A stretch of DNA of 64,000 nucleotides from an uncultured bacterium (GTDB taxonomy: Bacteria; Verrucomicrobiota; Kiritimatiellia; RFP12; UBA1067), in NCBI GenBank assembly GCA_902799385.1, contig CADCAK010000020.1, positions 33,771-97,770 of the forward strand. The letters run 5' to 3'. The notes below the pieces were generated by a model. It did no database searches. It was not told the DNA's origin and saw only the letters and a list, made by a program, of their open reading frames with translations. Shown piece after piece: positions 1 to 64,000 of this stretch. How positions within the stretch are numbered: position 1 is the stretch's first letter; each line of letters starts with the position of its first letter. The position numbers were made by a program, and so were the translations under genes.

Positions 1-179
1 CGGCTCTTGAGGACGAGGCTTTTGCGGTCAGGCGAGACCTCCGTCTCGCGCTCAATGAACGCCGCCTCGCCGATGCCGAGAAATGCCGAGATGCGCGCGA
101 TCTCCGAGTCCGAGACGCGCACAATACCGTCCTTGATGCGGCAGCACGCCCCGCACATCCGGCATTTGAAGGCATTCAA
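1..179 (-). CDS. YkgJ-family Cys-cluster protein; N-terminal part only, gene continues past the window start
   Basis: My translation of the minus strand from TTG 177-179 gives MNAFKCRMCGACCRIKDGIVRVSDSEIARISAFLGIGEAAFIERE. The CxxCGxCC motif fits the zinc/iron-chelating YkgJ domain. Absent from the ORF track because it is truncated. Confidence 0.45.
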   Translation of the reverse strand, partial: MNAFKCRMCGACCRIKDGIVRVSDSEIARISAFLGIGEAAFIERETEVSPDRKSLVLKS

Positions 180-201
180 TATCCCGGCAGCGTTTGCCGG
201 A

Positions 202-1815
202 TTACTCGCCAAACTCGACCCTGAAGAACTGCTGCTCTGCATCTGTCGGAGCTGCCGCCTCAAGAGTAACCTTCACGGCGCTCGTCTTCTCCGCAAGCGT
301 AACGCCCTCGGTCATCGCCTCGGCCGTCTTGAGGTCGTCAAGCGAGTTGGCGCGGTAAACCTTCACCTGAGAAACGGCTACATCTGTGCCGCGCGATTCG
401 TTGGACATCTCCGCAAACGCGGTAATCGTCCACACATTGCCATCGCCCGCCTTCTTCGAAAACTTCGTCGTTACGGATTCGCCGGACTCATCAAACACCG
501 GATCGGGTACGGAAGCGCCGCCGCCCGCGCCAGCGACCGAAACGCCGTTTATCGTCACCGTCGCGCCGCCCGGAACCGTCACCTTGTATGTCTCGGACGA
601 GCCGACAATCTCGTCGCCATCCTCCGCCGTATAATCGCCTGTGGCGGTGTCCATATCCACCACACGCTTGAACGTAGCTGTGTAGGTTGTGTTCGAAACG
701 GCCGCCTCAAGCGCGGGCGTCCAACCAGTAAAGGTGTAGACATACGGAGCCGTCGCCGCCTTCGTGGGATCAGCATGTGACGGAGTTTGACCTTCATAGA
801 CGTTCGTCGTTTCGATTGTCTCACCCGCATCGTCTTTCCAGGTGATTTCAAACGCCTGGGGGCCCAAAGTCAAATACTCCAGCAAACGTCCGTCCACCGC
901 AAGCCCGAGAATATACGGTCCGTTGATGTCGGTAGGCTTCTTGACATAATATGTCTTCGTGCCGGTATTCCATTCCCCGTCGTAGAAATACTTCCCGACC
1001 GAGTTCCCGGCATTGAGGGCGTCAAGGCTCTCGTAGAGCGGAAGATCCTTTCCGTCCACGCCGTATGTCTGGGTGCCTTCGATCGCGCGGACCGAATAAA
1101 CATGGTTGAAGCCATAGTTGAAACTCACCTTTACCACGTCGCCCGCTTCCTCCGTGATGCTGACGCCGGGCGAATCCACAAATCCGCCTTCGTCGACAAA
1201 AATTCCGCCTGTAGGGTCGGTCCCGAACTGGTATTCGCGCAAGTTGGTGAGTCCATCATTGTCGTAATCGTCAGCTTTCCCACCTATGGTATCTCCATTA
1301 TAGGCATCGCAGTAAGGATTGATCAACTCGTCCGCCCACTTGTCATAAAGTCCGTCGGCATCGGTTGGATCGGCGTAAAACACGCCTATCGGCGCACTGT
1401 TGGCGCCGGACCATTTGATTGGCGGCAGAATTTTCGACGACCGGAAGACCTCTTTGCTCCCGGATTTGACGACAAGCGTAAGCTGTTCGCCTGGCACCGC
1501 GTAGTGGGCTGCCGGATTGTCGACATCGGAGAAGGTACAGACAGAGAGCATGTAATTGCACCCGTTACTGATGGTGCGGTTGCCGGAAACCGACTGTGTG
1601 TATATCTGCTCGCCAGCCGCATTGTATACCTCGAATGTGTAGTAGTCTGTGACATTGCCACCGTCATTATAACCTATTGCGTACCCATATTGGTCGCGCA
1701 AAACGAGTGTGTAATTGTACGCACCTTGAATACCCACCGCCTGCGCCGAAGGCGCAAGTATGCACATGGCAAGTCCAGCGGCTACTGTTGTTACTGTTTT
1801 TCTAATGTTCATCAT
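202..1815 (-). CDS. secreted protein with an InlB B-repeat (YxFxGW) and a TSP3-like DxDxDG calcium-binding motif
   Basis: ORF 202..1911, trimmed to MMNIRKTVTTVAAGLAMCILAPSAQA (signal peptide, AxA site). Contains the motifs YVYTFTGWTP and DDYDNDGLTNLREYQFGTDP. Confidence 0.7.
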   Translation of the reverse strand: MMNIRKTVTTVAAGLAMCILAPSAQAVGIQGAYNYTLVLRDQYGYAIGYNDGGNVTDYYTFEVYNAAGEQIYTQSVSGNRTISNGCNYMLSVCTFSDVDNPAAHYAVPGEQLTLVVKSGSKEVFRSSKILPPIKWSGANSAPIGVFYADPTDADGLYDKWADELINPYCDAYNGDTIGGKADDYDNDGLTNLREYQFGTDPTGGIFVDEGGFVDSPGVSITEEAGDVVKVSFNYGFNHVYSVRAIEGTQTYGVDGKDLPLYESLDALNAGNSVGKYFYDGEWNTGTKTYYVKKPTDINGPYILGLAVDGRLLEYLTLGPQAFEITWKDDAGETIETTNVYEGQTPSHADPTKAATAPYVYTFTGWTPALEAAVSNTTYTATFKRVVDMDTATGDYTAEDGDEIVGSSETYKVTVPGGATVTINGVSVAGAGGGASVPDPVFDESGESVTTKFSKKAGDGNVWTITAFAEMSNESRGTDVAVSQVKVYRANSLDDLKTAEAMTEGVTLAEKTSAVKVTLEAAAPTDAEQQFFRVEFGE

Positions 1816-1977
1816 CTTCTCTTTCGTTTCCTTATTTCTGGTTTCAGTAATCTGCACGGCACACCATGCGCCGCACAAAATCGAATTTACGTGAAAACGC
1901 GCCCGCGGCACACTGCTTCGGCGACGAACTGTCTTCTGTAATGCTCACACTGACGCTCCTTTCTTGGCAAGACGCAT

Positions 1978-1986
1978 ATTATACCA
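1978..1986 (-). promoter_or_regulatory. extended -10 element TGGTATAAT
   Basis: Plus strand reads attatacca. It lies about 160 nt upstream of ATG 1815, so a long leader is implied. Confidence 0.4.
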
Positions 1987-1996
1987 TATCTCGCCG

Positions 1997-2065
1997 TTAC
2001 ATTCTCAACAACATACCGCGACAGTTCATAGGCGAGAAGAACGCCATTCGTGCAAAAGGTTTCAT
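1997..2065 (-). other. decayed MKPFAR leader-module ORF (22 codons)
   Basis: ATGAAACCTTTTGCACGAATG preceded by AAGAAAGGATCACCCC. Same module as at 16914 and 18504, but it lies upstream of the promoter. Confidence 0.3.
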
Positions 2066-2121
2066 GGGGTGATCCTTTCTTATTAAATGTAGAAATGTGA
2101 AAGTGCTGCCAATACCAATCC

Positions 2122-3433
2122 CTATTTCCAATTGGAACCGGCAACATTGTCATTGGCAACATTTCCACATTGGCAACATTTCCCTTTCGCCTCCCGCACA
2201 AGGCGCTTCAACTGACAGACCATATACATAGGAAGCGACAAGAGAGAATATCTACTTTTGCGGCCAAGGCTGTCGGCGGCCTCGGCATTTGGAAGCAGCG
2301 AAGGCTCGTCCATATTGAAGCGGACGGCAAAATCACGTTTCTTCTCGTTCAGGAAGAAGTTCAACGACTTGAGGCTGCCGGTCGCGCCACTCTTTACCTC
2401 AACCGGTATGATGTCGCCCCCCATCTGGATGACGTAATCGACCTCAGCTGAAGAATTTCTCGCCTCGCGCATCCAGCAATACGCCGCTGGCGTTTCGTAT
2501 TCCCTGCCGGAATAAAGTAGATGCTGCCCGACGAACTGCTCGCAAATCTCGCCTTTGCGAAGTGTGGCAAACCTTGGCGACGATGCGGGCAAGCTCCAAG
2601 CGCGAAAACGCCTTGGAAAGATCGTTCGACTTTACTCCGGGATCGATATGCGAATAGATGAGCTTGCGCCCCAACTGGCTCGGCACAGACAAAAATACTT
2701 TCTGCAAAAGTTCCGCATTGGCCCGTCTGCCGTACTTCGGGAAGTCGTCGTGATAGGTCGACAATATCGCATCCTGCTCGCGCTGCGCATCGTCGAGGCC
2801 GCTTTCGATATAGGCTTTTACGGCCGCCGGCATCCCACCCACCACAAGATAGCGCCTAAGCCACAGCGACAATTCCTTGTGCAGCGCCTCCGGCATGTCG
2901 TCGCCAACGGAATACCTGCCAATGAAGTTGACAAGTCCCGTCTTGCCCGCCGCCAAGAGAAATTCATCGAAGTCAAGCGGAGCAAGATACATGTATTCAA
3001 TCCGGCCTACCGGCATCGGGAACGCCTTGTCGGGATTTTGCGTCGCGGCAGAAAGCATGAACTCCAAAAGCGATCCTGCCGCAATCACATGAAGCCCGGG
3101 GCGTTTCTCGTAGAAATATCTAAGCGATTCGAACACATAAGGCTCCGCCGCCTGCAATTCATCAAGGAAAAGAAGCGTCTCGCCATCCTTTACGGGCACG
3201 GAAAACCGAGAATTCAAAAGTTCGCAAATGACGTTCGGGTTTTTAGACTCGAAAAACTTGACAAATGACGCATCCTCCTCAAAGTTGACCTCAATGAAAT
3301 GCTTGAAGCACTTGCGGGCAAACTCCCTCACCAAATAGGTTTTTCCAACCTGCCTCGCACCCCTCAAGATTAAAGGATGGCGGGTCGCACGTTCCTTCCA
3401 ATTCTTCAGGCTTTCTTCAAGTTTTCTCTCCAT
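2122..3433 (-). pseudogene. AAA+ ATPase with DUF4143/PD-(D/E)xK-like C-terminus (COG1373 type), disrupted by an internal deletion plus frameshift
   Basis: ORF 2444..3433 carries Walker A (GARQVGKT), Walker B (LLFLDELQ) and GGMPAAV. ORF 2122..2592 carries the C-terminus (EVDYVIQ...PVEVKSG). The frames switch near 2558, and about 43 codons present in paralogs 14719..16056 and 20636..21973 are missing. Confidence 0.8.
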
Positions 3434-3463
3434 TACAACCTTCCTTTCGTTTCACCGGTACAT

Positions 3464-3472
3464 ATTATATCA
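3464..3472 (-). promoter_or_regulatory. extended -10 element TGATATAAT
   Basis: Lies 31 nt upstream of ATG 3433. Confidence 0.55.
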
Positions 3473-3532
3473 TATATTTAAGACAGAAAACAAGGGTGTT
3501 TATATATTTAATCAGACAAAAGACAAGGTAGT

Positions 3533-3718
3533 TCAACCACCAACCACAACGGAATCCAAGGTTGAATACCCCAACCAGACTGTTCCAATGGCAATTCCGA
3601 ACTTCCTCCTGTGCATGGCACTGCGAATCGCAATCCAAGCTGGCAAGACAAAAAGCACGAGTCCGGCACAGGGAATCAAAAGAGGTTTGACTATACAATC
3701 TATACAATCAATTGACAT
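3533..3718 (-). CDS. small hydrophobic protein (61 aa)
   Basis: Internal ATG of ORF 3533..3949: MSIDCIDCIVKPLLIPCAGLVLFVLPAWIAI. It starts 5 nt after the upstream stop. Two predicted hydrophobic helices. Confidence 0.3.
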   Translation of the reverse strand: MSIDCIDCIVKPLLIPCAGLVLFVLPAWIAIRSAMHRRKFGIAIGTVWLGYSTLDSVVVGG

Positions 3719-3722
3719 TATT

Positions 3723-3998
3723 TTACCCCAGACCCGGTAGTCGAATCTTTTCCTTGCCGCACCCAGATGAGCTTGCCCATATCGTATCCCCGCCGCCGCG
3801 CTTGTACTCCGATACGTCGGAAACGTTCCGTGATGCATAGAAATCGAGCGTCCACTTTCCGCCCTCGTCCGTCGATTCCTTCGGCCAATGCCCCTCGGCA
3901 TGATAGACGCGCTCGGCATAGAACGCCGTCCGCGTCTTGCACCCCACAACCGCGACCATCGCCGCGAACATAATGATTCTCAATCTCCGCTTCTTCAT
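3723..3998 (-). CDS. small lipoprotein
   Basis: MKKRRLRIIMFAAMVAVVGC has a lipobox. SD AAAGGAGAAGG lies upstream. Confidence 0.55.
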   Translation of the reverse strand: MKKRRLRIIMFAAMVAVVGCKTRTAFYAERVYHAEGHWPKESTDEGGKWTLDFYASRNVSDVSEYKRGGGDTIWASSSGCGKEKIRLPGLG

Positions 3999-4034
3999 CC
4001 TTCTCCTTTCGCTTGTCGCCGCCGCATGGCGCGA

Positions 4035-4496
4035 TTACAGGCTTTTCAAAAGCGCCGTGCAGCCTTCGAGGACGTCGGCGTATGTCTCGTCGAAGTTGTC
4101 GGTGTACCACGGATCGGCGATATCGCGTTCCGAACCGGCGAACGACAGGAGCTTTCTGATCTTCCCAGCTTCCTCCGGAAACACAAGCCGCCGAAGATCG
4201 GCGATATTATAGTCGTCCATTCCTATGAGCAGGTCGTATTCCCTCGCCTTCGCGGCATTCAGAAGCCATGCGCGACGCGGCGCGAACGGGATTCCCTCTG
4301 CCTGCAGCTTGCGGCGCGTGCCGTAATGGATATCGTTGCCGATCTCGTCTGTGTGCAGCGCGGCGGACTCGACCTCGATGTCGTCGCGCCCCGCCCTTCT
4401 GACGAGTTCCTTCATCACGAACTCCGCCATAGGCGACCGACATATGTTCCCGTGGCACAGGAACAGTATCTTCATCTTGTCATCGGTGTCTTTCAC
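4035..4496 (-). CDS. low-molecular-weight protein-tyrosine phosphatase
   Basis: P-loop motif CHGNICRSP and DPWY. GTG start with SD GGAGGGG; GTGA overlap with the upstream stop. Confidence 0.9.
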   Translation of the reverse strand: MKDTDDKMKILFLCHGNICRSPMAEFVMKELVRRAGRDDIEVESAALHTDEIGNDIHYGTRRKLQAEGIPFAPRRAWLLNAAKAREYDLLIGMDDYNIADLRRLVFPEEAGKIRKLLSFAGSERDIADPWYTDNFDETYADVLEGCTALLKSL

Positions 4497-5722
4497 TGTA
4501 CAACCCCTCCGTGAAACTCATCCAACAATTTCGGTGCCTGCCGGGCGAGGTGCCACCGCACCAGCGACTCGAGTCGGTCGTATGGGAATTCCCCTTCTCT
4601 CATCCACTTAGCGAGAAACGCGCCGAGCCATGCGGCCTCGCCTGTGCCGCTTCCGAAGTCAGGATCGTCTTCAATCCAACGTTCGAACTTCTCCAGCAGC
4701 TTCTTCTGCACCCTGGCGCTCTGCGACTTCCAACATGCGACAAAGAGCCCGTCTCGGCCGTCTTCGGGCACGATGTCAAGAAGTCGGCGGATCTGCGCGT
4801 CCGCGCCCTTCACCGATCCAAGATAGGAGAGAAGGAGTCCGTTGCTTCCATAGGAACTCCAATCCGTCTTAGCGATGATGCGCCCCATACGCGCACGCAC
4901 AAGTGTTCCTCTCTCCGCCAACAGACGCGCCAGCTGCAAGGCGAGGTCGAAGTGATAAAGAGAGCGGAAGTCGATGAAGCTTTCAAGCAGGAACTTGGCA
5001 TCCTCGTCGTCAATGTCGCCGAAAATGTAGGGCGCGTCCATCCCCCACTGCACAAGCGCGTCGAGGCTGATTGTCGAGGTGCCGCCGTCCCTGTAGCACT
5101 TGGGCCGACCGTAGCCGAGCGGCGCTGACGCCCTGCCGACAATCTGGACGCAGAGCCGCACAAGCCTTTCGTCCGGCTCGGACTTCGCGTCCTTCGGCGC
5201 GGCAAGCCTCATGTCAAAGAAATCTGTGCCTTCATGCGCAAGGAGCGACACCTTGTTTCCCAACCCGCCGCCGTAGCCGGTGAGGCTGCCGTCCGCGCCG
5301 ATGACGCGGTGGCACGGAATGATGATGCAGATTGGATTCCACCCAACCGCGCCGCCGACAGCCTGTGCCGAAACCCTGCCCCCGCGCTTTTTCTCAATCG
5401 CCTTCGCGATGTCGCCGTACGAGACCGTGGCTCCGTACGGGATTCGCAGCATTTCGTCGATGACCGCCTGACGAAACGGCGTCAATCCTTCAATGCGATA
5501 TTTGGGCACAAAGCCGGGATCATGCCCCGCGAAATACTCGTCGAGCCAGCGACACGTGTCGCGGAACACTGGCGTCTCTCGCCACTCGCACCCACGCGCC
5601 TCGTGCACATCATCGCGCGAGTCCTCAAACCAAAGCCCAGTCAGCGCCTCGACGTCCCCACACATCACGAGATCGTCGAATCCTTCTGGCGTCTTGTATT
5701 TCCAACTGTATTCCATATGCAT
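4493..5722 (-). CDS. ogt: methylated-DNA-protein-cysteine methyltransferase (MGMT/Ogt) fused to a ~230-aa C-terminal domain of unknown function
   Basis: Active-site motif IIPCHRVIG within the first ~180 aa. The remainder (FDMRLAAPKD...LDEFHGGVVQ) has no motif I recognise. Start trimmed to ATG 5722, just after the mpg stop. Confidence 0.8.
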   Translation of the reverse strand: MHMEYSWKYKTPEGFDDLVMCGDVEALTGLWFEDSRDDVHEARGCEWRETPVFRDTCRWLDEYFAGHDPGFVPKYRIEGLTPFRQAVIDEMLRIPYGATVSYGDIAKAIEKKRGGRVSAQAVGGAVGWNPICIIIPCHRVIGADGSLTGYGGGLGNKVSLLAHEGTDFFDMRLAAPKDAKSEPDERLVRLCVQIVGRASAPLGYGRPKCYRDGGTSTISLDALVQWGMDAPYIFGDIDDEDAKFLLESFIDFRSLYHFDLALQLARLLAERGTLVRARMGRIIAKTDWSSYGSNGLLLSYLGSVKGADAQIRRLLDIVPEDGRDGLFVACWKSQSARVQKKLLEKFERWIEDDPDFGSGTGEAAWLGAFLAKWMREGEFPYDRLESLVRWHLARQAPKLLDEFHGGVVQ

Positions 5723-5724
5723 CC

Positions 5725-6276
5725 CTATTTGCAAAGTGTCCAGCGCCACTTGCGATTCTGATCGCGTTTGGAAGCGTATGCGATGCCGATGCGCGGGGCG
5801 GAGGCGAACTTGACGCGCGCGCCTTCGCTTTCAAGCCAAAGGCGATTCGAGAGAACGAGGTCTTCGCGGTTGAGCGAGCGGTCGATTTTGAGAAGCTTCG
5901 TCAACCGTCCGGGGCCTTCCGCGCCTTCCACGCCACGGATGAGCACCGCCTCGGGACATCCTTCCGGCCCCGTCACGACATTCAGCATTTCGTGCATCCC
6001 GTAGCAGAGGTAGATGTAGGCGCAGCCGCCAGGCGAGTACATCACGTCCGTACGCGCCGTGCGCCCCTTGTGCGCATGGCAGGCCGTGTCCTCCTCGCCG
6101 CAGTACGCCTCCGTCTCGGTGATGCGCCGACGAATGACGGCCCCATCCTCCATCCGACGGCAAAGCCACGCGCCGACAAGCGCCTTTGCCGCCGTAACCG
6201 CGTCAACCGCATAATCTTCTGCCATCAACCTACGCATCATTTCTCCTTCGGACAATCCTTGCTCAACGGCAGTCAT
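5725..6276 (-). CDS. mpg: DNA-3-methyladenine glycosylase (Mpg/AAG family)
   Basis: ITETEAYCGEEDTACHAHKGRT...YIYLCYGMHEMLNVV. ATG 6274-6276 overlaps the TGA of the upstream ATPase fragment (ATGA). Confidence 0.85.
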   Translation of the reverse strand: MTAVEQGLSEGEMMRRLMAEDYAVDAVTAAKALVGAWLCRRMEDGAVIRRRITETEAYCGEEDTACHAHKGRTARTDVMYSPGGCAYIYLCYGMHEMLNVVTGPEGCPEAVLIRGVEGAEGPGRLTKLLKIDRSLNREDLVLSNRLWLESEGARVKFASAPRIGIAYASKRDQNRKWRWTLCK

Positions 6277-7566
6277 GCAAGCAGCCACTTCCATGCCGGC
6301 ACGATGCGAATGCCGTCGGACTCGCCTTCGTCGTCCCACGTCACAATCGTGCAGTCGCGTATTCCCGTCTCGTCGCGGGCGAGCTTCAGCGCATTCATCT
6401 CACGGCCAAATGTAGCCGCATCAGACATAGCGTATGAAACCTGAATCAGGCTCTCCTTGCGCGACACTTTGTCGTGAACATGGAAATCAACCTCGGTTCC
6501 GTCGTCGTTGGCAATATAGGAGATCTTGCCACCCTTGCGTCGCAACGACATATAGACGATTCTCAAGCATCCATCCCCGCTCGGCGTCGTTCTTCACGCA
6601 CATCGCGCGAATCAGCCCAGGATCCACCAGATAGTATTTGTCCGGGTTCACTCGCTTTACCGCAAGCGAATCTGAAAGAACAGATACGGAATAGGAGAGA
6701 TATGCATCCTTAAACCAGTCAAGATAGTCCGCAATGCTCTCGCGGTTTGCCGGCAGGGAAAGATTCTTCAGGACGCCGGAGATGCTTCGCGTGGACGTTT
6801 TGCGCGCGTAGTTATGGAAAAGATACTCCAAAGTGTACTTGAGCACCTGAACGCTCGGCACGGAATGGCGTTCTATGATGTCCCTGTAGATTACGGCATC
6901 GACATACCCCTGGAGCATAGATGCGCGCATCCCGTCGGAAACATCCTGCACATCGGGAAATCCTCCGCGTTCCATGTAGTCCGACATCGCCCTGCGCATG
7001 AGCCCCTTCTCCCGTGCCGTGAACCCAGCGCGTGGAATCTTCTTGAACACTCCGTTGAACCTAAGATATTCCGGGAAAGACAGCGGGAACACCTCTATTG
7101 GAAGCGAACGGCCGCGCATCTGCGTAGCAATCTCTTCTGAAAGCAGCTTTGAGGACGAGCCTGTGAGGCAAAGCTGCACGTTTGGCGAATCAACAAGCCG
7201 CCGAGCGTATGACTCCCATCCTTTGATGTTCTGAAGCTCGTCAAGAAAATACCATGTCTTGCCGTCGGCAAATTCAGGATAGAGCTCGGCATGGATTTCT
7301 CCAATCAGGCGCAAATCGTCTACCTTCAGCCCCGACAGCCGCTCGTCCTCGAAATTGACATGAACTATCCGTCCCAGAGGAATGCCGTCATCCAGAAGCC
7401 GTTTCATGCGTCCATAGGCAAGGAAGGTCTTGCCTGTTCGACGCATACCCTTTATCACCGTCGAAGCACGCAACTTCTCGGCATATTCCACATCACGCGA
7501 GACGATTCCGCCTGGAACCCCATCGTGATAGAATTCGCGCATTACAGACATCAACTCTTCTTTCAC
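6273..7566 (-). pseudogene. AAA+ ATPase/DUF4143 (COG1373 type) with a single-nucleotide frameshift
   Basis: ORF 6487..7566 (GMRRTGKT, WYFLDELQ) continues in another frame as ORF 6273..6566. The junction is ...ERGWMLEN / (I)VYMSLRRKGG near 6555-6570. No homopolymer or slippery run at the site. Confidence 0.75.
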
Positions 7567-7599
7567 ACCAAACCCTCCTTACGGCTTCTTTTGGCGACC

Positions 7600-7608
7600 A
7601 TTATACCA
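7600..7608 (-). promoter_or_regulatory. extended -10 element TGGTATAAT
   Basis: Lies 34 nt upstream of ATG 7566. Confidence 0.55.
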
Positions 7609-7733
7609 AACGCCATTAATATTGGCAAGTGTGCCTTGCCAATATTGTATAAAATTGGCAAGGCGCGACACACCATCCTAGTGCATGTATCATTTGCTTT
7701 TTCACAAGTTCGTTCCTTTCGAATTTCTTTTTT

Positions 7734-7938
7734 GACAGGATTTACAGGATTAACAGGATTGTTTTTTAAGCAGGTAGAGCAGGAGATGCAGGAGAGTTTA
7801 GGTCCGCCTTCGGCGGGGTTTGGGGGCAACCCCAGTCTTCCTCCTGCTTCTCCTGTTCTCCATGCCAAAAACCATCTTCTGTATCTCCTGTTCTCCATGC
7901 TAAAATCCTGTTAATGTGGCGCACCTTGTTAATCCTGT
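7734..7938. repeat. palindromic MITE-like element; its arms are built of RACAGGATT 9-mers
   Basis: Left arm GACAGGATTTACAGGATTAACAGGATT...AGCAGGTAGAGCAGGAGA. Central GC hairpin. Right arm TCTCCTGTTCTCCATGCTAAAATCCTGTTAAT...AATCCTGTC. A second copy lies at 54939-55072. Confidence 0.75.
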
Positions 7939-7977
7939 CTAAAAACCTTCCCGCGACAATCCGCGCAAATATCTTGT

Positions 7978-8175
7978 TTAATGTTGCCATTGTGGAAGTG
8001 TTGCCAATTCCAATGTTGCCAATTTCCAACTGGTCCGCCGTAGCCTTGGCGTAGGCGAATTGGTAATCGGTATTGGTAATGGCAACACTTTTTCACATCT
8101 TGACCTCGGTAGCCTCGGCGAAGGAGGTTGGCAACATTCTCCCCCGGCCCGCGCAAATGTCATTCGAGTATTCAT
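7978..8175 (-). other. repeat-derived ORF opened by the MNTRMTFARAGG module and running through CCAAT/TTGCCAAT-rich filler
   Basis: ATGAATACTCGAATGACATTTGCGCGGGCC at 8175. Downstream it reads ...WKLATLELATLPQWQH*. Composed entirely of modules seen elsewhere in the window. Confidence 0.3.
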
Positions 8176-8210
8176 GTGTTCGTTTCCTTTCGATTGCATT
8201 GTTGGAGATA

Positions 8211-8573
8211 TCAAGTTTTCCCCAATGAAAACATGACAAAGCCACCTAAACAGGCCAGCACATGAAACAGCAAAAGCAGCGCAAGGCAAATGTTGACGGT
8301 CTTTTTACTGCTCGACAGCAAGCACATTCCAACAAGCGTAAAATATGCAATATACAATGAAGCACACAGCCAGAAAAACACTAAACCCTCGCCTATCACT
8401 CGACCCAACAATAATACATCGACCGCATAAACCAAAAACACAGGTGCCAAGGCGAACATCGCCAGTGCAATCTTGAAAAAATGGCTGGCATCCACAAACA
8501 AAGCGCTTATCAGCGACATTGCGCATCCCATCACCAGCACACACGCCAACCGCCCTTTTATGCCGAACTTCAT
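8211..8573 (-). CDS. small integral membrane protein (about 4 TM)
   Basis: Hydrophobic throughout. ATGA overlap with the upstream gene. Confidence 0.6.
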   Translation of the reverse strand: MKFGIKGRLACVLVMGCAMSLISALFVDASHFFKIALAMFALAPVFLVYAVDVLLLGRVIGEGLVFFWLCASLYIAYFTLVGMCLLSSSKKTVNICLALLLLFHVLACLGGFVMFSLGKT

Positions 8574-9682
8574 ACTTCCGCTCCTTTCTTAATCCTGTCA
8601 ATCATGTTAATCCTGTCTAAAAGGCCATCTCCTTTCACGATCAGTTTGAAATAGTCTTCGCATTCCTGTCCCTTGCAATTGAAGAGAAAGACAAGCCCCC
8701 ATCGTATGTGCTCGGAGTACATTGCTTTCGGAACCGTGAACGCGAAGCTGCCCGCATGAACCAATGCAGGGGAATCCGCTTCGTACACCGTCTCCTGGAT
8801 ATCCTTCTCCTGCGTGCCCGCCTCGCGTATCGCGCCGTCGGACTGGACGAGCAAGACCTTTAGTGCGTTCGGCGCGGAAGCGCCAGCGAATTCGTAACAG
8901 ACGCACATCTCCGCGCCAGTCCTCCACTTGCCGCCCGTGAACGTGACCTTGTAGTGCGGCTGAGCTGCCTCGCGCCTGACCATACGGACTACAAACGCCG
9001 CATAGGTACCTACCACCGCCACAGGCGAGACAATGAGAAAGCATTTGAACGCAAAAGGATCAGTGAAAAGTTGAAAGCCCTTAAGCCCGATTATGAGCCC
9101 AAGCGCTGCTATGCATCCCAGGAAGCCGCCGACCAATTTTGGAAGATCAAGATCGCGCGACCTTCTCAGGCAAACGGTCTGCTTGCCCCGCACGGTTGTC
9201 TTGCCCTTGAGAAATGGCCTTGCCAGCTCATGGACACCGATTAAAAAGACCAGCATTCCGATTAAGAAGAAAATCACAAACAAGATTATCGGAAGGACAT
9301 TGTGCATCACCAGCGCAAATACCCTGAAAAACATTGGAAGATTCGTATCGCCAGCTCTGGCATTCTCGGCCACCGTGCTGCAGACGCCGAGAACTCCCAA
9401 CAGGGCAAACATCGCACCCAATATGACAAACATGAACTTGCCCATCAACGAACCCGGTTTTGGCTTTTCGTCCCCTCTGGAGAACAGCATCGCGATACCT
9501 GATGCGACTACGACAACGCCGAGCGCCCAAAATCCGGAAAAGAACGTGTACATCATCCACCGTCCGTATGGATCAGGAACATCACTCTTGCCCACCCCCG
9601 AGCTACATGAAAAGAGCCACGTGATGACGGCAAGAATGCTGCACCAAACGATGCCGAACAAAAGAAGCGAAGCCTTCTTCAT
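8570..9682 (-). CDS. membrane protein (about 6 TM plus a soluble C-terminal domain) of unknown function
   Basis: MKKASLLLFGIVWCSILAV. The C-terminal 16 aa (LLDRINMIDRIKKGAEV) are encoded by the (RACAGGATT)3 repeat at 8589-8622. Confidence 0.65.
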   Translation of the reverse strand: MKKASLLLFGIVWCSILAVITWLFSCSSGVGKSDVPDPYGRWMMYTFFSGFWALGVVVVASGIAMLFSRGDEKPKPGSLMGKFMFVILGAMFALLGVLGVCSTVAENARAGDTNLPMFFRVFALVMHNVLPIILFVIFFLIGMLVFLIGVHELARPFLKGKTTVRGKQTVCLRRSRDLDLPKLVGGFLGCIAALGLIIGLKGFQLFTDPFAFKCFLIVSPVAVVGTYAAFVVRMVRREAAQPHYKVTFTGGKWRTGAEMCVCYEFAGASAPNALKVLLVQSDGAIREAGTQEKDIQETVYEADSPALVHAGSFAFTVPKAMYSEHIRWGLVFLFNCKGQECEDYFKLIVKGDGLLDRINMIDRIKKGAEV

Positions 9683-9741
9683 TCTCCCGCTCCTTTCGAC
9701 TTGTCAGCGGCGGCCCGCGCAAACATCATCCGCGTATTCAT
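9679..9741 (-). other. upstream ORF, MNTRMMFARAAADKSKGAGE (module A)
   Basis: SD GGAGGAATCGAA precedes the ATG at 9741. Its TGA overlaps the ATG of gene 8570..9682 (ATGA at 9679-9682). Confidence 0.45.
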
Positions 9742-9786
9742 TTCGATTCCTCCGTTGTGAATGTTTCTATGTGCGCAACCACATGT

Positions 9787-10236
9787 CTATTTGCTAACAT
9801 AGATAACCTCCTCGCAATTTGTCACAACACCTTTTGAGTCAAACCAGAATGTCGGAACATACTGTCGTCCCAGCCAATCGGTACGGCACACATCATAGAA
9901 TTGCCAGCAATATGCCTCCATCGCGCGTTCGTCTTTCGCAAGTATTGCGTCAAGGTTCTCAACTCCTGGCCAATCCTCATTGACTCCCACCACTTGCAAA
10001 CCCCAACGAGGGTACACGCTACGCGGGTCGCGTCCATCACCATTGCAATAAAGGTCTATCTTAAACGAAATTGGACGCCAACTATCTACCCAACGCTCGT
10101 ACATGACGACCAACACCTCTTTGCGATTCTTGCCCACCAGCGAGTCCATTTCTTTTTGCCGCGCACAAGCACACCCCGCCAAGCATAGCATCGCCGCTCC
10201 CGCGACGGCCCGCGCAAACATCATCAGCGTATTCAT
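9787..10236 (-). CDS. lipoprotein of unknown function
   Basis: ORF trimmed to MNTLMMFARAVAGAAMLCLAGC (lipobox). The ATG overlaps the TGA of the upstream gene. Confidence 0.65.
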   Translation of the reverse strand: MNTLMMFARAVAGAAMLCLAGCACARQKEMDSLVGKNRKEVLVVMYERWVDSWRPISFKIDLYCNGDGRDPRSVYPRWGLQVVGVNEDWPGVENLDAILAKDERAMEAYCWQFYDVCRTDWLGRQYVPTFWFDSKGVVTNCEEVIYVSK

Positions 10237-12086
10237 TTCGCTTCCTCCGCTTTGGTTGGGTTTTGATCTGGCAAGACGGCGATTAGGATGTCGAGCTTCC
10301 AATAGCTCTTCTCGCGGAAGCGGTAGATATGCCCGGGCTTGAGCGCGACAGAACGATCTTCATTTTCCCACTCTCTCTTCACTGGCTCCGGCTTCGGAAG
10401 GTCACCAGACGCCTCCAATCGTTTGAACTCTTCAGGCGTCAACTCACCAAAATCATCCCATGTTGTTGGCGCCCATCCGAAATCCGCACCAACACATCCA
10501 TCGCCGCTACCATAAGGGTCGAGTCTCAATGTGCATGTGTTGCCCAAACTGTCGCGCGCCGTCTGCAACAGCAATTCCTTTTTGCCAGGCACGACCGACT
10601 TCTCCTGCCACGCATCGCCTTTCGCGGCAAACGGCCTGAGGGCAAAGCGGCGCGGCACTTCGCGGACAAGCACAACATCGCCCAAGTCAAGCGAAGGGTC
10701 ACGCGAAAGGTCTATCTTTCGCAACAGGCTGGGGCAGCCGATAGCCGACAACTTGAAGCGGTATGCCATAGGCGAGCATCTCTGCACCTTGACCGCAACG
10801 CCATTTGTAACCGCAAACGAACAAGCGGCGGCTTGCGGCCTTTCGCGTCCGCCTTTCCTGGTTCCCCAATCTTCGCCGACGGGAAAGCGGTTGTCCACCT
10901 CCAGCATCGCCGTCGCGGTGTCGATGCCATCCGGGAGCCGTGGCGTGAAAGCGAGCGTCGCCGCCTTGTCGGGCGCAAGCCGTTGCATCCGCAGCGTCCC
11001 GAAGTTGAACGGATGACTGGCGCTCATTTGTGGCGGCATTTGCGGCATCCGTACGGCAAGCGGCGCATAGCCGTGTTTCTCAAACACGATGTAGTCGCGC
11101 GTCCAGTGTACGTTTGCAATGAACGAGCCATCCTCGTAAAGCGAGACCCAAGTTGCAACATCCGCGACGTCCGAACCTTCCACTTCAAGGCGGCCGAAGA
11201 CAAGCGTTCCATAGGAATGCGTCTGCGGCCACAAACGCTTCGCCTCTTTGGCAATGTGCGGCGGCGCGTCCGACAACCCGTCGAAGCAAAGTGGTACGGC
11301 TACTTCATTTGCCTTCAAGAACGCCTCGCGCAACTCGCGTTCCGTCAACTCCCTGCGCTCCGCAACGCCACACGAGACGATTCGCGCCACGGCTGCAGGC
11401 GAAAGCACCGCCCATGCGTCATCGTTCAGCGTATGGCCAAAGAAGTTGCGCACGCTCTGTTCATCCGCATTCAGCGCAAACGCCTCCAGTTCCGCCGCAA
11501 CAGCCGGATGATCCTTCGCAAGCGACACCGACGACCTTTGCGCCACCGTCCCGGTAAAAGAGACCACGCTCGCACAGTTTGCAACCTCCATCCCGCCACG
11601 CAGAATCACGCGGCGCGGCACCTCTGCATCGCCAGTCGCCAAGAAGTAGCCCCACAGGAAATCAACTATTTTCGGCGTATAGTCCGCCAAGTCCCGTGGC
11701 ACCATGTCGTCAATGGACTTTCCCTCCAAAGCCGCGCCGATCCCAACCGCGACCTTCTCGCCGCCGCGCATCTTCGCCGCTTCCCATTTCTCCCGCCACG
11801 CATCCCCCGACGACTTCGCCGCCCCGAAGTAAAACCCAATCATCGGCAGAATGCCGCCCGGCTTGATCTTATTCATCTTCTTGACGGACGGCAAGATGGC
11901 TATTGCTTCCTCCACATCAGGGGCTTTGTAGTAGCCGTTGAAGAGAACATCCATCTTCTCCATTTCGGCCTTCGTCGGCTCTGACTTAAATAGTCCAAGA
12001 AACGCAAGGGCTTCTCCTGGCGTCAAAGCCATCGCTACCATCGCCGCCCCTGCGACGGCCCGCACGAACATCTTCCGCGTATTCAT
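10233..12086 (-). CDS. secreted 617-aa protein of unknown function
   Basis: MNTRKMFVRAVAGAAMVAMALTPGEALA is a signal peptide. No motif I recognise. Confidence 0.7.
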   Translation of the reverse strand: MNTRKMFVRAVAGAAMVAMALTPGEALAFLGLFKSEPTKAEMEKMDVLFNGYYKAPDVEEAIAILPSVKKMNKIKPGGILPMIGFYFGAAKSSGDAWREKWEAAKMRGGEKVAVGIGAALEGKSIDDMVPRDLADYTPKIVDFLWGYFLATGDAEVPRRVILRGGMEVANCASVVSFTGTVAQRSSVSLAKDHPAVAAELEAFALNADEQSVRNFFGHTLNDDAWAVLSPAAVARIVSCGVAERRELTERELREAFLKANEVAVPLCFDGLSDAPPHIAKEAKRLWPQTHSYGTLVFGRLEVEGSDVADVATWVSLYEDGSFIANVHWTRDYIVFEKHGYAPLAVRMPQMPPQMSASHPFNFGTLRMQRLAPDKAATLAFTPRLPDGIDTATAMLEVDNRFPVGEDWGTRKGGRERPQAAACSFAVTNGVAVKVQRCSPMAYRFKLSAIGCPSLLRKIDLSRDPSLDLGDVVLVREVPRRFALRPFAAKGDAWQEKSVVPGKKELLLQTARDSLGNTCTLRLDPYGSGDGCVGADFGWAPTTWDDFGELTPEEFKRLEASGDLPKPEPVKREWENEDRSVALKPGHIYRFREKSYWKLDILIAVLPDQNPTKAEEAK

Positions 12087-12105
12087 GTTGTTTCCTTTCT
12101 AAAGA

Positions 12106-12957
12106 CTACTCGCCGAACAGCTTCATTAGCTCCAATGCCTGTTTCGCAGACTCAAGCCCCTGATCCGCAGCTTTGCGAATCCACTTGCGCCCCTCTTTGG
12201 AACTCTTCTTCACGCCTTTGCCTTTGCCATAGCACAAGCCCAGATTGTATTGCGCAACTGCATCCCCCTGCTCAGCAGCTTTGCGCAACCATTTGGCCGC
12301 CTCGTCATAGTCCGTCGCAACGACCTCGCCTTGGGCATAGCAGAGGCCAAGATATCTCTGGGCGAGCGAATCCCCCTGTTCTGCCCCTTTTCGCCACCAC
12401 TTAACAGCCTCAGACATGTCCTTAGCAACACCTTCGCCCTCAGCGTAGCAACAGCCAAGGTAGCCCTGCGCCAGTGCATCACCCTGTTCCGCCGATTTCA
12501 GAAACCATTTCGCCGCCTCGGACATGTCCTTTGCAACCCCTTTGCCTTTGGCGTACAAGTTGCCAAGATCGCATTGCGCATACATATGTCCCTGCTCCGC
12601 CGCCTTGCGGAACCACATCGCCGCCAGTGCATAGTCCTTCTCTACACCGTCACCATCACGATAGCACACGCCCAGCGCACCTTGAGCCCGCGGCAACCCC
12701 TGCTCTGCAGCTTTGCGCAACCACTTGACCGCCTCAACCATATCTTTCGCAACACCGTTGCCTTCATGGTAGCGACAACCAAGGTTGTGCTGTGCAACAG
12801 CATCACCATTGTTCGCAGCTTCCAGAAGTTCTGCAATGGGCAACTCCCCTCCATCCTTCGAAGCGTTCGTAGTGCTGCATCCGCACACTACCATCAGCAA
12901 CAGGAGTCCTGCAACTCCAGCTGCGACAACAGCAGCAAGTCCTCTTCGCATATTCAT
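12106..12957 (-). CDS. Sel1-repeat (SLR/TPR-like) lipoprotein
   Basis: Lipobox LLLLMVVCGC. About six copies of a 36-aa repeat GDAxAQxxLGxCYxxGxGVxKDxxEAxKWxRKAAEQG. Confidence 0.9.
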   Translation of the reverse strand: MNMRRGLAAVVAAGVAGLLLLMVVCGCSTTNASKDGGELPIAELLEAANNGDAVAQHNLGCRYHEGNGVAKDMVEAVKWLRKAAEQGLPRAQGALGVCYRDGDGVEKDYALAAMWFRKAAEQGHMYAQCDLGNLYAKGKGVAKDMSEAAKWFLKSAEQGDALAQGYLGCCYAEGEGVAKDMSEAVKWWRKGAEQGDSLAQRYLGLCYAQGEVVATDYDEAAKWLRKAAEQGDAVAQYNLGLCYGKGKGVKKSSKEGRKWIRKAADQGLESAKQALELMKLFGE

Positions 12958-13043
12958 GAGTTTGTTCCTTTCATTTTCTATTTTGTTTTTATGTTTGTTT
13001 TTCTCGCGCAGAGGGTTTGAGATATGTCAACCTGATGCATTAA

Positions 13044-14198
13044 TCAGTGCCTCATTTCCAGACTTCGGCATGATTCGATTACTCGCTCCAAGATTGGCTC
13101 GCTTTTATGCGATTCAAGTCCAACATCCCTGGCAAGGCGACGAAGATCGGCAACGCCTGGATTCGCGCCCTCGCCGGCGACGGAAAGCGTCTGCCAGCCG
13201 TTGGGACCCTCCGCATACGTGAAATCATAGAACGGCGCAAGTGACCAACGACCCTTCTCGTCCATCAGGAAAGAGAAGTTCTTCAGGTGGTCGTCCCTGT
13301 TGTGCGCGATAACATTCAGGCAGGCGCGGCGAAATAATTCCTCTTTAGCAGACATGTCATGCGTCAAAGCATCGGTCAGACGGGATAGGAGCGCGTATTC
13401 GTCGCCTGGAATTCTGAAGTCGGCATGGAGAAGTCCAGCGGCGCTAGCCATGTGGACGCGTCCACCGCCAGGCGTGCGGTCGAATCGCCGCGTCATGAAG
13501 AACCTACCCACCTTCGTAGCGACTAGGCAGCTTGGCGCCATGTTCGCCCCCGCCGCAAGCGCGACCTCGTAATAACGGTATTCCATTTCGCCAGCCTTAT
13601 CACCCTCGCGCCGCGTGTTGAATTTCACGATCCAATGCTCGAAGCCTGGCGGCAGGACTGGACGCTCCGCGCACACTTCTCCCATCTTGGGATTGTACCC
13701 GACATACGCCTTTGGCCGCGCGCCACCGGAACTTCCTCCGGCCTTGCGAAGTCGCGGAAGCGCACTCTCCGCCTCCCCCGCATCGAACGCCATCGCCTCT
13801 TCCGCAAGCGCGGCGAGGTCGAACGCTTCATTCTCCACATCAGCCGCTTCGTCTGCCGGTTCGTACACAAGCGCACCTTTCCCGGAGCGACCAACGCACA
13901 TAAGCCGCTCGGTAATCGTCGGCAGGCGCCCCTCACGTTTCATGAACATCCTGTCAACGATTCTCCGCCCCCATCCATCCGGCAGCGAATCATCGAAAAG
14001 TCCGAACGTTTCCATGTTTCCCGAGCGGTCGTATATTTTCAACCCACCGCCAAGAGGCAGACGAAACGGTGCAGGGTTTAGCTCCAACGAAAGGAACTCC
14101 CCCGCGAACTCAAACGCCGTATCGCGCCCCACTTCGGAAAAGGTCCCGACCCTCATTTCGCGGCCGCTGCCAAAGTCCAATTTGACAGTCAATTTCAT
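13044..14198 (-). CDS. hipA: type II toxin HipA-family serine/threonine kinase
   Basis: Motifs DSLPDGWGRR, GGARPKA, NRDDHLKNFSFLM and LAPFYDF. Confidence 0.9.
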   Translation of the reverse strand: MKLTVKLDFGSGREMRVGTFSEVGRDTAFEFAGEFLSLELNPAPFRLPLGGGLKIYDRSGNMETFGLFDDSLPDGWGRRIVDRMFMKREGRLPTITERLMCVGRSGKGALVYEPADEAADVENEAFDLAALAEEAMAFDAGEAESALPRLRKAGGSSGGARPKAYVGYNPKMGEVCAERPVLPPGFEHWIVKFNTRREGDKAGEMEYRYYEVALAAGANMAPSCLVATKVGRFFMTRRFDRTPGGGRVHMASAAGLLHADFRIPGDEYALLSRLTDALTHDMSAKEELFRRACLNVIAHNRDDHLKNFSFLMDEKGRWSLAPFYDFTYAEGPNGWQTLSVAGEGANPGVADLRRLARDVGLESHKSEPILERVIESCRSLEMRH

Positions 14199-14539
14199 CG
14201 TGACGCCTCCTTGTGGCGGACGCGCTGAATGACTTTCGGCGTGAACTCGAAATCGCCCTCCAGTGTCTTGGGGAACTTGACAAGACGCAACTGTGCCTTG
14301 AGCATGTCCTCGAACGCGTCAAGCTTGTTCAACGCGAAAAGCACCTTGAAAAGCGTATCAGTAGAAGCAAGCCCCGTCCGCTCCAAACGTGAAATCGTCG
14401 TCATCGGAACGCCTGAACGTCTCGCAAGGTCGGCCTGAGTCCATTCCTCGCGCTGCCGCGTCAGACGAACAAGCTCGCGCAAACTCGCCAACACATCATT
14501 TACCGTTGTTAGCGGCAATATACTGCTTAAATCGTTCAT
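14195..14539 (-). CDS. hipB: XRE-family HTH antitoxin (HipB-like)
   Basis: HTH segment WTQADLARRSGVPMTTISRLERTG. 4-nt overlap with hipA. Confidence 0.8.
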   Translation of the reverse strand: MNDLSSILPLTTVNDVLASLRELVRLTRQREEWTQADLARRSGVPMTTISRLERTGLASTDTLFKVLFALNKLDAFEDMLKAQLRLVKFPKTLEGDFEFTPKVIQRVRHKEASR

Positions 14540-14545
14540 GACAGT

Positions 14546-14554
14546 ATATTACCA
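14546..14554 (-). promoter_or_regulatory. extended -10 element TGGTAATAT; probable leaderless hipB transcript
   Basis: TAATAT, then 6 nt, then ATG 14539. Confidence 0.5.
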
Positions 14555-14570
14555 CAATATATTGCCGTTG

Positions 14571-14642
14571 TCAATCGCGTCTAGAAGTGACAACACTCAT
14601 CACCGCTCCCGCGACGGCCCGCGCAAACAGTTTTGTTTTCAT
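14571..14642 (-). other. short ORF MKTKLFARAVAGAVMSVVTSRRD (diverged module A)
   Basis: Its ATG overlaps the TGA of the preceding short ORF. Confidence 0.3.
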
Positions 14643-14722
14643 GCTGCGACATCCTTTCCTGTTTCCACCGATATTTTACTCGCGCAGAGACGCGATGCGC
14701 GAGATATCATCCGCATATTCAT
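14639..14722 (-). other. short ORF MNMRMISRASRLCASKISVETGKDVAA
   Basis: Its ATG overlaps the TGA of ATPase 14719..16056 (ATGA). Its TGA overlaps the next ATG. Confidence 0.3.
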
Positions 14723-16056
14723 ACGGATCCCTTTCGCAAGAAGTCTTCATATTCGCCAATGAAGTAAAGCGGCAGGATGCGAACGGCATCATCAATTAGA
14801 CCAAAGTTCTCTTCGGAGGTTCGGATGGCAAGCTTCAGGTTCTTTTCCTCCATAAGAATGCGCAGACTCTTCATTGAACCCTTCACGCCGGACTTCACCT
14901 CGATCGGCAAAACACAGTTGCGGAACTGCACAACATAATCCACTTCCGCATTGGAGTTCCGCGACTCCCGGTGCCAGAAGAAGAGTCGCCGCTCGTCGAA
15001 TGGCGATGCGGCTTTCACCAGTTCGTGGCCTGTGAACATTTCAGCAAGGGCTCCTCGATTGATGAATTTCGCAGGCGGCTCAAGAATCCAGTCGGAAATG
15101 TCCAGCCCGCTTGCCGTCAGGTAGAGTCCCGTATCCAGCGGAAGAAACTTGTTGTCGTTGGCCTTTACGTCCGCACCAAGCGGGATGCCGTTCGCATGAC
15201 AGGAATCCACTCTGTAGATCAGCCTCGCCATCTCCAGCAGCGTTGCACAATCCTTGGCCTGCGCATAGCTAAGCCCCGCTTTAGAATCTGAATACGTGAA
15301 TTTGCGACCGGTCTGATCAATGACTGAATTGAACACGGTTACTATTCTCGCGGCGGGAATGCGCTTCTTGTACTTGCCGAAATCGGCCTTGAGCGACACG
15401 AGGATATCCCGGTGCTGCTCTTGAGCGGCAAGCAGACTCTTGGTCTGGGCAAACGCGCAAACCGCCGCCGGCATTCCGCCCACTATCAAGAACGACTTGA
15501 GATAGTCGAGCATCATTTCATGGCCATCGGGGAAAAGCGGGGATGCAAACGTGGCGTCGCGGGCGCGTTCAAGCGACACCTCCGCCCCCATTGCCGACAC
15601 GAACTCCGCAAAGGACATCGGATGCATGAACATATTGCGGATTCTCCCTACGCCAAAGTCGGCAATCTCGCCAAATGCAAATTCCAGCAGCGACCCGGTC
15701 GCAACCACATGCAGTTCCGGCATTTTCTCGTAGAAATACCTTAGACAGGAAATGGCTCGCGGACAAAGCTGTATCTCATCCAGAAACAATAGCGTCTTAC
15801 CGGGAACGATCTTGGTTCTCTTTTTAAATTCTATGGCCGCCAGAATCTTGGGAATATCAAAGTCGCCGTTGAAGACGGTGTTGAACGCAGCATCGTCCTC
15901 AAAGTTGATTTCAATGAACGACTCGAACTTTTCGGCAAGGTGTCTGACTGCCGTAGTCTTGCCAATTTGCCGCGCTCCGCGCAAAAGCAGCGGCTTGCGG
16001 CCAGATTCGCTGGCCCACGCTTCAAGATGCCGGTCTATTTCTCGTTTCAGGTACAT
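14719..16056 (-). CDS. AAA+ ATPase with DUF4143/PD-(D/E)xK-like C-terminus (COG1373 type), intact
   Basis: GARQIGKT, LLFLDEIQ, GGMPAAV, EVDYVVQ...PIEVKSG. Start trimmed to MYLKREIDR because the -10 element lies inside the longer ORF. Confidence 0.85.
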   Translation of the reverse strand: MYLKREIDRHLEAWASESGRKPLLLRGARQIGKTTAVRHLAEKFESFIEINFEDDAAFNTVFNGDFDIPKILAAIEFKKRTKIVPGKTLLFLDEIQLCPRAISCLRYFYEKMPELHVVATGSLLEFAFGEIADFGVGRIRNMFMHPMSFAEFVSAMGAEVSLERARDATFASPLFPDGHEMMLDYLKSFLIVGGMPAAVCAFAQTKSLLAAQEQHRDILVSLKADFGKYKKRIPAARIVTVFNSVIDQTGRKFTYSDSKAGLSYAQAKDCATLLEMARLIYRVDSCHANGIPLGADVKANDNKFLPLDTGLYLTASGLDISDWILEPPAKFINRGALAEMFTGHELVKAASPFDERRLFFWHRESRNSNAEVDYVVQFRNCVLPIEVKSGVKGSMKSLRILMEEKNLKLAIRTSEENFGLIDDAVRILPLYFIGEYEDFLRKGSV

Positions 16057-16092
16057 GATGATTTTCCTATATTCCCGATTAAAACTGCTCAT

Positions 16093-16101
16093 ATTATACC
16101 A
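16093..16101 (-). promoter_or_regulatory. extended -10 element TGGTATAAT
   Basis: Lies 37 nt upstream of ATG 16056. Confidence 0.55.
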
Positions 16102-16289
16102 CAATCACCCCCTAAATGTCAATAGCCAAAAGTCAAAATCCAAGGAAATAAACTTTACTTAAACATCAAATTACAAAGATTACTTGTATGCTACCACATC
16201 AAAATCCAAGGTAAAAATCCATGTTGGATTTCTCCTTTGTGGTGTTTGTTTCTCCTTGCCCCCCGCACCGTGCGAAGGGAAAGAAAGCA

Positions 16290-16400
16290 TGTGTTGAATG
16301 TGCAAATATCCAATATCCAACAGCCAATATCCAATTTGCCCCGCCATCATTGAATAATGGATACTGGATATTGGATACTGGATAATTGCACATTCCATTC
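16290..16400. repeat. simple-sequence filler rich in CCAATATCC / TGGATA words
   Basis: gcaaatatccaatatccaacagccaatatccaatt...ggatactggatattggatactggataatt. Related words occur at 16781-16812. Confidence 0.6.
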
Positions 16401-16407
16401 CCACCAT

Positions 16408-16767
16408 TCACTGCTTGCAAATCCGTTTCCGCGCCGTGGACACGCTTGCGCCGAATATCCGCGAAATCTCCTGCGATTCCGTTATCAAGTCAGCAAGCTT
16501 CGTCTTTTCCACATAGCCTGATTCGCCAATCAGTTTGAGCCATATCCGCGTCTCAGACAACTCTTTCATGGACACCTTCAGCTTGTGCACGAAATCCTTG
16601 CCGGACTCCGCCTCGCAAGCCTCGGCGTAGTTTGCCGCGACGCTCGTAGAAGAACGAAAGAGCTGATCTGCGAAATTCGCGCTTCCGATATTCTTCACCG
16701 GCAACGCGGCGCACACCTTGACGCACCTCGCCGCAAATGCGACTACTCTGTCTTCAAGATCATTCAT
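16408..16767 (-). CDS. four-helix-bundle protein (23S rRNA intervening-sequence protein / Avd family)
   Basis: FADQLFRSSTSVAANYAEACEAESGKDFVHKLKVSMKELSETRIWLKLI matches the family signature as I remember it. Confidence 0.8.
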   Translation of the reverse strand: MNDLEDRVVAFAARCVKVCAALPVKNIGSANFADQLFRSSTSVAANYAEACEAESGKDFVHKLKVSMKELSETRIWLKLIGESGYVEKTKLADLITESQEISRIFGASVSTARKRICKQ

Positions 16768-16791
16768 CTTCTCTCCTCCACTGGATATTGG

Positions 16792-16914
16792 TTATTGGAT
16801 ATTGGATATTTGCACATTTTCACATTTCCCGCTCCCCCTACGCAGAGCGTCCACCTTCGCCAAGGCTACGGAGGACAAGACGGAGGACAAGTTGATTCGT
16901 GCAAATGGTTTCAT
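16792..16914 (-). other. upstream ORF MKPFARINLSSVLSSVALAKVDALRRGSGKCENVQISNIQ (module C/D)
   Basis: Preceded by AAAGGAGCACCCC. Ends 24 nt before ATG 16767. Confidence 0.35.
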
Positions 16915-16967
16915 GGGGTGCTCCTTTCGGTTATTGCCATACTATCCTCTTTCGCGTATCCATTTCG

Positions 16968-18323
16968 TCATTTCCTTTCCCGCTTGCGACCTTTTGAGCG
17001 CGGATCGTCATCTGGCGGAAGGAACGTCCCGATGAGCATTTCATTCTCAAGCGTTTCGCCGACAGGCGTGAATTCATGTCCGGTCACCTTCCCGCCTTCT
17101 GTATTGACATTGATCGAAACGCTGAGCGGATTGCCGTTCTCTCCTCCTCTGATGCGAATGCCGCCATCGACGGATGTTGCGCCAGACGGGATCTTCACCC
17201 ACAAATCTCCATACTTGTTCCAATGATCCTTGAACATGACTTCCACAGATTCGTCTGTGGCGTTGATACGCCATTCTTTGCGCCACGAGATATCCTTCTG
17301 CCCGGCATTGAACAGATGATAGCCTCCGTCTTCAAGCGCATAGAGCGAATATCCTTCGTCACCGGTGCAACTATCGGAGCCAAGCGCGATTCGCGCCCCC
17401 GATGCAAACACCAGACGGTAGTGCCGAGAACCTTTCAAACGCCTGCATTCAAGTGAAAACGGAACTTCGCCGCCGGCCAGTTTTATGGGATTCCATTGGG
17501 GCTCGATGATGTCCGCAAATGGATCGCCCTCGCCAGGCTCAAACCTTCCGCTCGGATAGAGAAGCCCAAGGTAGCTTCGCCCTTTCAGAGAATCTCCAAC
17601 TGGTGCCCCGCCATCCGCCCGCTTTTCGCCGTCTGCCGTCTTGGCCGTAATCGAGTCGTTTGCCCTGCTATCGACCTTGAGCGCACCTTCAGGGATATTC
17701 ACCCATGTTTCATCGCACATCATCTCCACCATTTCATTCGTCACATTGACGCGGTAGTCGCTGCGTATGAAGTCGTGTTCCAGTCCGTCCACGAGATAGT
17801 ATTCCCCGGTCGGCAGGCGATAGACCGCGAACGGTCCCGCACCGCCCGTGTCAATCCAAACGCCAATGCGCTTTCCTGACTTGAATACGATGGTCTTGTC
17901 GTACTCGGCGAGGAACGGATGCGCCGGACGATACTCGACCGCAAACTCAAGCGCGCTGGCATCGTTCGTCACGCTTGCGCTCTTAACCTCCGCATATCCA
18001 CTTGACGTCGCGTAGGCAACAACATCATGCGCTACAAATGCAAAGACCAACCCAAAGCCGAACAGGAACAACCCTGCTATGCCGAGGAAGAATTGCCCAA
18101 GCGCACGCAACCACTCACGCTCGTTGAGTGAAATGAACAATGCGATCAGCCATGCTATCGCCGCCAATACCTGCACGACGAACATCATATTGACCATCGC
18201 AGTCCCGAATCTGCCGAGCGGCGGCGATATTGCATACGCCGCGAACAGCAACAGCGCAGTGCAGCACCACGCGACAAACGGCCCGTACGCCGTCTCGAAT
18301 ACGAATTTCACAATCTTCTTCAT
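16968..18323 (-). CDS. membrane protein (N-terminal TM segments plus a tandemly duplicated soluble domain), unknown function
   Basis: ORF trimmed to MKKIVKFVF with SD AAAGGAAAG. Internal repeat: YRLPTGEYYLVDG...RVNVTNEMVEMM versus YALEDGGYHLFNA...RINATDESVEVM. Confidence 0.65.
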   Translation of the reverse strand: MKKIVKFVFETAYGPFVAWCCTALLLFAAYAISPPLGRFGTAMVNMMFVVQVLAAIAWLIALFISLNEREWLRALGQFFLGIAGLFLFGFGLVFAFVAHDVVAYATSSGYAEVKSASVTNDASALEFAVEYRPAHPFLAEYDKTIVFKSGKRIGVWIDTGGAGPFAVYRLPTGEYYLVDGLEHDFIRSDYRVNVTNEMVEMMCDETWVNIPEGALKVDSRANDSITAKTADGEKRADGGAPVGDSLKGRSYLGLLYPSGRFEPGEGDPFADIIEPQWNPIKLAGGEVPFSLECRRLKGSRHYRLVFASGARIALGSDSCTGDEGYSLYALEDGGYHLFNAGQKDISWRKEWRINATDESVEVMFKDHWNKYGDLWVKIPSGATSVDGGIRIRGGENGNPLSVSINVNTEGGKVTGHEFTPVGETLENEMLIGTFLPPDDDPRSKGRKRERK

Positions 18324-18336
18324 CGCCGCTTTCCTT

Positions 18337-18504
18337 TCATTGACAATTGGAATTGGTCTTGGAAACATTTTCACATTTGCAACATTTCCCGCTCCCCTTA
18401 CACAGAGCGTCCACCTTCGCCAAGGCTTCCCCCTTCGCCAAGGCTACGGAGGACAAGACGGAGGATAAAACGGAGGACAAGTTGATTCGTGCAAATGGTT
18501 TCAT
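18337..18504 (-). other. upstream ORF MKPFARINLSSVLSSV...CCKCENVSKTNSNCQ (module C/D)
   Basis: Its ATG overlaps the TGA of Sel1 gene 18501..19238 (ATGA). It stops 13 nt before ATG 18323. Confidence 0.4.
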
Positions 18505-19238
18505 GGGCGTTTTCCTTTCGTTGCCGTTGCCGACAGTTTGCCCAAGATTCGTTCCGCCACAGCGTGACCATGCTCCGCCGCCTTGCGAAGCCAGGATAGC
18601 CCCAGAGATTTTGACTTCCGCACGCCTTCTCCGTCCCGGTAGCATTCCCACAAATTGAACATGGCCTTTTCATCGCCGCGCCTTGCCGCCTTTCGGAACC
18701 AAGCGACAGCCTCCTTCGCATTCCCCTCGCATCCAATCCCATTGATCAGACACGCACCAAGATTGCACTGCGCCTTGACAACGCCAAGTTCCGCCGCGCG
18801 CTTGTACCAATAAACAGCTTTCTCATCGGACTGCCTTACCCCCTCGCCACGATCATAGCAAACACCAAGATTGTAGAACGCGAGTGCATCATCCATTCTC
18901 GCTCCTTTCCTATATAGCTTGACCGCTTCGAGGCAATCCCGCACTACGCCTTTCCCGTAATGGTAGCAATGCCCAAGGTTAACCCATGCCTCGAGTATTC
19001 CGTGGTCAGCCGCCTTGCGATACCATTCAACAGCCTTGCGGAAACTACGCCGGACAAGATTCCCGTCTTCGTAGACAAAGCCCATTTCGTACTCGGCATC
19101 GGGCAAGCCGTTTCGCGCCGCCTTGCGGAGCCATTTTATACACTCCACATTTTCACCACGATCTCTGCAGTCGAAATATAGTTGATACTGCGCATCAGCA
19201 TCATCATGGCCTGCAATGTTTCTACCTTTAATCTCCAT
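18501..19238 (-). CDS. Sel1-repeat protein (no signal peptide seen)
   Basis: Repeated AxxxxGxxYxxGxGVxxxxxxAxxWxRKAA units. Confidence 0.85.
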   Translation of the reverse strand: MEIKGRNIAGHDDADAQYQLYFDCRDRGENVECIKWLRKAARNGLPDAEYEMGFVYEDGNLVRRSFRKAVEWYRKAADHGILEAWVNLGHCYHYGKGVVRDCLEAVKLYRKGARMDDALAFYNLGVCYDRGEGVRQSDEKAVYWYKRAAELGVVKAQCNLGACLINGIGCEGNAKEAVAWFRKAARRGDEKAMFNLWECYRDGEGVRKSKSLGLSWLRKAAEHGHAVAERILGKLSATATKGKRP

Positions 19239-19245
19239 CCTTCAT

Positions 19246-19326
19246 CTACTCCTTTCGCTTGCCGCCCGCAGGGTTTAGTTCCGCCAGTGCCATCCCACAC
19301 CACACCGCCATCATCATTTTCTTCAT
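19246..19326 (-). other. short ORF MKKMMMAVWCGMALAELNPAGGKRKE; looks like a truncated signal peptide
   Basis: Uses the same AAGGAGAACGGCGATGAAGAA start context as gene 16968..18323. Confidence 0.3.
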
Positions 19327-19339
19327 CGCCGTTCTCCTT

Positions 19340-19426
19340 TCATTGGCAATTGGAATTGGTCTTGGCAACATTTTCACATTGGCAATATTCTCCTCCAACC
19401 CGCGCAAATATCATCCGCGTATTCAT
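19340..19426 (-). other. upstream ORF MNTRMIFARVGGEYCQCENVAKTNSNCQ (module A fused to module D)
   Basis: Its ATG overlaps the TGA of gene 19423..20529, in the context GGAGGAATCGAAATGA. Confidence 0.4.
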
Positions 19427-20529
19427 TTCGATTCCTCCGTTGACGGTTCTTCTTGTCCTTCTCGCCAAAGGCGCGAGGTCCTTATTTGCGGAAACAAGCC
19501 ATCCGAAATGCTGACAACCGCTCGCAATTCACATTCGTCTGGAAGATCAAACCGCTTGCGAACCTCCTCGGGACGACGCCAAACATAGACACTGAGCCTT
19601 ATGCCGTCTGGACGCACCGCATCCAGCCGGAACCGCCAAGCCCCCGGCTCACTGTCGGCCGAAACGCGGTCAACCGCGCCGTCGCAGTCGAAGCCGTCGG
19701 CCCGAGCCAGCTTCAGAACCTCGTCTTCAGCAGCCTTGCGCTCTTCGTTCGAGAGCGACATTGGATAGTTGCGACCGAACGCGATACCGGAGATCGTCTT
19801 CGTGCGCAGCGAATATTCGGCGTAGCTGTGCGTGAAGAGTGGATGGTCAAGCGGCACGCAATCCTCTCTCCAGTAGCGAACCTTAACTCCACCCACTTCA
19901 ATGCAACCGTCGAGAAGCGTCGCCCCCGGCGGCGCGACCTTTGGAATCTTCACTCCAAGAAGTTTGTCGGGGAACTCAGTAGCCTGCGGCACCTGCGGAG
20001 GAGGCTCGCCGTTTTCCTTCACCCACGCCGCCCACTCGTCGTCATTCATCAGCCGCACCGACAAGTCAAGCACCTTTTGGTTGTCATCGCATTCCTTAAA
20101 GTGAAACTCGCCCGCAAGCCCTGAGTTAGCCGCCCAGATCATCCTCATAGGGTCGTGAGTCCAACGACTACTACTTAACGTGCCCTTGGCTCGAACTGCA
20201 GGCAGTTCTAATTGACAATCCCATATCAATTCCTCCCGCGACTTGCTGTCCCATTCCTGCGAAAGGTCGCGCGAACGCAGGACGATACATTCCGCCCTGC
20301 CCGAAGCACCGCGCACGACTCTCGCCCACTTCCAGTCCTTGTGCTTGACATTCACCCACTGCCCCGTCGAATTCAGCGACGCCACCTCAATTCCAAACAA
20401 CTGTTCCGGCAATTCTGCCGCGCGTCCCCACGCCACATTCGCCACCACCGCCTCGCCATGCCTGGCCATGATGGCAATCGCTATGGCCGCAGCAATCGCA
20501 AGCGCTGCAAATACGATTTTCTTATTCAT
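19423..20529 (-). CDS. secreted 368-aa protein of unknown function
   Basis: MNKKIVFAALAIAAAIAIAIMA is a signal/anchor sequence. The last codons (TEESK) are encoded by the junction module. Confidence 0.65.
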   Translation of the reverse strand: MNKKIVFAALAIAAAIAIAIMARHGEAVVANVAWGRAAELPEQLFGIEVASLNSTGQWVNVKHKDWKWARVVRGASGRAECIVLRSRDLSQEWDSKSREELIWDCQLELPAVRAKGTLSSSRWTHDPMRMIWAANSGLAGEFHFKECDDNQKVLDLSVRLMNDDEWAAWVKENGEPPPQVPQATEFPDKLLGVKIPKVAPPGATLLDGCIEVGGVKVRYWREDCVPLDHPLFTHSYAEYSLRTKTISGIAFGRNYPMSLSNEERKAAEDEVLKLARADGFDCDGAVDRVSADSEPGAWRFRLDAVRPDGIRLSVYVWRRPEEVRKRFDLPDECELRAVVSISDGLFPQIRTSRLWREGQEEPSTEESK

Positions 20530-20621
20530 GCTCCCGTTCCTTTCTTAATCCTGTCAATCCTGTTAATCCTGTCTAAAAACCTTCCCGCGCCGCCCCGCGC
20601 AAACATCATCCGCGTATTCAT
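20526..20621 (-). other. upstream ORF MNTRMMFARGGAGRFLDRINRIDRIKKGTGA (module A plus 9-mer repeat)
   Basis: Its TGA overlaps ATG 20529 (ATGA). It starts 15 nt after the ATPase stop. Confidence 0.45.
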
Positions 20622-20635
20622 GTGGTTCCAACCGA

Positions 20636-21973
20636 TCAAATCTTATATATCATATGCTCCGGCAGTGCGACGGGCAGTATGAATTGTGCCATGTAGATTG
20701 GCGCATAGGTAATCCGGCCTTCTTTCTTGATGTTGCCGTTGCAAAGCACAATCGCCTCCGGGATGTCGTATGCGCTTGACGCCATGACATTTGCCAGAGC
20801 CGCGTGCTTGACGTAGTCCTTGCCGCTTTTCACTTCCAGAGGCAGGACCTTTCCTGCAACTTCAAGGACAAAATCAAGTTCGCCCTGCTTCTTGGAGTTG
20901 AAATAGTTCGGCTCCAGTCCGTGCGCCGTAAGTTCCTGCGCAACCGCATTCTCATAGACGGAGCCAAAGTTCACCGACTTTTCGCCGTTGAGGATTTCTA
21001 GCTGTATGCCGTCCATGTATTGCGCGGCGAGGAGCCCCACGTCGTTGGAAAACAACTTGAAAAGGCTGGGCTTGCGGGCCAGTTTGAGCGGGGAAACCGG
21101 TTCTTCGACGCAGTAGGACGGAATCGCTACGCCAGCTTCCTTCAGCCACAGGAACTCGTCCGACAGATTCTCGAAGCGCGTGCCGACCTGTATGCTGCTC
21201 GCATAGAAACGCTTGTTGCGCTTGTTCAATTCGCCAGGCATGCGGTCAAACACCGCGCGTATTCGCAAAGCATTCTGCTCATCGTATTGCGCAATATCGC
21301 GCCGATACATAGCGACTATCTGACGTTGAACGCGCGTAACCGCCGCGATGTCCGAAGTGTCAACGTAGGTCTGGACGGCGGCCGGCATGCCACCTACCAC
21401 AAGATAAAGCGAGAAAAGTTTCATCAGCCGCTCATGATAAAAGGAATCAAGGGCAGTGCGCGCTTCCCATGCATTGCGGGCTTCGGCAAGGAGCGTCTCG
21501 CTTTCGCCATTGGCTGACAGGAATTCCTCGAAATCAAGCGGATACATCTTTACCTCGTCCATATAACCGACTGGAACTGAGCGGATGTTCTTTAGTTCAA
21601 CCCCCAGCAGCGAACCACTCAAAATGTAATGGCAAGAACCTTCCTCTACGAGAAACTTGATAAAAGTTACAGCATCGGGGCATGCCTGTATCTCATCGAG
21701 GAACACAAGCGTATCACCTCGCTTGAGTTCTGAGCGCGAAAACGCGGATATTTTCACCAACGCCTCCTTAGCGCTGGCGGAATTCTCGAAAATGCCCTTA
21801 GCCCCCTTGTCCTCAAGGAAATTGATTTCTATGAATCGTGAATAATTCCTGCGGGCAAACTCGCGAATGATAAACGTCTTGCCAACCTGACGCGCACCGT
21901 CAACCAGCAAGGCATACTTTCCTGCGTCTTTGCGGAATCGCTCTAGTCTTGTCGCAATTTTTCGCTTTAACAT
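20636..21973 (-). CDS. AAA+ ATPase/DUF4143 (COG1373 type), intact
   Basis: GARQVGKT, LVFLDEIQ, GGMPAAV, ELDFVLE...PLEVKSG. Confidence 0.85.
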   Translation of the reverse strand: MLKRKIATRLERFRKDAGKYALLVDGARQVGKTFIIREFARRNYSRFIEINFLEDKGAKGIFENSASAKEALVKISAFSRSELKRGDTLVFLDEIQACPDAVTFIKFLVEEGSCHYILSGSLLGVELKNIRSVPVGYMDEVKMYPLDFEEFLSANGESETLLAEARNAWEARTALDSFYHERLMKLFSLYLVVGGMPAAVQTYVDTSDIAAVTRVQRQIVAMYRRDIAQYDEQNALRIRAVFDRMPGELNKRNKRFYASSIQVGTRFENLSDEFLWLKEAGVAIPSYCVEEPVSPLKLARKPSLFKLFSNDVGLLAAQYMDGIQLEILNGEKSVNFGSVYENAVAQELTAHGLEPNYFNSKKQGELDFVLEVAGKVLPLEVKSGKDYVKHAALANVMASSAYDIPEAIVLCNGNIKKEGRITYAPIYMAQFILPVALPEHMIYKI

Positions 21974-21999
21974 GCTATTTTCCCTTTGTTACGCGACAC

Positions 22000-22008
22000 A
22001 TTATATCA
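22000..22008 (-). promoter_or_regulatory. extended -10 element TGATATAAT
   Basis: Lies 27 nt upstream of ATG 21973. Confidence 0.55.
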
Positions 22009-22121
22009 CACTTTGGACATTTTTACAAGTGGCCACCGGCCGAATTCTACATTTTTCCAAGATGAAATCACAGCCAATCATACACTTTTCCAAAACCGCC
22101 TGCAATAATTTTTGGCGAAAG

Positions 22122-22250
22122 TCAATACGAACAACGCTGCTTATTTGGCTTTTCTACCCACGAACTACGACTCGTATATGGCTCTTTTACTACTAATTCC
22201 TTCCGCGCTATTCCCGCGACGGCCCGCGCAAACATCATCCGCGTATTCAT
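22122..22250 (-). other. orphan module-A ORF MNTRMMFARAVAGIARKELVV... (42 codons)
   Basis: Exact module ATGAATACGCGGATGATGTTTGCGCGGGCCGTCGCGGG. No gene is attached. Confidence 0.3.
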
Positions 22251-22294
22251 CGTACTGCTCTTACCTTTGCCAAGATGTTGTTTTATGGCTGTGC

Positions 22295-23422
22295 CTACAT
22301 GAGGAAGCCATCGTAGCTCTCTCGCCTTATCACGCTGTATGTAGCATTTGGATATGCGGCTGCGAACGGCTGCGGCATCTTTGCCTTTTCATGCGGATTC
22401 CACTTGAACTCAAACGCTTTTATCTGTCCGTCCAACTCCTCTATGTAGTCAATCTCGCTCTGTGTCGTTGTTCGCCAGAAGTAGCTGCGGGCGTATGACT
22501 GCGCGTAGGCCAATCGTTTCAGCCTCTCCGACACCAGCCAGTTCTCCCACAACGCACCGACATCGGTACGCAGCGTAAGCGGCGCAAAATTGCCCAACAC
22601 GACATTGCGGATTCCGTTGTCCCAGAAGTATATCTTTCTCGCCCGCTTCAATTCATTGCGTGCATTGCGCGCAAACGACCTAAGCGAAAACACGACAAAA
22701 GTCTTTTCCAGCAAATCAATGTAGCTTTCGACCGTCGCCTTGTTGAGCCCTGTCATCTGGCCAAGTTCATTGGCCGAAACTTCACTGCCAAGTTGCAACG
22801 CAAGACATTGCACAAGCCGCGACAACACATCGGGTTTCCGTATGCCGTCAAACGACAACACATCTTTATACAACGCTCCGCTTGCTATCGACTCCAATAT
22901 CCGTCGGCCATCGTTCGGCGCCGTCACCACCTCGGGATAGCTGCCATATACGAGCCGTTCTTGCAAAAGGCGTTGCTCCGCCAGTTCCGCGCCGGATTGC
23001 GCTGCCAACTCCCCATGCGAAAGCGGATACAGGCGGTACTCGAAAATCCGCCCGGCAGCCGACTCAAACACGCCATTTGCCAGTTCCAGCGCACTTGATC
23101 CAGTGGCAACAATCTGCGCTCGCGCCCCCAGCGCATCCGCAAGCATCTTGAACACCATCCCGACATCAGGTATGCGCTGTGCTTCGTCAATCAGCACCAG
23201 TTGTGCGTTGCCAACAATATTGAGCAGTTGCGTTGTGTTTGGATTGGAAAGTCGCTCGCGCTCATCGGCATTGTCGCAATTGATGCGCACGACTCGCTCC
23301 ACATTTTCTGCCAGTTGATTCAGGAGCGTGGTCTTGCCTACTTGTCTTGCACCAAGCACCAAGACAACCTTCCCTTTCCCGAAATCACTTCGGATTTTGG
23401 CCTCTATATTGCGCTTTATCAT
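22295..23422 (-). CDS. AAA+ ATPase/DUF4143 (COG1373 type), shorter subfamily, intact
   Basis: GARQVGKT, LVLIDEAQ, EIDYIEE...FEFKW. Start trimmed to MIKRNIEAK, downstream of the -10 element. Confidence 0.8.
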   Translation of the reverse strand: MIKRNIEAKIRSDFGKGKVVLVLGARQVGKTTLLNQLAENVERVVRINCDNADERERLSNPNTTQLLNIVGNAQLVLIDEAQRIPDVGMVFKMLADALGARAQIVATGSSALELANGVFESAAGRIFEYRLYPLSHGELAAQSGAELAEQRLLQERLVYGSYPEVVTAPNDGRRILESIASGALYKDVLSFDGIRKPDVLSRLVQCLALQLGSEVSANELGQMTGLNKATVESYIDLLEKTFVVFSLRSFARNARNELKRARKIYFWDNGIRNVVLGNFAPLTLRTDVGALWENWLVSERLKRLAYAQSYARSYFWRTTTQSEIDYIEELDGQIKAFEFKWNPHEKAKMPQPFAAAYPNATYSVIRRESYDGFLM

Positions 23423-23447
23423 TCCCTTCTCTCCGTTTGACGCATAT

Positions 23448-23456
23448 ATGATACCA
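23448..23456 (-). promoter_or_regulatory. extended -10 element TGGTATCAT
   Basis: Lies 26 nt upstream of ATG 23422. Confidence 0.45.
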
Positions 23457-23553
23457 TATTTCGTCACAGCGCGTCAATGCTAATAGCCAAATTTGATATT
23501 ACTTTGGCTACCATGCCGCCTAAAACAATACTACATTTAGACATTCTATACCA

Positions 23554-23928
23554 TTAGCGTATTAATTTCGTGGACTCTTCAATCTCACAAACTATGGGGG
23601 CATTATCCTCGTCAACCAACACCAGGGCAAATGGCCTATCAATGCCAGGCGATAGATAGTTCACCGCTTCCGAATATGCCTTGCCGTTTACAACAGCATA
23701 AAGGCCACCTTCAGCGTAATCGCGAAGTTTCACGATTTCGACGCAACTAGGCTTGATTGTCGTTTCGCAAACAACCTTATCTCGCACAGATAGTTTACAG
23801 CACATCTCCTTTCCCGATACATTGACAAGCATTACTTGCAGAGCTGAGTTATACCAACAATAGACTAATCCGCAAAGGCTTAAACCAACCACAACCGCAA
23901 GCGCGGCAAATATGATTATCTTCTTCAT
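23554..23928 (-). CDS. small secreted or membrane-anchored protein
   Basis: MKKIIIFAALAVVVGLSLCGLVYC. ATGA overlap with the upstream ORF. Confidence 0.55.
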   Translation of the reverse strand: MKKIIIFAALAVVVGLSLCGLVYCWYNSALQVMLVNVSGKEMCCKLSVRDKVVCETTIKPSCVEIVKLRDYAEGGLYAVVNGKAYSEAVNYLSPGIDRPFALVLVDEDNAPIVCEIEESTKLIR

Positions 23929-24020
23929 GCTTCCGTTCCTTTCTTAATCCTGTCAATCCTGTTAATCCTGTCTAAAAACCTTCCCGCGACGGCCCGCACA
24001 AACATCATCCGCGTATTCAT
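23925..24020 (-). other. upstream ORF MNTRMMFVRAVAGRFLDRINRIDRIKKGTEA
   Basis: Module A plus (RACAGGATT)3. Its TGA overlaps ATG 23928. Confidence 0.45.
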
Positions 24021-24042
24021 TTCATTGGTTCCTCTGTTACAC

Positions 24043-24429
24043 TCAATGATCAAGTGGAATAGAATTGGTCTTGCCAGTTTCGTCGGTACAAAGTTCGACA
24101 TCTCCCTGAACGATTGCGTCGTCAAACTCCTTGCGTTCCTCGTCGGTCATTACGCCAAGTATTTCTTGGATTTTCGATATCTCCCGCCACCGACGCACAG
24201 CATCGCGAACACCCAGAAACATGCCAAAGCCAAAAAGGACGGTAAGAAGCACCAGCCAGACAACAATTGCAGCAGAATGGCCACCACCAAGGCCATTGAC
24301 AAATACAAACCAATAGACAAGCGCAAGCGGAACAGCGAAAAGGATGGCGACAAAAATGCCACACCCTGAGCCAATGACTTTTTGGCTTGTCGATGAATGA
24401 TTGGACGTTCCCTTTTTCATGTCAGACAT
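24043..24429 (-). CDS. small membrane protein (2 TM) with a charged C-terminal tail
   Basis: Start MSDMKKGTS with SD AAGGGAGGGA. It overlaps the upstream stop. Confidence 0.5.
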   Translation of the reverse strand: MSDMKKGTSNHSSTSQKVIGSGCGIFVAILFAVPLALVYWFVFVNGLGGGHSAAIVVWLVLLTVLFGFGMFLGVRDAVRRWREISKIQEILGVMTDEERKEFDDAIVQGDVELCTDETGKTNSIPLDH

Positions 24430-24802
24430 TCCCTCCCTTCGCACTTTTCTCATTTATTCCCCAACCAACAAGCTCCAAATGCCTGCAAGCATCACACCCT
24501 GTTGCCACTGCCAATGCCTCTGGTGTCATCTTAAAGTCCCTTAGCACTCCATTTCTAAACTTAAGCTCTACATCGACATGGGCACCTTCAACTTCCCGAA
24601 GCATTTTGCGCAGTTTTTCATAATCTTCAAAAGAAGCTTCTCCTCCGGGATACGAATACATTGCGGAAAAGAACCTGCACGGTCCATCTGGATTCCCGAC
24701 AGCCTCAAAGTCGACTGTCATGCTATCTGCAGCAGACGGATCGTCCAAGAACGACAATGGCATTTTAACTGTCTTCCACTCAATCTTACCAAATGGCCAC
24801 AT
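24422..24802 (-). CDS. hypothetical cytoplasmic protein (126 aa)
   Basis: ORF only. Coupled to the downstream membrane protein. Confidence 0.45.
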   Translation of the reverse strand: MWPFGKIEWKTVKMPLSFLDDPSAADSMTVDFEAVGNPDGPCRFFSAMYSYPGGEASFEDYEKLRKMLREVEGAHVDVELKFRNGVLRDFKMTPEALAVATGCDACRHLELVGWGINEKSAKGGNV

Positions 24803-24909
24803 GTTTAATTCCTTTAAACATTCACATTGACATCAATCATTCTCATACGCAACGCCCCGCGCAAACAGGCCTTTTACAACGGTTTCACGAGGCCCGTCCC
24901 GGGCTGTTC

Positions 24910-25512
24910 TTATGTAATGTCGGTAAAGATATTGAGATAGTGGCAAACCGAGAATGCGCGAAACACCAGTTTGATCTCGTTTATTTCCGATGAGCTGTCT
25001 GCGGCGCGAACACTAAACCTGATCTCCAGAGACTCGCCCTCCTTTCGTGGAGTCAGCTCATTTGGAAAGACGGCGAGCCACCGCACACCCGACTCGGAAG
25101 GACACCTAGAATCCCGATGCAATTCAATTCGCATGTCAGTTCCCTCTCTGCCGGAAACATTGACCCGCACGGATTCATCAAGCAACGCAAGGTCTGCACC
25201 ACCACATATCTCAAGCATATAACGATCACGCCTTGACTTATGGTACCCCCACCGATCAAACTCAATCGCAAGTCTCCTGCCGTCCTTCAAATGGACAAAA
25301 TGCCGACATTCCTCCCAACCGTGCGGGCACCAGGAATTCCTACTGGCCACGTAGTCTACCTTCTCCAAAACCACCCAATCTATATAATAAGACGTAGTGG
25401 CCAACCTCACCCCGAAATATAGTGACCACATCATGACATTCAGGGCAAGAAAGCATGCAAGCGCAATCAACACCACGCGGAGAAATCCCTTTGCCATACT
25501 CCGAAATGTCAT
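24910..25512 (-). CDS. hypothetical membrane-anchored protein (200 aa)
   Basis: N-terminal TM segment FLRVVLIALACFLALNVMMWSLYF. Confidence 0.5.
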   Translation of the reverse strand: MTFRSMAKGFLRVVLIALACFLALNVMMWSLYFGVRLATTSYYIDWVVLEKVDYVASRNSWCPHGWEECRHFVHLKDGRRLAIEFDRWGYHKSRRDRYMLEICGGADLALLDESVRVNVSGREGTDMRIELHRDSRCPSESGVRWLAVFPNELTPRKEGESLEIRFSVRAADSSSEINEIKLVFRAFSVCHYLNIFTDIT

Positions 25513-25524
25513 ATGGGACTTCCT

Positions 25525-26184
25525 TCAATCACTTTCTTTCCTTGCTTTTGGCCGCAAGCTACCGATGGAACGCCCGCGGCGAGGGGGATTTGGTGCCTCG
25601 CCACGATCGATCATCTTAATGAACAATGCCGCCTTTTCACGTCCGTCCTGCGTATTCCATCCCCTGTCTATGACGCGCACGAACAGCGATCTGGCCTTCT
25701 TGACATCCCTTGGCGTCCCATAGCCAACAAGATGGCAAAGCGCAATCGGATATGCATGGGTCTCTCGATCTTTCGCATATCCCCGCTTCAACCAATCGTA
25801 GCAGCGACGCGGCATATCCAACATGGAATATGACATGGCAATATTGTTTGCAGCATATGCAATGCCCATCCGCCAAGCTCTGCGTTCCAATCTCAATGCC
25901 TTGCGAACATTCTTGCCTTTATACACGCCGGCAAGCGTCAGGATCGCCCCCGACTCCCCTGAATCAACGACAAAGCGCAGCAGCTTTTCAGCCCTTGCAC
26001 GATTTCTTCTGACACGCAGCCACACATCTTCCAAGTCGTCGCGCCTCAAAAAACCGGTTGCATAAGCAGCGCCAAGAACCCACGAAGCGGTGACATTGCC
26101 CTTTGCCGCACACTCTTCAAGCGCGGCAAAATACTCAGCATCCGACAGTCTCGATGATGTATTCTGATCGCCACGACGTCCCAT
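25525..26184 (-). CDS. TPR/Sel1-like repeat protein
   Basis: Degenerate Sel1-like units, e.g. AYPIALCHLVGYGTPRDVKKARSLFVRV. SD GGAGAG. Confidence 0.5.
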   Translation of the reverse strand: MGRRGDQNTSSRLSDAEYFAALEECAAKGNVTASWVLGAAYATGFLRRDDLEDVWLRVRRNRARAEKLLRFVVDSGESGAILTLAGVYKGKNVRKALRLERRAWRMGIAYAANNIAMSYSMLDMPRRCYDWLKRGYAKDRETHAYPIALCHLVGYGTPRDVKKARSLFVRVIDRGWNTQDGREKAALFIKMIDRGEAPNPPRRGRSIGSLRPKARKESD

Positions 26185-26216
26185 GTCAACTCTCCATGCA
26201 ACTCATTATGGTCGGT

Positions 26217-26225
26217 ATTATATCA
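26217..26225 (-). promoter_or_regulatory. extended -10 element TGATATAAT
   Basis: Lies 33 nt upstream of ATG 26184. Confidence 0.5.
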
Positions 26226-26280
26226 CAAATTCTGTCGCGAGGCTATCGCCGCGCCGGTAACCGCACCCCTGCCAGAGCAT

Positions 26281-26570
26281 CCGCTTAGCGGACATCCTTC
26301 GGCTGGGGGATATGCTTGTCGGTGGTTCGTGCGGTGCACGAACCAACCCGAAGCGAAGCGCAGAGGCCGGAGATCCGACTGGCGCACGAGAGCACGTTTG
26401 CGGGCCCGGCGTGATTTTGACTGCCGACGTAAAGGGCGCGCGTGAAATATCCGCCGGGCGAAGCCCGCTTGCGCAGCAAGTCGCTAGAGCGGTGCGCGCG
26501 CGTCAAAATCATGCCGGCGGGGTGCCCACAAACTGCGGGTCGGGCGAGCAGGTCGGGCGCAGGCCTCGCC
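26281..26570. ncRNA. candidate structured RNA of unknown class; strand unresolved
   Basis: 290-nt GC-rich gap with nested complementarity. GATTTTGAC 26412-26420 pairs with GTCAAAATC 26502-26510. GCGCGCG pairs with CGCGCGC. Hairpins: CGGGCGAAGCCCG, CTTGCGCAGCAAG, GGTTCGTGCggtGCACGAACC, CCGCttaGCGG. No convincing ORF. Confidence 0.3.
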
Positions 26571-26571
26571 A

Positions 26572-27123
26572 TCAGGCGGAGCCGAGGAGCGAGGAGAGGA
26601 GAGGGTCCTTTACCGCGATTTCTTCCTTTGTGAGCCCTTCTATCTCGTGAGGGAAGACAATCCACTCGTTCCCGACGTCGCGGTAGAAGTAGTCGGGCTT
26701 TAGGTCGGTCGTGTTCTTGCCTGGCTTCCAGTAGACGCAGGCAAGGCGCATCTCCGCGCCAGTCGCGCCAATCTGCTCCTTCACCGCCTTGGCGGTCTTG
26801 CCAGTGTCAAAGACATCGTCCACGACAAGCACCTTGTCGCCCTTACGGAGCATACCAAAGACAATGTCGCCGTGGTAAAACTGGACAGAGCCCGCATTCT
26901 CGCCTATCGCCGTGTAGCTCTCGCACTTGAGCGGAATGTGGTGGACATCCCAGCCGGAGGCCTTGAAATACTCGTGCATCGCGACGCCAACCGGCGCGCC
27001 GCCGCGCCAGAGGGCGATTAGGATGTCGGGCTGCCATCCCGACTTCTTCACCTGGGCGGCAAGCTTCCAAGTGTCGCGGAGGTATTCGTCGCCAGAGAGA
27101 TAGCGCTTGTCGGCGATTGACAT
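26572..27123 (-). CDS. purine (hypoxanthine/xanthine-type) phosphoribosyltransferase
   Basis: PRPP-binding motif VLVVDDVFDTGKT. Confidence 0.75.
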   Translation of the reverse strand: MSIADKRYLSGDEYLRDTWKLAAQVKKSGWQPDILIALWRGGAPVGVAMHEYFKASGWDVHHIPLKCESYTAIGENAGSVQFYHGDIVFGMLRKGDKVLVVDDVFDTGKTAKAVKEQIGATGAEMRLACVYWKPGKNTTDLKPDYFYRDVGNEWIVFPHEIEGLTKEEIAVKDPLLSSLLGSA

Positions 27124-27132
27124 AGCCGCCCC

Positions 27133-27660
27133 CTATTTCCCAGGATACTTGACGAGCGAATCGACGTCGTAGCCCTTGAGGATCCCATCGCGCGCCTTGA
27201 AGCCCTCAAGTTCAATAGGGAATATCATCTTCACGACCGTTCCGCCAAGTCGCTCGACGAGCTTCGCGGCCGCCTTCGCTGTGCCACCGGTCGCAAGTAG
27301 GTCGTCTACGATGACTACGCGCTGGCCAGGTTTCACGGCGTCTGTGTGCATGTGCAGCGTCGCAGTGCCGTATTCAAGTTCGTAGGACTCGGAAATCGTC
27401 TCGCGCGGGAGCTTCCCCGGCTTCCTTATCGGCACGAACGCCGTCCTGAAGCGGTCGGCAAGAGCCGCGCCGAAAATGAACCCGCGCGACTCGGGCGCCG
27501 CGACGAGATCGAACTCGACGTCCGAGAGAGCTCCTACGGCCTTGTCCAAGGAGAGCTGAAAGCCGTCGGGGGATTCGAGAATCCCCGTGACGTCGCGGAA
27601 CAGCACCCCCGGTTTCGGGAAGTCGGGAATCGCCTTTACGTAGTTGTCCAAGTTCTTCAT
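27133..27660 (-). CDS. apt: adenine phosphoribosyltransferase
   Basis: ORF 27133..27915 trimmed to MKNLDNYVKAIPDFPKPGVLFRDVT. Motif VVIVDDLLATGGT. Confidence 0.9.
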   Translation of the reverse strand: MKNLDNYVKAIPDFPKPGVLFRDVTGILESPDGFQLSLDKAVGALSDVEFDLVAAPESRGFIFGAALADRFRTAFVPIRKPGKLPRETISESYELEYGTATLHMHTDAVKPGQRVVIVDDLLATGGTAKAAAKLVERLGGTVVKMIFPIELEGFKARDGILKGYDVDSLVKYPGK

Positions 27661-27704
27661 CGTCTTGCCTTCTCGTTCTGCATATCCTGCACAATCGCCA
27701 CTTC

Positions 27705-28325
27705 TTACAGCGTGCCGAAGATGCGGTCGCCAGCGTCGCCAAGCCCTGGCACGATGTAGAAATGCGAATTGAGCCGTTCGTCCTTCGCCGCAGTGAAAAC
27801 AGGCACGTCCGGATGCTCCTTCTCGACCTTCGCAATGCCTTCTGGAGCGGCTATCAGATTGAGGAACACTATGCGCTTGTAGCCGAGCTTCTTTAGCTGC
27901 GCAAACGCATCGCATGCGCTCCCGCCTGTCGCGAGCATCGGGTCTATCACGATCGCAAGCTCGTCTTTCTTCGCAGGCGGGACCTTTGCGTAGTATGGAA
28001 CCGGCTCAGCCGTTGCCTCGTTGCGCTGCATGCCGAGAACGCCGACTTTTGCGTATGGAAGGACGTGCAGCATCGCGTCAAGCATGCCCATTCCGGCGCG
28101 GAGAATCGGAACGATCACGATGGAGTCTTCGATCTTCACTCCCGTCGTCTTCGCGACAGGGGTAGTGACCGGAATCTCGATGGTTCTCAAGTCCTTCAAG
28201 CTCTCAATCGCAAGAAATTCCGTGATTTCGTTCACGAGCTCGCGGAACTGCTTCGGCTTTGTGTTGATGTCGCGCATGAGCGTGACGCGATGCCTGACGA
28301 GCGGATGGGTAAGTACGGTGTGCAT
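27705..28325 (-). CDS. upp: uracil phosphoribosyltransferase
   Basis: LTHPLVRHRVTLMRD...VIDPMLATGGS...YIVPGLGDAGDR. Confidence 0.9.
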   Translation of the reverse strand: MHTVLTHPLVRHRVTLMRDINTKPKQFRELVNEITEFLAIESLKDLRTIEIPVTTPVAKTTGVKIEDSIVIVPILRAGMGMLDAMLHVLPYAKVGVLGMQRNEATAEPVPYYAKVPPAKKDELAIVIDPMLATGGSACDAFAQLKKLGYKRIVFLNLIAAPEGIAKVEKEHPDVPVFTAAKDERLNSHFYIVPGLGDAGDRIFGTL

Positions 28326-28330
28326 TTTTA

Positions 28331-28370
28331 TTAAGTTACGTAGTTGAGTAGTTAAGTAGTTAAGTAGTTG
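28331..28370. repeat. 8-bp tandem repeat (A/C)GTAGTT(A/G), about 5 copies, immediately upstream of upp
   Basis: ttaagtta cgtagttg agtagtta agtagtta agtagttg. Confidence 0.7.
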
Positions 28371-28380
28371 GAGGGGTGGA

Positions 28381-29265
28381 CTATGGGGTGACTAAATGGA
28401 CGTACCAGTTGACGAGCTGCGGGCCGTAGAACATCCATGCAAGGCACCCCATGCAAATATACGGGCCGTATGGTATCGGGGTAAAGCCGCCAAGCTTCGT
28501 CTTGGAAAGGAGAATCAGCGCGATGCCAACCACGCTCCCGAACACCGACGAAAGGATAAGCGTCACAAGAACCGCAATCGGCCCGAAGAGCGCACCGACC
28601 GCACCCATAAGAAAGACATCGCCCATCCCCATCGCCTCGCGCTTGAACGCCTTTGAGCCAACCCAGCGGACGAGCCACAGGAGCCCGAAGCCAAAGACAA
28701 GACCCGCAAGCGACCAGAATAACGGAGTGAGTTTGAGCCACATCGATGCCTGTACGCCGTCACCGTAAACGAAGTTGAAGCAGGTGGACACGAGGGATTC
28801 GGCGACACCGAGGACCATTCCTCCGACGGTCGTGAAGTCGGGAAGAAGCTGATGATCGAAGTCGATAAACGACCCGGCAATCATCAATGCAATCCATATC
28901 CACATGACGACGACGTGCGTCACCGCGAACCACAGCGGCACAGTCGGAAGCCACAGCCACAAGAACGCCGCGAGGAACAACAGCCCGCCCAAAAGCTCTA
29001 CGCAGATGTACCGCGGCGAAATCGCCGCGCGGCAGTTGGCGCACTTGCCCCTGAGCGCAAGCCACGAGAGGATCGGAATGTTCTGATACCACTTGATCGG
29101 CGAATTGCACTTCGGGCAGTGCGACGGAGGGGAGACAATCGACTCGCCTCTCGGCGCGCGCCAGATCACTACATTCAAAAACGAGGCAATGCAAGCGCCA
29201 AGCCAAAAGCTGAAGAACGCCAGTATCGGCGCAAGGTCTTTGAGGATGTTGGCGTTCTGACTCAT
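28381..29265 (-). CDS. pilD: prepilin peptidase (A24 family, PilD/GspO)
   Basis: CPKCNSPIKWYQNIPILSWLALRGKCANC and GMGDVFLMGAVG. Confidence 0.9.
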   Translation of the reverse strand: MSQNANILKDLAPILAFFSFWLGACIASFLNVVIWRAPRGESIVSPPSHCPKCNSPIKWYQNIPILSWLALRGKCANCRAAISPRYICVELLGGLLFLAAFLWLWLPTVPLWFAVTHVVVMWIWIALMIAGSFIDFDHQLLPDFTTVGGMVLGVAESLVSTCFNFVYGDGVQASMWLKLTPLFWSLAGLVFGFGLLWLVRWVGSKAFKREAMGMGDVFLMGAVGALFGPIAVLVTLILSSVFGSVVGIALILLSKTKLGGFTPIPYGPYICMGCLAWMFYGPQLVNWYVHLVTP

Positions 29266-29266
29266 G

Positions 29267-30259
29267 TCACTCGCTCTTTAGTTCGCGGCCCATCATCGCC
29301 TCGACGGCCTTACGAGCGTCAAAGCCCTCATAGCAAAGCGCATAGACGAGGTCGCAGATCGGCATTTCGACGCCGAGCTTCGCCGCGAGGTCGTGGACGA
29401 CTTTGGAATTCCAGACGCCCTCGGCCACCATCTGCATCGAGCCGAGAATGTCCTTTATCTTCTCGCCCTTCCCAAGCCGCTCGCCGACGGAATGGTTGCG
29501 CGAGTGAACCGACGTGCAGGTGACGATGAGGTCGCCGATCCCCGCAAGCCCGGAAAGCGTCTCGGGCTTCCCGCCGTAGGCGAGGACGAAGCGCTTCATC
29601 TCAGCGAGGCCGCGCGTGATAAGAGCGGCTCTCGTGTTGTCGCCAAAGCCCATGCCGTCAGAGCAGCCGACGGCAATCGCAATGACGTTCTTGACAGCGC
29701 CGCCGATCTCGACGCCGACTGGATCCAGCGAAGTGTAGACGCGGAACTTGGGGCCAGACCAGACGCGCTGGACTTTCTTCGCCTTCTCCTCGTCCTCGCA
29801 CGCGGCGACGATTGTCGTTGGGATGCCGCGGCTCACTTCCTCAGCGTGAGTGGGGCCAGCGAGCGCGACGACGCTCTTGAGCCCAAGGATTTCCTTCGCA
29901 AGCTCCGTCATGCGCTTGTTTGAAGCTTCACAAAGCCCCTTCGTGAGCGATACGACGAGCTGGTCGTCGGTGACAAGTCCCTTGAAGCCCTCCATCACGG
30001 ACGCGAAAAACTTGCTTGGCGGCGCGAGGACGACAATCTCGGCGCCCTTCACCGCCTCTTCGCGCTCGGCGGTAAGCTTCAGCGAATCGGGCAGAACGAC
30101 GCCCTTTAGGAACCTGTCGTTCCTCCTCGTGCGGCGCTGTTCCTCTATGTAGTCCGGGAACGCGCCCCACACCGTCACGTCATGCCCATAGCCAGAGAGA
30201 AGCAGCGCGTTCGCAGTCCCCCACCCGCCGTCACCAATCACCGCGATTTTCATGCGCAT
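29267..30259 (-). CDS. gpsA: NAD(P)H-dependent glycerol-3-phosphate dehydrogenase
   Basis: KIAVIGDGGWGTA. Full-length family resemblance. The start could instead be ATG 30253. Confidence 0.9.
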   Translation of the reverse strand: MRMKIAVIGDGGWGTANALLLSGYGHDVTVWGAFPDYIEEQRRTRRNDRFLKGVVLPDSLKLTAEREEAVKGAEIVVLAPPSKFFASVMEGFKGLVTDDQLVVSLTKGLCEASNKRMTELAKEILGLKSVVALAGPTHAEEVSRGIPTTIVAACEDEEKAKKVQRVWSGPKFRVYTSLDPVGVEIGGAVKNVIAIAVGCSDGMGFGDNTRAALITRGLAEMKRFVLAYGGKPETLSGLAGIGDLIVTCTSVHSRNHSVGERLGKGEKIKDILGSMQMVAEGVWNSKVVHDLAAKLGVEMPICDLVYALCYEGFDARKAVEAMMGRELKSE

Positions 30260-30282
30260 GACATAGCCCGCACGAACAAGCC

Positions 30283-31326
30283 TCAGCGGAGGCGGTATTC
30301 TGCGCGCGGAGACTCCTCTTCGCGCAGGGCGGACTTTATCTCCCTGAGCATCCCGCCTGACGATTCGGAAAGGAGCGAGTTCTCCAAGACAGACATGAAG
30401 CCGTTCTTCTTGCGATATCCGTAGATGCGCACGTCCTTGCCAGCGAGCTTCTTGACCTGCTCGATTGCCGCGTCTTCGTGCCCGATGCCATCGACCAGCT
30501 TGTTCTTCAAGGCGTCTCCGGCGGAGAAAACGCGTCCGTCGGCGAGCTGGCGCACGACTTCAACCGGCATTTTCCTGCCCTCCGCCACTATCTCGACGAA
30601 ACGGTCGCAGAGCTGATGCACCGGCTCTTCGAGAATCTTGACGTGCTCGGGCTTGACTGGCTTGAGGGGATTCAGGATGTCCTTGTTCTCCCCAGAGGCG
30701 ATGGTCACGTCCGTAACGCCGATCTTCTGCGCAAGTTCCGCGATGTTGAAGGTGCTCATGATAACGCCGATTGAGCCGGTGAGCGAGGTCGGGCGCGCCA
30801 TGATCCAGTCTGCGCCCGCCGCGGTGTAGTATCCGCCCGAACAGCAGAGGTCGCCCATGTGCACAAAGACAAAGCGGCCCTCAGCGGACTTGCGGAAGCG
30901 CAGAATCGCGTCGTGAAGCTCGTCTGAAACAGTGACGCCGCCGCCGGGAGAGTCGATTTCAAGGTAAAGCCCCTTGATCGAATCGTCTTTTATCGCCGCC
31001 TTGATCTTGCGGAGCGCCATTGGCGCGCTCGCGTCATCTATCGCACCGAATACGGACTGCTCGATCTTGGACGACATGACTCCGCTTATGCGGATCTTGA
31101 GGACATGGGCCGCATCTTCGTCGCCGTTGCCCGAAAGCCAGACCTTCTTGAACTGGTTTGCGTCCTGCGGCGCAAGGGCGAAGGCATCCGCCGAGTCGTC
31201 GGGCATCTCCGTGCAACCCCTGAAGGCAAACGCCATTACTATCGTGAACAGAAATGCAACGCCGATGAAAATGCCAACCGAAACGAGGCATCCGGCCATG
31301 CAGCCAACCTTGGTGTTTGTGTCCAT
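30283..31326 (-). CDS. sppA: signal peptide peptidase SppA (36K type)
   Basis: N-terminal TM segment, GGYYTAAGADWI and SLTGSIGV. SD AAAGGAGA. Confidence 0.85.
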   Translation of the reverse strand: MDTNTKVGCMAGCLVSVGIFIGVAFLFTIVMAFAFRGCTEMPDDSADAFALAPQDANQFKKVWLSGNGDEDAAHVLKIRISGVMSSKIEQSVFGAIDDASAPMALRKIKAAIKDDSIKGLYLEIDSPGGGVTVSDELHDAILRFRKSAEGRFVFVHMGDLCCSGGYYTAAGADWIMARPTSLTGSIGVIMSTFNIAELAQKIGVTDVTIASGENKDILNPLKPVKPEHVKILEEPVHQLCDRFVEIVAEGRKMPVEVVRQLADGRVFSAGDALKNKLVDGIGHEDAAIEQVKKLAGKDVRIYGYRKKNGFMSVLENSLLSESSGGMLREIKSALREEESPRAEYRLR

Positions 31327-31362
31327 TCGCTATCTCCTTTCGTTATCCATGCCTTGCGGCAT

Positions 31363-31371
31363 ATTATACCA
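31363..31371 (-). promoter_or_regulatory. extended -10 element TGGTATAAT
   Basis: Lies 37 nt upstream of ATG 31326. Confidence 0.55.
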
Positions 31372-31440
31372 TAGTCTCGCCGCGCCGTGCCATTGCCACC
31401 ATGGCAAAGAGCCCAGGCGCGCCGCCTTGACCCGGACGCG

Positions 31441-32958
31441 TCAGCCGCCGTTGAAGAGCTGTGTAGACGCGTAGTACGGATCGGAAGTGTATCGGCAGGC
31501 AAGCCGCCTGAGCCCCGCCTCGTCGCCGGGAGTCACCATGTGGGTCATGTGGACCTCGCATGTCGCTAGCTCCCCGAGCTTCTCCATCGCAAGCTGTGCC
31601 GCCGGATTCGTCGTCGCCGATATGGCGAGCGCGATAAGCGCCTCGTCGAGGTTCAGCGAAGTGTAGCCGCCCTTCAGGATGTCGTGCTTCATGTGCGCTA
31701 TCGACTGCAGGATCGTCGGCGCGATCAAGGGGAGCCGGTCGGGGATTCCGGCAAGCTTCTTCACGGCGTTCAAGATCACCGCAGAGCAGGCGTGCAACTC
31801 GTCGGAGTTGCGGCCCGTAACGATCTCGCCGTTGTGGAGCTGGAGCGCCGCCGCCGAGACGATCTGGCCGCCGGCCTTGCCCTTCCCCTGCTGGCGGGCG
31901 GTCTCGGCCGCTCCGCGCGCGGCGAGCGCGACGAGCCGGTTCTCGGTCTTGAGCCCGAGCGAGTCCATCAGCATCTTCGCGCGTTCAAGCGACTCGACGT
32001 CCGTCGCGCCCTCGATGTACAGGCACTGGTAGCGCATGTAGCGGCGGATGACTTCCTGCTTCGACGCCTCCTGCACCACCGCGTCGTCGACTATGCCGAA
32101 GCCGATGCGGTTCACGCCCATGTCTGTCGGCGACTTGTAAGGGCACTCGCCGTTTGTCATCTTCTCCCATATCGTCTTGAGAAGCGGGTACGCGTCGACG
32201 TCGCGGTTGTAGTTCACGGCGGTCTTCCCGTACGCGGCGAGGTGGTACGGATCGATCATATTCTTGTCCTTGAGGTCGATTGTCGCCGCCTCGTACGCGA
32301 TGTTGAGCGGATGGTGAAGCGGAAGGTTCCAGACCGGGAAGCTCTCGAACTTCGAGTACCCCGCGAGCCGCCCCTGGCGGTATTCGTGGTATATCTGGTT
32401 GAGGCACGTCGCGAACTTGCCCGAGCCGGGGCCTGGAGCCGTAACGACGATGATCGGGCGCTCGACCGGGATGAACGGGTTCTTGCCGTAGCCATGGTCG
32501 GAGACGACGGTATCAACGTCTGCGGGATAGCCGAGGGTCTTGCCGTGGAAATAGCACTTTACGCCGCGCGATTCGAGCTTCTGGCCGAACTGCTGGGCCG
32601 CGATCTGCCCCTCGTAGCGCGTAACGACGACGCCGCGCACGGTGAGCCCGAGGGAGTTTAGGTCATCGATGAGCTTTAGCGCGTCGTCGGCGTAGGAGAT
32701 GCCGAAGTCCGCGCGCATCTTCTTCCGCTCGATGTCGCCGGAGTAGATGCAGAGAATGACCTCGGCCTGGTCCTTGAGCGACTGGAGAAGCCGAAGCTTC
32801 ACGTTCGGGTGGTAGCCGGGGAGGCACCTCGCGGCGTGGAAGTCGTTCATGAGCTTCCCGCCGAACTCAAGATAGAGCCGCCCGTACTTCCCGGCGCGGC
32901 GGCGAATCTCCTCGGACTGCTCCTTAAGGTACTTGTCGTTGTCAAATCCGATCTTCAC
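31441..32958 (-). CDS. DUF1846 (UPF0371) family protein
   Basis: MKIGFDNDKYLKEQSEEI...LYLEFGGKLMNDFHAARCLPGY matches the family N-terminus as I remember it. Confidence 0.75.
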   Translation of the reverse strand: MKIGFDNDKYLKEQSEEIRRRAGKYGRLYLEFGGKLMNDFHAARCLPGYHPNVKLRLLQSLKDQAEVILCIYSGDIERKKMRADFGISYADDALKLIDDLNSLGLTVRGVVVTRYEGQIAAQQFGQKLESRGVKCYFHGKTLGYPADVDTVVSDHGYGKNPFIPVERPIIVVTAPGPGSGKFATCLNQIYHEYRQGRLAGYSKFESFPVWNLPLHHPLNIAYEAATIDLKDKNMIDPYHLAAYGKTAVNYNRDVDAYPLLKTIWEKMTNGECPYKSPTDMGVNRIGFGIVDDAVVQEASKQEVIRRYMRYQCLYIEGATDVESLERAKMLMDSLGLKTENRLVALAARGAAETARQQGKGKAGGQIVSAAALQLHNGEIVTGRNSDELHACSAVILNAVKKLAGIPDRLPLIAPTILQSIAHMKHDILKGGYTSLNLDEALIALAISATTNPAAQLAMEKLGELATCEVHMTHMVTPGDEAGLRRLACRYTSDPYYASTQLFNGG

Positions 32959-33527
32959 TTTGCGCCTCCGTGGATTTCATCGAGAATCGCCTGTATCTTG
33001 CCCTTGCAGCGTCCGCAACCGCCCCCTGCCTTCGTGAAGTTCGTCACTTCCTCCACCGAAGTGAGCTGGTTCTCGGTTATCACGCGCCGCACTTCGTTCT
33101 CGGAGACGTTGTAGCAGGTGCAGAGAACCGTGTCCTCCAGGTTGCGGTCGGTGTTCTTGCCGGTCTCGAAGTTCTTTATCGCCGCCTCCATCGCCTCGCG
33201 GCCCATTACGGAGCAGTGCATCTTCTGCGGCGGAAGCCCGCCGAGGTAGTCGGCTATCTGCTGGTTTGTGATCTTCTTCGCCTCGTCGAGCGTCTTGCCG
33301 ATCACCATCTCGGTCAGCGCCGACGAGCTTGCAATCGCGCTCGCGCACCCGAAGGTCTGGAACTTCGCCTCGGCGATCCTGCCGTCGGGCCCGAGCTTGA
33401 ACTGGAACTGCAGGGCGTCTCCGCATGCAAGCGAGCCTACCGTCGCCGTTCCGTCGGGGTTGTCGATCTTTCCCACGTTCCGGGGGTTCCGGAAGTGGTC
33501 CATCATCTTCTCAGAGTAGTTCCACAT
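32955..33527 (-). CDS. nifU: NifU-like Fe-S scaffold (NifU N-terminal domain plus BFD-like 2Fe-2S domain)
   Basis: ORF 32955..34298 trimmed to MWNYSEKMMDHFRNPRNVG...GSLACGD...FGCASAIA...CGRCKG. Confidence 0.85.
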   Translation of the reverse strand: MWNYSEKMMDHFRNPRNVGKIDNPDGTATVGSLACGDALQFQFKLGPDGRIAEAKFQTFGCASAIASSSALTEMVIGKTLDEAKKITNQQIADYLGGLPPQKMHCSVMGREAMEAAIKNFETGKNTDRNLEDTVLCTCYNVSENEVRRVITENQLTSVEEVTNFTKAGGGCGRCKGKIQAILDEIHGGAK

Positions 33528-33572
33528 CGCCGTTCGACTTTCATGAAGTGTGCTGTTCCTTGACGGCATACT

Positions 33573-33581
33573 ATTATACCA
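33573..33581 (-). promoter_or_regulatory. extended -10 element TGGTATAAT
   Basis: Lies 46 nt upstream of ATG 33527. Confidence 0.5.
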
Positions 33582-33638
33582 AATTTCCGACGGCCATGAT
33601 GGCGCCATGATGGCGATGTGGCGCAGGCGCGAAAGTAT

Positions 33639-33647
33639 TGGTATAAT
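33639..33647 (+). promoter_or_regulatory. extended -10 element TGGTATAAT (divergent partner)
   Basis: Lies 37 nt upstream of ATG 33684. Confidence 0.5.
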
Positions 33648-33683
33648 ATGCGTTGTATTCGGCGAACAAGGAAAGGAGGCACG

Positions 33684-34934
33684 ATGACTACACGTTTCAC
33701 GGTGGACGGCTGCAAGGTATCGCTTCTCGGCTACGGGGCCATGCGCCTGCCGACGGTGGACGGCGGGCATGCCAACGGCTGGGCGAAGGACGGCTATTCG
33801 TCCTCGGGCATAGACCAGAAGCTCCTCGACGCCCAGGTGAAGTACATGCTCGACCACGGCGTCAACTACTTCGACACCTCTCCCGCGTACTGCCGGGGCG
33901 AGTCGGAAGCCTGCATCGGACGGGCGCTCAAGGCAAGCGGCTATGCGCGCAGCGACTACGTCGTCGCGACGAAGCTCTCCAACTTCGCGCCGCAGCAGTA
34001 TCCCCTCGACAAGTGCACGGAGATGTTCGAGAATTCGCTGAAATTCCTGCAGACGGACTACATCGACAACTACCTGCTCCACTCGATCGGCAACGGCGGC
34101 TTCGAGACGTTCTCCAAGCGCTACCTCGAAAACGGCGCGCTCGACTGGTGCGTGAAGCTTCGCGAGGAGCGGCGCATCCGCAACCTCGGCTTTTCGTACC
34201 ACGGCGACCCGAAGGCGTTCGAATGGTGCCTTGACAACCACGGGAAATACAAGTGGGACTTCTGCCAGATACAGATGAACTACGTCGACTGGCGGCACGC
34301 GAAGGAGGTAAACGACCGCAACCTCGACGCGGAATACCTCTACCGCCGCCTCACAGAGCTCAAGATACCCGTGGTAATCATGGAGCCCCTTCTCGGCGGA
34401 CGCCTCGCGCGCTACAACTACGCGCTCGCGAAGGAGCTTACGCCGCTCGATGCCGAGGCATCGCTCGCCAAGTGGGCGCTACGCTTCTGCGGAACGTACC
34501 CAAACGTGATGACTGTCCTCTCGGGGATGACGTTCACCGAGCACATCGAGGAGAACGTCGAGACGTTCTCGCCGCTCAAGCCATGCACCGAAGACGAGCT
34601 CGCCGCGCTCGAACGCGCCGCGCAGGCGCTCCTCAAGCTCAACACCATCCCGTGCAACAACTGCAACTACTGCATGCCGTGCCCATACGGGCTCGACATC
34701 CCGGCGATCCTGACGTTCCGCAACGCGGTACTTACGGCGAAGACAATGCCCGCCGCGCTCGAGGTCCTAAAGATGTACGCCAAGGCCGTTCCCGAGGAAC
34801 TGCGCCGCGCAGACCACTGCACCGGATGCGGAAGATGCAGCCCGCACTGCCCGCAGTCGATCAACATCCCCAAGGAACTTGCGTTGATCGACGAATGGAT
34901 TGACTCTCTCAAGAACGAGGAGGCCCGCCGATGA
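33684..34934 (+). CDS. aldo/keto reductase with a C-terminal 4Fe-4S ferredoxin-type domain
   Basis: Start MTTRF with SD AAAGGAGG. AKR core, then CNNCNYCMPCP and CTGCGRCSPHCP. Confidence 0.8.
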   Translation: MTTRFTVDGCKVSLLGYGAMRLPTVDGGHANGWAKDGYSSSGIDQKLLDAQVKYMLDHGVNYFDTSPAYCRGESEACIGRALKASGYARSDYVVATKLSNFAPQQYPLDKCTEMFENSLKFLQTDYIDNYLLHSIGNGGFETFSKRYLENGALDWCVKLREERRIRNLGFSYHGDPKAFEWCLDNHGKYKWDFCQIQMNYVDWRHAKEVNDRNLDAEYLYRRLTELKIPVVIMEPLLGGRLARYNYALAKELTPLDAEASLAKWALRFCGTYPNVMTVLSGMTFTEHIEENVETFSPLKPCTEDELAALERAAQALLKLNTIPCNNCNYCMPCPYGLDIPAILTFRNAVLTAKTMPAALEVLKMYAKAVPEELRRADHCTGCGRCSPHCPQSINIPKELALIDEWIDSLKNEEARR

Positions 34935-36589
34935 AGACGAAGAAACTAATAAAGGCGCTTGTCGCCACCGCCATGCTCGCATGCGTCACCGCCGCGTTCT
35001 TTGGCTGTGACACCGACCTCGCCTGCCGCATCCAGCCCGCCGCGACAATCTGGTTCCTCGTCGTCCTGCTGCTGACGCCGATCGCAGGGCGGCTCTTCTG
35101 CGAGTGTTTCTGCCCGCTTGGGATAGTCCAGTCGATAGTCAACTGGATCTTCCATCCAAAGAGGAAGGTGCGCCGCATCTGCACGCGGCTTCCGGAGTCG
35201 CATGCGCAGCAGAAGGTCCGCTGGACCGTCCTCGCCGTGTCGGTCGTGCTGGTCGCGACGGGATTCGGCGCAATCGGCTGGCTTCTGACGCCCTATTCGA
35301 TCTACGGAAAGGCGCTGACGCTCTTTGCGCCCGGCGTCGCCATCTTCGTGGCTGTCGTAGTTCTCGCGGCCTTCGGCAAGGGACGCCTCTGGTGCAACTG
35401 GATATGCCCGGTCGGAACGCTTTTCAATATCCTTTCAAAGAAAAGCGTGTGCGCCCACAAGATAGGCCCCGGCTGCGCGAACTGCAAGGCGTGTTTTGAG
35501 AATGGGGAACGGAACGGACGACCGAACCACACAACCTCCGAACCACACAACCACACAACCAGTCTCTCCCGCCGCGAGGCGCTCAAGGGCGTCGCGGTTC
35601 TCGCCGCGACGGAGGCCGTCGACAAGACGACTGACGGCGGCTACGCTCCCGTATCGCTCCCCGGCGTTCCCGAGCGCCCTGCGGCCGTCCTGCCGCCAGG
35701 GGCCGTAGATCGCAAGGTCTTCAACGTGAAGTGCGTCGCCTGCGGGCTTTGCATCACGAACTGCAAGGGCAACTGCCTCTCGGCTTCTACGAACCTCAAG
35801 CGCTTCGGCCAGCCCGAGATGGACTTTAGGCGCGGCTACTGTCTCCTTGGCTGCAACTACTCCTGCGGCCATGTCTGCCCGACCGGGGCTATCCACTGGT
35901 TTCCGCGCCTCGCGCGGAAGAACGTCCACATGGGACACGCGATATGGAAGAAGGACCTCTGCATCCGCGCTACCGACGGCGTCGAGTGCACGGCATGTTC
36001 GCGCAAATGCCCCGTCGGCGCAATACACATCGTCGAGGGCTTCCCGGTGGTGGACAAGGCGGCATGCATCGGCTGCGGCGCATGCGAGCATGTCTGCCCC
36101 GCGCGTCCGATGCCGGCGATTTTCGTCAAGGGCTTCGAGCGGCAGCGGCTCGTCTGGCCGATTGACGAAGGTGGGCTTCTCGCGGAGATGAAGACGCTCG
36201 TCATGAGCGGCGTCTCATGCGTCGCGGCAAAAGACGGCGTGATAGTGGCCCAGGAAAAAGGCCGCGGGATCATGCCGATAATGAAGCTTCTTTCCGACGG
36301 AAAGCTCGCACATGCGCTTGTCGTGGACAAGGTGGTAGGCCGCGCGGCGGCGGCAATCTGCATCGTCGGCAAGGCAAAAAAGGTCCATGCCATGATGATG
36401 AGCGTCGAGGCGGCTTCGCTTCTCAAGGCGCACGGGGTCGAGGCGAGCGCAGACAAGACCGTCCCGAAGATCCTTAACCGCGACCTAACGGACGGTTGCC
36501 CGATGGAGCATACGGTCGATGGCATGGACGACCCCGCAGAGATGGTCAAAGCCCTCAGGGAGCGCATGGAGTCGTTCAGCCGCCGCTGA
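34931..36589 (+). CDS. membrane 4Fe-4S protein (NapH-like CxxxCP repeats) with ferredoxin domains and a DUF1893-like C-terminal domain
   Basis: RLFCECFCPLG, RLWCNWICPVG, CIGCGACEHVCP. The C-terminus resembles the TM1506/DUF1893 family, from memory only. ATGA overlap with the AKR gene. Confidence 0.65.
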   Translation: MKTKKLIKALVATAMLACVTAAFFGCDTDLACRIQPAATIWFLVVLLLTPIAGRLFCECFCPLGIVQSIVNWIFHPKRKVRRICTRLPESHAQQKVRWTVLAVSVVLVATGFGAIGWLLTPYSIYGKALTLFAPGVAIFVAVVVLAAFGKGRLWCNWICPVGTLFNILSKKSVCAHKIGPGCANCKACFENGERNGRPNHTTSEPHNHTTSLSRREALKGVAVLAATEAVDKTTDGGYAPVSLPGVPERPAAVLPPGAVDRKVFNVKCVACGLCITNCKGNCLSASTNLKRFGQPEMDFRRGYCLLGCNYSCGHVCPTGAIHWFPRLARKNVHMGHAIWKKDLCIRATDGVECTACSRKCPVGAIHIVEGFPVVDKAACIGCGACEHVCPARPMPAIFVKGFERQRLVWPIDEGGLLAEMKTLVMSGVSCVAAKDGVIVAQEKGRGIMPIMKLLSDGKLAHALVVDKVVGRAAAAICIVGKAKKVHAMMMSVEAASLLKAHGVEASADKTVPKILNRDLTDGCPMEHTVDGMDDPAEMVKALRERMESFSRR

Positions 36590-36600
36590 ACACCCCGCAA

Positions 36601-36662
36601 GCATACGCAAACCAACAACACCGCGCAAACAGGCGTTTTACAAGGGCTTCGTGGAGTCCCCA
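36601..36662. repeat. about 60-nt repeat CATACGCAA..GCGCAAACAGGCsTTTTACAAsGG (copy 2 of 2; the other is at 24847-24903)
   Basis: On the minus strand it resembles a decayed MKPL..LFARG leader with an in-frame stop. Confidence 0.5.
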
Positions 36663-36727
36663 ACCGTTTTTATCGCCCACTTCGTTGCTTTCCGTCACTT
36701 CTCTCATTTTCAACGGCTTTGGGGCGT

Positions 36728-36757
36728 ATTATAGCGCAACTACCACGCTGAAATCAA
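36728..36757 (-). promoter_or_regulatory. sigma70-type promoter TTGATT-18-TATAAT inside a 54-nt repeat (copy 1, 36726-36779)
   Basis: Minus strand reads TTGATTTCAGCGTGGTAGTTGCGCTATAAT. It points at the 3' end of a convergent gene, and no ORF follows it. Confidence 0.45.
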
Positions 36758-36987
36758 CCACGCGACAAAGTTAAGCGAGTCGAAGCTCCATCGTTCGGCG
36801 GTGGCCGAAGGCTCCTCCTCGGGGAACCCTCGGCGAATACGCCGTATCCCCTCGCTCGGACCTTCGCTCCCCCGCCTCACTTACCGCACCAACTACAGCA
36901 AATTGCCTATCACAGTTACAACGGGCACCGCGGGGACAGACCCCACGAAACCAGCTATTTTATTGGCTTTCATCACCGCACCGCCTT

Positions 36988-37809
36988 TCACGCCACCCTT
37001 TCCGCCGCCTTCGCGAGCCGCCATCCGTGCGTCGCGTAGCCTATCTCTCCCACCTCCCTTGCCGCGACGCTTCGCGACCGGAACCTGTCCCCCAGCGCAA
37101 ATGCCGTCGCAGTCACGAACGCGAGACTTCCGAATATCTTCCCCGCCCCTATCTGCGCCACCCTCCTCATCAGCCTCTCGTCGGGGACAGGCCCCGCGGA
37201 AGTGCCGTCAGACGTGGCGATCCAGCTCCAGGCGTAGTCGGCGGCGTGCTTCACCATCCCCGCACGGACGGGGTTCAGGTAGACGTAGCGCATGCAGAGC
37301 GCACGGTAGCGACCGTCCTCGACCAAGGTCGACTTGAAGCGGCCGTCCCATATCGAGCCGCTGTAGTCGTGCTCGCGCTTGAACCAGACGTTGAAGAGCT
37401 CCTTGAACGTCTTTATGAACTCGCTTACGTCGTTCATCCGCGCACGAAGGCGATCCTGCGCCTCGGCAACTGCGGAATCCATGCCGATGTCGCGAAGCTC
37501 CTTCCAGTGCTCGGCGAGTTCGGCTGCCGCTCGCTCGCCCTTCAGCGCCGCGACACGGCGGAGTAACTCGTCCTCGGTCAGCTCCTCCCCGCCATGCACC
37601 ACCTTGCAGACTATGTGGAAGTGGTTATCCATCGCGACATACGCCTCGAGCTCCACTCCAGAGAACGCCGCCGCGCGCTTCAGTGCATTCACGAGCTGCG
37701 TCTTGATCCTCCCCTTCACGAACAGGAAACGCCTGTCGTTCGTGCGCGACATGAGGTGGTATCGCGCGGTTCCGTTGTTCGATTTCTTGATCCTTGCCGG
37801 TCTTGCCAT
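36988..37809 (-). CDS. REP-associated tyrosine transposase-like protein (IS200/HUH Y1 family)
   Basis: HUH motif DNHFHIV and catalytic-Tyr region YVYLNPVRAGMV. Confidence 0.8.
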   Translation of the reverse strand: MARPARIKKSNNGTARYHLMSRTNDRRFLFVKGRIKTQLVNALKRAAAFSGVELEAYVAMDNHFHIVCKVVHGGEELTEDELLRRVAALKGERAAAELAEHWKELRDIGMDSAVAEAQDRLRARMNDVSEFIKTFKELFNVWFKREHDYSGSIWDGRFKSTLVEDGRYRALCMRYVYLNPVRAGMVKHAADYAWSWIATSDGTSAGPVPDERLMRRVAQIGAGKIFGSLAFVTATAFALGDRFRSRSVAAREVGEIGYATHGWRLAKAAERVA

Positions 37810-37850
37810 TTGTAGTCCTTTCTGCCGACGCTTCCTGCATCGACAGAAAC

Positions 37851-37859
37851 ATCATACCA
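37851..37859 (-). promoter_or_regulatory. extended -10 element TGGTATGAT
   Basis: Lies 42 nt upstream of ATG 37809. Confidence 0.45.
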
Positions 37860-37898
37860 CATTTCGGCGAAAGAAAAATGAACCGAATATGAATTCGT

Positions 37899-40436
37899 TT
37901 AGGGGGTCGCCGCCCGGCGGAAAGACGGCAAGGAGGCTAAAATGGGAGCCGTGGCAGGGCCGATGTCAGGAAAGTACTGAAAAATCTGGCTTTCGTGGGG
38001 TCTGTCCCCGCCGATCTGTCCCCGGTTGTGTATGCCTTCTATCTGAACATGAAACGGTATTCTTTCTAACATTTTCTCGGCTTTTTCAAGATCTCCCTTT
38101 CGTGTCTCGTCCATCGCCACATTGTTTCGCTTAGCAACAGCTTTCAAAAGCCCCATATAGTCTCCACTCTCATGCAACTGGCGCAACTCTTCCCAATCTC
38201 GCTCTGTAATAACAATGGAGTGTATGTACGGGATTAGTGCCTTTTGTACTATAAGATGGTCTGCGATATCGAACGACAAAGGCAATGTTTGAATTTTCTT
38301 AAATATCTCGCTTGTATATTTATCCAACTCTTGCCTTTCCGCTTCCAACTTTAGTTTTAACTCAGCCTGACGCTTCCGTTCTGTCTCTTCAGTTTTCAAT
38401 TTCAATTCTTGCTGTTCACGCTCTAAGTCCGCTTGCCGTTCTCGCTTGGCCTTTTCTATGGCTGCTGGGTCACGAAGTGAAAAGAAGTTTGATGAAATCA
38501 ATGGGTTAAACTTTTTATTTATCTCCAGCATGCGCAAATTATGATCTTCCAATGATATTTTTCTCTCCTGATATGCGTTATCGATTTCTTCCGCCTCCTC
38601 ACCAAGTCGTCGCATTTGTTCATGAGATTCACTTAATCCCTGATAAACATCGTGATTACTTTCAAAATAAATTTTTTGCTTCAAACCATAAAAAACGTCA
38701 TAATCAATATCTCCTTCCTTGTGGTTTATATTAAGCACCGTTGCCAACTTATTTAATGCTTCCCATTTTCCTATTAAGATTGTTTCATCCGCAAAAGCGA
38801 CATGACTCAATCCCCAATCCATAAATAACGCCTCAAATGGCGTAAAGCTTTCAAAAATCTTTATCCTTGATAGATTATACTTTTTGATAGTGCGATCACT
38901 CATATCAAAGCCACTATACTTCAGATTCCATTCTCGACAGTTGTTAATTGTAATTGCGCCGCATCTTACTTCATTCGGTATCTGCAATTCAATGTTAGCA
39001 CTAAAATTCTTCTTCTTGAGCCCAAGAAATAACTGCGATATTTCCGAAAGCTCAGGATAGTCTTTATATCGATTAGTCAGCGTGCCATTATTAGCAAGTA
39101 TATCATAACTGACATTCAACGCACCAAGCCAATCTTTTGCCGCACATTTCTTGCGAAGCTCATTCCATGCAAAGTGCTTTACCTCTATCTTAATCTGATC
39201 GGCATACGGCGCGACTGCTTTATCTACCATAATTCGCTTTGAAATATCAAACTCAAGCGAGGAGAATAGTTTAGCTGCAAACTCCTTTTTAAATGCCTCT
39301 TGATTTTCTTTGCGCGTACGATAATCATCTTCTTTAGCTTTCTCGGTTCTGGATTTCCATACGGTGGCATCTGCCTCACTCAACATGGCAAATACATCAA
39401 CTGTATTGTGCAACCCAGACTTAGAGGTGTATGACGCTTGGGCACCAGTCGCTTTTACGACTCCCCACGGCGGATTTTCTCCTGCCCGTAGATTTCGTGT
39501 ACTCTGCATTTTTATGAACACAGGTGTCCATGCGCTTCTTGGATTATCCGCAACAATGTTTTTAGTTGGCCACACAAGAATGCCATCAGAAAAGACTTGC
39601 AATATCCGTAAGAAGTAAACTTCCCCCATCTCATAGAATTCACCCGCAGTAGGCAAGCATAGATCATGGTATATGACAAAGTCGGCTACAGTAAGACGTG
39701 CGTGTTTCTCGGAAAAACCCCTCTCCATGTCTTCCGCATAGCGTATGAGCTTATATATGTCTTCCTCCTCTAAAGCTACATGCTGCGCATTAGATACTTT
39801 CGACTCCACGAATTCGAGCTTTGCGGGTTTCTGGTTGAAAAGCAAAGTGAAAAATGACGATATAGCCACTGCAGCAATCGCAGCCAACACATTCCCCTTG
39901 ATTCCGATTCTCTTTAAAGTATCACCTATCGCTACTGCTTTACCTGTTTGCGTTGCTAAGGTGTTCCTTCGCCACAATATGATTCCAAGGTAACAAAGCC
40001 CAACCGATACTATAGCAACAAACGGATTCTTAAACATTACCGCCAACAAAATGGAGCCAACCATTAGAACATTGGGCATATATCCACGAAAAACTGCATA
40101 GTCGATCAACTTGATCAAGCCTGCTCGTCTCTCTTGGCACTTACCCTGTGAAACTGCTAGTTTTGGCGACAAATTGCAATACTTGATCAGCAGTTTCCAC
40201 TTGCGAACAAAAAACTTGGCGCACTCTTCCAAAAATGATGTAATTTTCCGTTGCATGCTTTCTGACCGCGCATCAGAAATAGAACACGAGTTTTGCTGCG
40301 AGTCGGGGCTCGACGATTCTGACTCTCCTTTGTAGGAGAATTTGGACTCGCAGTACGGACATAGCAGATGCTGCCCGATAACGGGCGAAATCTCGCATTC
40401 GCAACATTCACCACAAACAGGACATTCTATTTGCAC
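37899..40436 (-). CDS. 845-aa zinc-ribbon membrane protein of unknown function (AT-rich gene)
   Basis: GTG start with SD AGGAGA. CPVCGECCECEISPVIGQHLLCPYC ribbon, then TM cluster at about aa 120-210, a coiled-coil KRERQADLEREQQELKLKTEE, and an internally duplicated ~55-aa segment. The last ~40 codons lie in GC-rich REP/IR sequence. Confidence 0.7.
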   Translation of the reverse strand: MQIECPVCGECCECEISPVIGQHLLCPYCESKFSYKGESESSSPDSQQNSCSISDARSESMQRKITSFLEECAKFFVRKWKLLIKYCNLSPKLAVSQGKCQERRAGLIKLIDYAVFRGYMPNVLMVGSILLAVMFKNPFVAIVSVGLCYLGIILWRRNTLATQTGKAVAIGDTLKRIGIKGNVLAAIAAVAISSFFTLLFNQKPAKLEFVESKVSNAQHVALEEEDIYKLIRYAEDMERGFSEKHARLTVADFVIYHDLCLPTAGEFYEMGEVYFLRILQVFSDGILVWPTKNIVADNPRSAWTPVFIKMQSTRNLRAGENPPWGVVKATGAQASYTSKSGLHNTVDVFAMLSEADATVWKSRTEKAKEDDYRTRKENQEAFKKEFAAKLFSSLEFDISKRIMVDKAVAPYADQIKIEVKHFAWNELRKKCAAKDWLGALNVSYDILANNGTLTNRYKDYPELSEISQLFLGLKKKNFSANIELQIPNEVRCGAITINNCREWNLKYSGFDMSDRTIKKYNLSRIKIFESFTPFEALFMDWGLSHVAFADETILIGKWEALNKLATVLNINHKEGDIDYDVFYGLKQKIYFESNHDVYQGLSESHEQMRRLGEEAEEIDNAYQERKISLEDHNLRMLEINKKFNPLISSNFFSLRDPAAIEKAKRERQADLEREQQELKLKTEETERKRQAELKLKLEAERQELDKYTSEIFKKIQTLPLSFDIADHLIVQKALIPYIHSIVITERDWEELRQLHESGDYMGLLKAVAKRNNVAMDETRKGDLEKAEKMLERIPFHVQIEGIHNRGQIGGDRPHESQIFQYFPDIGPATAPILASLPSFRRAATP

Positions 40437-40479
40437 AGATCGTCTCCTACGTATTATGAATGCGTATTTAGCAATTATT

Positions 40480-40914
40480 CTACTTTGCAGATCCCTTATG
40501 TTCCGATGTAGATTCTACTGCCCGCTTGTGACTTTTTAGAAAAATCGCAAACGCCCACAGCCAAGCAATATGGACGACCACAGCAAAAAAACATAGAAAA
40601 TATAAAGCCCTCAAACCACCCTCTCGAAGCCAACCTGGATTATTCTTTGCACCAAACATACACAGTGCGATTATTAAGTATATACAAATCCTAATAAGCG
40701 TTGTGACAACAAGCCAATCGCTACTGTTCCATGTTTTTATTGGCTTTTTCGACGGTTCGTCTAACATCTGCGACAATTCGTTGGATATTGTCGGCCTCAA
40801 CCTAGTAACCGTAAATGTTGTATGACAACCTTGACACTCAACTTCAGTCCCCTCATACTTTGCATCAAGTTCATAAATATTCCTACAAGTAGGGCACTGC
40901 GTTCGTATTTGCAT
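40480..40914 (-). CDS. 144-aa zinc-ribbon (MJ0042-like CPxC...CxxC) protein with 3 TM helices
   Basis: ORF trimmed to MQIRTQCPTCRNIYELDAKYEGTEVECQGCHTTF with SD AGGAG. Confidence 0.65.
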   Translation of the reverse strand: MQIRTQCPTCRNIYELDAKYEGTEVECQGCHTTFTVTRLRPTISNELSQMLDEPSKKPIKTWNSSDWLVVTTLIRICIYLIIALCMFGAKNNPGWLREGGLRALYFLCFFAVVVHIAWLWAFAIFLKSHKRAVESTSEHKGSAK

Positions 40915-41044
40915 AATCACTCCTAATGGACAATATTTTAGATTGCGCAAAATTTCATCGCGGACACCATGTCTCATACATGAAAAAGGGGCGCATTCCT
41001 TCCCATGCACTCTGACGAAGCCCTAGCACAGGCCATTGCGAATA

Positions 41045-41223
41045 CATGAAGAAAGAACGCGCCCAATTGGGCGCATCATTCACTTACATGTCGTTCGCAA
41101 TTTGAAATGGTGCTAGTATTTCGTCAGAACGACGTGTAGCGTTGATGCTACATTGTTAAGCGCCCGGCGGGTTTCCCGTTTTCCGGACTATGACCCCGCG
41201 TCGCGCATACCGCCTCGCGGGAT
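41045..41223 (-). ncRNA. candidate ~175-nt structured leader or sRNA between the repeat-borne promoter and a terminator-like hairpin
   Basis: Hairpins on the minus strand: CCCGCG..CGCGGG, CCGGaaaaCGGGaaaCCCGCCGG, GTAGCatcaacGCTAC, then GCGCCCAATTGGGCGC followed by GTTCTTTCTTC. Confidence 0.3.
41059..41074 (-). terminator. perfect 16-nt palindrome GCGCCCAATTGGGCGC followed by a T-rich tract on the minus strand
   Basis: Seen directly. It sits upstream of gene 40480..40914, so it could be an attenuator rather than a terminator. Confidence 0.35.
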
Positions 41224-41229
41224 GTGGGT

Positions 41230-41259
41230 ATTATAGCGAAACTTCCGCGCTGAAATCAA
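41230..41259 (-). promoter_or_regulatory. sigma70-type promoter TTGATT-18-TATAAT inside repeat copy 2 (41228-41328)
   Basis: Minus strand reads TTGATTTCAGCGCGGAAGTTTCGCTATAAT. It points into the AT-rich two-gene insert. Confidence 0.5.
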
Positions 41260-41809
41260 GCGCGGCAAAAATAAGATTACGGTGCGGACGAAATCGCGGC
41301 ACCTTTGCCGCGGACAAGGTTAAGCGAGCTGACGGGACGTCGGCGAGCGCAAAAGCTACGAAGAAAAACGCGCCTTATGGAAGGTGAGGCAAGGGACGAG
41401 GGGGCGAGTGCCGAACTGAGCGACATGCAACGACGCGGTTCGTCGGATGCGCGGTGAGACACGTCGCAAGGCGAGGAGGCAGCATGCGGGAGAGGCAATC
41501 AATATTCCCGAGCAAAGCGAGGACACCATGGCGTAGGCGAGCGGAGGCGAAGGTCGCATAAGAGGAGCGGTCTTGTCTCGCAGGCGTAAGAGGCGCTTGC
41601 GTACCCAACCAGTGATAGACGCCAAGGCACGGCAGGCTAAACTCGGCTCTTTGTCTGATGTGCGGGAGCCGTCGCGATGGCAAGACCCGACGGGTTAGGC
41701 GAGCCTTCGCGCAGCTCGCCGGAGCACACCTCGACCGTGACCGCACATTGGAAGGCAAACCAGCACCAAGTACAAACCACAACACCAAGCACGGCATGCC
41801 GCCGCAGGC

Positions 41810-42751
41810 TCAGAACTTGCGGTTGCGAGAAAGGATGACGAAGAGCGCGCCGATGAGAATGGCGAGGACGCACGAAACGCCCATCACTATCGCAAACGCG
41901 TTGCCATGCTGCTGGAACGGCAGTGGAATGTTCATGCCGTAGATCGACGCGATGAGCGTCGGCACGGCGAGAAGAATCGTCGCCGCCGTCAAGTACTTCA
42001 TCACGTTGTTCAAATTGTTGTTGATCAGCGACGCAAAAGTATCGAGAGTGCCGTTCAAGATGTTCGCATGTATCGTCGCCGTCTCGAGCGCCTGCTGATA
42101 CTCAACCATAGCATCCTCGAGCTGGTCGCGGTCGTCTTCGCTCATCACGAGCTGGCGCGCCGTGTTCGCGCGGGCAAGCGCAATCGTGTCGGCTTTGAGC
42201 GACGTCGTGAAGTAGACGAGCGACTTCTCAATCGTAAGGAGCTTCAACAAGACCTCGTTCGAGATCGACTCGTGGAGCTCGTCCTCTAACGCAAGCGAGC
42301 GTTGGTGGATGTCGTGAAGATAGCGCAGGAACAGGACGCCACCGTGCCAGAGAAGGCGGAACGCGAAGCGATAGCGGTCGGACGGCGGGCAGACGCGGCG
42401 GATCTGGTCGAGGAACGCCGTCGTGACAGGAGTCTGCGCGCTGCAGACGGTGATGACGGTCTCACGGACGAGGATGATGCCGAGCGGGACCGTGCGGTAG
42501 GGAACCACCTCGTCGTCCTCGACCGCGTACGGAACGTGGACGATGAGAATGGACGAGTCGTCGTCGTAGTCGAAACGCGGGCGTTCGTCTGCGTCGAGCG
42601 GGTCGGTCAAGAAGTCGCGCGGAACGCCGGTGTGCGTCAGGACGCGCTCAAGCTCGGTCGTCGTCGGCTCGACGAGGTTGATCCAGCAGGACGGCGCAAA
42701 GTCCGAAGTCTCCTTGAGACCCCCGTTCTCCCAGCGGTAGATCGCCATCAT
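41810..42751 (-). CDS. corA: CorA-family magnesium/cobalt transporter
   Basis: YGMNIPLPF motif plus two C-terminal TM helices. Confidence 0.85.
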   Translation of the reverse strand: MMAIYRWENGGLKETSDFAPSCWINLVEPTTTELERVLTHTGVPRDFLTDPLDADERPRFDYDDDSSILIVHVPYAVEDDEVVPYRTVPLGIILVRETVITVCSAQTPVTTAFLDQIRRVCPPSDRYRFAFRLLWHGGVLFLRYLHDIHQRSLALEDELHESISNEVLLKLLTIEKSLVYFTTSLKADTIALARANTARQLVMSEDDRDQLEDAMVEYQQALETATIHANILNGTLDTFASLINNNLNNVMKYLTAATILLAVPTLIASIYGMNIPLPFQQHGNAFAIVMGVSCVLAILIGALFVILSRNRKF

Positions 42752-42787
42752 GTCGCACCCCCTTTCCGGTTGCCAGTTGCAGAAATC

Positions 42788-43798
42788 CTACGCGAGCTGC
42801 GAAAGGAACCTTACGTCATTCTCGTATAGCCAGCGGATGTCCGGAATCCCGTACTTGATCATCGCGATGCGCTCTACGCCAAAGCCAAATGCATACCCCG
42901 AGACCTTCTCGGCATCGTAGCCGACGTGCCCGAAGACGCGCGGATCGACCATGCCGGCGCCCGCGACCTCGATCCAGCCCGACTGCTTGCAGACGTTGCA
43001 GCCCTTGCCCTTGCAGACATGGCAGGTGAAGTCGACTTCGACCGACGGCTCGGTGAACGGGAAGAAGTGCGGGCGGAACCTGACCGTGACGCCATCACCC
43101 ATCATCTCCTTCGCGAAATACGCGAGCACCGACTTGAGGTCGGCGAGCGAGACCGGCTTGGTGTCGACGTAGAGACCCTCAATCTGGTGGAAGTTAGCGG
43201 AGTGCGTCGCATCAGTCGTGTCGCGGCGATAGGTGCGGCCGGGGCAGATCACGCGGATCGGCGGCTTGTTCGCCATCATCGTGCGGATCTGCACGGGCGA
43301 GGTCTGGGTCCTCAGGAGGCAGTCTTCGCCGAACCAGAAAGTGTCGCTGCGATCCATCGAGGGATGGTGCGGCGGAGTGTTGAGGGCCGTGAAGTTGTTG
43401 AAGCGGTTCTCAAGCTCCGGGCCGTCGGCGACGGTGAAGCCGAGACGCCCGAAGATGCGGGCCGTCTCCTCTATCACGCGCGAGAGCGGATGCTTGGCGC
43501 CAAGCCCCCACCAACGGCCAGGGAGCGTGAGATCGGCATCCACGGACTTCTCGCCCGAAGAGCCTGCGCCCTTCGCCGCAAGCGCTGCCTCGACTTCGGC
43601 GCGCCACGCCTGGACGGCCTTGCCAAACGCGGGACGCTCGTCCTTCGGGACATCCTTCATCGCCTTGATGAGCGCGGGGATCGAACCGTTGCGGCCGACA
43701 TACTTCACGCGAAGCGCCTCTACAGCCGCGGCATCGTTCGCCGCCGCGACTTCCTTCAGGCTCTCCGCCTTCGCATTCTCGAGTTCTGCAAGAGTCAT
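42788..43798 (-). CDS. pheS: phenylalanine--tRNA ligase alpha subunit
   Basis: FRPHFFPFTEPSVEVD and GAGMVDPRV. Confidence 0.95.
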   Translation of the reverse strand: MTLAELENAKAESLKEVAAANDAAAVEALRVKYVGRNGSIPALIKAMKDVPKDERPAFGKAVQAWRAEVEAALAAKGAGSSGEKSVDADLTLPGRWWGLGAKHPLSRVIEETARIFGRLGFTVADGPELENRFNNFTALNTPPHHPSMDRSDTFWFGEDCLLRTQTSPVQIRTMMANKPPIRVICPGRTYRRDTTDATHSANFHQIEGLYVDTKPVSLADLKSVLAYFAKEMMGDGVTVRFRPHFFPFTEPSVEVDFTCHVCKGKGCNVCKQSGWIEVAGAGMVDPRVFGHVGYDAEKVSGYAFGFGVERIAMIKYGIPDIRWLYENDVRFLSQLA

Positions 43799-43827
43799 TT
43801 CGCCTTCCCAAGTTATTTTTGCCGCGT

Positions 43828-43836
43828 ATTATACCC
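43828..43836 (-). promoter_or_regulatory. -10 element GGGTATAAT
   Basis: Lies 30 nt upstream of ATG 43798. SD GGGAAGG lies between them. Confidence 0.45.
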
Positions 43837-43852
43837 TTTTTCCGCGCGCGGC

Positions 43853-45106
43853 TCAACCCTCCAGCCGCCTTCCGTCCGGCAAGACCCAGCTGATGCTCCT
43901 GTTGCTCGGCCTCAGCACGGCCCTTGCGACGGCCTGCACGTCGGCGGCGGAGACGGCCTTTATCCCCTCGACCTGCTCCTCCGGCGACAGGAGCCGGCCG
44001 AACGAAAGCATCGTCTGCCCGTAGAAGAAGAGCTTCGACGTCACCTTCTCGTGCGACAGCCTGAAGTTGCCTACGAGGAATTCCTTCGCGCGGGCGAGCT
44101 CGGCGGAGGACACCTTCCTGTCGCACGCCTTTCCAAGCTCGCGCTCCACGGTCGCGAGGGCGAGCTTCGCCTTTGAGACGTCGAGCCCGGCGGTCACCGT
44201 GAACATGCCCGCGTCCTTGAAGAACTGCATCCGCGAGGCGATGTCGTAGCTAAGCCCCCTCTTCTCGCGCACTTCCTGAAAGAGCCGCGAGGACATTCCG
44301 CGCCCGAGGATCGCGTCAAGCACAGTCGCCGCGTACTTGCGGCGGTCGCGGATGCCGAACGTGCGGTAGCCGAGTGCGAGCTGCGCCTGGTGGATGTCCT
44401 TCCTGGCCGTCACCGAGGGGACGACCGCACCGAACGCGTCCCTGGCGACGGCGCGGCGCGACTGCCGCGCCTTGAGCGGGGCGAAGGCCCTTTCGACGAG
44501 CGCAAGCGCCTTCTGCGGGTCGAAGCTGCCAGCGACGACCACCACCGTGTTGTCGGCGCGGTAGTGCGACTTCACGTAGCGCCTCAGGTCGCCCGGCGTC
44601 ATCGGCGCAAGGGATTTCCCGCTCCCGGCGATGGGCGAGCCGAGCATCGACTTCGGGAAGAGGTTCCGCTGCAGGTTCTCCATCGCGACGGCGTCCGGCT
44701 CGTCGGCGTACATCTTGATCTCCTCGATCACCACCTGCTTCTCGCGGGCGAACTCGTCGTCGGGGATCGTCGCGCGGAGGTACATGTCGGAGAGTATGTC
44801 CACCGCCTCGCCGAGATAGTCGTCGGGAAGGTGCGCGAAGTAGCATGTCGCCTCCTCTCCGGTCATCGCATTGAAGTTGCCGCCGCGCCCCTCTATCGCG
44901 CGGGTGATGTCGATGGGCTTTCTCGTCGGCGTCCCCTTGAAGAGCATGTGCTCTATGAAATGGGATATCCCGGCGGTCTTCGCCGTCTCGTGGCGCGACC
45001 CGCTCTCGACGAACACCCCGACGGCGACGCTCTCGGCCTCGCACGGAACGAGCACGACCCTAAGTCCGCTCCTTGCAACGGTAAGTCTTGCGCTATTCAT
45101 TTCCAT
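43853..45106 (-). CDS. M16-family zinc peptidase (pitrilysin-like)
   Basis: ORF 43853..45529 trimmed to MEMNSARL. HFIEHMLFKGT is the HxxEH motif. Confidence 0.85.
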   Translation of the reverse strand: MEMNSARLTVARSGLRVVLVPCEAESVAVGVFVESGSRHETAKTAGISHFIEHMLFKGTPTRKPIDITRAIEGRGGNFNAMTGEEATCYFAHLPDDYLGEAVDILSDMYLRATIPDDEFAREKQVVIEEIKMYADEPDAVAMENLQRNLFPKSMLGSPIAGSGKSLAPMTPGDLRRYVKSHYRADNTVVVVAGSFDPQKALALVERAFAPLKARQSRRAVARDAFGAVVPSVTARKDIHQAQLALGYRTFGIRDRRKYAATVLDAILGRGMSSRLFQEVREKRGLSYDIASRMQFFKDAGMFTVTAGLDVSKAKLALATVERELGKACDRKVSSAELARAKEFLVGNFRLSHEKVTSKLFFYGQTMLSFGRLLSPEEQVEGIKAVSAADVQAVARAVLRPSNRSISWVLPDGRRLEG

Positions 45107-45836
45107 TGTCCTGCATGTCCTGCGAATCGCCCTGCAGTCCGGCAGGGCGGGAAAGAGGTTCAATTCCCATGTCCTTGAGCCTGGCGTTGACGCCGAGCCA
45201 CGCGCGCTCGCGCAGGCTCTCTGGCGCCCGGTACACGGCGTCGAGGGCCTTCTCGCGGAACTCGCGCTCCTGCGTCTGGCGCTCGTCGAGGAAGTCGAAG
45301 TAGCCTGCGGCGTCGCCGCCTTCATCGATGTAGGCGCGCATGTCCTCGCGCATCTTCGCGACGATGTTCTTGAGCATCCGGTGCTCGGGCGGCTCCCCGC
45401 CGACATACGGCACGGGCTCGCCAAGCGCGTCCTCGAGCGCGGCGCATTCCTCAGCCGTCGGCTTGGGGCAGTCGACGTACCGGCCGGGCTGCGCGTAGAG
45501 CGCAAGCCGCCTGTCGAGCGCCGAGCCAAGGACGTTCGTCCAGCCAGAATACACGCCTGCGTCGATCACGGCGCGGTCGCCCGCGAGCTGCGCGCGCGGA
45601 CGGGGGCGGCGATCCTCGCGTCCGGCGAGCAGGGCAGCGGCGAGCGCAACCGCGAGTAGGAAGATCGCCGAGCCTGCGGCATACGGCTTCCAGTTGACCG
45701 GATCGTCGCCGATGACGCGGTACGGGCGTATTCCCGCCTTGCGAAGCTCGGCATAGGCGTTCTCGCGGCTCCTGGCGTTTATCCAGCCTTCCCGGTTCTC
45801 GTTGTCCTTCGTCTGGTAGAGGTAGCGGTATTTCAC
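45093..45836 (-). CDS. hypothetical single-pass membrane protein
   Basis: GTG start overlapping the rpoN stop (GTGA). TM segment AAGSAIFLLAVALAAALLAG. Confidence 0.5.
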   Translation of the reverse strand: MKYRYLYQTKDNENREGWINARSRENAYAELRKAGIRPYRVIGDDPVNWKPYAAGSAIFLLAVALAAALLAGREDRRPRPRAQLAGDRAVIDAGVYSGWTNVLGSALDRRLALYAQPGRYVDCPKPTAEECAALEDALGEPVPYVGGEPPEHRMLKNIVAKMREDMRAYIDEGGDAAGYFDFLDERQTQEREFREKALDAVYRAPESLRERAWLGVNARLKDMGIEPLSRPAGLQGDSQDMQDNGNE

Positions 45837-47269
45837 GGCGTGCCGCCTTTCCTCGAAACGCGTTCCGACGTCCCCGGTATCCCAAGGATTCCCCGGTACT
45901 TCGCAACCGTCCTGCGGGCGACGGGGAACCCATCCTTCCTGAGCATTTCCGAAAGTCTGTCGTCCGACAGCGGGTGCGACTTGTCCTCGCCCGCGATGAT
46001 GGCGGCCAGCCGAGCGCGAAGCACGTCCTTCGTGACCTGCTCTCCAGAATCGGTAGTGATACCCGAAGTGAAGAACTTGCGCAGCTCCACGGTGCCTTTG
46101 GGCGTAGAGGCGTACTTGTCGCGGACGGTGCGCGATACGGTCGCGTGGTGCACGCCAGTCTTTTCGGCTATCTCCTGCATCGTAAGCGGCCTGAGTCCCT
46201 TGAGCCCCTTCTCGAAGAAACCCGGCTGCGCGTCGAAAATCGCCTGCGCGATGTCGGTAATCGTCCTCTGCCGGCGTTCCACGGCGTCAACAAGCAGCTT
46301 CGCCGAGGCTATGCGCTGCCTTATGTAGTCCTTCGTCTCGCGGTCCACTTCGGGATCGGCGAGCATGTTGACGTACCTTGGCGAGATGTGCACTTCGGGG
46401 ATGCTCCTGTCGTCCACCCTCGCCTTCCAGCCGTCGTCTGTCCTGACGGCGTGGACCTCGGGATGGATATAGCCAATCGACTTGCCGGCGAGGTCGTAGG
46501 CGCGCCCCGGGCGCGGCTCAAGCGTGCGCAACTCCTTCAGTACGTCCGCGTACCGCTCGTGCGAAATGCCGAGGTCGCGCTCTATCGACGCGATGCGTCC
46601 TGCGGCCATGTCCTCGAAATGGCGCTCTATGAGCGCGCGGACGTCGTCCCTGTACGGCGAACCTTCGAGCTTGTCCATCTGCGCGAGAAGGCACTCCTGC
46701 GGCGTCCTGGCGCCGCAGCCGGGAGGGTCGAGCTGCATTATCTCCTTGAGGACGGCGACTATCTTCTCCTCGCACTCGCCCGAGACGGTTACGATATCGG
46801 GTATCGAGCCGACGAACCTGCCGTCGGCGTTCAGCTCGCCGATCAGCGTCTCCGCGAGGGGGATGTCCCTTTCATCGATGTCCGACATCTTGAGCTGCGC
46901 GAGAAGATGCTCCTCAAGCGTCTCGTCTTTGGTCTGCCTGTCGAAGAACCGCTGGCGCCTTTCGTCCGCCTCCTCGTCCTTCGTTATCGCCGCCGCCGTG
47001 CCGAACACCGGCTCGTAGTCCTCGTCGGGCCGGTCGGCGTCTTTGTCGCTCTCCGCGCGCTCCATCTCCCGGACCTTCTCGGACACGGTCGTGCTCTCAA
47101 GCGTCGCCTCTATGTCCTCAATGCACGGGTTGCGGCTCATCTCCTCGTAAAGCCGCTGGCGGAGCTCGGGCAGGCTCATCGCCAGAAGCTCAAGTCCCTG
47201 CCGCATCTGCGGCGCAAGGACCTGGCCCTGCGTCAGCCTCTGCCGTAGCTCGCCTGAAAGACCGGGCAT
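45833..47269 (-). CDS. rpoN: RNA polymerase sigma-54 factor
   Basis: ORF 45833..48595 trimmed to MPGLSGELRQRLTQGQVLAPQMRQ. RpoN box ARRTVAKYR. Confidence 0.95.
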   Translation of the reverse strand: MPGLSGELRQRLTQGQVLAPQMRQGLELLAMSLPELRQRLYEEMSRNPCIEDIEATLESTTVSEKVREMERAESDKDADRPDEDYEPVFGTAAAITKDEEADERRQRFFDRQTKDETLEEHLLAQLKMSDIDERDIPLAETLIGELNADGRFVGSIPDIVTVSGECEEKIVAVLKEIMQLDPPGCGARTPQECLLAQMDKLEGSPYRDDVRALIERHFEDMAAGRIASIERDLGISHERYADVLKELRTLEPRPGRAYDLAGKSIGYIHPEVHAVRTDDGWKARVDDRSIPEVHISPRYVNMLADPEVDRETKDYIRQRIASAKLLVDAVERRQRTITDIAQAIFDAQPGFFEKGLKGLRPLTMQEIAEKTGVHHATVSRTVRDKYASTPKGTVELRKFFTSGITTDSGEQVTKDVLRARLAAIIAGEDKSHPLSDDRLSEMLRKDGFPVARRTVAKYRGILGIPGTSERVSRKGGTP

Positions 47270-48957
47270 CACTGATCTTCCGTGACGCGCAGGATTTCCT
47301 TGACGCTCGTGACCCCGGCGAACACCTTGGCCCAGCCGTCCTCGCGCAGGGTCTTCATGCCCTTCGAGAGCGAGATGTTGCGTATCTGCGTCGCGTTCTC
47401 GCGGCGGACTATCGCCCCCTCGATGTCCTCGTCCACCTCCAGGACCTCGAAAAGCGCGCGGCGGCCCTTGTAGCCGGTCCTCGTGCAGACGTCGCAGCCG
47501 GCGGGCTCGAACACTGTGTCCTTCTTCGGCGGCGCGGCGAGCGTGTAGTACTTGCGGTCGAGCGGTACTTCCCTCTTGCACTGCGGGCAGAGGCGGCGGC
47601 AGAGCCGCTGGCCCATGACGCCCGCGACGGCGGACGCGATGAGAAACGGCTCGACGCCCATGTCTATGAGACGCGGGAATGCGCCTGCGGCGTCGTTGGT
47701 ATGCAGGGTCGAGAACACCATGTGGCCCGTGAGCGACGCGTTGATGGCGATTTCCGCCGTCTCGCGGTCGCGTATTTCGCCGACCATAATTATGTCGGGG
47801 TCCTGGCGCAGGAACGCGCGGAGTGCCCTCGCGAACGTCATGCCGATCTCGGACTGCATCTGCACCTGGTTTATGCCGGCCATATGGTACTCTATCGGGT
47901 CCTCGGCCGTCATGATGCGAACGTCTATCTTGTTGACTTCGGAAAGGAACGAATAGAGCGACGTGGACTTGCCGGAGCCGGTAGGCCCCGTCACGAGGAA
48001 GATGCCGTTCGGGCGGTGTATGATCCTGTTCACCACGGCGTAGTCGCGCTCGTTGAAACCAAGGTCGTCCATCTTGACGAAGTTGCCGCTCTTCGCGAGG
48101 AGTCGCAGCGAGATCGACTCGCCGTAGGCGGCCGGCATCGTCGAGACGCGGATGTCGATGTCCTGCCCCGCGATGCGTATGCCGATTCGACCGTCCATCG
48201 GGAGGCGCTTCTCGGCGATGTCGAGGTTCGCCATGACCTTGATGCGCGAAATGATGGCGCTCTTGAGGCGGTTCAGCTGCGGCGGGACGTCCACCTTGTG
48301 CAGCATGCCGTCGATGCGGTAGCGGATCCTGAGCTCCATCTCCTGGGGCTCGATGTGGATGTCGGTCGCGCCCTGGCGGTCGGCCTCGGCGATGATCTGG
48401 TTGACGAACTTGACGATCGACGCCTCCTCGCCCATCTCGTTGACGTCGATCTTCGTCATCGCGCCGATGTCCTCGTCTACGGAGTAGCGGCCGTCCTCGA
48501 TCATCTTCTCGATCGCGTCTGCGCCGACGCCGTAGTACTTCTTGACGGCCTTCTCCACTTCCTCCTTCGGCGCGAGGGCGGTCTTTATGGGACATCCCGC
48601 GACGAGCCTGAGGCCGTCTGCGGCGGCGGTGTCGAAAGGATCGGACGTCACTATCGTAAGCGAAGAGCCGTCGGTCTTGAACGGGAGCACGTTGTACTGG
48701 TAGACCGCCGAAGCCGGGAGTTTCGTTAGCGCGTCCGGGTTCGGCTGCTGGCGTTCGAGATCGACCGTCTCAAGGCCAAGCGACTTCCCGACCGCCGAAA
48801 GGAAATCGACCTCCTTGGCGCCGCCGAACTTGACGGCGGCCTCGGCGAGCCCCATTCCGGGATTCGCCGCGCGGTTTTCGGCAATGCGCTGAAGCTGTTC
48901 GTCGGAGTATATCCCGGCGGACTTCAGTATCATGTTTGCAAGGGAGTTCTCGCTCAT
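47269..48957 (-). CDS. gspE: GspE/PilB-family type II secretion / type IV pilus ATPase
   Basis: N-terminal T2SSE_N-like domain, Walker A GPTGSGKST, and a tetracysteine CRRLCPQC...CDVC. Confidence 0.9.
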   Translation of the reverse strand: MSENSLANMILKSAGIYSDEQLQRIAENRAANPGMGLAEAAVKFGGAKEVDFLSAVGKSLGLETVDLERQQPNPDALTKLPASAVYQYNVLPFKTDGSSLTIVTSDPFDTAAADGLRLVAGCPIKTALAPKEEVEKAVKKYYGVGADAIEKMIEDGRYSVDEDIGAMTKIDVNEMGEEASIVKFVNQIIAEADRQGATDIHIEPQEMELRIRYRIDGMLHKVDVPPQLNRLKSAIISRIKVMANLDIAEKRLPMDGRIGIRIAGQDIDIRVSTMPAAYGESISLRLLAKSGNFVKMDDLGFNERDYAVVNRIIHRPNGIFLVTGPTGSGKSTSLYSFLSEVNKIDVRIMTAEDPIEYHMAGINQVQMQSEIGMTFARALRAFLRQDPDIIMVGEIRDRETAEIAINASLTGHMVFSTLHTNDAAGAFPRLIDMGVEPFLIASAVAGVMGQRLCRRLCPQCKREVPLDRKYYTLAAPPKKDTVFEPAGCDVCTRTGYKGRRALFEVLEVDEDIEGAIVRRENATQIRNISLSKGMKTLREDGWAKVFAGVTSVKEILRVTEDQ

Positions 48958-48964
48958 GTGCTAT

Positions 48965-48973
48965 ATTTTACCA
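48965..48973 (-). promoter_or_regulatory. extended -10 element TGGTAAAAT; near-leaderless gspE transcript
   Basis: TAAAAT, then 7 nt, then ATG 48957. Confidence 0.45.
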
Positions 48974-49059
48974 AAAACCCGGTGCGCTGTGCGGAGTTCG
49001 TGGGCGAAAGAAGCTCACGACTTTACCTTAGAATCACCTTATGGCAATTTGTCGGTCGT

Positions 49060-50283
49060 CTACATCGCAGAGGCGAGCGCCGCGCCGAACTCGGAGCACT
49101 TGATTTCGGTAGCGCCCTCCATCTGACGGGCGAAGTCGTAAGTCACGGTCTTCGCGGCGATCACCTTGTCCATCGCGGCGATGATCTTGTCCGCAGCCTC
49201 GGTCCAACCCATGTACCTGAGCATCATCTCGCCGGAGAGAATGAGCGAACCGGGGTTGACCTTGTCAAGACCCGCGTACTTCGGCGCAGTGCCGTGGGTC
49301 GCCTCGAACACCGCGACGCCCGTCTGATAGTTGATGTTCGCGCCGGGGGCGATGCCGATGCCGCCGACCGTCGCCGCAAGCGCGTCGGAAACGTAGTCGC
49401 CGTTCAGGTTCAGGGTCGCTATCACGTCGTACTCGGCGGGACGCGTAAGTATCTGCTGGAGGAACGCGTCGCAGATGCAGTCCTTAACCGTGATCATGCG
49501 TCCGGTCTTGGGATTCCTGAACTCGCACCACGGGCCCTTGTCGATCAAGGTCGCGCCGTACTCGCGCTGCGCGAGCTTGTAGCCCCAGTCGCGGAACGCG
49601 CCCTCGGTGAACTTCTGGATGTTGCCCTTGTGAACTAGAGTCACCGACTTGCGGTCGTTGTCGACCGCATAGTCAAGCGCCGCCTTCACAAGACGCTCGG
49701 TACCCTCGAGCGAGACAGGCTTGATGCCGATCGACGCCGTCTTCGGGAAGCGGATTTTCTTTACGCCCATCTCGCCAAGGAGAAACGCCTTGACCTTCTC
49801 GGCCTCGGGAGTTCCGTTCATCCACTCGATGCCGGCGTAGATGTCCTCGGTATTCTCGCGGAAGATCACCATGTCGGTAAGCTCGGGACGCTTCACCGGC
49901 GAGGGAACGCCCTTGAACCAGCGGACTGGCCTGAGGCACACGTAGAGATCGAGCTCCTGGCGCATTGCGACGTTGATCGACCTGATTCCGCCGCCGACCG
50001 GAGTCGTAAGCGGCCCTTTAATCGAGACGAGGCAGTCACGGCATGCGTCGAGCGTCGCCTGGGGAAGCCACTCGCCGGTCGTATTGAACGCCTTCTCGCC
50101 AGCGAGGACTTCCTTCCACTCGATCTTCCTTTTGCCGCCGTATGCCTTTTCGACAGCGGCGTTCCACACCGTCATCGCGGCGTGCGTGATGTCGGGGCCC
50201 GTGCCGTCGCCCTCGATGTAGGGAATAACAGGGTTCTCGGGAACACAAAGCTTCCCGTCCTTCATGGAGATCTTCTCGCTCAT
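49060..50283 (-). CDS. icd: NADP-dependent isocitrate dehydrogenase
   Basis: Full-length family resemblance: [26 protein letters not shown]. Confidence 0.95.
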
Positions 50284-50294
50284 TGGACTTCCTT

Positions 50295-51044
50295 TTACTT
50301 GCCGAGGGCCTTCTTGAGGGAAGCGGCGCCGCCGGAAGACGCCGCGCCAGTGAGGTCCGCCTCGTCAACCTCCACCTGCTCGGAATCTATCCAGTAGCGG
50401 ATGTGCTTGCCGCGAACGACCTGCGGCTGGGCCTTGGACTCGTCGCGCACCTCGGCGACGATTCCGTCGCCGGAATAGAGGACGACAAGGCCGTTCTTCT
50501 TTGAATAGGTCGCCTTCGCGCCATACGCGCGATGGGTGCCGTTCGTCATCGCGACATTCCCGATGGCGACTACGCGGCGGATCTCCCCGGCGGCACGGTG
50601 CATGTCGTTCGTGCCCTTTGCGCGGCGCACGGCGTTTGTCGTGCCAGAGCCCTTGTCCGCGTCGAAGAAGAGGAACACGCGGTCGGCGTGCATCTGGTAC
50701 TGCTCGTCGTCCACGTAGACATGTCCCTCGAAGCTCGCGATGCCCTCCTTGCGGTTGTAGACGGTTGTGTCGGACGTGATTCGCGCCGGACGGCCGGACA
50801 GCTTCTTTTCCTTGGGCTTCTTCGGAAGGGGCTTTTCGACCTGCGTCTCTGCATTGGTGACCACGGGAGTCTCCTCGACCGCAGGAATCGCCGTTTCGGC
50901 GGCCTGCGCCTCGGCGACGGCCTTTTCGGCAGGAGCCTTTTCGGAGGGAAGCTCGCCGATGATGTCGTCAAGAATCGAATCGGCCGCAGCAAATGCGGTC
51001 GCGCCGATCACGGCGGCAAGCAACGTTGTAAATGGCTTTTTCAT
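50295..51044 (-). CDS. periplasmic OstA/LptA-like domain protein
   Basis: Signal peptide [20 protein letters not shown], Ala/Glu/Pro-rich linker, then an OstA-like beta-jellyroll pattern. Low certainty. Confidence 0.4.
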
Positions 51045-51052
51045 TGCGTCAG

Positions 51053-51061
51053 ATTATACCA
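51053..51061 (-). promoter_or_regulatory. extended -10 element TGGTATAAT
   Basis: TATAAT, then 8 nt, then ATG 51044. Confidence 0.45.
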
Positions 51062-51064
51062 TAA

Positions 51065-51898
51065 TCACCGCTCGCTGCGAAGCGCGGGGTCGAGGCGGTC
51101 GCGCAGGCAGTCCGCAAGGTGGTTGAACACAAGGACGAGAACGAAGATCGCAAGCGTCGTGAAGGTCATCTCCCACCAGACGCCCTGCCAGAGCCGTGCG
51201 CGCGCATTGTTGATCATCACGCCCCACGAAGGCTCGCCCTGGACGCCGATGCCGAGGAACGAAATGAACACCTCCGTCGCGACGGCCGACGGGAAGCGTA
51301 TCGAGAACTGGATGAGGACGATGTGCGCGACGTTCGGCAGGATATGCCGGAACATTATCCTGAGATGCGAGTAGCCGAGCACCTTCGCCGCTTGGACGTA
51401 TGCGCGGTCGCGGTGCTTCATCACCTCGGCGCGGATCGTTCGGCACACGCCCACCCACGTGGTAAAGCCAATGCCGAGGTAGAGGCCGAGAAGTCCCTGT
51501 CCTACGACGAGCGAAATCGCGAGGATAAAGAGAAGCCCCGGCATCGACGCGACGGTCGCGCACAGCCACACGACGACCGAGTCCACCTTCCCGCCGAAGT
51601 AGCCGCCGAGAAGCCCGAGAAACACGCCAAGTGGAATCGCGATAAGGGACGTCATGATGCCGACGTGGAAGGCGATGCGCGTGCCCTGCACAAGCCGCAG
51701 CCCCACGTCGCGCCCGAGGTTGTCGGTGCCGAGCCAATGCTCGGCAGACGGCGGCATGTAGCGCTCCTTCGTGTTCACGACGTTGTATGCTGGCGTCACG
51801 TCGCGCGCCACGGCGACGCGGTACTGAACCTCGCCGTAGACAGCGGCCGCGAAGTATGCCGCAAGGACGATAAGGCATATCTTAATTGAAAGTCTCAT
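51065..51898 (-). CDS. ABC transporter permease (DppC/OppC-like)
   Basis: EAA-loop-like VQAAKVLGYSHLRIMFRHILPN. Start ambiguous (51898 or 51925); either choice overlaps the end of cmk. Confidence 0.8.
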   Translation of the reverse strand: MRLSIKICLIVLAAYFAAAVYGEVQYRVAVARDVTPAYNVVNTKERYMPPSAEHWLGTDNLGRDVGLRLVQGTRIAFHVGIMTSLIAIPLGVFLGLLGGYFGGKVDSVVVWLCATVASMPGLLFILAISLVVGQGLLGLYLGIGFTTWVGVCRTIRAEVMKHRDRAYVQAAKVLGYSHLRIMFRHILPNVAHIVLIQFSIRFPSAVATEVFISFLGIGVQGEPSWGVMINNARARLWQGVWWEMTFTTLAIFVLVLVFNHLADCLRDRLDPALRSER

Positions 51899-52553
51899 GT
51901 ATCTTCTCCAGTACGATGTCGACAACCTGCTCGAGAGTCAGGTAGGAAGAGTCGATTTCTATTGCACCGTCCGCCTTCCTGAGCGGAGCATATTTTCTAG
52001 TGGAGTCTATCGCGTCGCGCGCGAGGAGCGACGCCTTGACAGCCTCCGCAGATTGGTTTGCGATCCCCTTCTCGACCTCCTCCTTCTGGCGGCGGCTGGC
52101 GCGCGCCTCGGCCGACGCCGTGAGGTAGAAGCGCGCTGGCGAGCCGGGGAACACGGCGGTCGTTATGTCGCGGCCCTCCACCACGAGGTCGCCAAAGCGC
52201 GTAAGGCCGCGCAACAGCGCCGTGATGCGGTCGCGGACGGCCTTCACGGTCGCAACCTGCGAGGCGTGGGCGTTGATTTCGGGCGTGCGGATGCGCTCGC
52301 CCGGCGGCTCGCCGCCGACGTAGTAGGCGATTGCGCCGTTCTCTGGACGGCACTCGATCTCGACGGTCGGCGCAAACGCCGCGACTGCGTCGGGATCTTC
52401 CGTGTCGATTCTGCGGACGAGCGCCTGCCACGTCATGATGCGGTAGAGTGCACCGGAGTCCACGTGCAGGAAGCCGAGCTTCCTGCCGACTATGCGCGAC
52501 ACCGAACTTTTCCCAGCGCCGCTGGGCCCGTCTATTGCTATGACTCTTGACAT
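51882..52553 (-). CDS. cmk: cytidylate kinase
   Basis: IAIDGPSGAGKSS. Confidence 0.9.
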   Translation of the reverse strand: MSRVIAIDGPSGAGKSSVSRIVGRKLGFLHVDSGALYRIMTWQALVRRIDTEDPDAVAAFAPTVEIECRPENGAIAYYVGGEPPGERIRTPEINAHASQVATVKAVRDRITALLRGLTRFGDLVVEGRDITTAVFPGSPARFYLTASAEARASRRQKEEVEKGIANQSAEAVKASLLARDAIDSTRKYAPLRKADGAIEIDSSYLTLEQVVDIVLEKIHETFN

Positions 52554-53581
52554 GGTATTGCGTGTTTCGTAGTTGAATCCTGAAGCCGTCCCGTCTCCTG
52601 AAGGAACATCACCGCAGTGTAGACCGCGAAGACAAGAAGCCAGACCGCAGCCTCGCGGCGGCTGATTCTTCCGGGCTGCCTCGGATGGCGGCAGTTGAGG
52701 CCGAAGACGAGGATGGAGAGCGAAAGCATCGCATTGAGCGGAAGGTCGCGCCTGAGGACGTAGGGCGAGAACCCGTCAACCGGCGAAATGGCGCAGGCGA
52801 GCCCGACGACCGCGAGCATGTTGAACAGATTCGAGCCGATTATGTTGCCGAGGACGAACTCGTGCTCGCCGCGACGCGCAGAGGCGATGGCGCTTGCGAG
52901 CTCCGGCAGCGACGTGCCGACGGCGACGATGGTCAGCCCGATCAGCAGGTCGGACACGCCAAGAGCCCTGGCGAGATCGACCGAGCCCCACACGAGAACA
53001 TGCGACGAGCCGACGAGTACGGCAAGCCCGACGGCCACCTTTGCAAATGCGCGCGCAAGCCCCCCGCCACCAGCGCCCGGCGAAGGGGCGTCGCCGTCAG
53101 TCGCCGCGCCGCGCGTGTGCTGGTCGTACCAGCAGTAGAGGGGGAGAAGCACGGCAAACGCGGCGAGAAGGACGAGCGCATCTAGGCGCGTGCAGCGGCC
53201 GTCTCGCAGGATGAACATCGAGAAGAGCGATATGAGGGCAAGGCCTATCCCGGCGACGAGAGTGGCGGACGGGCGCGCTACGAGCGGGCAGATGAGCGCG
53301 GCGACGCCGAGAATCACCGCGACGTTGACGATGCAGCTGCCGTAGGCGTTGCCGAGCGAGAGGTTGGCATGGCCGGAAAGCCCCGACAAGGCGCTTACGC
53401 AAAGCTCCGGCGCGCTCGTGCCGAAGCCGATGACGACCATGCCGACAACGAACGGGGAGATGCCGAGCGCCCTGGCGACATGGGCCGCGCCGTCGACAAA
53501 CACGCCGCTCGACCACGCGAGGGCGGCAAGCCCCCCGCCGATCATCGCAATCGAGAGCCAAAGCGGTATGTCCGAGTACAT
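52538..53581 (-). CDS. CaCA-family sodium/calcium antiporter (YrbG-like)
   Basis: Alpha-repeat motifs GTSAPEL and GTSLPEL. Confidence 0.85.
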   Translation of the reverse strand: MYSDIPLWLSIAMIGGGLAALAWSSGVFVDGAAHVARALGISPFVVGMVVIGFGTSAPELCVSALSGLSGHANLSLGNAYGSCIVNVAVILGVAALICPLVARPSATLVAGIGLALISLFSMFILRDGRCTRLDALVLLAAFAVLLPLYCWYDQHTRGAATDGDAPSPGAGGGGLARAFAKVAVGLAVLVGSSHVLVWGSVDLARALGVSDLLIGLTIVAVGTSLPELASAIASARRGEHEFVLGNIIGSNLFNMLAVVGLACAISPVDGFSPYVLRRDLPLNAMLSLSILVFGLNCRHPRQPGRISRREAAVWLLVFAVYTAVMFLQETGRLQDSTTKHAIPCQES

Positions 53582-53597
53582 CGTGCCTGCCCTGACC

Positions 53598-54896
53598 TTA
53601 GTGCCTGAAGCTACGCTGGCCGGTGAATACCATCGCGACTCCCGCGTCGTTCGCGCAGTCGATTACGTCCCAGTCGCGGATCGCGCCACCAGGCTGCACG
53701 ACGGACGTGATGCCCTGGCGGATGCCGACTTCAAGCCCGTCGCGGAACGGGAAGAACGCGTCCGAAACCATCGCACATCCGGGGAGCCCGCCCTTCTCGG
53801 CCTTCGTCTGCTCCATGATCTCGGCCTGCTTCTTCGCGCCGTCGTCCTCGCCGAACTTGAGGCGGAGGTCGTTGAACGGAAGCTGGTACTTCTCCCACGC
53901 AATCCAGTCGGCGTGCTTCGTGTACGCCTTGTCGCGCGCGATCTCAGCGACGCCGACGCGGTCCTGCTCGCCGGTGCCGATGCCGACAGTCGCGCCGTCC
54001 TTCACGTAGAGGACTGAGTTGGACGTGACGCCCGCCTCGACGAGCCAGCCGAACACGAGGTCCTCGTACTCCTTCGCAGTCGGAAGGCGCTTGATCTTGT
54101 GCTCCTCGAAGGTCACTTCGCCCGTCGCCTTGTTCGTGATCTTGCGGTTGCAGTAGGCCGACATGAAGTCCTCGGGCTTCCTGGCGTTCGCGCAGAACGA
54201 CATCTGCGCGACGATTCCGCCGTCGATCAGGGACTTAAAGTCCACGACATGCTTCGCGACAAAGTCGGTGAGACGCGCCATGTTCCTGATGCGGAAGACG
54301 CGCAGGTTCTTCTTCGTGGCGAAGAGGTCCATCACTCCAGGCGCAAAGTCGGGAGCGACGACGACCTCGGCATAGTTCTCGACGATGAGCTTCGCCGTCT
54401 CCATGTCGCAGTCGCGGTTCAGCGCGATCGCGCCGCCGAACGCCGCGAGGCGGTCGGCCTTGTTCGCGCGGAAGTACGCCTCGGCGAGCGTGGAGCCGGT
54501 CGCGACGCCGCACGGGTTGTTGTGCTTGACGATGACCGCGCAGGGCTTGTCCATCAGGTAGCGGAGGATGTTGAGCGCGTTGTCGGTGTCGGTGACGTTC
54601 GTCTTGCCGGGATGCTTGCCGGACTGGAGAAGCTCGGGGACGGACGCGAGGTACTGGCCCGCCTGGAGCATCTCGACGTCACCGAGGACGAGGTTGCCGT
54701 TCACAAGCTTGTATAGAGCCGCTTCCTGGCCGGGGTTCTCGCCGTAGCGAAGCCCCTTCTCCTCGCCGCCGATGTTCCACGTCACCTTCTCGTAGCGGAA
54801 GGTCTGGCGGTTTGCGCCGTCGATGAACGAAATCTCCATCAAGGGCGCGAAGTGGTCGGCCTCAATCGTCTTGTAAGCTTCCTTCAGGTCTTTCAT
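53598..54896 (-). CDS. AICAR transformylase-domain protein (PurH-like, lacking the IMP cyclohydrolase domain)
   Basis: LRYGENPGQ, KHNNPCG and QPGGAIRD motifs. Confidence 0.75.
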   Translation of the reverse strand: MKDLKEAYKTIEADHFAPLMEISFIDGANRQTFRYEKVTWNIGGEEKGLRYGENPGQEAALYKLVNGNLVLGDVEMLQAGQYLASVPELLQSGKHPGKTNVTDTDNALNILRYLMDKPCAVIVKHNNPCGVATGSTLAEAYFRANKADRLAAFGGAIALNRDCDMETAKLIVENYAEVVVAPDFAPGVMDLFATKKNLRVFRIRNMARLTDFVAKHVVDFKSLIDGGIVAQMSFCANARKPEDFMSAYCNRKITNKATGEVTFEEHKIKRLPTAKEYEDLVFGWLVEAGVTSNSVLYVKDGATVGIGTGEQDRVGVAEIARDKAYTKHADWIAWEKYQLPFNDLRLKFGEDDGAKKQAEIMEQTKAEKGGLPGCAMVSDAFFPFRDGLEVGIRQGITSVVQPGGAIRDWDVIDCANDAGVAMVFTGQRSFRH

Positions 54897-54938
54897 GGCT
54901 ATTTTTGTTTTTAGGTTTTAATTAAGAAATATTTTTTA

Positions 54939-55072
54939 GACAGGATTTACAAGATTTACAAGATTTTTTAAGCAGGTAGGGCAGGAGATACAGGAGAATA
55001 TCTGGGGTTTTACCCCAGACCCCAAACTCCTGTTTCTCCTGTTCTCCATGCTAAAATCCTGTTAATCCTGTC
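54939..55072. repeat. palindromic MITE-like element, copy 2
   Basis: GACAGGATTTACAAGATTTACAAG...CTGGGGTTTTACCCCAG...AATCCTGTTAATCCTGTC, located between the PFK stop and the purH-like start. Confidence 0.75.
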
Positions 55073-55080
55073 AAAAAAAC

Positions 55081-56451
55081 TCACGGGGCGAAGGCGTCGC
55101 CTGCGAAGAGGTCGCGCGGAACGCCATTGAAGTAGAACTCCTGGCCGGTCGCGTCGAGGACGCTGCGCCAGGACTGGCCGTCGGTGTCGAGCTTCTGGCG
55201 CTCAATAGTCGCAAGCGCAATCGGCACGAGCGCGAAGCTCTCGCCAATGTTGCCGACGACGCAGTCGATGCGGCCCGCCATCGCGGCGTGAACTGCAGCG
55301 CGCGCAAGCTCGTAGCAACGTATCGCGTCAGTGCCGCGCGCGGGGCAGCTGCGGATGATGTAGCTCGGGTCGATGTACTTTACGCTCGCATTGAAGCCCT
55401 TCTCCTTGAAATGCGCGGAGATGCGGCGCTTCAGGAACTCTCCGATGTCCTTCTTGAGGATGTTGCCGCTCGCGTCGCGCTCCTCGGCGCCTTCCATCAG
55501 CTCCTGCCCCGCGCCCTCGGCGGCGACGACGACGGCATGGGACTTGCCTGCGGCGAAACGGCGCTCGAGCGCACGCAGAAGCCCGCGCTCGCCATCGAGT
55601 TCGAACTTGACCTCGGGAACAAGGCAGAAGTTCACGACGGGATTCGCCACCGTCGCGGACGCCGCGATGAAGCCGGAGTCACGGCCCATGAGCTTTACGA
55701 GGCCGATGCCATGGGGCGTCCCCTTCGCCTCGACGTGCGCGCTCCTTATGACCTCGGCGGCCTCGGCGACCGCGCTCTCAAAGCCGAAGCTGCGCCCCAC
55801 GAACATGAGGTCGTTGTCGATCGTCTTCGGTATGCCTACGACAGAAATCTTGAGGCCGCGCTTCAGCACTTCCGCCGCGATGTCGCTCGCGCAGCGCAAG
55901 GAACCGTCGCCGCCGATGCAGAAGAGGACGTTGATGTTCATCCTCTCGAGCGTATCTACCATCACGTCCGCAGGCTGCTGGCCTCGGCTCGAACCGAGGA
56001 CCGTGCCGCCCGCCTCGTGGATCGTGTCCACGGCGTCGGTGTTGAGGAGCATTGGCTCGTAGCCGTACTTGGGGTTGAGCCCAGCATAGCCGTAGCGGAT
56101 GCCGAACACCTTCTTTACGCCGTAGTCGAACTCGAGTATCTCGACAAGCCCCTTGATGACCGTGTTGAGCCCCGGGCATAGCCCGCCGGCGGTCACGATG
56201 CCGACGCGCGTCCAGCGCGGGTCGTGGAAAATCGTCTCCTTCGGCCCCGCCTTCTCGAATGTCGGGAGATGCCCGAGCTTCGTCTCGGCAAAACGCGCAT
56301 GCGACTCGCTCTCCGTGGCGAAGACCCGCTCTCCGTCCGCAACGTACTTGCGGTGGCGGACCGGCGACGGAAGCTTGCAGGCCCCGAGCGTCTTTACGGT
56401 GCAGACGAACTTCTCGCGGTCGGACAGTATCTTGTCGAGTATGGCTGACAT
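55081..56451 (-). CDS. 6-phosphofructokinase (PFK family; ATP- versus PPi-dependence not resolvable here)
   Basis: TAGGLCPGLN, IGGDGS, MGRDSGF. Confidence 0.9.
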   Translation of the reverse strand: MSAILDKILSDREKFVCTVKTLGACKLPSPVRHRKYVADGERVFATESESHARFAETKLGHLPTFEKAGPKETIFHDPRWTRVGIVTAGGLCPGLNTVIKGLVEILEFDYGVKKVFGIRYGYAGLNPKYGYEPMLLNTDAVDTIHEAGGTVLGSSRGQQPADVMVDTLERMNINVLFCIGGDGSLRCASDIAAEVLKRGLKISVVGIPKTIDNDLMFVGRSFGFESAVAEAAEVIRSAHVEAKGTPHGIGLVKLMGRDSGFIAASATVANPVVNFCLVPEVKFELDGERGLLRALERRFAAGKSHAVVVAAEGAGQELMEGAEERDASGNILKKDIGEFLKRRISAHFKEKGFNASVKYIDPSYIIRSCPARGTDAIRCYELARAAVHAAMAGRIDCVVGNIGESFALVPIALATIERQKLDTDGQSWRSVLDATGQEFYFNGVPRDLFAGDAFAP

Positions 56452-56508
56452 TCAGAACCTCTTCTGTCGTTTATCGTTCCATTGCAGATTGCAGGGCGGC
56501 GTGAAAGG

Positions 56509-56955
56509 CTACACTGGCATGAATCCGGAAGATCCGAACGACGGCTTTTCCCCTGCGGCGCCTTCAGCGGCGGTCTTTGCGATCGGGCGGAAGTCGGCAA
56601 GCAGGCGGCGCCAGGTCTCAACCTGATTTACGAACGCCTCAAGCGCGGCATCGAAGCCGTCATTGTCTAACAGGGCGAGCTGAAGGCGCTTCACGGCGAC
56701 ATACTGCCCTGGCTCCGGGACCTTGGCAAAGACAACGCCGGACTGCATGTTCGCCTCGAGCAGGAGATCTGAGAACACGGCGGCGCCCTCGGACGGCGGA
56801 TCCCCGACGTCTGCGGAAAGGACAAGCGCGTCGTCCTTGGCGACGATTGTGACGATGATTCCGTCAATGTCGAGCGCTGCAGCATTGTCCACGGCTACAA
56901 GATTCTCCACGCTGTGGCGTTTCGCAAAGTCGGTAATCAACTGTTTGAATTCCAT
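56509..56955 (-). CDS. CesT/YbjN-like (type III secretion chaperone fold) protein
   Basis: Small acidic protein. Its pattern resembles T3SS chaperones; this is a recollection-level call. Confidence 0.35.
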   Translation of the reverse strand: MEFKQLITDFAKRHSVENLVAVDNAAALDIDGIIVTIVAKDDALVLSADVGDPPSEGAAVFSDLLLEANMQSGVVFAKVPEPGQYVAVKRLQLALLDNDGFDAALEAFVNQVETWRRLLADFRPIAKTAAEGAAGEKPSFGSSGFMPV

Positions 56956-57001
56956 GTCGTTTTCTCCTGCATACCCTTTGTTGTTTAAAGAGTTGCCGTG
57001 T

Positions 57002-57010
57002 ATTATACCA
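57002..57010 (-). promoter_or_regulatory. extended -10 element TGGTATAAT
   Basis: Lies 47 nt upstream of ATG 56955. Confidence 0.5.
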
Positions 57011-57086
57011 TTTCTACGCCATCCATTTCAGGTTTTTTCAAATTCTGGCAGCTTTGAGGCCGCAAAAAGCGAGGAAACCATAGGCG

Positions 57087-58799
57087 TTACTCGATAGACG
57101 CGACGACCTGTCCCTTCGTCACGGGCTTGCCGTGCTCGACGAGGAAGGCAATCTTGCCCGCCGCAGGCGCCTTTATGGGATTGAAGAGCTTCATCGCCTC
57201 TACGACGCAAACCGCCTCACCTGCCTTAACCGCCGCGCCGTCGGCCGCCATTTCCGGCTTGCCGGGAGCATCGCTCCTGTAGAACGTGCCGTTGAGCGGC
57301 GCGAGAACGGGAGTACCTTTGAGTTGGAGATTAGAGTTGGAGTTGGAGGAAGAGTTGGAGTTGGAGTTGGAGGAAGAGTTGTCTGGCTGAGCTGCGGGAG
57401 CGCTTCCTGCCGTCGCCTCGCTGTCGGCTGGAATGGGACCTCCCTCCTTGCGCCACTTGAAGTAGCCAAGCGCGACTTCGGGGAAAAGCGCGTAGGAGAG
57501 AATATCCTCCTCGGCCTTAATCGTGTTGGGCGGGAGTTCCTCCGCTGCCTTGACAAGACCTGGCTTCAGCAAGTCCGCCGGACGGCAGGAAATAGGCTTG
57601 AGGTCGCCGCAGAGCTGCTTCCTCAGCTTCGGCGCAATGGGCGCGGGCGTGCGCCCGTAGTAGCCGGCTGCATAGCGCTTCGTCTCGTCGGTCACCATCG
57701 AATAGCGCTTGCCAGAAAGGACATTGAGAACCGACTGGACGCCGACGATCTGCGACGTAGGCGTGACAAGCGGAGGATACCCGAGATCGGCGCGCGTCTT
57801 CGGCAGCTCCTCGAGCACTTCAGGAAGGCGATCAAGCGCATCCTGCTGTGCGAGCTGCGAGCGGAGGTTGGAGATCATGCCGCCAGGAATCGCGTGGACG
57901 AGAACGCCTGCATCGACCGGCTCGACCTTCGCGGTTGAGGCGGGCTGGCGCTTCGTCTTCAGGTCCTTGAAGTAGCCGTTGATCTTCACAAGCGCCGAAG
58001 TGTCGAGCCCAGTCTCGAAGCCGCAGCTTTCGAGAATCACCTTGACCGACTCTACCGGCGGTTGCGAGGAGAACGACGAGAGCGTCGATATCGCGCAGTC
58101 GAAGCACCCCGCGCCCGCCTCGGCCGCGGCAAGGTACATCGCCGCCGCCATGCCGCTCGTCATGTGGGAGTGGATCTGGATAGGCATCTTGGGCATTGCC
58201 TTGCGAAGCGCGGAGACGAGTTCGCGCGCGGCGCCTGGCGTGAGGATGCCGGCCATGTCCTTGATCGCGAGAGAGTCGATGCCCATCGCCTCCTGGCTCT
58301 TCGCGAGCTCGACGTACTTCGCGACGGTGTGGACGGGCGACGTCGTGTAGCAGAGCGTGCCCTGCGCGTGGCCGCCGTACTTCTTGACGCTCGCGATGGC
58401 GACTTCGAGGTTGCGCGGGTCGTTGAGCGCGTCAAAGACGCGGAAGATGTCCATTCCGTTCTCGCAGGCGAGCGCGACGAAACGGTCTACGATGTCGTCG
58501 GGATAGTGCTTGTAGCCGAGGATGTTCTGGCCGCGCAGAAGCATCTGGAGCGGCGTCTTCCTGCAGACCTTCTTGATGCGGCGAAGGCGCTCCCACGGAT
58601 TCTCGCGCAGGAAGCGCATACAGACGTCGAACGTCGCGCCGCCCCAGCACTCGAGCGAGTAGTACCCCGCGTTGTCGATCGTCTCGGCGATCTTGAGGAT
58701 GTCGTCGGTGCGCATGCGCGTCGCCCAGAGCGATTGGTGCGCGTCGCGGAGCGTCGTGTCCGTGATCCTGACGAAGGACTTCATCTTGTTTGTTGCCAT
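57087..58799 (-). CDS. oxaloacetate decarboxylase alpha / pyruvate carboxylase subunit B (carboxyltransferase plus biotinyl domain)
   Basis: RITDTTLRDAHQS; C-terminal biotinylation site VVEAMKLFN. Start trimmed to MATNK with SD AAAGGAGAG. The linker is SSSNSNSNSSSNSNSN. Confidence 0.9.
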   Translation of the reverse strand: MATNKMKSFVRITDTTLRDAHQSLWATRMRTDDILKIAETIDNAGYYSLECWGGATFDVCMRFLRENPWERLRRIKKVCRKTPLQMLLRGQNILGYKHYPDDIVDRFVALACENGMDIFRVFDALNDPRNLEVAIASVKKYGGHAQGTLCYTTSPVHTVAKYVELAKSQEAMGIDSLAIKDMAGILTPGAARELVSALRKAMPKMPIQIHSHMTSGMAAAMYLAAAEAGAGCFDCAISTLSSFSSQPPVESVKVILESCGFETGLDTSALVKINGYFKDLKTKRQPASTAKVEPVDAGVLVHAIPGGMISNLRSQLAQQDALDRLPEVLEELPKTRADLGYPPLVTPTSQIVGVQSVLNVLSGKRYSMVTDETKRYAAGYYGRTPAPIAPKLRKQLCGDLKPISCRPADLLKPGLVKAAEELPPNTIKAEEDILSYALFPEVALGYFKWRKEGGPIPADSEATAGSAPAAQPDNSSSNSNSNSSSNSNSNLQLKGTPVLAPLNGTFYRSDAPGKPEMAADGAAVKAGEAVCVVEAMKLFNPIKAPAAGKIAFLVEHGKPVTKGQVVASIE

Positions 58800-58849
58800 T
58801 TTACCACTCTCCTTTGTTGTGATCAACCGTCAAATTATCTCGGGCCCTG

Positions 58850-59491
58850 TTACCCGTTTCCCGTTACCCGTTTCCCGAACAGATATATCTTGCCCTCGGT
58901 TCCCGAAAGGAGCCGCCCGATGTTGGCGCGGTGCTTGAAGATGACGAACGCCGCGACCAGCGTGACGAGAACGCACTGCGGAAGATTGCGATAGCCGTCC
59001 GTGCCGAGGATGGGGAACCACACGGCGACCATGAGGAACACCGCAGCGGAGCAGCTGCCGAGCGAAATGTAGTGCGACACGGCGAAGACGAGAGCGAAGA
59101 GCGCAAACGCCGTTCCAACAAGCGCTGGCGCGAGGCCGATAAGCATGCCGAACGCCGTCGCGACGCCCTTCCCGCCCTTGAACTTCATGTAGGGCGTCAG
59201 CATGTGGCCGACGACGCACATCACGCCTACAGCGAGAGGCAGCCACGAAACTCCGGATGCGAAATGCCGCGCGGCAAGCGTCGGCAAAAGGCCCTTCGAC
59301 ACGTCGCACGCAAACGCGAGGACGCCCCACTTCTTGCCGACGGTGCGGAAGACGTTCGTCGCGCCGATGTTCTTCGACCCGACCGTGCGCACGTCCACGC
59401 CGCGCATCCTGCCGATGAGAAAGCCGAACGGAATCCCCCCGACGAGATACGCCGCAAGCATCCACGCCGCCGTGATTGCAAATGTATCCAT
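58850..59491 (-). CDS. plsY: glycerol-3-phosphate acyltransferase PlsY
   Basis: GSKNIGATNVFR. Multi-TM protein. Confidence 0.9.
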   Translation of the reverse strand: MDTFAITAAWMLAAYLVGGIPFGFLIGRMRGVDVRTVGSKNIGATNVFRTVGKKWGVLAFACDVSKGLLPTLAARHFASGVSWLPLAVGVMCVVGHMLTPYMKFKGGKGVATAFGMLIGLAPALVGTAFALFALVFAVSHYISLGSCSAAVFLMVAVWFPILGTDGYRNLPQCVLVTLVAAFVIFKHRANIGRLLSGTEGKIYLFGKRVTGNG

Positions 59492-59497
59492 GCCTAT

Positions 59498-59506
59498 ATT
59501 ATACCA
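59498..59506 (-). promoter_or_regulatory. extended -10 element TGGTATAAT; leaderless plsY
   Basis: TATAAT, then 6 nt, then ATG 59491. Confidence 0.5.
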
Positions 59507-59527
59507 AATACAGGACGGGCGAAACGG

Positions 59528-61845
59528 TCAGAACTTGATAGAATTGCCGTCCTTGGCAAGCTTGCCGCGCATGCGCGGCTTCGTCTTGCCCGCAAGGACC
59601 ATGTCCGCAAGCGGGTCTTCGACGAAATCCTGCACTACGCGGCGTAGGGGCCGCGCGCCGAGCGCGGAGTCATACCCCTTCTCGACGAGGAACGCCGTCG
59701 CCTTCTTGTCGAGCGAAAGCGAGATGTGCGAATCCTTGAGCCGCTCCTGAAGCTTGGCGAGCTCGAGCTTCAGTATCGTCTCCATGTCGCCCTTCTCGAG
59801 CTTGCGGAAGACGACAGTCTCGTCAAACCGGTTCAGTAGCTCGGGGCGGAACGTGCGCTTCGCCTCGGAGAGGAGCTTCTCCTTGAGAAGGTCGAAGCTC
59901 GTCTCGGCGGTTTCGGTCGCGAAGCCCAGCGTATGGCCCTCGCGCGCAAAGTCGAAGCCGAGGTTCGCGGTGCAGATTATTATCGTGTTGCGGAAGTCAA
60001 TTGCACGCCCCTGGCCGTCGGTGAGGCGCCCGTCGTCGAGAATCTGCAGCAACATGTTCATCACGTCGGAATTCGCCTTTTCGAACTCGTCGAAGAGGAC
60101 GACTGAATAAGGCCTGCGGCGCACCTTCTCGGTAAGCTGCCCGCCCTCGTCGTAGCCGACGTACCCGGGCGGCGCGCCGACGAGACGCGAAGAGGAATAC
60201 TTCTCCTCGGCCGTTTGGGGTCGGCCATCAGCGCGCGGCTGCGGCGAAGCGCGCGCGCTATCGCCTTGATTGCCGGAGCCTGCCCGACGACGACTTCGCC
60301 AAGTGACTTCTCCATGCCGAGGAGCTTCTCCGCGGTCGTCGCGTTCATCTTCTCGACGGGGACGCCGCTCATCGACGAGACGGTCTCGGCGACATTCTCC
60401 TCGGTCGCCTCGATGACTTCCTCGGCGTGCGTCTCCTTCCACTTCTTGAGTGCTTCCTGGAACTCCGCCGACGCAAGCCTTATCGACTCGCGGTATCGCG
60501 CCGCCGAATCGAAGTCGCCCGCCTTCACGGCCGCGTCCTTCCTGCCCTTCAGCGCATCAATCGCCTCCTGGCGCGAAGTGAGCGACTTCGGCCTCGCGGA
60601 CGCGCCCATCCTGAGTCGCGCGCCCGTCTCGTCCATCGCATCGATAGCCTTGTCGGGAAGCTGCCTCGCGGGAAGATAGCGGGCCGTCAGCTCGACTGCG
60701 GCGCGAAGCGCGGCGTCACCGAACCTGACGGAGTGATGCTCTTCGTATTTCGGGGCGATGCCCTTCAAGATCCGTATCGTGTCGGCGACGGTCGGCTCGT
60801 CTACCTGCACCGACTGGAAGCGGCGCTCCAGCGCGGCATCCTTCTCTATCGACTTGTGGTATTCCTTGAGCGTAGTCGCGCCGACGCACTGAAGCTCGCC
60901 CCGCGCAAGCGCGGGCTTTAGGATGTTCGCCGCATCCATCGCGCCTTCCGCGCCGCCCGCGCCGACCATCGTGTGGATCTCGTCGAGGAAGAGGACAACG
61001 TTTCCGGCGCGCTTCGTCTCGTCGACGAGCTTCTTGAGCCGCTCCTCGAACTGGCCGCGGTACTGCGTCCCGGCGACCATCCGCGCCATGTCTATCGCGA
61101 CTACGCGCTTCGACTGCATCTTCTCCGGGACTTCGCCGCGGTGTATCGCCTGCGCAAGCCCCTCGACGACGGCGGTCTTTCCCACACCCGCCTCGCCTAT
61201 GAGGACGGCGTTGTTCTTCGTCCTGCGCGATAGGATCTGGATTATGCGCCTAAGCTCCTTTTCGCGCCCCACCACGGGGTCGAGCTTCCCCTGCCGCGCA
61301 AGGTCGGTGAGGTCGCGCCCGAAGGTGTTTATGGTGGGCGTCTTCTGCTGCTTGCCGTTCTCGCCCTTCTGCGAAGGCGCTTCGCCCACGTCGCCCTTGG
61401 CGGACGCGGCATCGCCATCCAAGTCGCCCTGCGTGCCGGCGGCGAGGAACTTCTCGACGGTGACGCCCGCGTTGAAGAGAAGCTGCGCAGCCGCGTTCTC
61501 GCCCTCGCGCATCATCGCGGTCACGAGATGGACCGTGCCCACGGGCTTTCCGGGGCCGCCTGCCTCCAGCCCCGCGATGTCCAGCACCTTCTTCGTGCGC
61601 GCCGAAATGGGAAGCTGCCCGCGCTGCAACGTCGCCCCGGCATTGCCCGTGACCATCGCCTTCATCGACTCCGTGAGGTCGGCTGCCGCAAGCCCGAGCC
61701 GTTCGAGGCGGATGCACGCCTGGCATCTCGGGATGGCGAGGATCGAAAGGAAGATGTGCTCCGAGCCGACATGGTCGTGGCCGAGCTGGCGCGCGCAGCT
61801 CGCCGCAGCGTTCAGCGCATCTATCGCGTTCTTGGTAAACGTCAT
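59528..61845 (-). pseudogene. clpC: ClpC-type AAA+ chaperone with an internal out-of-frame deletion that removes the D2 Walker A region
   Basis: ORF 60061..62412 is genuine from MTFTKNAIDAL (ATG 61845) through ...RSRALMADPKRP. ORF 59528..60442 is genuine from (A)EEKYSSSRLVGAPPGYVGY onward. About 41 codons (expected IGSFLFLGPTGVGKTE...DMSEY) are absent at about 60207-60215. Confidence 0.8.
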
Positions 61846-61847
61846 GC

Positions 61848-62738
61848 TCACAGGAACTTCTCCTCGGCGCGCTCGTTGAGGACGACGTCCTCGAACCGCC
61901 TGTTCATCTCGTCGGCGCGCTCCGCATCCTGGCGGTCGCGTTCCTGCTGCGTCTCGCCGTCCTCCTTCGACGAGAGGTCGATCGAGGCGAGCATCGACTC
62001 GATTTCGTCCAGGTCTATTCCGTCGAGCATCTTTTCTATCGCGGCGAGCCTGAGCGGCGAAAGTAGGTCGAAGAGCTCGCCCGGGCTCAGGAGCCGGCAG
62101 TTCTTGAGGATGGCGAGCGCGCGGCAGAGAGAGTCGCCGAACACGCGCGGCATGTCCTCGAAAAGCCTGACGCGCGCGTTGCGTTCCTCGCGAAGGATGT
62201 CCTCGGACACGCGCTTCGCGAGCTCTGCAGAGCCGGAGTAGCGAAGTCGGTAGACGTGCCCCGCATCGCGGACGCCGTCGGCGTCCACGCCGGCCAGCTG
62301 GAGCCTCAGCGCCCTGATTGCGCGCTGGACGGGCTCGAGCTCGCCGAGGAGATGCAGTCCTTCGAGATGTAGCCTCTCGCCGATGCGGTAGGGCGGCTCG
62401 GCACGCTCGCACGGGAAATCGGCAAACTCCGGCTCCTTCTTCGACCTGCCGGCTTCCTCGGCCACCTGCTCAAGCCCTTCAACAAGGCCGCTCATCGCGT
62501 TCATTATGGCGGCGACGATCGGGGGCGGTTCGTCGCCGGACGACACGCCCGAAACGGAAATGGACACTCCGGGCGGCAGTTCGCCCGCGCCCTTGCGCGT
62601 GCGCTGGCTCTTCTTCTGCCGACGCACCCTCTCGCGGTTGGCGCACTCGCGGCAGACGTAGAGCTCCTGCTCTTCGCCGTCCTTTTCCAACTGGATCGCA
62701 GTCTCCGCGTCCTTCTGATGGCACAGTTCACACTTCAT
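61848..62738 (-). CDS. McsA-like zinc-finger protein upstream of clpC
   Basis: ORF trimmed to MKCELCHQKDAETAIQLEKDGEEQELYVCRECANRE, which has the CxxC..CxxC pattern of McsA N-termini. The rest is unrecognised. Confidence 0.5.
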   Translation of the reverse strand: MKCELCHQKDAETAIQLEKDGEEQELYVCRECANRERVRRQKKSQRTRKGAGELPPGVSISVSGVSSGDEPPPIVAAIMNAMSGLVEGLEQVAEEAGRSKKEPEFADFPCERAEPPYRIGERLHLEGLHLLGELEPVQRAIRALRLQLAGVDADGVRDAGHVYRLRYSGSAELAKRVSEDILREERNARVRLFEDMPRVFGDSLCRALAILKNCRLLSPGELFDLLSPLRLAAIEKMLDGIDLDEIESMLASIDLSSKEDGETQQERDRQDAERADEMNRRFEDVVLNERAEEKFL

Positions 62739-62747
62739 TGGACGGGT

Positions 62748-62756
62748 ATTATACCA
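62748..62756 (-). promoter_or_regulatory. extended -10 element TGGTATAAT
   Basis: TATAAT, then 9 nt, then ATG 62738. Confidence 0.5.
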
Positions 62757-62790
62757 AAACTCGGGCGTTCGCGCCGAAGCCGTGGCGCGG

Positions 62791-63975
62791 TCAGACCGCA
62801 CCGCCGCGCCGGGACCGGTAGTACGCCACGCTGTCGGGCGGACGCACGTCCGTGAGCGTGCCGGCGTAGTGCCTCAGCCAGTGGTCCGCCTTCGGGTGCT
62901 TCGCGGCGGCGTCCTCGTCAATGTCTATCCCGAGCCCGGGCCGGTCGGACGGATACATCATTCCGTCGGCGAAGAGCACATCTTCGTCTACCACGTCCCC
63001 GCGCCACGGCACGTCGTCGAACAGCGTCTCGTGGATGCAGTAGCCGGGCGTAGAAACCCCAAGCGCGAGAGTGACGGCGTTCGCGACCGGACCCGACGGG
63101 TTGTGCGCGCAGAAAGGTATGTGGTGCGCGTCGCACAGCGCGGCGATCTGCTTCATGCCTGTAATGCCGCCCGCGTGCGACGGGTCCGGCTGAAGGTAGT
63201 CCATTGCGCGCAGCTCAATCGCGTCGAGCACCTGCTGAGTCGTGTAGAGCCTTTCACCGCAGGCGATCGGCGTCTTCGTCCGCGAGCGCACGTCCGCGAG
63301 CGCTCGCATCGCATCGGGTATCACGGGCTCCTCGACCCAATAGGGGCCAAACTCCTCGAGGGCGCTACAGACGCGCAGAGCGGTCGGCACGTCGAAGCGC
63401 CCGTGGCACTCGACGAGGATCTCGGCCTTGCCATCGGTGGCGGCCTTGACCGCCGCGACGCACTTCATGGCCTTCCTGAAGTCCTCGGGCGGGAGCTGGC
63501 GGTAGTTCTTTCCGAACGGGTCCCACTTAAGCCCCCTGAAACCGCGCTCGACGGCCAGGACCGCCTTTTCGGCGAACTCCTCGGGCTCCTTTGCGCCGGC
63601 AAACCAGCAGTTGGCGTAGCACGGCACCCCCTCGCGGCACTTGCCGCCCGCGAGCTTCCACACGGGAACGCCGAGCGCCTTGCCCTTGAGATCCCAGAGC
63701 GCCATGTCGATCGCGGAAAGCGCGCTCATCAGAACGGCCCCGCCGCGCCAGTACGCGTCGCGGTAGTTTTCGTGGAGGATCCACTCCGTGTCGAACGGGT
63801 CCTTGCCCACAAGCGCGTGCTCCAAGTCGGCGATTGCGCCAAGAAGCGCGTTTTCCTTGTATTCGAGGGTGCCTTCGCCTATGCCATACAGCCCCTCGTC
63901 CACAAGCACCTTCACGAACACCCAGTTCGTGCGGAAGCAGTCGACCGCAAATGTCCTTATGCCTGTTATCTTCAT
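62791..63975 (-). CDS. enolase-superfamily enzyme (mandelate racemase/muconate-lactonizing family, sugar-acid dehydratase-like)
   Basis: MKITGIRTFAV...VKVLVDEGLYGIGE...LQPDPSHAGGIT. Confidence 0.85.
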   Translation of the reverse strand: MKITGIRTFAVDCFRTNWVFVKVLVDEGLYGIGEGTLEYKENALLGAIADLEHALVGKDPFDTEWILHENYRDAYWRGGAVLMSALSAIDMALWDLKGKALGVPVWKLAGGKCREGVPCYANCWFAGAKEPEEFAEKAVLAVERGFRGLKWDPFGKNYRQLPPEDFRKAMKCVAAVKAATDGKAEILVECHGRFDVPTALRVCSALEEFGPYWVEEPVIPDAMRALADVRSRTKTPIACGERLYTTQQVLDAIELRAMDYLQPDPSHAGGITGMKQIAALCDAHHIPFCAHNPSGPVANAVTLALGVSTPGYCIHETLFDDVPWRGDVVDEDVLFADGMMYPSDRPGLGIDIDEDAAAKHPKADHWLRHYAGTLTDVRPPDSVAYYRSRRGGAV

Positions 63976-64000
63976 GTCAGCCCCCGACTTGCGCCTTCCC

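Follow-up and report, generated by a model that had tools for sequence, protein, structure and literature searches.

Cys-rich mini-ORFs at gene junctions of a rumen Kiritimatiellia array are most likely a truncated lipoprotein gene start joined to a hairpin-repeat arm

The system described here is probably a variant form of repeat-mediated cassette array, and the small Cys-rich peptides that it seems to encode are most likely its ordinary by-products. In the array of a rumen Kiritimatiellia bacterium, of which we analysed a stretch of 64,000 nucleotides (hereafter the window), ORFs resembling Cys-rich leader peptides are most likely composed of the start of a lipoprotein gene cut short and one arm of a hairpin repeat. 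We consider it probable that exchangeable accessory genes form a cassette array here and that the feature as a whole is a composite connector between them, with the peptides arising as by-products. Four modules make up the connector: a nucleotide-conserved 5' gene start (RBS, ATG and the signal peptide MKPFAR-ILVSSLALAAG-C), which when intact begins many unrelated lipoprotein genes; small REP-like palindromes nested in frame in the signal-peptide codons (NLSS..ALRRG, with tandem 12- and 18-nt units); one arm, standing alone, from the simple-sequence inverted repeats found on either side of four-helix-bundle (PF05635) genes; and a standard RBS.

Results

The anatomy of the connectors is modular. 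The 24-mer ATGAAACCATTTGCACGAATCAAC is present exactly at 16891-16914 and 18481-18504 on the minus strand, which carries all the features listed below, and a search allowing up to three mismatches returned two matches in the window (vs. 0.00 expected, 100 shuffles). The recurrent leader start family proposed in an earlier, sequence-only reading of this DNA is thereby confirmed, and several of its other claims held as well: the short ORFs from 16914 and 18504 are frames of 40 and 55 aa; the ATG at 18504 overlaps the TGA of the Sel1 gene (18501-19238) as ATGA; the 3' part is repeated (18308-18386 vs. 19311-19389, 89% identity; diverged form at 2146-2192); and the context GAAAGGA-N8-ATGAAGAA is reused before two unrelated ORFs, a 451-aa gene (ATG 18323) and a 26-codon ORF (ATG 19326). 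The features are as follows.

1997-2190, minus strand: gene-less hairpin (arms 2146-2171 and 2094-2119), then RBS and decayed B leader (ATG 2065, 22 codons)
16296-16395, minus strand: right arm (16297-16333) and extra arm copy (16358-16395), inverted-repeat pairs
16408-16767, minus strand: four-helix-bundle gene (PF05635 / TIGR02436), enclosed by the arms as their cargo
16782-16818, minus strand: left arm, CCAATAT heptamer type, source of the peptide tail GKCENVQISNIQ
16792-16914, minus strand: mini-ORF 1, 40 codons (40 aa), MKPFARINLSSVLSSVALAKVDALRRGSGKCENVQISNIQ
16833-16893, minus strand: nested palindromic insert (NLSSVLSSVALAKVDALRRGS), holding the REP-like unit CTTG-TCCTCC-GTAGCCTTGGCGAAGG-TGGA
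16891-16928, minus strand: B 5' module, copy 1; RBS GAAAGGAG (16921-16928) and ATGAAACCATTTGCACGAATCAAC, ATG 16914
16968-18323, minus strand: 451-aa membrane-protein cassette, found in five other genomes (82-93% identity)
18332-18390, minus strand: solitary C-type arm (GTTGCAAATGTGAAAATGTTTCCAAGACCAATTCCAATTGTCAATGAAAGGA), a profile match that ends in an RBS
18337-18504, minus strand: mini-ORF 2, 55 codons (55 aa), ...GKCCKCENVSKTNSNCQ
18391-18484, minus strand: expanded nested insert, with an additional 12-nt unit (LSSV) and 18-nt unit (ALAKGE) relative to copy 1
18481-18519, minus strand: B 5' module, copy 2; ATG 18504 overlaps the Sel1 TGA
18501-19238, minus strand: Sel1-repeat gene (cassette), by domain match
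19246-19326, minus strand: truncated third 5' module, MKKMMMAVWCGMALAELNPAGGKRKE*
19335-19392, minus strand: second solitary C-type arm with RBS, by repeat family and profile match
19340-19426, minus strand: A-family mini-ORF MNTRMIFARVGGEYCQCENVAKTNSNCQ, its ATG overlapping the stop of a 368-aa gene

Mini-ORF 1 consists of a truncated signal peptide, an in-frame insert and an E-type arm; its 3' end is the left arm of the four-helix-bundle inverted repeat, and its stop lies 24 nt upstream of the ATG of that gene. The TGA of mini-ORF 2 sits within the RBS of the 451-aa gene, and the RBS region of B copy 2 doubles as coding sequence for the final residues TKGKRP of the Sel1 protein. The two leaders terminate in different arm families (CCAATAT-type at 16.8 kb vs. 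GTTGCCAATGT-type at 18.3 kb), and the A-family mini-ORF is joined in the same frame to the same C-type arm as B copy 2. Of the signal peptide, both B copies keep only MKPFAR, with the insert; they lack ILVSSLALAAGC and do not qualify as SPase II lipoprotein signals (charged n-region, hydrophobic h-region and lipobox ending in Cys). In the window the 5' module breaks off after RRG, where an arm follows; the ‘leader peptide’ therefore begins as a truncated signal peptide and continues as an in-frame reading of repeat DNA.

The intact form of the module occurs in relatives. We gathered 226 distinct copies of RBS+ATGAAACCNTTTGCACGAAT from related rumen Kiritimatiellia MAGs and metagenomes; badly decayed copies are under-represented among them because the conserved RBS and start served as bait, and the counts of the start module are not independent, as copies share descent. 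Eighty-three copies open ORFs of at least 70 aa, typically MKPFARIILVSSLALAAGC lipoproteins (lipobox in 50/83), whose mature parts fall into 28 unrelated clusters, and the start of the third window module likewise opens full-length exported proteins in relatives. A further 140 copies, both window copies included, are mini-ORFs, and truncation recurs at four edges (after ARI, RRG, SSLA and LAAG). The claim of a dedicated leader or Cys-rich peptide is not supported: its 5' half is a truncated lipoprotein signal peptide and its Cys-rich half a hairpin-repeat arm. Co-occurrence with exported proteins applied to the intact form only; the genes that follow the truncated window leaders encode a polytopic membrane protein and a cytoplasmic protein of the four-helix-bundle type.

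Conservation of the start module is at the nucleotide level and covers most third codon positions. Over the RBS and 21 nt, mini-ORFs are as conserved as real genes (1.24 vs. 1.32 mismatches), and the ATG is retained in 135/140 mini-ORFs. Truncated leaders showed no excess of decay over real gene starts, and ‘old debris’ is for that reason also unsupported. The sequence-only reading had held that copies without intact ORFs or gene adjacency would point to plain repeat debris; about 10-15% of copies are indeed broken by premature stops, frameshifts or a missing ATG, yet because all copies stay tightly gene-adjacent, ‘plain debris’ does not fit either.

The A family (MNTRMMFAR) shows the same architecture, divides likewise between gene starts and mini-ORFs (9 real lipoprotein starts vs. 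43 truncated mini-ORFs) and shares its arms and RBS connectors with the B family (MKPFAR), and to this extent the two leader families can be regarded as variants of one system. Both keep F-A-R with synonymously different codons (TTT GCG CGG vs. TTT GCA CGA), which fits protein-level conservation of these residues, and we found no A/B hybrid leaders that would mark crossover at a common core. FAR was not enriched genome-wide over permuted motifs, and a role as this organism's general signal-peptide motif is ruled out on that ground.

The insert NLSSVLSSVALAK..RRG is a nested in-frame palindrome that is present or absent in real genes, and one lipocalin-like gene is known with and without NLSS..RRG. 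This genome holds 12 REP-like units, in both orientations, and reversed units also lie inside C arms. All connector indels observed are multiples of 3 (12, 18, 30, 30 and 60 nt); in one metatranscriptome contig, which lacks exactly 60 nt of the insert, only 1 letter separates 16832 from 16894. The window also contains a RAYT-like gene (36988-37809; E 1.5e-18) that at 67 bits scores below the curated cut-off of 80, and no REP-like units were seen in its flanks.

The arms derive from hairpin cassettes. Between 16297 and 16818 a PF05635 ORF lies between long inverted arms of short tandem repeats (16297-16333 and 16782-16818; 37 nt, 95% complementary, 448 nt apart), and the extra arm copy at 16358-16395 makes a local hairpin 3' of the gene. 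Each complete four-helix-bundle gene in our sample, from this genome or from relatives, has inverted arms around it, which are of type C, type E or a third type; C-type arms like that at 18332-18390 flank such genes in relatives, and an inverted-repeat search found no partner near the C-type arm at 18.3 kb. A literature search on PF05635 and inverted repeats found nothing relevant.

The arm DNA carries no constraint at the peptide level. Codon-position entropies of the C arm (0.31/0.31/0.24) show no codon-position signal, and its differences from the consensus comprise 16 synonymous and 122 nonsynonymous changes (11.6% synonymous observed vs. 17.6% expected for random changes); with no synonymous excess, selection on the arm peptide is rejected. 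No leader lay within 220 nt of 52/124 C arms (right arms: 7), Cys-rich arm DNA is found reversed and outside ORFs as well, and several independent junctions set the arm in the same frame.

At 2 kb, the repeat does supply, as claimed, the C-terminal tail of a frameshifted DUF4143 ATPase (2119-2190 encodes ...REAKGKCCQCGNVANDNVAGSNWK*). The ‘decayed copy’ at 2065 is real in having an MKPFARM start, but its order is reversed: both hairpin arms (2094-2119 and 2146-2171, 81% complementary) precede the RBS and start, and the locus is accordingly a right arm, RBS and leader rather than a decayed leader-then-arm copy.

Cassettes are common to species with different connectors, and connectors are over-represented in metagenomes, where their depth is 10-100 times that of cassettes. 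Cassettes are seen again in other species, at 85-99% identity and with different connectors in front; the 451-aa cassette is found in four different upstream contexts in its five other genomes, and another species has the 368-aa cassette at 98.9% identity, with a B+C connector replacing A+D. The breakpoints of that exchange fall in the RBS and some 17 nt inside the next leader. In other metagenome samples the 368-aa cassette is almost missing. The leaders have as neighbours genes for a Sel1 protein, a four-helix-bundle protein, DUF4143 ATPases and a membrane protein, and no modifying enzymes of RiPP or bacteriocin type were found among them. Strong TGnTATAAT promoters stand before ATPase and hipB genes only; the connectors contain neither a terminator-like hairpin with a U-run nor, on the minus (coding) strand, a sigma-70-like promoter. 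The exact RBS+start pattern had no match among viral contigs, and a phage or plasmid origin is ruled out on this basis.

At the junctions, the upstream stop overlaps the leader ATG in 76/205 copies and falls 0-30 nt before it in 91/205. At the other end, the majority of mini-ORFs stop within or next to the following RBS or ATG (16 ATGA and 4 TAATG overlaps among 59). Since a mini-ORF usually runs from the upstream stop (ATGA) to a point within or next to the following start, a hand-over of ribosomes is suggested: judged from these sequences, a mini-ORF may still be translated, passing ribosomes from the upstream gene over the repeat to the next RBS, which we rate at slightly less than an even chance. 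One RNA contig covers gene end, leader and arm; metatranscriptome contigs, which cover the region in fragments only and may include DNA, are at best a sign of co-transcription of one junction. Both connectors fold no better than their shuffles (z +0.85 and +0.43), and a riboswitch-like or structured leader is rejected on that account; a Rfam scan of the entire window matched no family.

Discussion

We infer that every cassette has repeated 5' modules on its flanks and that these provide portable homology for recombination, by which cassettes would be gained, lost and swapped. A ribosome-relay role of the mini-ORFs is plausible but unproven. All data are MAGs and metagenome contigs, which break at repeats, and in these contigs no recombination event, enzyme or intermediate was observed. 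The start is equally conserved in mini-ORFs and genes, unexpected for decaying scars, which leaves room for selection on the start itself, and the multiple-of-3 indels and same-frame junctions hint that the ORF is kept open.

A stricter version of the relay, which we think unlikely, would have each mini-ORF kept by selection for its translation, its amino-acid sequence being irrelevant: ribosomes would re-initiate at the upstream stop, unwind the repeat or hairpin, prevent polarity and feed the next RBS, much as with ORF-11 in attI1 of class 1 integrons. The start/stop geometry, the gene-like conservation of RBS and start, the ATG kept by 135 mini-ORFs, the uniform indels and the single RNA contig across gene end, leader and arm are consistent with this, as are leaderless junctions that also yield same-frame, ATG-started ORFs abutting an upstream stop (e.g. 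MECCQCGNV... and MPVKIWPRNKCCQC...). Several leaderless arms, however, have no covering ORF; the 10-15% of copies with a premature stop, a frameshift or a lost ATG argue the same way; an open frame is cheap, since the arm consensus is stop-poor in 5/6 frames; and ATGA overlaps are expected simply from a second codon that is lysine or AAA. The unremarkable structure of the connector RNA also means that there is perhaps little to unwind where an arm is solitary. Regulation by a leader peptide or attenuator, a functional Cys-rich small protein or a RiPP precursor would account for an own RBS, a short ORF and four Cys in CCxC...C directly upstream of genes, but has very little left to recommend it: peptide-level constraint is absent and the two window copies differ in their C-terminal halves; the connectors have no terminator-like U-run hairpin, coding-strand promoter, Rfam family or better-than-shuffled folding; no modifying enzymes are encoded among the neighbours; and the same DNA occurs reversed and outside ORFs.

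Site-specific exchange of an integron-like kind, with the core around TTTGCRCGR in both leader families serving as an att-like crossover site at which a putative recombinase excises and inserts cassettes, appears improbable to us. Promoterless co-oriented cassettes with repeated hairpin-forming junctions speak for it; both leader families are cut at an equivalent place right after the core when joined to a C arm, several breakpoints fall just 5' of the core, conservation reaches most third codon positions, and the distribution is patchy (22/201 genomes, 5/45 genera). Against it, the PF00589 tyrosine recombinase matches of 13 genomes never fall on array contigs (fragmented MAG contigs), there are four truncation points and not one, A/B hybrids are absent, the A/B core differences are synonymous, and viral contigs gave no match. 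A wider, integrase-free scheme we entertain only tentatively, as somewhat doubtful: both kinds of 5' module (MKPFAR, MNTRMMFAR) would flank every cassette as recombination sites, by homology or through an enzyme at the TTTGCRCGR core, truncated modules would act as ribosome relays that take translation over the hairpin-repeat connectors to the following cassette, and PF05635 arms would have been domesticated as 5' untranslated adapters.

The composite connector that we favor removes a false lead, as there is no new Cys-rich leader peptide family. What stands instead is an unusual accessory-gene organisation, in which more than 200 sampled junctions in uncultured rumen bacteria use one nucleotide-conserved start module, unrelated exported proteins have one signal peptide in common at the DNA level, selfish palindromes sit in frame within it, and four-helix-bundle hairpin cassettes lend their arms as adapters that carry an RBS. 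For the annotation of PVC-group MAGs, this accounts for many small ORFs that are spurious and for C-terminal tails that look odd. If the modules are truly recombination handles and ribosome relays, the array would be an integrase-free analogue of integrons and a concrete case of repeat elements incorporated into operon translation.

Integron arrays have attC hairpins, and ORF-11 in attI1 boosts translation of the first cassette. Here too, cassettes are co-oriented and mostly promoterless, an imperfect palindrome marks each junction, content differs between close relatives, and a junction short ORF with its own RBS could couple translation in the manner of ORF-11. In contrast to integrons, these array contigs carry no IntI or other tyrosine recombinase (MAG contigs being fragmented), what is conserved at the junctions is a 5' gene module (RBS, ATG and signal peptide) and not a 3' attC, truncation points are several, and DUF4143 ATPase cassettes have their own strong promoters. 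The rAID-1 orphan-immunity arrays of Bacteroidales, whose defining feature is a conserved recombinase of the XerD family, are gut-borne and horizontally shared and have repetitive intergenic sequences ‘reminiscent of integrons’ (Ross et al., bioRxiv 10.1101/471110). Our arrays resemble them in being long series of small, diverse, often exported or Sel1-type genes, and differ in that no recombinase is found on the array contigs and the repeated element takes in a coding start.

With REP/BIME and MITE-like repeats the palindromic units share 26-30-nt GC-rich stem-loops (TCCGCC-N14-GGCGGA type) that occur in both orientations, nested and tandemly expanded, and the window has a RAYT-like gene, below its model's curated cut-off, where REP/BIME elements go with RAYT transposases; unlike REP/BIME, the units lie in frame inside a coding 5' end. 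Rickettsia palindromic elements, as reportedly described by Ogata et al. in 2000, are in-frame selfish repeats inside protein genes. The NLSS..ALRRG insert is similarly placed in the n-region of lipoprotein signal peptides, with orthologues that have and lack it, although its units are much shorter (30-78 nt), tandemly expandable and confined to one site in one signal-peptide family. Lipoprotein families of Mycoplasma (vlp/vsp/vsa) and Borrelia have a conserved 5' UTR and signal peptide. Near-identical RBS/signal-peptide DNA likewise precedes different mature lipoproteins here, and the common 5' end would be a recombination substrate, but there is no inversion and no expression-site/silent-copy logic, the mature proteins form 28 unrelated clusters where those families have a single variable antigen, and most copies are truncated to mini-ORFs.

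The closest counterparts of the arms are the Coxiella IVS, an ORF-bearing intervening sequence of 23S rRNA with an S23p/PF05635 gene (PMC4990558), and intergenic heptamer repeats (PMC4692102). Here as there, a PF05635 gene lies in the loop of a long short-tandem-repeat stem, and the Cys-rich ‘peptide’ is a reading of one arm of such a stem. Unlike the rRNA IVS, these elements stand between protein genes, and at both 18.3 and 19.3 kb an arm stands alone, joined to an RBS used by other genes.

Truncated gene starts

The genes at window positions 1-26,500, all on the minus strand, make up an accessory island: DUF4143 ATPases, hipBA, Sel1 proteins, small membrane proteins and a single four-helix-bundle gene. 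We found that the 24-mer ATGAAACCATTTGCACGAATCAAC has two exact copies (16891-16914 and 18481-18504; 0.00 matches in shuffles with up to 3 mismatches allowed), each opening a short ORF (mini-ORFs 1 and 2; 40 and 55 codons) behind a GAAAGGAG-type RBS, and that the ATG at 18504 shares an ATGA with the stop of the Sel1 gene, as a sequence-only reading had proposed. Its 3' repeat was recovered as well (18308-18386 vs. 19311-19389, 89% identical), together with a diverged third copy (2146-2192) that is read as the ATPase tail GKCCQCGNVANDNVAGSNWK up to its stop. The leader copy proposed near 2 kb is real, but its order is not the one supposed: both hairpin arms come first, followed by the RBS and an MKPFARM start.

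Features of the window
16297-16333 and 16782-16818: inverted repeat around the four-helix-bundle gene, 37 nt, 95% complementary
16408-16767, minus strand: four-helix-bundle gene (PF05635, TIGR02436)
18332-18390 and 19335-19392, minus strand: solitary C arms (a hairpin-repeat type), both ending in AATGAAAGGA, an RBS
19246-19326, minus strand: third reused start, MKKMMMAV..., 26 codons, truncated, between a C arm and the Sel1 gene
36988-37809, minus strand: RAYT-like gene, 273-aa ORF (REP-associated tyrosine transposase model NF047646, E 1.5e-18, 67 bits against a cut-off of 80 bits; PF01797)

The B start module (RBS+ATGAAACCNTTTGCACGAAT) was present in 22/201 genomes of the order, representing 5/45 genera, in clusters of up to 7 copies per 10 kb, and on 73 metagenome contigs; a reversed control of the pattern gave 0 matches in the same genome search, and no viral contig matched. 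Our sample comprised 226 distinct copies, all from MAGs or metagenome contigs and skewed by the bait pattern towards well-kept copies. ORFs of at least 70 aa are opened by 83 of these; they begin with MKPFAR(I/M)ILVSSLALAAGC, a lipoprotein signal peptide (lipobox in 50/83), and their mature parts sort into 28 clusters with no relation to one another. Mini-ORFs account for the other 140 (62% of the copies); truncation recurs at four places, after ARI, RRG, VSSLA or LAAG. Both window copies belong to the "after RRG" class, so what had been read as a leader is the start of a signal-peptide gene, cut short.

The MNTRMMFAR (A) family is split likewise (9 starts of real lipoproteins, 43 mini-ORFs); as had been guessed, A and B are variants of a single architecture. 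A leaders are joined to a C arm, a GACAGGATT arm or a short RBS connector. The F-A-R common to both families, which differs at synonymous positions only, is no general feature of N-termini in the genome, and no A/B hybrid leaders were found. In relatives, the MKKMMMAV... start opens full-length exported proteins (e.g. a 258-aa protein in locus L037). The motif CCNTTGTAAAANGCCTGTTTGCGCGG, which includes the A-leader core TTTGCGCGG, also occurs in non-coding DNA of the minus strand at ~24830 (distal end of the island) and ~36640 (3' of the RAYT-like gene).

Hairpin arms and a nested insert

The short ORFs had also been taken to encode Cys-rich peptides. Mini-ORF 1 ends in GKCENVQISNIQ, which is the left arm (16782-16818) of the inverted repeat around the four-helix-bundle gene, and inverted simple-sequence arms accompany every complete four-helix-bundle gene examined in relatives and in the rest of the genome, in three types: C (GTTGCCAATGT...), E (CCAATAT heptamers) and a third (GTGAGATTGTG). 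For full-length C arms (35 distinct), the three codon positions of the Cys frame have mean entropies of 0.31/0.31/0.24, and differences from the consensus are 16 synonymous vs. 122 nonsynonymous (11.6% synonymous, against 17.6% under random change). Among 124 distinct C arms, 57 stand behind a B leader and 8 behind an A leader; no leader lies within 220 nt of another 52, and the remaining 7 are right arms, on the opposite strand. These data are evidence that constraint on the arms acts on nucleic acid and not on a peptide.

Arms differ from copy to copy inside one genome; two more four-helix-bundle genes here (C47:6368-6709, C66:13056-13199) have GTGAGATTGTG-type repeats as their arm family. 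Locus L034 (G184:C28, 10659-12050) holds two tandem units (MKPFARI mini-ORF, C arm, four-helix-bundle gene, right arm, RBS, MKPFAR real gene), and the B start module forms a 35-nt direct repeat on both sides of each armed cassette.

Within the B leader, an insert, INLSS(VLSS)n(ALAKGx)nALRRG, lies in frame between MKPFAR and ILVSS in 42 real genes and is absent from 36, and one lipocalin-like gene is known in both states. Its core (CTTG-TCCTCC-GTAGCCTTGGCGAAGG-TGGA) is a small stem-loop unit with ~12 further copies in the same genome, in both orientations, and many in other families of the order; C arms contain its reverse complement as a 30-nt insert, read PPSPRLRRSR. Window copy 2 exceeds copy 1 by one 12-nt and one 18-nt unit, and a metatranscriptome contig of another strain in the same context (RNA evidence being assembled contigs only) connects 16832 with 16894 (60 nt lost, net). 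In the "after VSSLA" class, the REGRG that comes next is an imperfect inverted complement of the h-region coding sequence (~10-bp stem), and pairing is kept through changes on both sides in at least one variant. A 30-nt indel between GGGGA repeats separates the RRG and VSSLA classes (window vs. the same cassette in another species).

Cassettes and connectors

Other species carry the same cassettes (accessory genes, probably exchangeable) with different connectors, the leader, arm and RBS between them. Over 1134 nt, the 368-aa gene (19423-20529) has a 98.9% identical counterpart in another species, where a B leader and C arm stand upstream instead of the window's A leader and GACAGGATT arm; the identity breaks off within the RBS at one end and ~17 nt into the next leader at the opposite end. 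The 451-aa membrane-protein gene recurs in five other genomes (82-93% identity) in four upstream contexts: an other-class B leader with a C arm, its own TATAAT promoter, and two further sequences. Its 3' end always has an A-leader start; since this is intact or differently decayed in other genomes, the 3' end of the cassette carries the beginning of the next leader. In the window, its 3' untranslated stretch (16929-16967, minus strand; cgaaATGGATACGCGAAAGAGGATAGTATGGC) is a decayed MNTRMMFAR-family start.

In four other ruminant metagenomes, contig depth on connectors reaches 10-100 times the cassette depth, and contigs link connectors in other combinations. There the 368-aa cassette (19491-20358) has a depth close to zero while its neighbours are present; it is a presence/absence polymorphism bounded by leaders.

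Strong extended -10 promoters of their own (minus strand) stand at each DUF4143 ATPase and hipB (16093-16122, 22000-22028 and 14546-14574; 12/12, 10/12 and 10/12 matches); the cassettes between have none, and the island thus consists of short operons headed by those genes. No tyrosine recombinase was found on any array contig of 13 genomes. Related genomes have 0-33 RAYT-like genes, and no obvious REP units flank the window's copy, which nothing tied to the repeats.

Origin and possible function of the mini-ORFs

While the structural origin of the mini-ORFs is well supported, junction geometry suggests that they may also serve as a ribosome relay. In 76/205 copies the leader's ATGA includes the stop of an upstream ORF of at least 60 codons, and in 91/205 further copies such an ORF stops 0-30 nt 5' of the leader ATG, but AAA/AAG second codons suffice to give ATGA overlaps, and the copies share descent. 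At the other end, the mini-ORF overlaps the start of the next gene as ATGA in 16 and as TAATG in 4 of 59 with an identifiable next gene, mini-ORFs of the C-arm class terminate at a TGA within the RBS, and some leaderless junctions make their own ATG in the same frame. Mini-ORFs match real genes in the conservation of RBS+21 nt (1.24 vs. 1.32 mismatches), and all indels seen are multiples of three; however, stops, frameshifts or loss of the ATG affect 10-15% of copies, and the arms lack stop codons in 5/6 frames. A structured-RNA reading of the connectors was rejected (z +0.85 and +0.43); they matched no Rfam family, and neither promoter nor terminator signals occur on their coding strand.

Comparison with known systems

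Integron cassette arrays and the rAID-1 arrays found in gut Bacteroidales come closest in concept, but the recombinase that defines them is missing here, and what is conserved at the junction is a 5' coding module. Units of the nested insert are akin to REP/BIME elements and, because they lie in frame inside working genes, also to Rickettsia palindromic elements. The arms are those of PF05635 hairpin cassettes, which are related to ORF-bearing 23S rRNA intervening sequences (PMC4990558) and to intergenic heptamer repeats (PMC4692102).

Follow-up and report, generated by a model that had tools for sequence, protein, structure and literature searches.

An AT-rich two-gene block beside a RAYT-like unit in a Kiritimatiellae genome and its probable derivation from a rare secreted-protein family

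Composition and gene content of the block

The DNA analyzed here is a 64-kb window from the rumen/gut genome of an uncultured Kiritimatiellae bacterium, in which a 3.1 kb block of low GC content (38037-41175) lies between GC-rich flanks (Table 1). Windowed GC content falls from 0.60-0.67 outside to 0.36-0.46 across approximately 38030-41160, and GC3 is ~0.40 in the block vs. 0.80-0.86 in the neighboring AKR, fdx, RAYT, corA and pheS genes. Within the block, GC3 amounts to 0.38 for p144, 0.40 for the core of p845 and 0.48 for the p845 N-terminus. These GC and codon usage profiles, which had been proposed as a check in an earlier note on this DNA, bear out the AT-rich stretch described there and support the view that the composition of the block is foreign relative to the neighboring genes. 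The co-directional orientation of the two genes was likewise recognized correctly: p144 and p845 are both located on the minus strand, in agreement with public gene calls (144 and 845 aa), and their open reading frames are identical across four independent assemblies and samples. A ribosome-binding site, AGGAG, can be read in the sequence ahead of both starts. The window further includes HipA and AAA_14 genes, as part of an accessory region.

Table 1. Coordinates of features in and around the AT-rich block (window positions; a dot is entered where no strand is given).
Feature	Position	Strand	Description
Left promoter module	36667-36779	-	-35 TTGATT 36757-36752; -10 TATAAT 36733-36728
GC-rich 80-nt element	36797-36876	.	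91-95% identical to L016 11290-11369 and copies in L017, L018, L039
RAYT-like unit	36930-38014	-	Y1 transposase CDS between inverted REP-like arms
HUH/Y1 transposase CDS	36988-37809	-	Pfam Y1_Tnp
p845 gene, 845 aa	37899-40436	-	GTG start, AGGAG ahead
p845 codons 801-845, read-through tail	37899-38036	-	Encoded by REP arm and RAYT upstream region (GGDRPHESQIFQYFPDIG...)
Core/RAYT-unit junction	38015-38036	-	Partial extra REP copy (GGGGACAGATC); alignment with L058, L005, L059
p845 core, residues 220-800	38037-39779	-	OB-fold-like barrel, coiled coils, two helical modules; homologous to secreted family
p845 N-terminal module, residues 1-219	39780-40436	-	Zinc ribbon CPVC..CPYC, linker, 2-3 hydrophobic helices; in place of family signal peptide
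p144, zinc-ribbon protein, 144 aa	40480-40914	-	ATG start, AGGAG ahead; two hydrophobic segments; orphan
AT-rich structured leader	40915-41175	-	Hairpin nested in 19-nt inverted repeat
Right promoter module	41176-41328	-	-35 41259-41254; -10 41235-41230; 52-nt conserved transcribed start; upstream hairpin region
Dispersed GC-rich intergenic element	41293-41409	.	85-87% identity; upstream of family gene in L057, downstream inverted in L056
Conserved non-coding element, 100 nt	41578-41677	.	L016 93%, L056 86%; landmark upstream of family/158-863 locus

The translation of p144 displays a zinc ribbon of the form CPTC..CQGC, as noted earlier, and two clear hydrophobic segments (residues 67-88 and 103-126) rather than the three transmembrane (TM) helices first proposed. 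The ribbons of p144 and p845 align (E = 0.01, ribbon region only), and both proteins begin alike with MQI..CPxC. A ~35-residue CPxC...CxxC ribbon at the extreme N-terminus, followed by hydrophobic helices, is shared with the MJ0042-type zinc-ribbon membrane proteins (Pfam Zn_ribbon_4/5, TIGR02098), and judging from this spacing, kinship of the two ribbons to the MJ0042 type is plausible. However, p144 stays under all three curated cut-offs (Pfam PF13717 and PF13719 and TIGR02098), with 22.3 bits against 30.3 for Zn_ribbon_4, 17.2 against 29.3 and 12.8 against 20.9; the Pfam and NCBIfam models of this type yield no match to p845; and the family represents a generic fold that is silent on function. 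Among 5.8 billion proteins, p144 retrieved nothing beyond one cluster of near-identical copies of itself (99% identity), and its PHROGs matches are weak and confined to the ribbon. The impression that the genes belong to no recognizable family beyond their ribbons is supported, the family to which p845 leads being itself missing from the searched libraries.

Architecture and relatives of p845

Homology searches, as suggested in the earlier note, connect the p845 core to a rare family of secreted proteins, with about 19 representatives at E <= 1e-3 among 1.84 billion. Six homologue clusters are close relatives (55-71% identity over residues 220-800, E = 0 to close members), and all six possess an N-terminal signal peptide and ~300 additional C-terminal residues; distant members likewise retain the architecture of signal peptide and DnaJ zinc finger. 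From N- to C-terminus, the family layout opens with a Sec-type signal peptide and an OB-like barrel; a coiled coil and a helical module then occur twice, with a variable region between the two sets, and the protein is completed by a beta-sandwich, a helical domain and a C-terminal DnaJ-type CXXCXGXG zinc finger, the last being found in most relatives. The family (P0002-P0017) has no entry in Pfam, NCBIfam or PHROGs and is absent from the four domain libraries searched. p845 shares with it the core, the duplicated helical module, the low GC content and the upstream landmark elements, but lacks the beta-sandwich, the helical domain and the zinc finger. Instead of the Sec-type signal peptide, it carries 219 residues of zinc ribbon and TM helices.

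The order of elements in the p845 core comprises an OB-fold-like beta-barrel (~265-351), coiled coils, and a ~50-aa helical module that occurs at residues 394-440 and again at 720-764 around a variable middle. The two modules correspond to the internal duplication recognized at first reading (38% identity, E = 6e-9), which is conserved across the family, and the proposed coiled coil is borne out by long helices at residues 603-717 in the AF2 model, even though the AF2 models are mediocre (mean pLDDT 64). Fold searches with Foldseek returned nothing significant, the best resemblance being a weak OB-fold-like one (E >= 0.005). The N-terminal CPxC..CPxC ribbon is evident in the translation. For residues 1-219 no homologues were found, in a search of doubtful sensitivity that failed to recover the protein itself; a search with the whole of p845 likewise returned nothing for this part, its matches covering residues 220-800.

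Both ends of the homologous region are sharply delimited. DNA homology to the relatives begins at the signal-peptide cleavage region, and homology to every relative ends at residue 800 (nt 38037), 22 nt short of the REP arm. The latter breakpoint lies inside a domain, as FHVQxE forms the first beta-sandwich strand in the AF2 model of a full-length homologue. Codons 801-845 run through the repeat arm with a GC3 of 0.71, in line with the chimeric C-terminus that had been suspected. On these alignments, p845 is a chimera in which the family core has had both ends replaced.

The hydrophobic stretches of p845 are located at residues 123-157 (one or two helices) and 181-200, which leaves the number of TM helices, and hence the topology, ambiguous. 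An arrangement of cytoplasmic zinc ribbon, membrane anchor and extracytoplasmic domain would require three TM helices and would agree with the secreted location of the relatives. p845 is most likely a membrane-anchored envelope protein, and its role in the envelope may be that of a binding or scaffold protein, not of an enzyme or toxin. The defense, abortive infection or toxin function considered in the earlier note finds no counterpart in the searches performed: PADLOC returned 0 families for p144 and p845 at E <= 1, PHROGs contained no family matching p845, and collections of phages, plasmids and IMG/VR gave no matches. A different function would be that of a transmembrane signaling pair of the anti-sigma or sensor type, in which the cytoplasmic ribbons of p144 and p845 link an extracytoplasmic ligand-binding domain, taken over from the secreted family, to a cytoplasmic partner. 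The zinc-binding N-terminus, the TM region and the large extracytoplasmic domain do resemble many single-pass sensors and anti-sigma factors, and the two adjacent genes bear the same type of N-terminal ribbon. Nevertheless, no sigma factor, kinase or regulator gene is located nearby, the ribbon reads as a generic MJ0042-like CPxC..CxxC and not as the HxxxCxxC anti-sigma motif, and a homologous pair was not found elsewhere, which renders such a signaling role highly improbable.

The relatives of p845 are AT-rich as well. Homologue genes have a GC3 of 0.43-0.46 (0.56 in the distant L060 member; L numbers designate loci outside the window), whereas host genes beside them reach 0.70-0.81. Comparison of the core with L005, L057 and L059 yields dS > 1 and dN/dS of 0.11-0.18, within an overall dN/dS range of 0.11-0.33. 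Mosaicism is visible towards L058, with a dS of 0.155 for residues 600-800 vs. 0.73 for residues 220-500, and dN/dS peaks at 0.33 against the nearest relative, in the most recently shared segment. Because the family is AT-rich in every host seen despite saturated dS and purifying selection, low GC is a trait of the family and does not prove recent arrival in the window genome. The block thus differs from the low-GC islets or "ORFan" cassettes of high-GC genomes, which it otherwise resembles in atypical composition and codon use, narrow phylogenetic distribution, adjoining mobile-element genes and assembly breaks at the borders: its gene family keeps a low GC content between species at saturated synonymous divergence and its gene stands behind conserved host-type regulatory DNA, two features unlike a recent one-off acquisition.

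Promoter modules and the RAYT-like unit

Two related promoter sequences stand on either side of the block. They match over 44 nt (36726-36769 vs. 41228-41271, 82% identical) and again at 36764-36779 vs. 41313-41328 (15/16 identical), with 47 extra nt intervening in the right copy. The 32-nt promoter core occurs exactly twice in 64 kb vs. 0 expected, and no other minus-strand stretch matches a sigma-70-like promoter better than the two copies (TTGATT-18-TATAAT). Of a lost gene, the left module still carries the 5'UTR and ~4 initial codons (GTG GGC GAT AAA, ~36680), followed by degenerate REP-like sequence. The module points into the 3' terminus of fdx, a convergent gene, and no gene remains for it to transcribe. 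Its identity to L005 1553-1649 and L005 1-64 is 88-89%, and in L005 modules of this type precede intact genes for a 331-aa and an LRR protein, both starting with MGDKKSNAKG. The right copy, together with ~500 nt upstream and 52 nt downstream, is orthologous to the promoter region of an operon for 158-aa and 863-aa proteins in L016, another Kiritimatiellia genome, where the same upstream block and promoter are placed directly before this operon. In the window, the right module faces the block and probably transcribes p144 and p845, although a terminator-like hairpin (41077-41056) between promoter and p144 weakens this case. The hairpin is enclosed by a 19-nt inverted repeat (41011-41029/41110-41128) within a leader region of marked structure (40905-41225, MFE -127.9 kcal/mol, z = -6.0), for which Rfam gave no match.

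Flanking intergenic elements recur as well. The element at 36797-36876 also follows fdx closely in several relatives' genomes and is native flank outside the island. On the other side, 41293-41409, 41578-41677 and 41274-41298 recur beside the family gene in L057, L056 and L059. In all three loci, the family gene is preceded by GC-rich intergenic elements found at the flanks of the window's island as well.

The RAYT-like unit adjoins the 3' end of p845. Its transposase matches Y1_Tnp with 33.9 bits (Pfam gathering cut-off 23, E = 3.8e-8) and contains a visible NHFHIV (HFH) motif. The unit is bounded by perfectly complementary inverted arms of 21 nt (36930-36950 and 37991-38011), each enclosing a small palindrome, GGGGACAGACCCC, of the form GGGG-ACAGA-CCCC. 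The HUH transposase with REP-like inverted repeats described at the left end of the block is therefore present, and its RAYT/REP annotation is reasonable. RAYTs are REP-associated tyrosine transposases with flanking REP/REPIN sequences (Nunvar 2010; Bertels and Rainey 2011, PMC3116915; Bertels 2017, PMC5581495), and the unit agrees with them in its HUH/Y1 transposase, its flanking inverted palindrome repeats, the recurrence of the repeat in related genomes and the neighboring genes reading into it. It differs in that the transposase remains below the NCBIfam REP_Tyr_transpos cut-off (67.1 bits vs. 80, in two partial stretches) and carries an insertion. Within the window, REP is limited to the flanking pair and two partial copies; further copies are located in L005 at the 3' end of the LRR gene, and among 29 exact metagenome matches ~8 are non-coding copies and about half represent the coding motif WQDYVAGTDPTD. 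In the metagenome contig L072, a 93% identical unit occupies a different context, with homology bounded precisely by 36930 and 38014, and a tblastn search also matched the read-through-tail stretch upstream of this RAYT. A third context is given by L086, in which a similar read-through tail ends an unrelated 106-aa ORF beside the unit. While RAYTs are described in the literature as single-copy and vertically inherited (Nunvar 2010; PMC3116915; PMC5581495), the occurrence in three contexts in different samples argues against immobility, and a mobile IS200-like element would fit better than an immobile single-copy RAYT.

Insertion or remodeling of a resident locus

An AT-rich block with direct promoter repeats and a mobile-element gene invites the model put forward in the earlier note: an acquired two-gene membrane effector cassette that inserted between fdx and corA, by which a 54-nt target or attachment sequence with the promoter became duplicated. 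Its foreign composition, the direct orientation of the promoter copies at both ends, the transposase gene at one end, the orphan or rare status of both genes and the HipA/AAA_14 accessory region are all compatible with this model. The repeat is indeed present on both sides, but as an insertion scar it was rejected, since each copy, flanks included, matches promoters that serve different genes in further Kiritimatiellae, those of L005 or L016 being closer to it than its counterpart in the window. For the most part it thus proved to be a recurrent intergenic element unrelated to insertion, an outcome that the earlier note had itself named as contrary to its model. The copies would be members of a dispersed promoter module, the left one the stump of another, deleted gene whose first codons it still bears. 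HUH/Y1 (IS200/IS605-type) elements are not known to create long target duplications. The pairing of two effector genes also fails to recur, as the relatives of the long protein in other loci have no p144-like partner beside them and homologues were found for neither p144 nor residues 1-219 of p845; moreover, the long gene is cut inside a domain, and PADLOC, PHROG, phage, plasmid and IMG/VR searches gave no match other than the weak ribbon-only PHROG ones of p144. Recent horizontal acquisition is opposed by homologues elsewhere that are equally AT-rich at dS > 1 and by upstream landmarks shared with their loci. Taken together, a cassette insertion of this kind is very unlikely.

The search for an empty site covered 49 related loci, in none of which corA comes after fdx within 10 kb. 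Synteny around fdx does not extend beyond the AKR-fdx pair, even where fdx itself is 88-93% identical, and an empty site could therefore not be identified. The right-hand promoter block without the family gene does exist in L016, in a different neighborhood. In L005, L006 and L057, the family gene is located upstream of the 158-aa/863-aa operon. From these comparisons, the block looks like the usual locus of the family remodeled at both ends and not like a fresh insertion between fdx and corA, although the upstream landmarks belong to dispersed repeats, and the case for an orthologous locus is weaker for it.

It is therefore hypothesized, as the explanation with somewhat better than even prospects, that the block is a remodeled resident copy of a rare, persistently AT-rich secreted-protein family of gut and rumen Kiritimatiellae. 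At the 5' end, the promoter, 5'UTR and signal peptide of the family gene would have been swapped for ~1.4 kb of orphan AT-rich DNA, comprising the structured leader, p144 and a zinc-ribbon/TM module fused in frame to the mature domain. At the other end, the 3' third of the gene (~300 residues) would have been lost at the REP/RAYT unit, presumably through a rearrangement associated with it, so that translation now reads 45 codons into the unit. Beyond the RAYT unit the missing remainder of the gene does not resume; insertion of the unit by itself thus does not account for the truncation, and an adjacent deletion or recombination must be assumed. The window contains no 158/863 operon downstream of p845 or elsewhere, and judging only from the relatives, such an operon may formerly have stood behind this copy. 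As neither an intact nor an empty locus turned up in any strain, the order of events is inferred.

The block could equally be a recently disabled remnant with its frame still open. In the full form of this alternative, the 845-codon frame is the relic of a decaying pseudogene that has not yet acquired stops and p144 is a spurious or incidental ORF. The cut within the beta-sandwich, the loss of a zinc finger conserved in most members, the accidental sequence of the read-through tail and the absence of p144 homologues are in line with decay, as is the dN/dS maximum towards the nearest relative; in addition, the adjacent left promoter module is itself a gene stump, which indicates that the region has undergone deletions. 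On the other hand, chance survival of a 2.5-kb open frame in DNA of 43% GC is unlikely, the replacement N-terminus is in frame with a well-formed ribbon and helices and its own AGGAG-GTG start, and its junction exactly at the signal-peptide end looks like a functional swap of an export or anchor signal. A good ribosome-binding site precedes p144, whose MQI..CPxC start recurs in p845, and the sequence is identical in four independent samples. On balance, this pseudogene explanation is on the unlikely side. A further and more doubtful proposal is that the family constitutes a lineage-specific AT-rich surface or envelope cassette diversified by allele recombination, the window copy being neofunctionalized as a membrane-anchored protein, its formerly secreted domain now joined to a cytoplasmic ribbon, that works with p144, while REP/RAYT and promoter/leader modules shuffle such cassettes. 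Should this hold, AT-richness would be kept over long periods, either through circulation in a low-GC mobile gene pool that has escaped sampling or through selection.

Under the favored remodeling of a resident copy, the locus serves as a caution: an AT-rich block, direct repeats and a transposase mimic a textbook inserted island, whereas comparison with relatives reveals a remodeled resident locus and a recurrent promoter module. No long-standing question is as yet opened to direct test by these findings. Genes of the family at GC3 ~0.4 in genomes of GC3 ~0.8 are explained neither by simple amelioration nor by one recent transfer. The RAYT-like unit caught in three contexts, with neighboring genes reading into its repeat, may be of interest to those working on Kiritimatiellae and other PVC bacteria, as may the promoter/leader modules common to unrelated genes. 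Finally, a small secreted family with a DnaJ-type zinc finger that is absent from the searched libraries may attract the attention of researchers studying Kiritimatiellae and the PVC bacteria.

A family core between two breakpoints

The AT-rich block and its two co-directional genes, p144 and p845, are as the earlier note had described them: public gene callers return identical coordinates for both, and GC3 is 0.38 in p144 and 0.40 in the p845 core (residues 220-800) versus 0.80-0.86 in five neighbouring genes. While the observation is confirmed, its interpretation as an inserted two-gene effector island bracketed by a duplicated promoter repeat is only partly supported. The block is probably a resident copy, remodelled and truncated, of a secreted-protein gene that is rare and persistently AT-rich; in this copy a native promoter would probably drive both genes, a zinc-ribbon/transmembrane (TM) module would replace the signal peptide and anchor p845 in the membrane, and the REP/RAYT unit would cut p845 short. 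Of known categories, a genomic islet and a RAYT-like unit are represented. The closest relatives of the adjoining fdx-like gene (86-93% identity) are from rumen and gut MAGs, several of them labelled Kiritimatiellae, Kiritimatiellia, Lentisphaerae or Verrucomicrobia, and the source of the window is an uncultured gut or rumen Kiritimatiellae bacterium. A scan of the window found no tRNA or tmRNA genes, and Rfam returned nothing at gathering threshold over the whole window and nothing at E <= 1 over 36400-41900.

Coordinates of the features discussed (window positions unless a contig is named)
Feature	Position	Strand	Remarks
AT-rich block	~38030-41160		GC 0.36-0.46; flanks 0.60-0.67
p144	40480-40914	-	
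p845	37899-40436	-	
Orphan stretch	41175 to 39780	-	structured AT-rich leader, p144, p845 N-terminal module
Leader	40905-41225	-	between promoter and p144
Leader hairpin	41077-41056		terminator-like, GC; then T-rich tract; nested in 19-nt inverted repeat
Promoter module, left copy	36727-36757		
Promoter module, right copy	41229-41259		
Truncated L005 cassette	36667-36779		L005 1-110 and 1553-1690
Right-flank block	41176-~41700		colinear with L016 17048-17418
100-nt GC-rich non-coding element	41578-41677; L016 17048-17147; L056 2205-2303		86-93% conserved, three species
80-nt GC-rich element	36797-36876; L016 11290-11369; also L017, L018, L039		91-95% identity; hairpin potential
RAYT unit	36930-38014	-	
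RAYT arms	36930-36950; 37991-38011		perfect 21-nt inverted repeats
Segment beside RAYT unit in L072	24432-24729; L072 2479-2776		90.6% identical
RAYT/REP unit and neighbours in L086	L086 1-1266		46% GC contig
Intermediate-GC stretch	5700-26500		20 kb, GC 0.47-0.58

p845 is without a match in Pfam, NCBIfam, PADLOC and PHROGs. A search of 5.8 billion proteins returned the protein itself and only six related clusters (55-71% identity), all of which align exclusively with residues 220-800; extending this by profile to 1.84 billion representatives brought in no more than ~17 distant family members. The relatives begin with a short hydrophobic signal peptide (MKMLILIMMPIVALVAQ followed by GE...), where p845 has 219 unrelated residues, and continue for ~300 residues past the sequence FHVQxE to end in a DnaJ-type CXXCXGXG zinc finger (Pfam PF00684), where p845 has 45 unrelated residues; signal peptide and zinc finger are present in most distant members too. 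DNA alignment places the 5' breakpoint at the signal-peptide cleavage region and the 3' breakpoint at nt 38037, 22 nt short of the REP arm, with a partial extra REP copy in between. AF2 modelling of a full-length relative makes FHVQxE the first beta-sandwich strand, with a helical domain and then the zinc finger downstream, and the p845 of the window is therefore cut inside a domain. The chimeric C-terminus that had been proposed is borne out, as the tail beyond the family homology (codons 801-845, GC3 0.71) is accidental REP read-through. A similar tail, GGDRPHGTLIFQGFPDIG..., ends an unrelated 106-aa ORF adjoining a RAYT unit in another contig (L086). p845 is a double chimera of an orphan zinc-ribbon/TM module, the family core and REP read-through; the internal duplication noticed earlier was recovered within it (residues 394-440 vs 720-764, E = 6e-9).

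The RAYT/REP unit

A simple RAYT insertion into an intact p845 gene was rejected, since the DNA beyond the unit does not contain the lost 3' part; to arrive at the truncation, an adjacent deletion or recombination is required in addition to insertion. The transposase, correctly named as a HUH enzyme in the earlier note, passes the Pfam Y1_Tnp cut-off, and its REP sequence is GGCGGGGACAGACCCCACGAAA. The unit resembles RAYT systems in having a HUH/Y1 domain between inverted REPs and, in so far as REP copies recur elsewhere, in their dispersal; it differs in scoring below the NCBIfam cut-off, and no high REP copy number came to light. Exact look-up of its protein found no record. In the metagenome contig L072, a RAYT unit of 93% identity shows homology exactly from arm to arm, with an unannotated 292-aa ORF without match in the window on one side and, on the other, a homologue of window 24432-24729; through this arrangement the window's two accessory regions are connected. 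In L086, the unit lies beside the 106-aa ORF, which has a hydrophobic N-terminus, and a 207-aa lipoprotein-like low-GC gene, while in locus L005 the C-terminal ...SAGTKSAGTDPVEPLE of a leucine-rich repeat (LRR) protein is encoded by two direct REP copies in the 3' end of its gene. Together, these comparisons show that the RAYT unit is discrete and occurs in different contexts, repeatedly at gene 3' ends.

The REP core 19-mer used as metagenome query (GGCGGGGACAGACCCCACG) gave 29 exact matches (L062-L090), about half of which represent the coding motif WQDYVAGTDPTD (AGTDPT) in GC-rich contigs, so that the raw 29 is not usable as a REP copy number; REP core and coding motif are therefore one 19-mer. 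In L086 as in the window, low-GC genes abut the RAYT unit. The segment shared with L072 lies 13 kb from the window's own RAYT, and the intermediate-GC stretch carries accessory genes on the minus strand, including four paralogous AAA_14/DUF4143 ATPases, a HipA_C kinase, a Sel1-repeat protein and several ORFs without Pfam match; it looks like a variable accessory region and is the only part of the window with toxin- or defence-flavoured genes.

Promoter module, upstream DNA and orphan segment

The promoter repeat exists (44 nt at 82% and 16 nt at 94% identity, and an additional 47 nt in the right copy), and its 32-nt core occurs twice versus 0 expected. The right copy lies in a block colinear with the DNA of locus L016 that directly precedes an operon encoding 158-aa and 863-aa proteins, and in L005, L006 and L057 the family gene is followed by this 158/863 operon. 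Parts of the right flank recur beside the family gene, namely 41578-41677 in L056, 41293-41409 in L057 (inverted in L056) and 41274-41298 in L059; the window's island and its relatives are therefore preceded by the same DNA. The 100-nt element in this flank is always upstream of the family/158-863 locus and is conserved above neighbouring coding DNA. With an RNAalifold consensus of 35 pairs, five with compensatory changes (from three sequences only), and no Rfam match, it is a candidate regulatory RNA or protein-binding region.

The left copy and the next ~60 nt have 88-89% matches at two different L005 genes, covering promoter, 5'UTR and start codon; the products, a 331-aa protein and an LRR protein of BspA type, both begin MGDKKSNAKG. 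The match ends after the fourth codon, where degenerate REP-like sequence follows, and the copy, pointing into the end of the convergent fdx gene, is the stump of a deleted gene. In L005, an identical cassette (promoter, 5'UTR and first ~10 codons, MGDKKSNAKG.SPHLIA) precedes the two unrelated genes, and the window holds a truncated copy of it; cassettes exchanged by recombination could explain why different genes have such an expression/leader module in common. Across 891 kb (window and fetched loci), and apart from the window and the duplicate contigs of its species (L001, L002), the L005 and L016 sites alone have the module (TTGATTTCnGnGnGGnAGTTTCGCTATAAT). The module is a specific promoter that recurs, not a duplication generated by insertion, and the bracket envisaged earlier falls away, as both copies match promoters of other loci. 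The search for an empty site covered 49 loci in an fdx scan of the genome collection, in which synteny beyond AKR-fdx is not conserved. The 80-nt element lies directly downstream of fdx in several species, even where fdx is without the C-terminal TM1506 domain (411 vs 552 aa).

For the components of the orphan stretch (leader, p144 and p845 N-terminal module), no homologues were detected. A search with p845 residues 1-219 as query came back empty, missing even the parent P0001 with the exact sequence, and is a weak negative; p144 gave only sub-threshold ribbon matches in the same four domain libraries. Zinc ribbons (CPxC...C(P)xC) open both proteins as claimed, and of the three TM helices assigned to p144 hydropathy recovers two hydrophobic segments; in p845 it marks segments 123-157 (one or two helices) and 181-200. 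Paralogy of p144 and the p845 N-terminus was rejected as unsupported, the similarity being marginal and ribbon-level (E = 0.01). An AGGAG stands at proper distance before each start, as read from the sequence, and given these good ribosome-binding sites and the common start MQI..CPxC, both are regarded as real genes. Beside this, and with p845 cut inside a domain, a non-functional remnant is a rather unlikely reading of the block that still deserves some weight. A sensor or anti-sigma-like pair, which two adjacent ribbon/TM proteins might bring to mind, seems far-fetched. In the seven relative loci examined, gene calls show nothing p144-like beside the family gene, and p144 and p845 are therefore not a conserved pair, contrary to the earlier proposal. 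The leader folds far better than shuffled controls (z = -6.0), and its hairpin could be an attenuator or a terminal structure of the AT-rich segment.

Composition, distribution and possible function of the family

Low GC characterizes the family: values in the five close homologue genes examined are 0.43-0.45 (GC3 0.43-0.46), compared with GC3 0.70-0.81 in the adjoining host genes. Between the window core and those of L005, L057 and L059, saturated dS (1.4-1.7) and low dN/dS (0.12-0.18) indicate long separation under purifying selection, without drift towards host composition. The family is also mosaic; relative to L058, dS is 0.155 for residues 600-800 and 0.73 for residues 220-500, and the C-terminal segment of family members P0004-P0006 is shared by P0014. 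Searches of IMG/VR, JGI metagenomes, GenBank phages and PLSDB plasmids turned up no relative of the core, and a low-GC donor pool is therefore hypothetical. Most contigs with the family gene are short (2.9-5.9 kb; among contigs L002-L004 and L058-L061), and those of the window species (L002-L004) end in the GC-rich flanks (promoter module or RAYT), which points to repeated flanks or to differences at this locus between co-occurring strains.

AF2, given a 16-sequence alignment, modelled p845 at a mean pLDDT of 64 (75-94 for residues 260-500 and 600-800); the model comprises a small beta-barrel (~265-351) and long coiled coils, and a helical module occurs in it twice. The model of the full-length relative is also at pLDDT ~64. 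Foldseek against PDB and BFVD gave only weak OB-fold resemblance for p845 (SSB, TSST-1, CcmE; best E = 0.005), the rest being unmatched, and against PDB no significant match for the relative, with weak, non-significant OB-like or beta-sandwich resemblances across both models; a PDB sequence-profile search returned nothing relevant. Domain libraries, fold and profile searches found no catalytic motif, toxin domain or defence-system similarity. The defence or toxin role proposed earlier is thus left without a counterpart here or among the phages and plasmids searched, and an inserted effector island, suggestive as the break in composition at the block's edges may be, is very improbable.

For a resident secreted-protein gene, the signal peptides of the relatives, the barrel-plus-coiled-coil architecture and the unannotated neighbours (of which the 158-aa product at least starts with a hydrophobic signal-like N-terminus) point to a function in the cell envelope. 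The proteins of this family, absent from the libraries searched (Pfam, NCBIfam, PHROGs and PADLOC), are best viewed as putative extracytoplasmic binding or scaffold proteins, and if its N-terminal module has three TM helices, the p845 core would face outward like its relatives.
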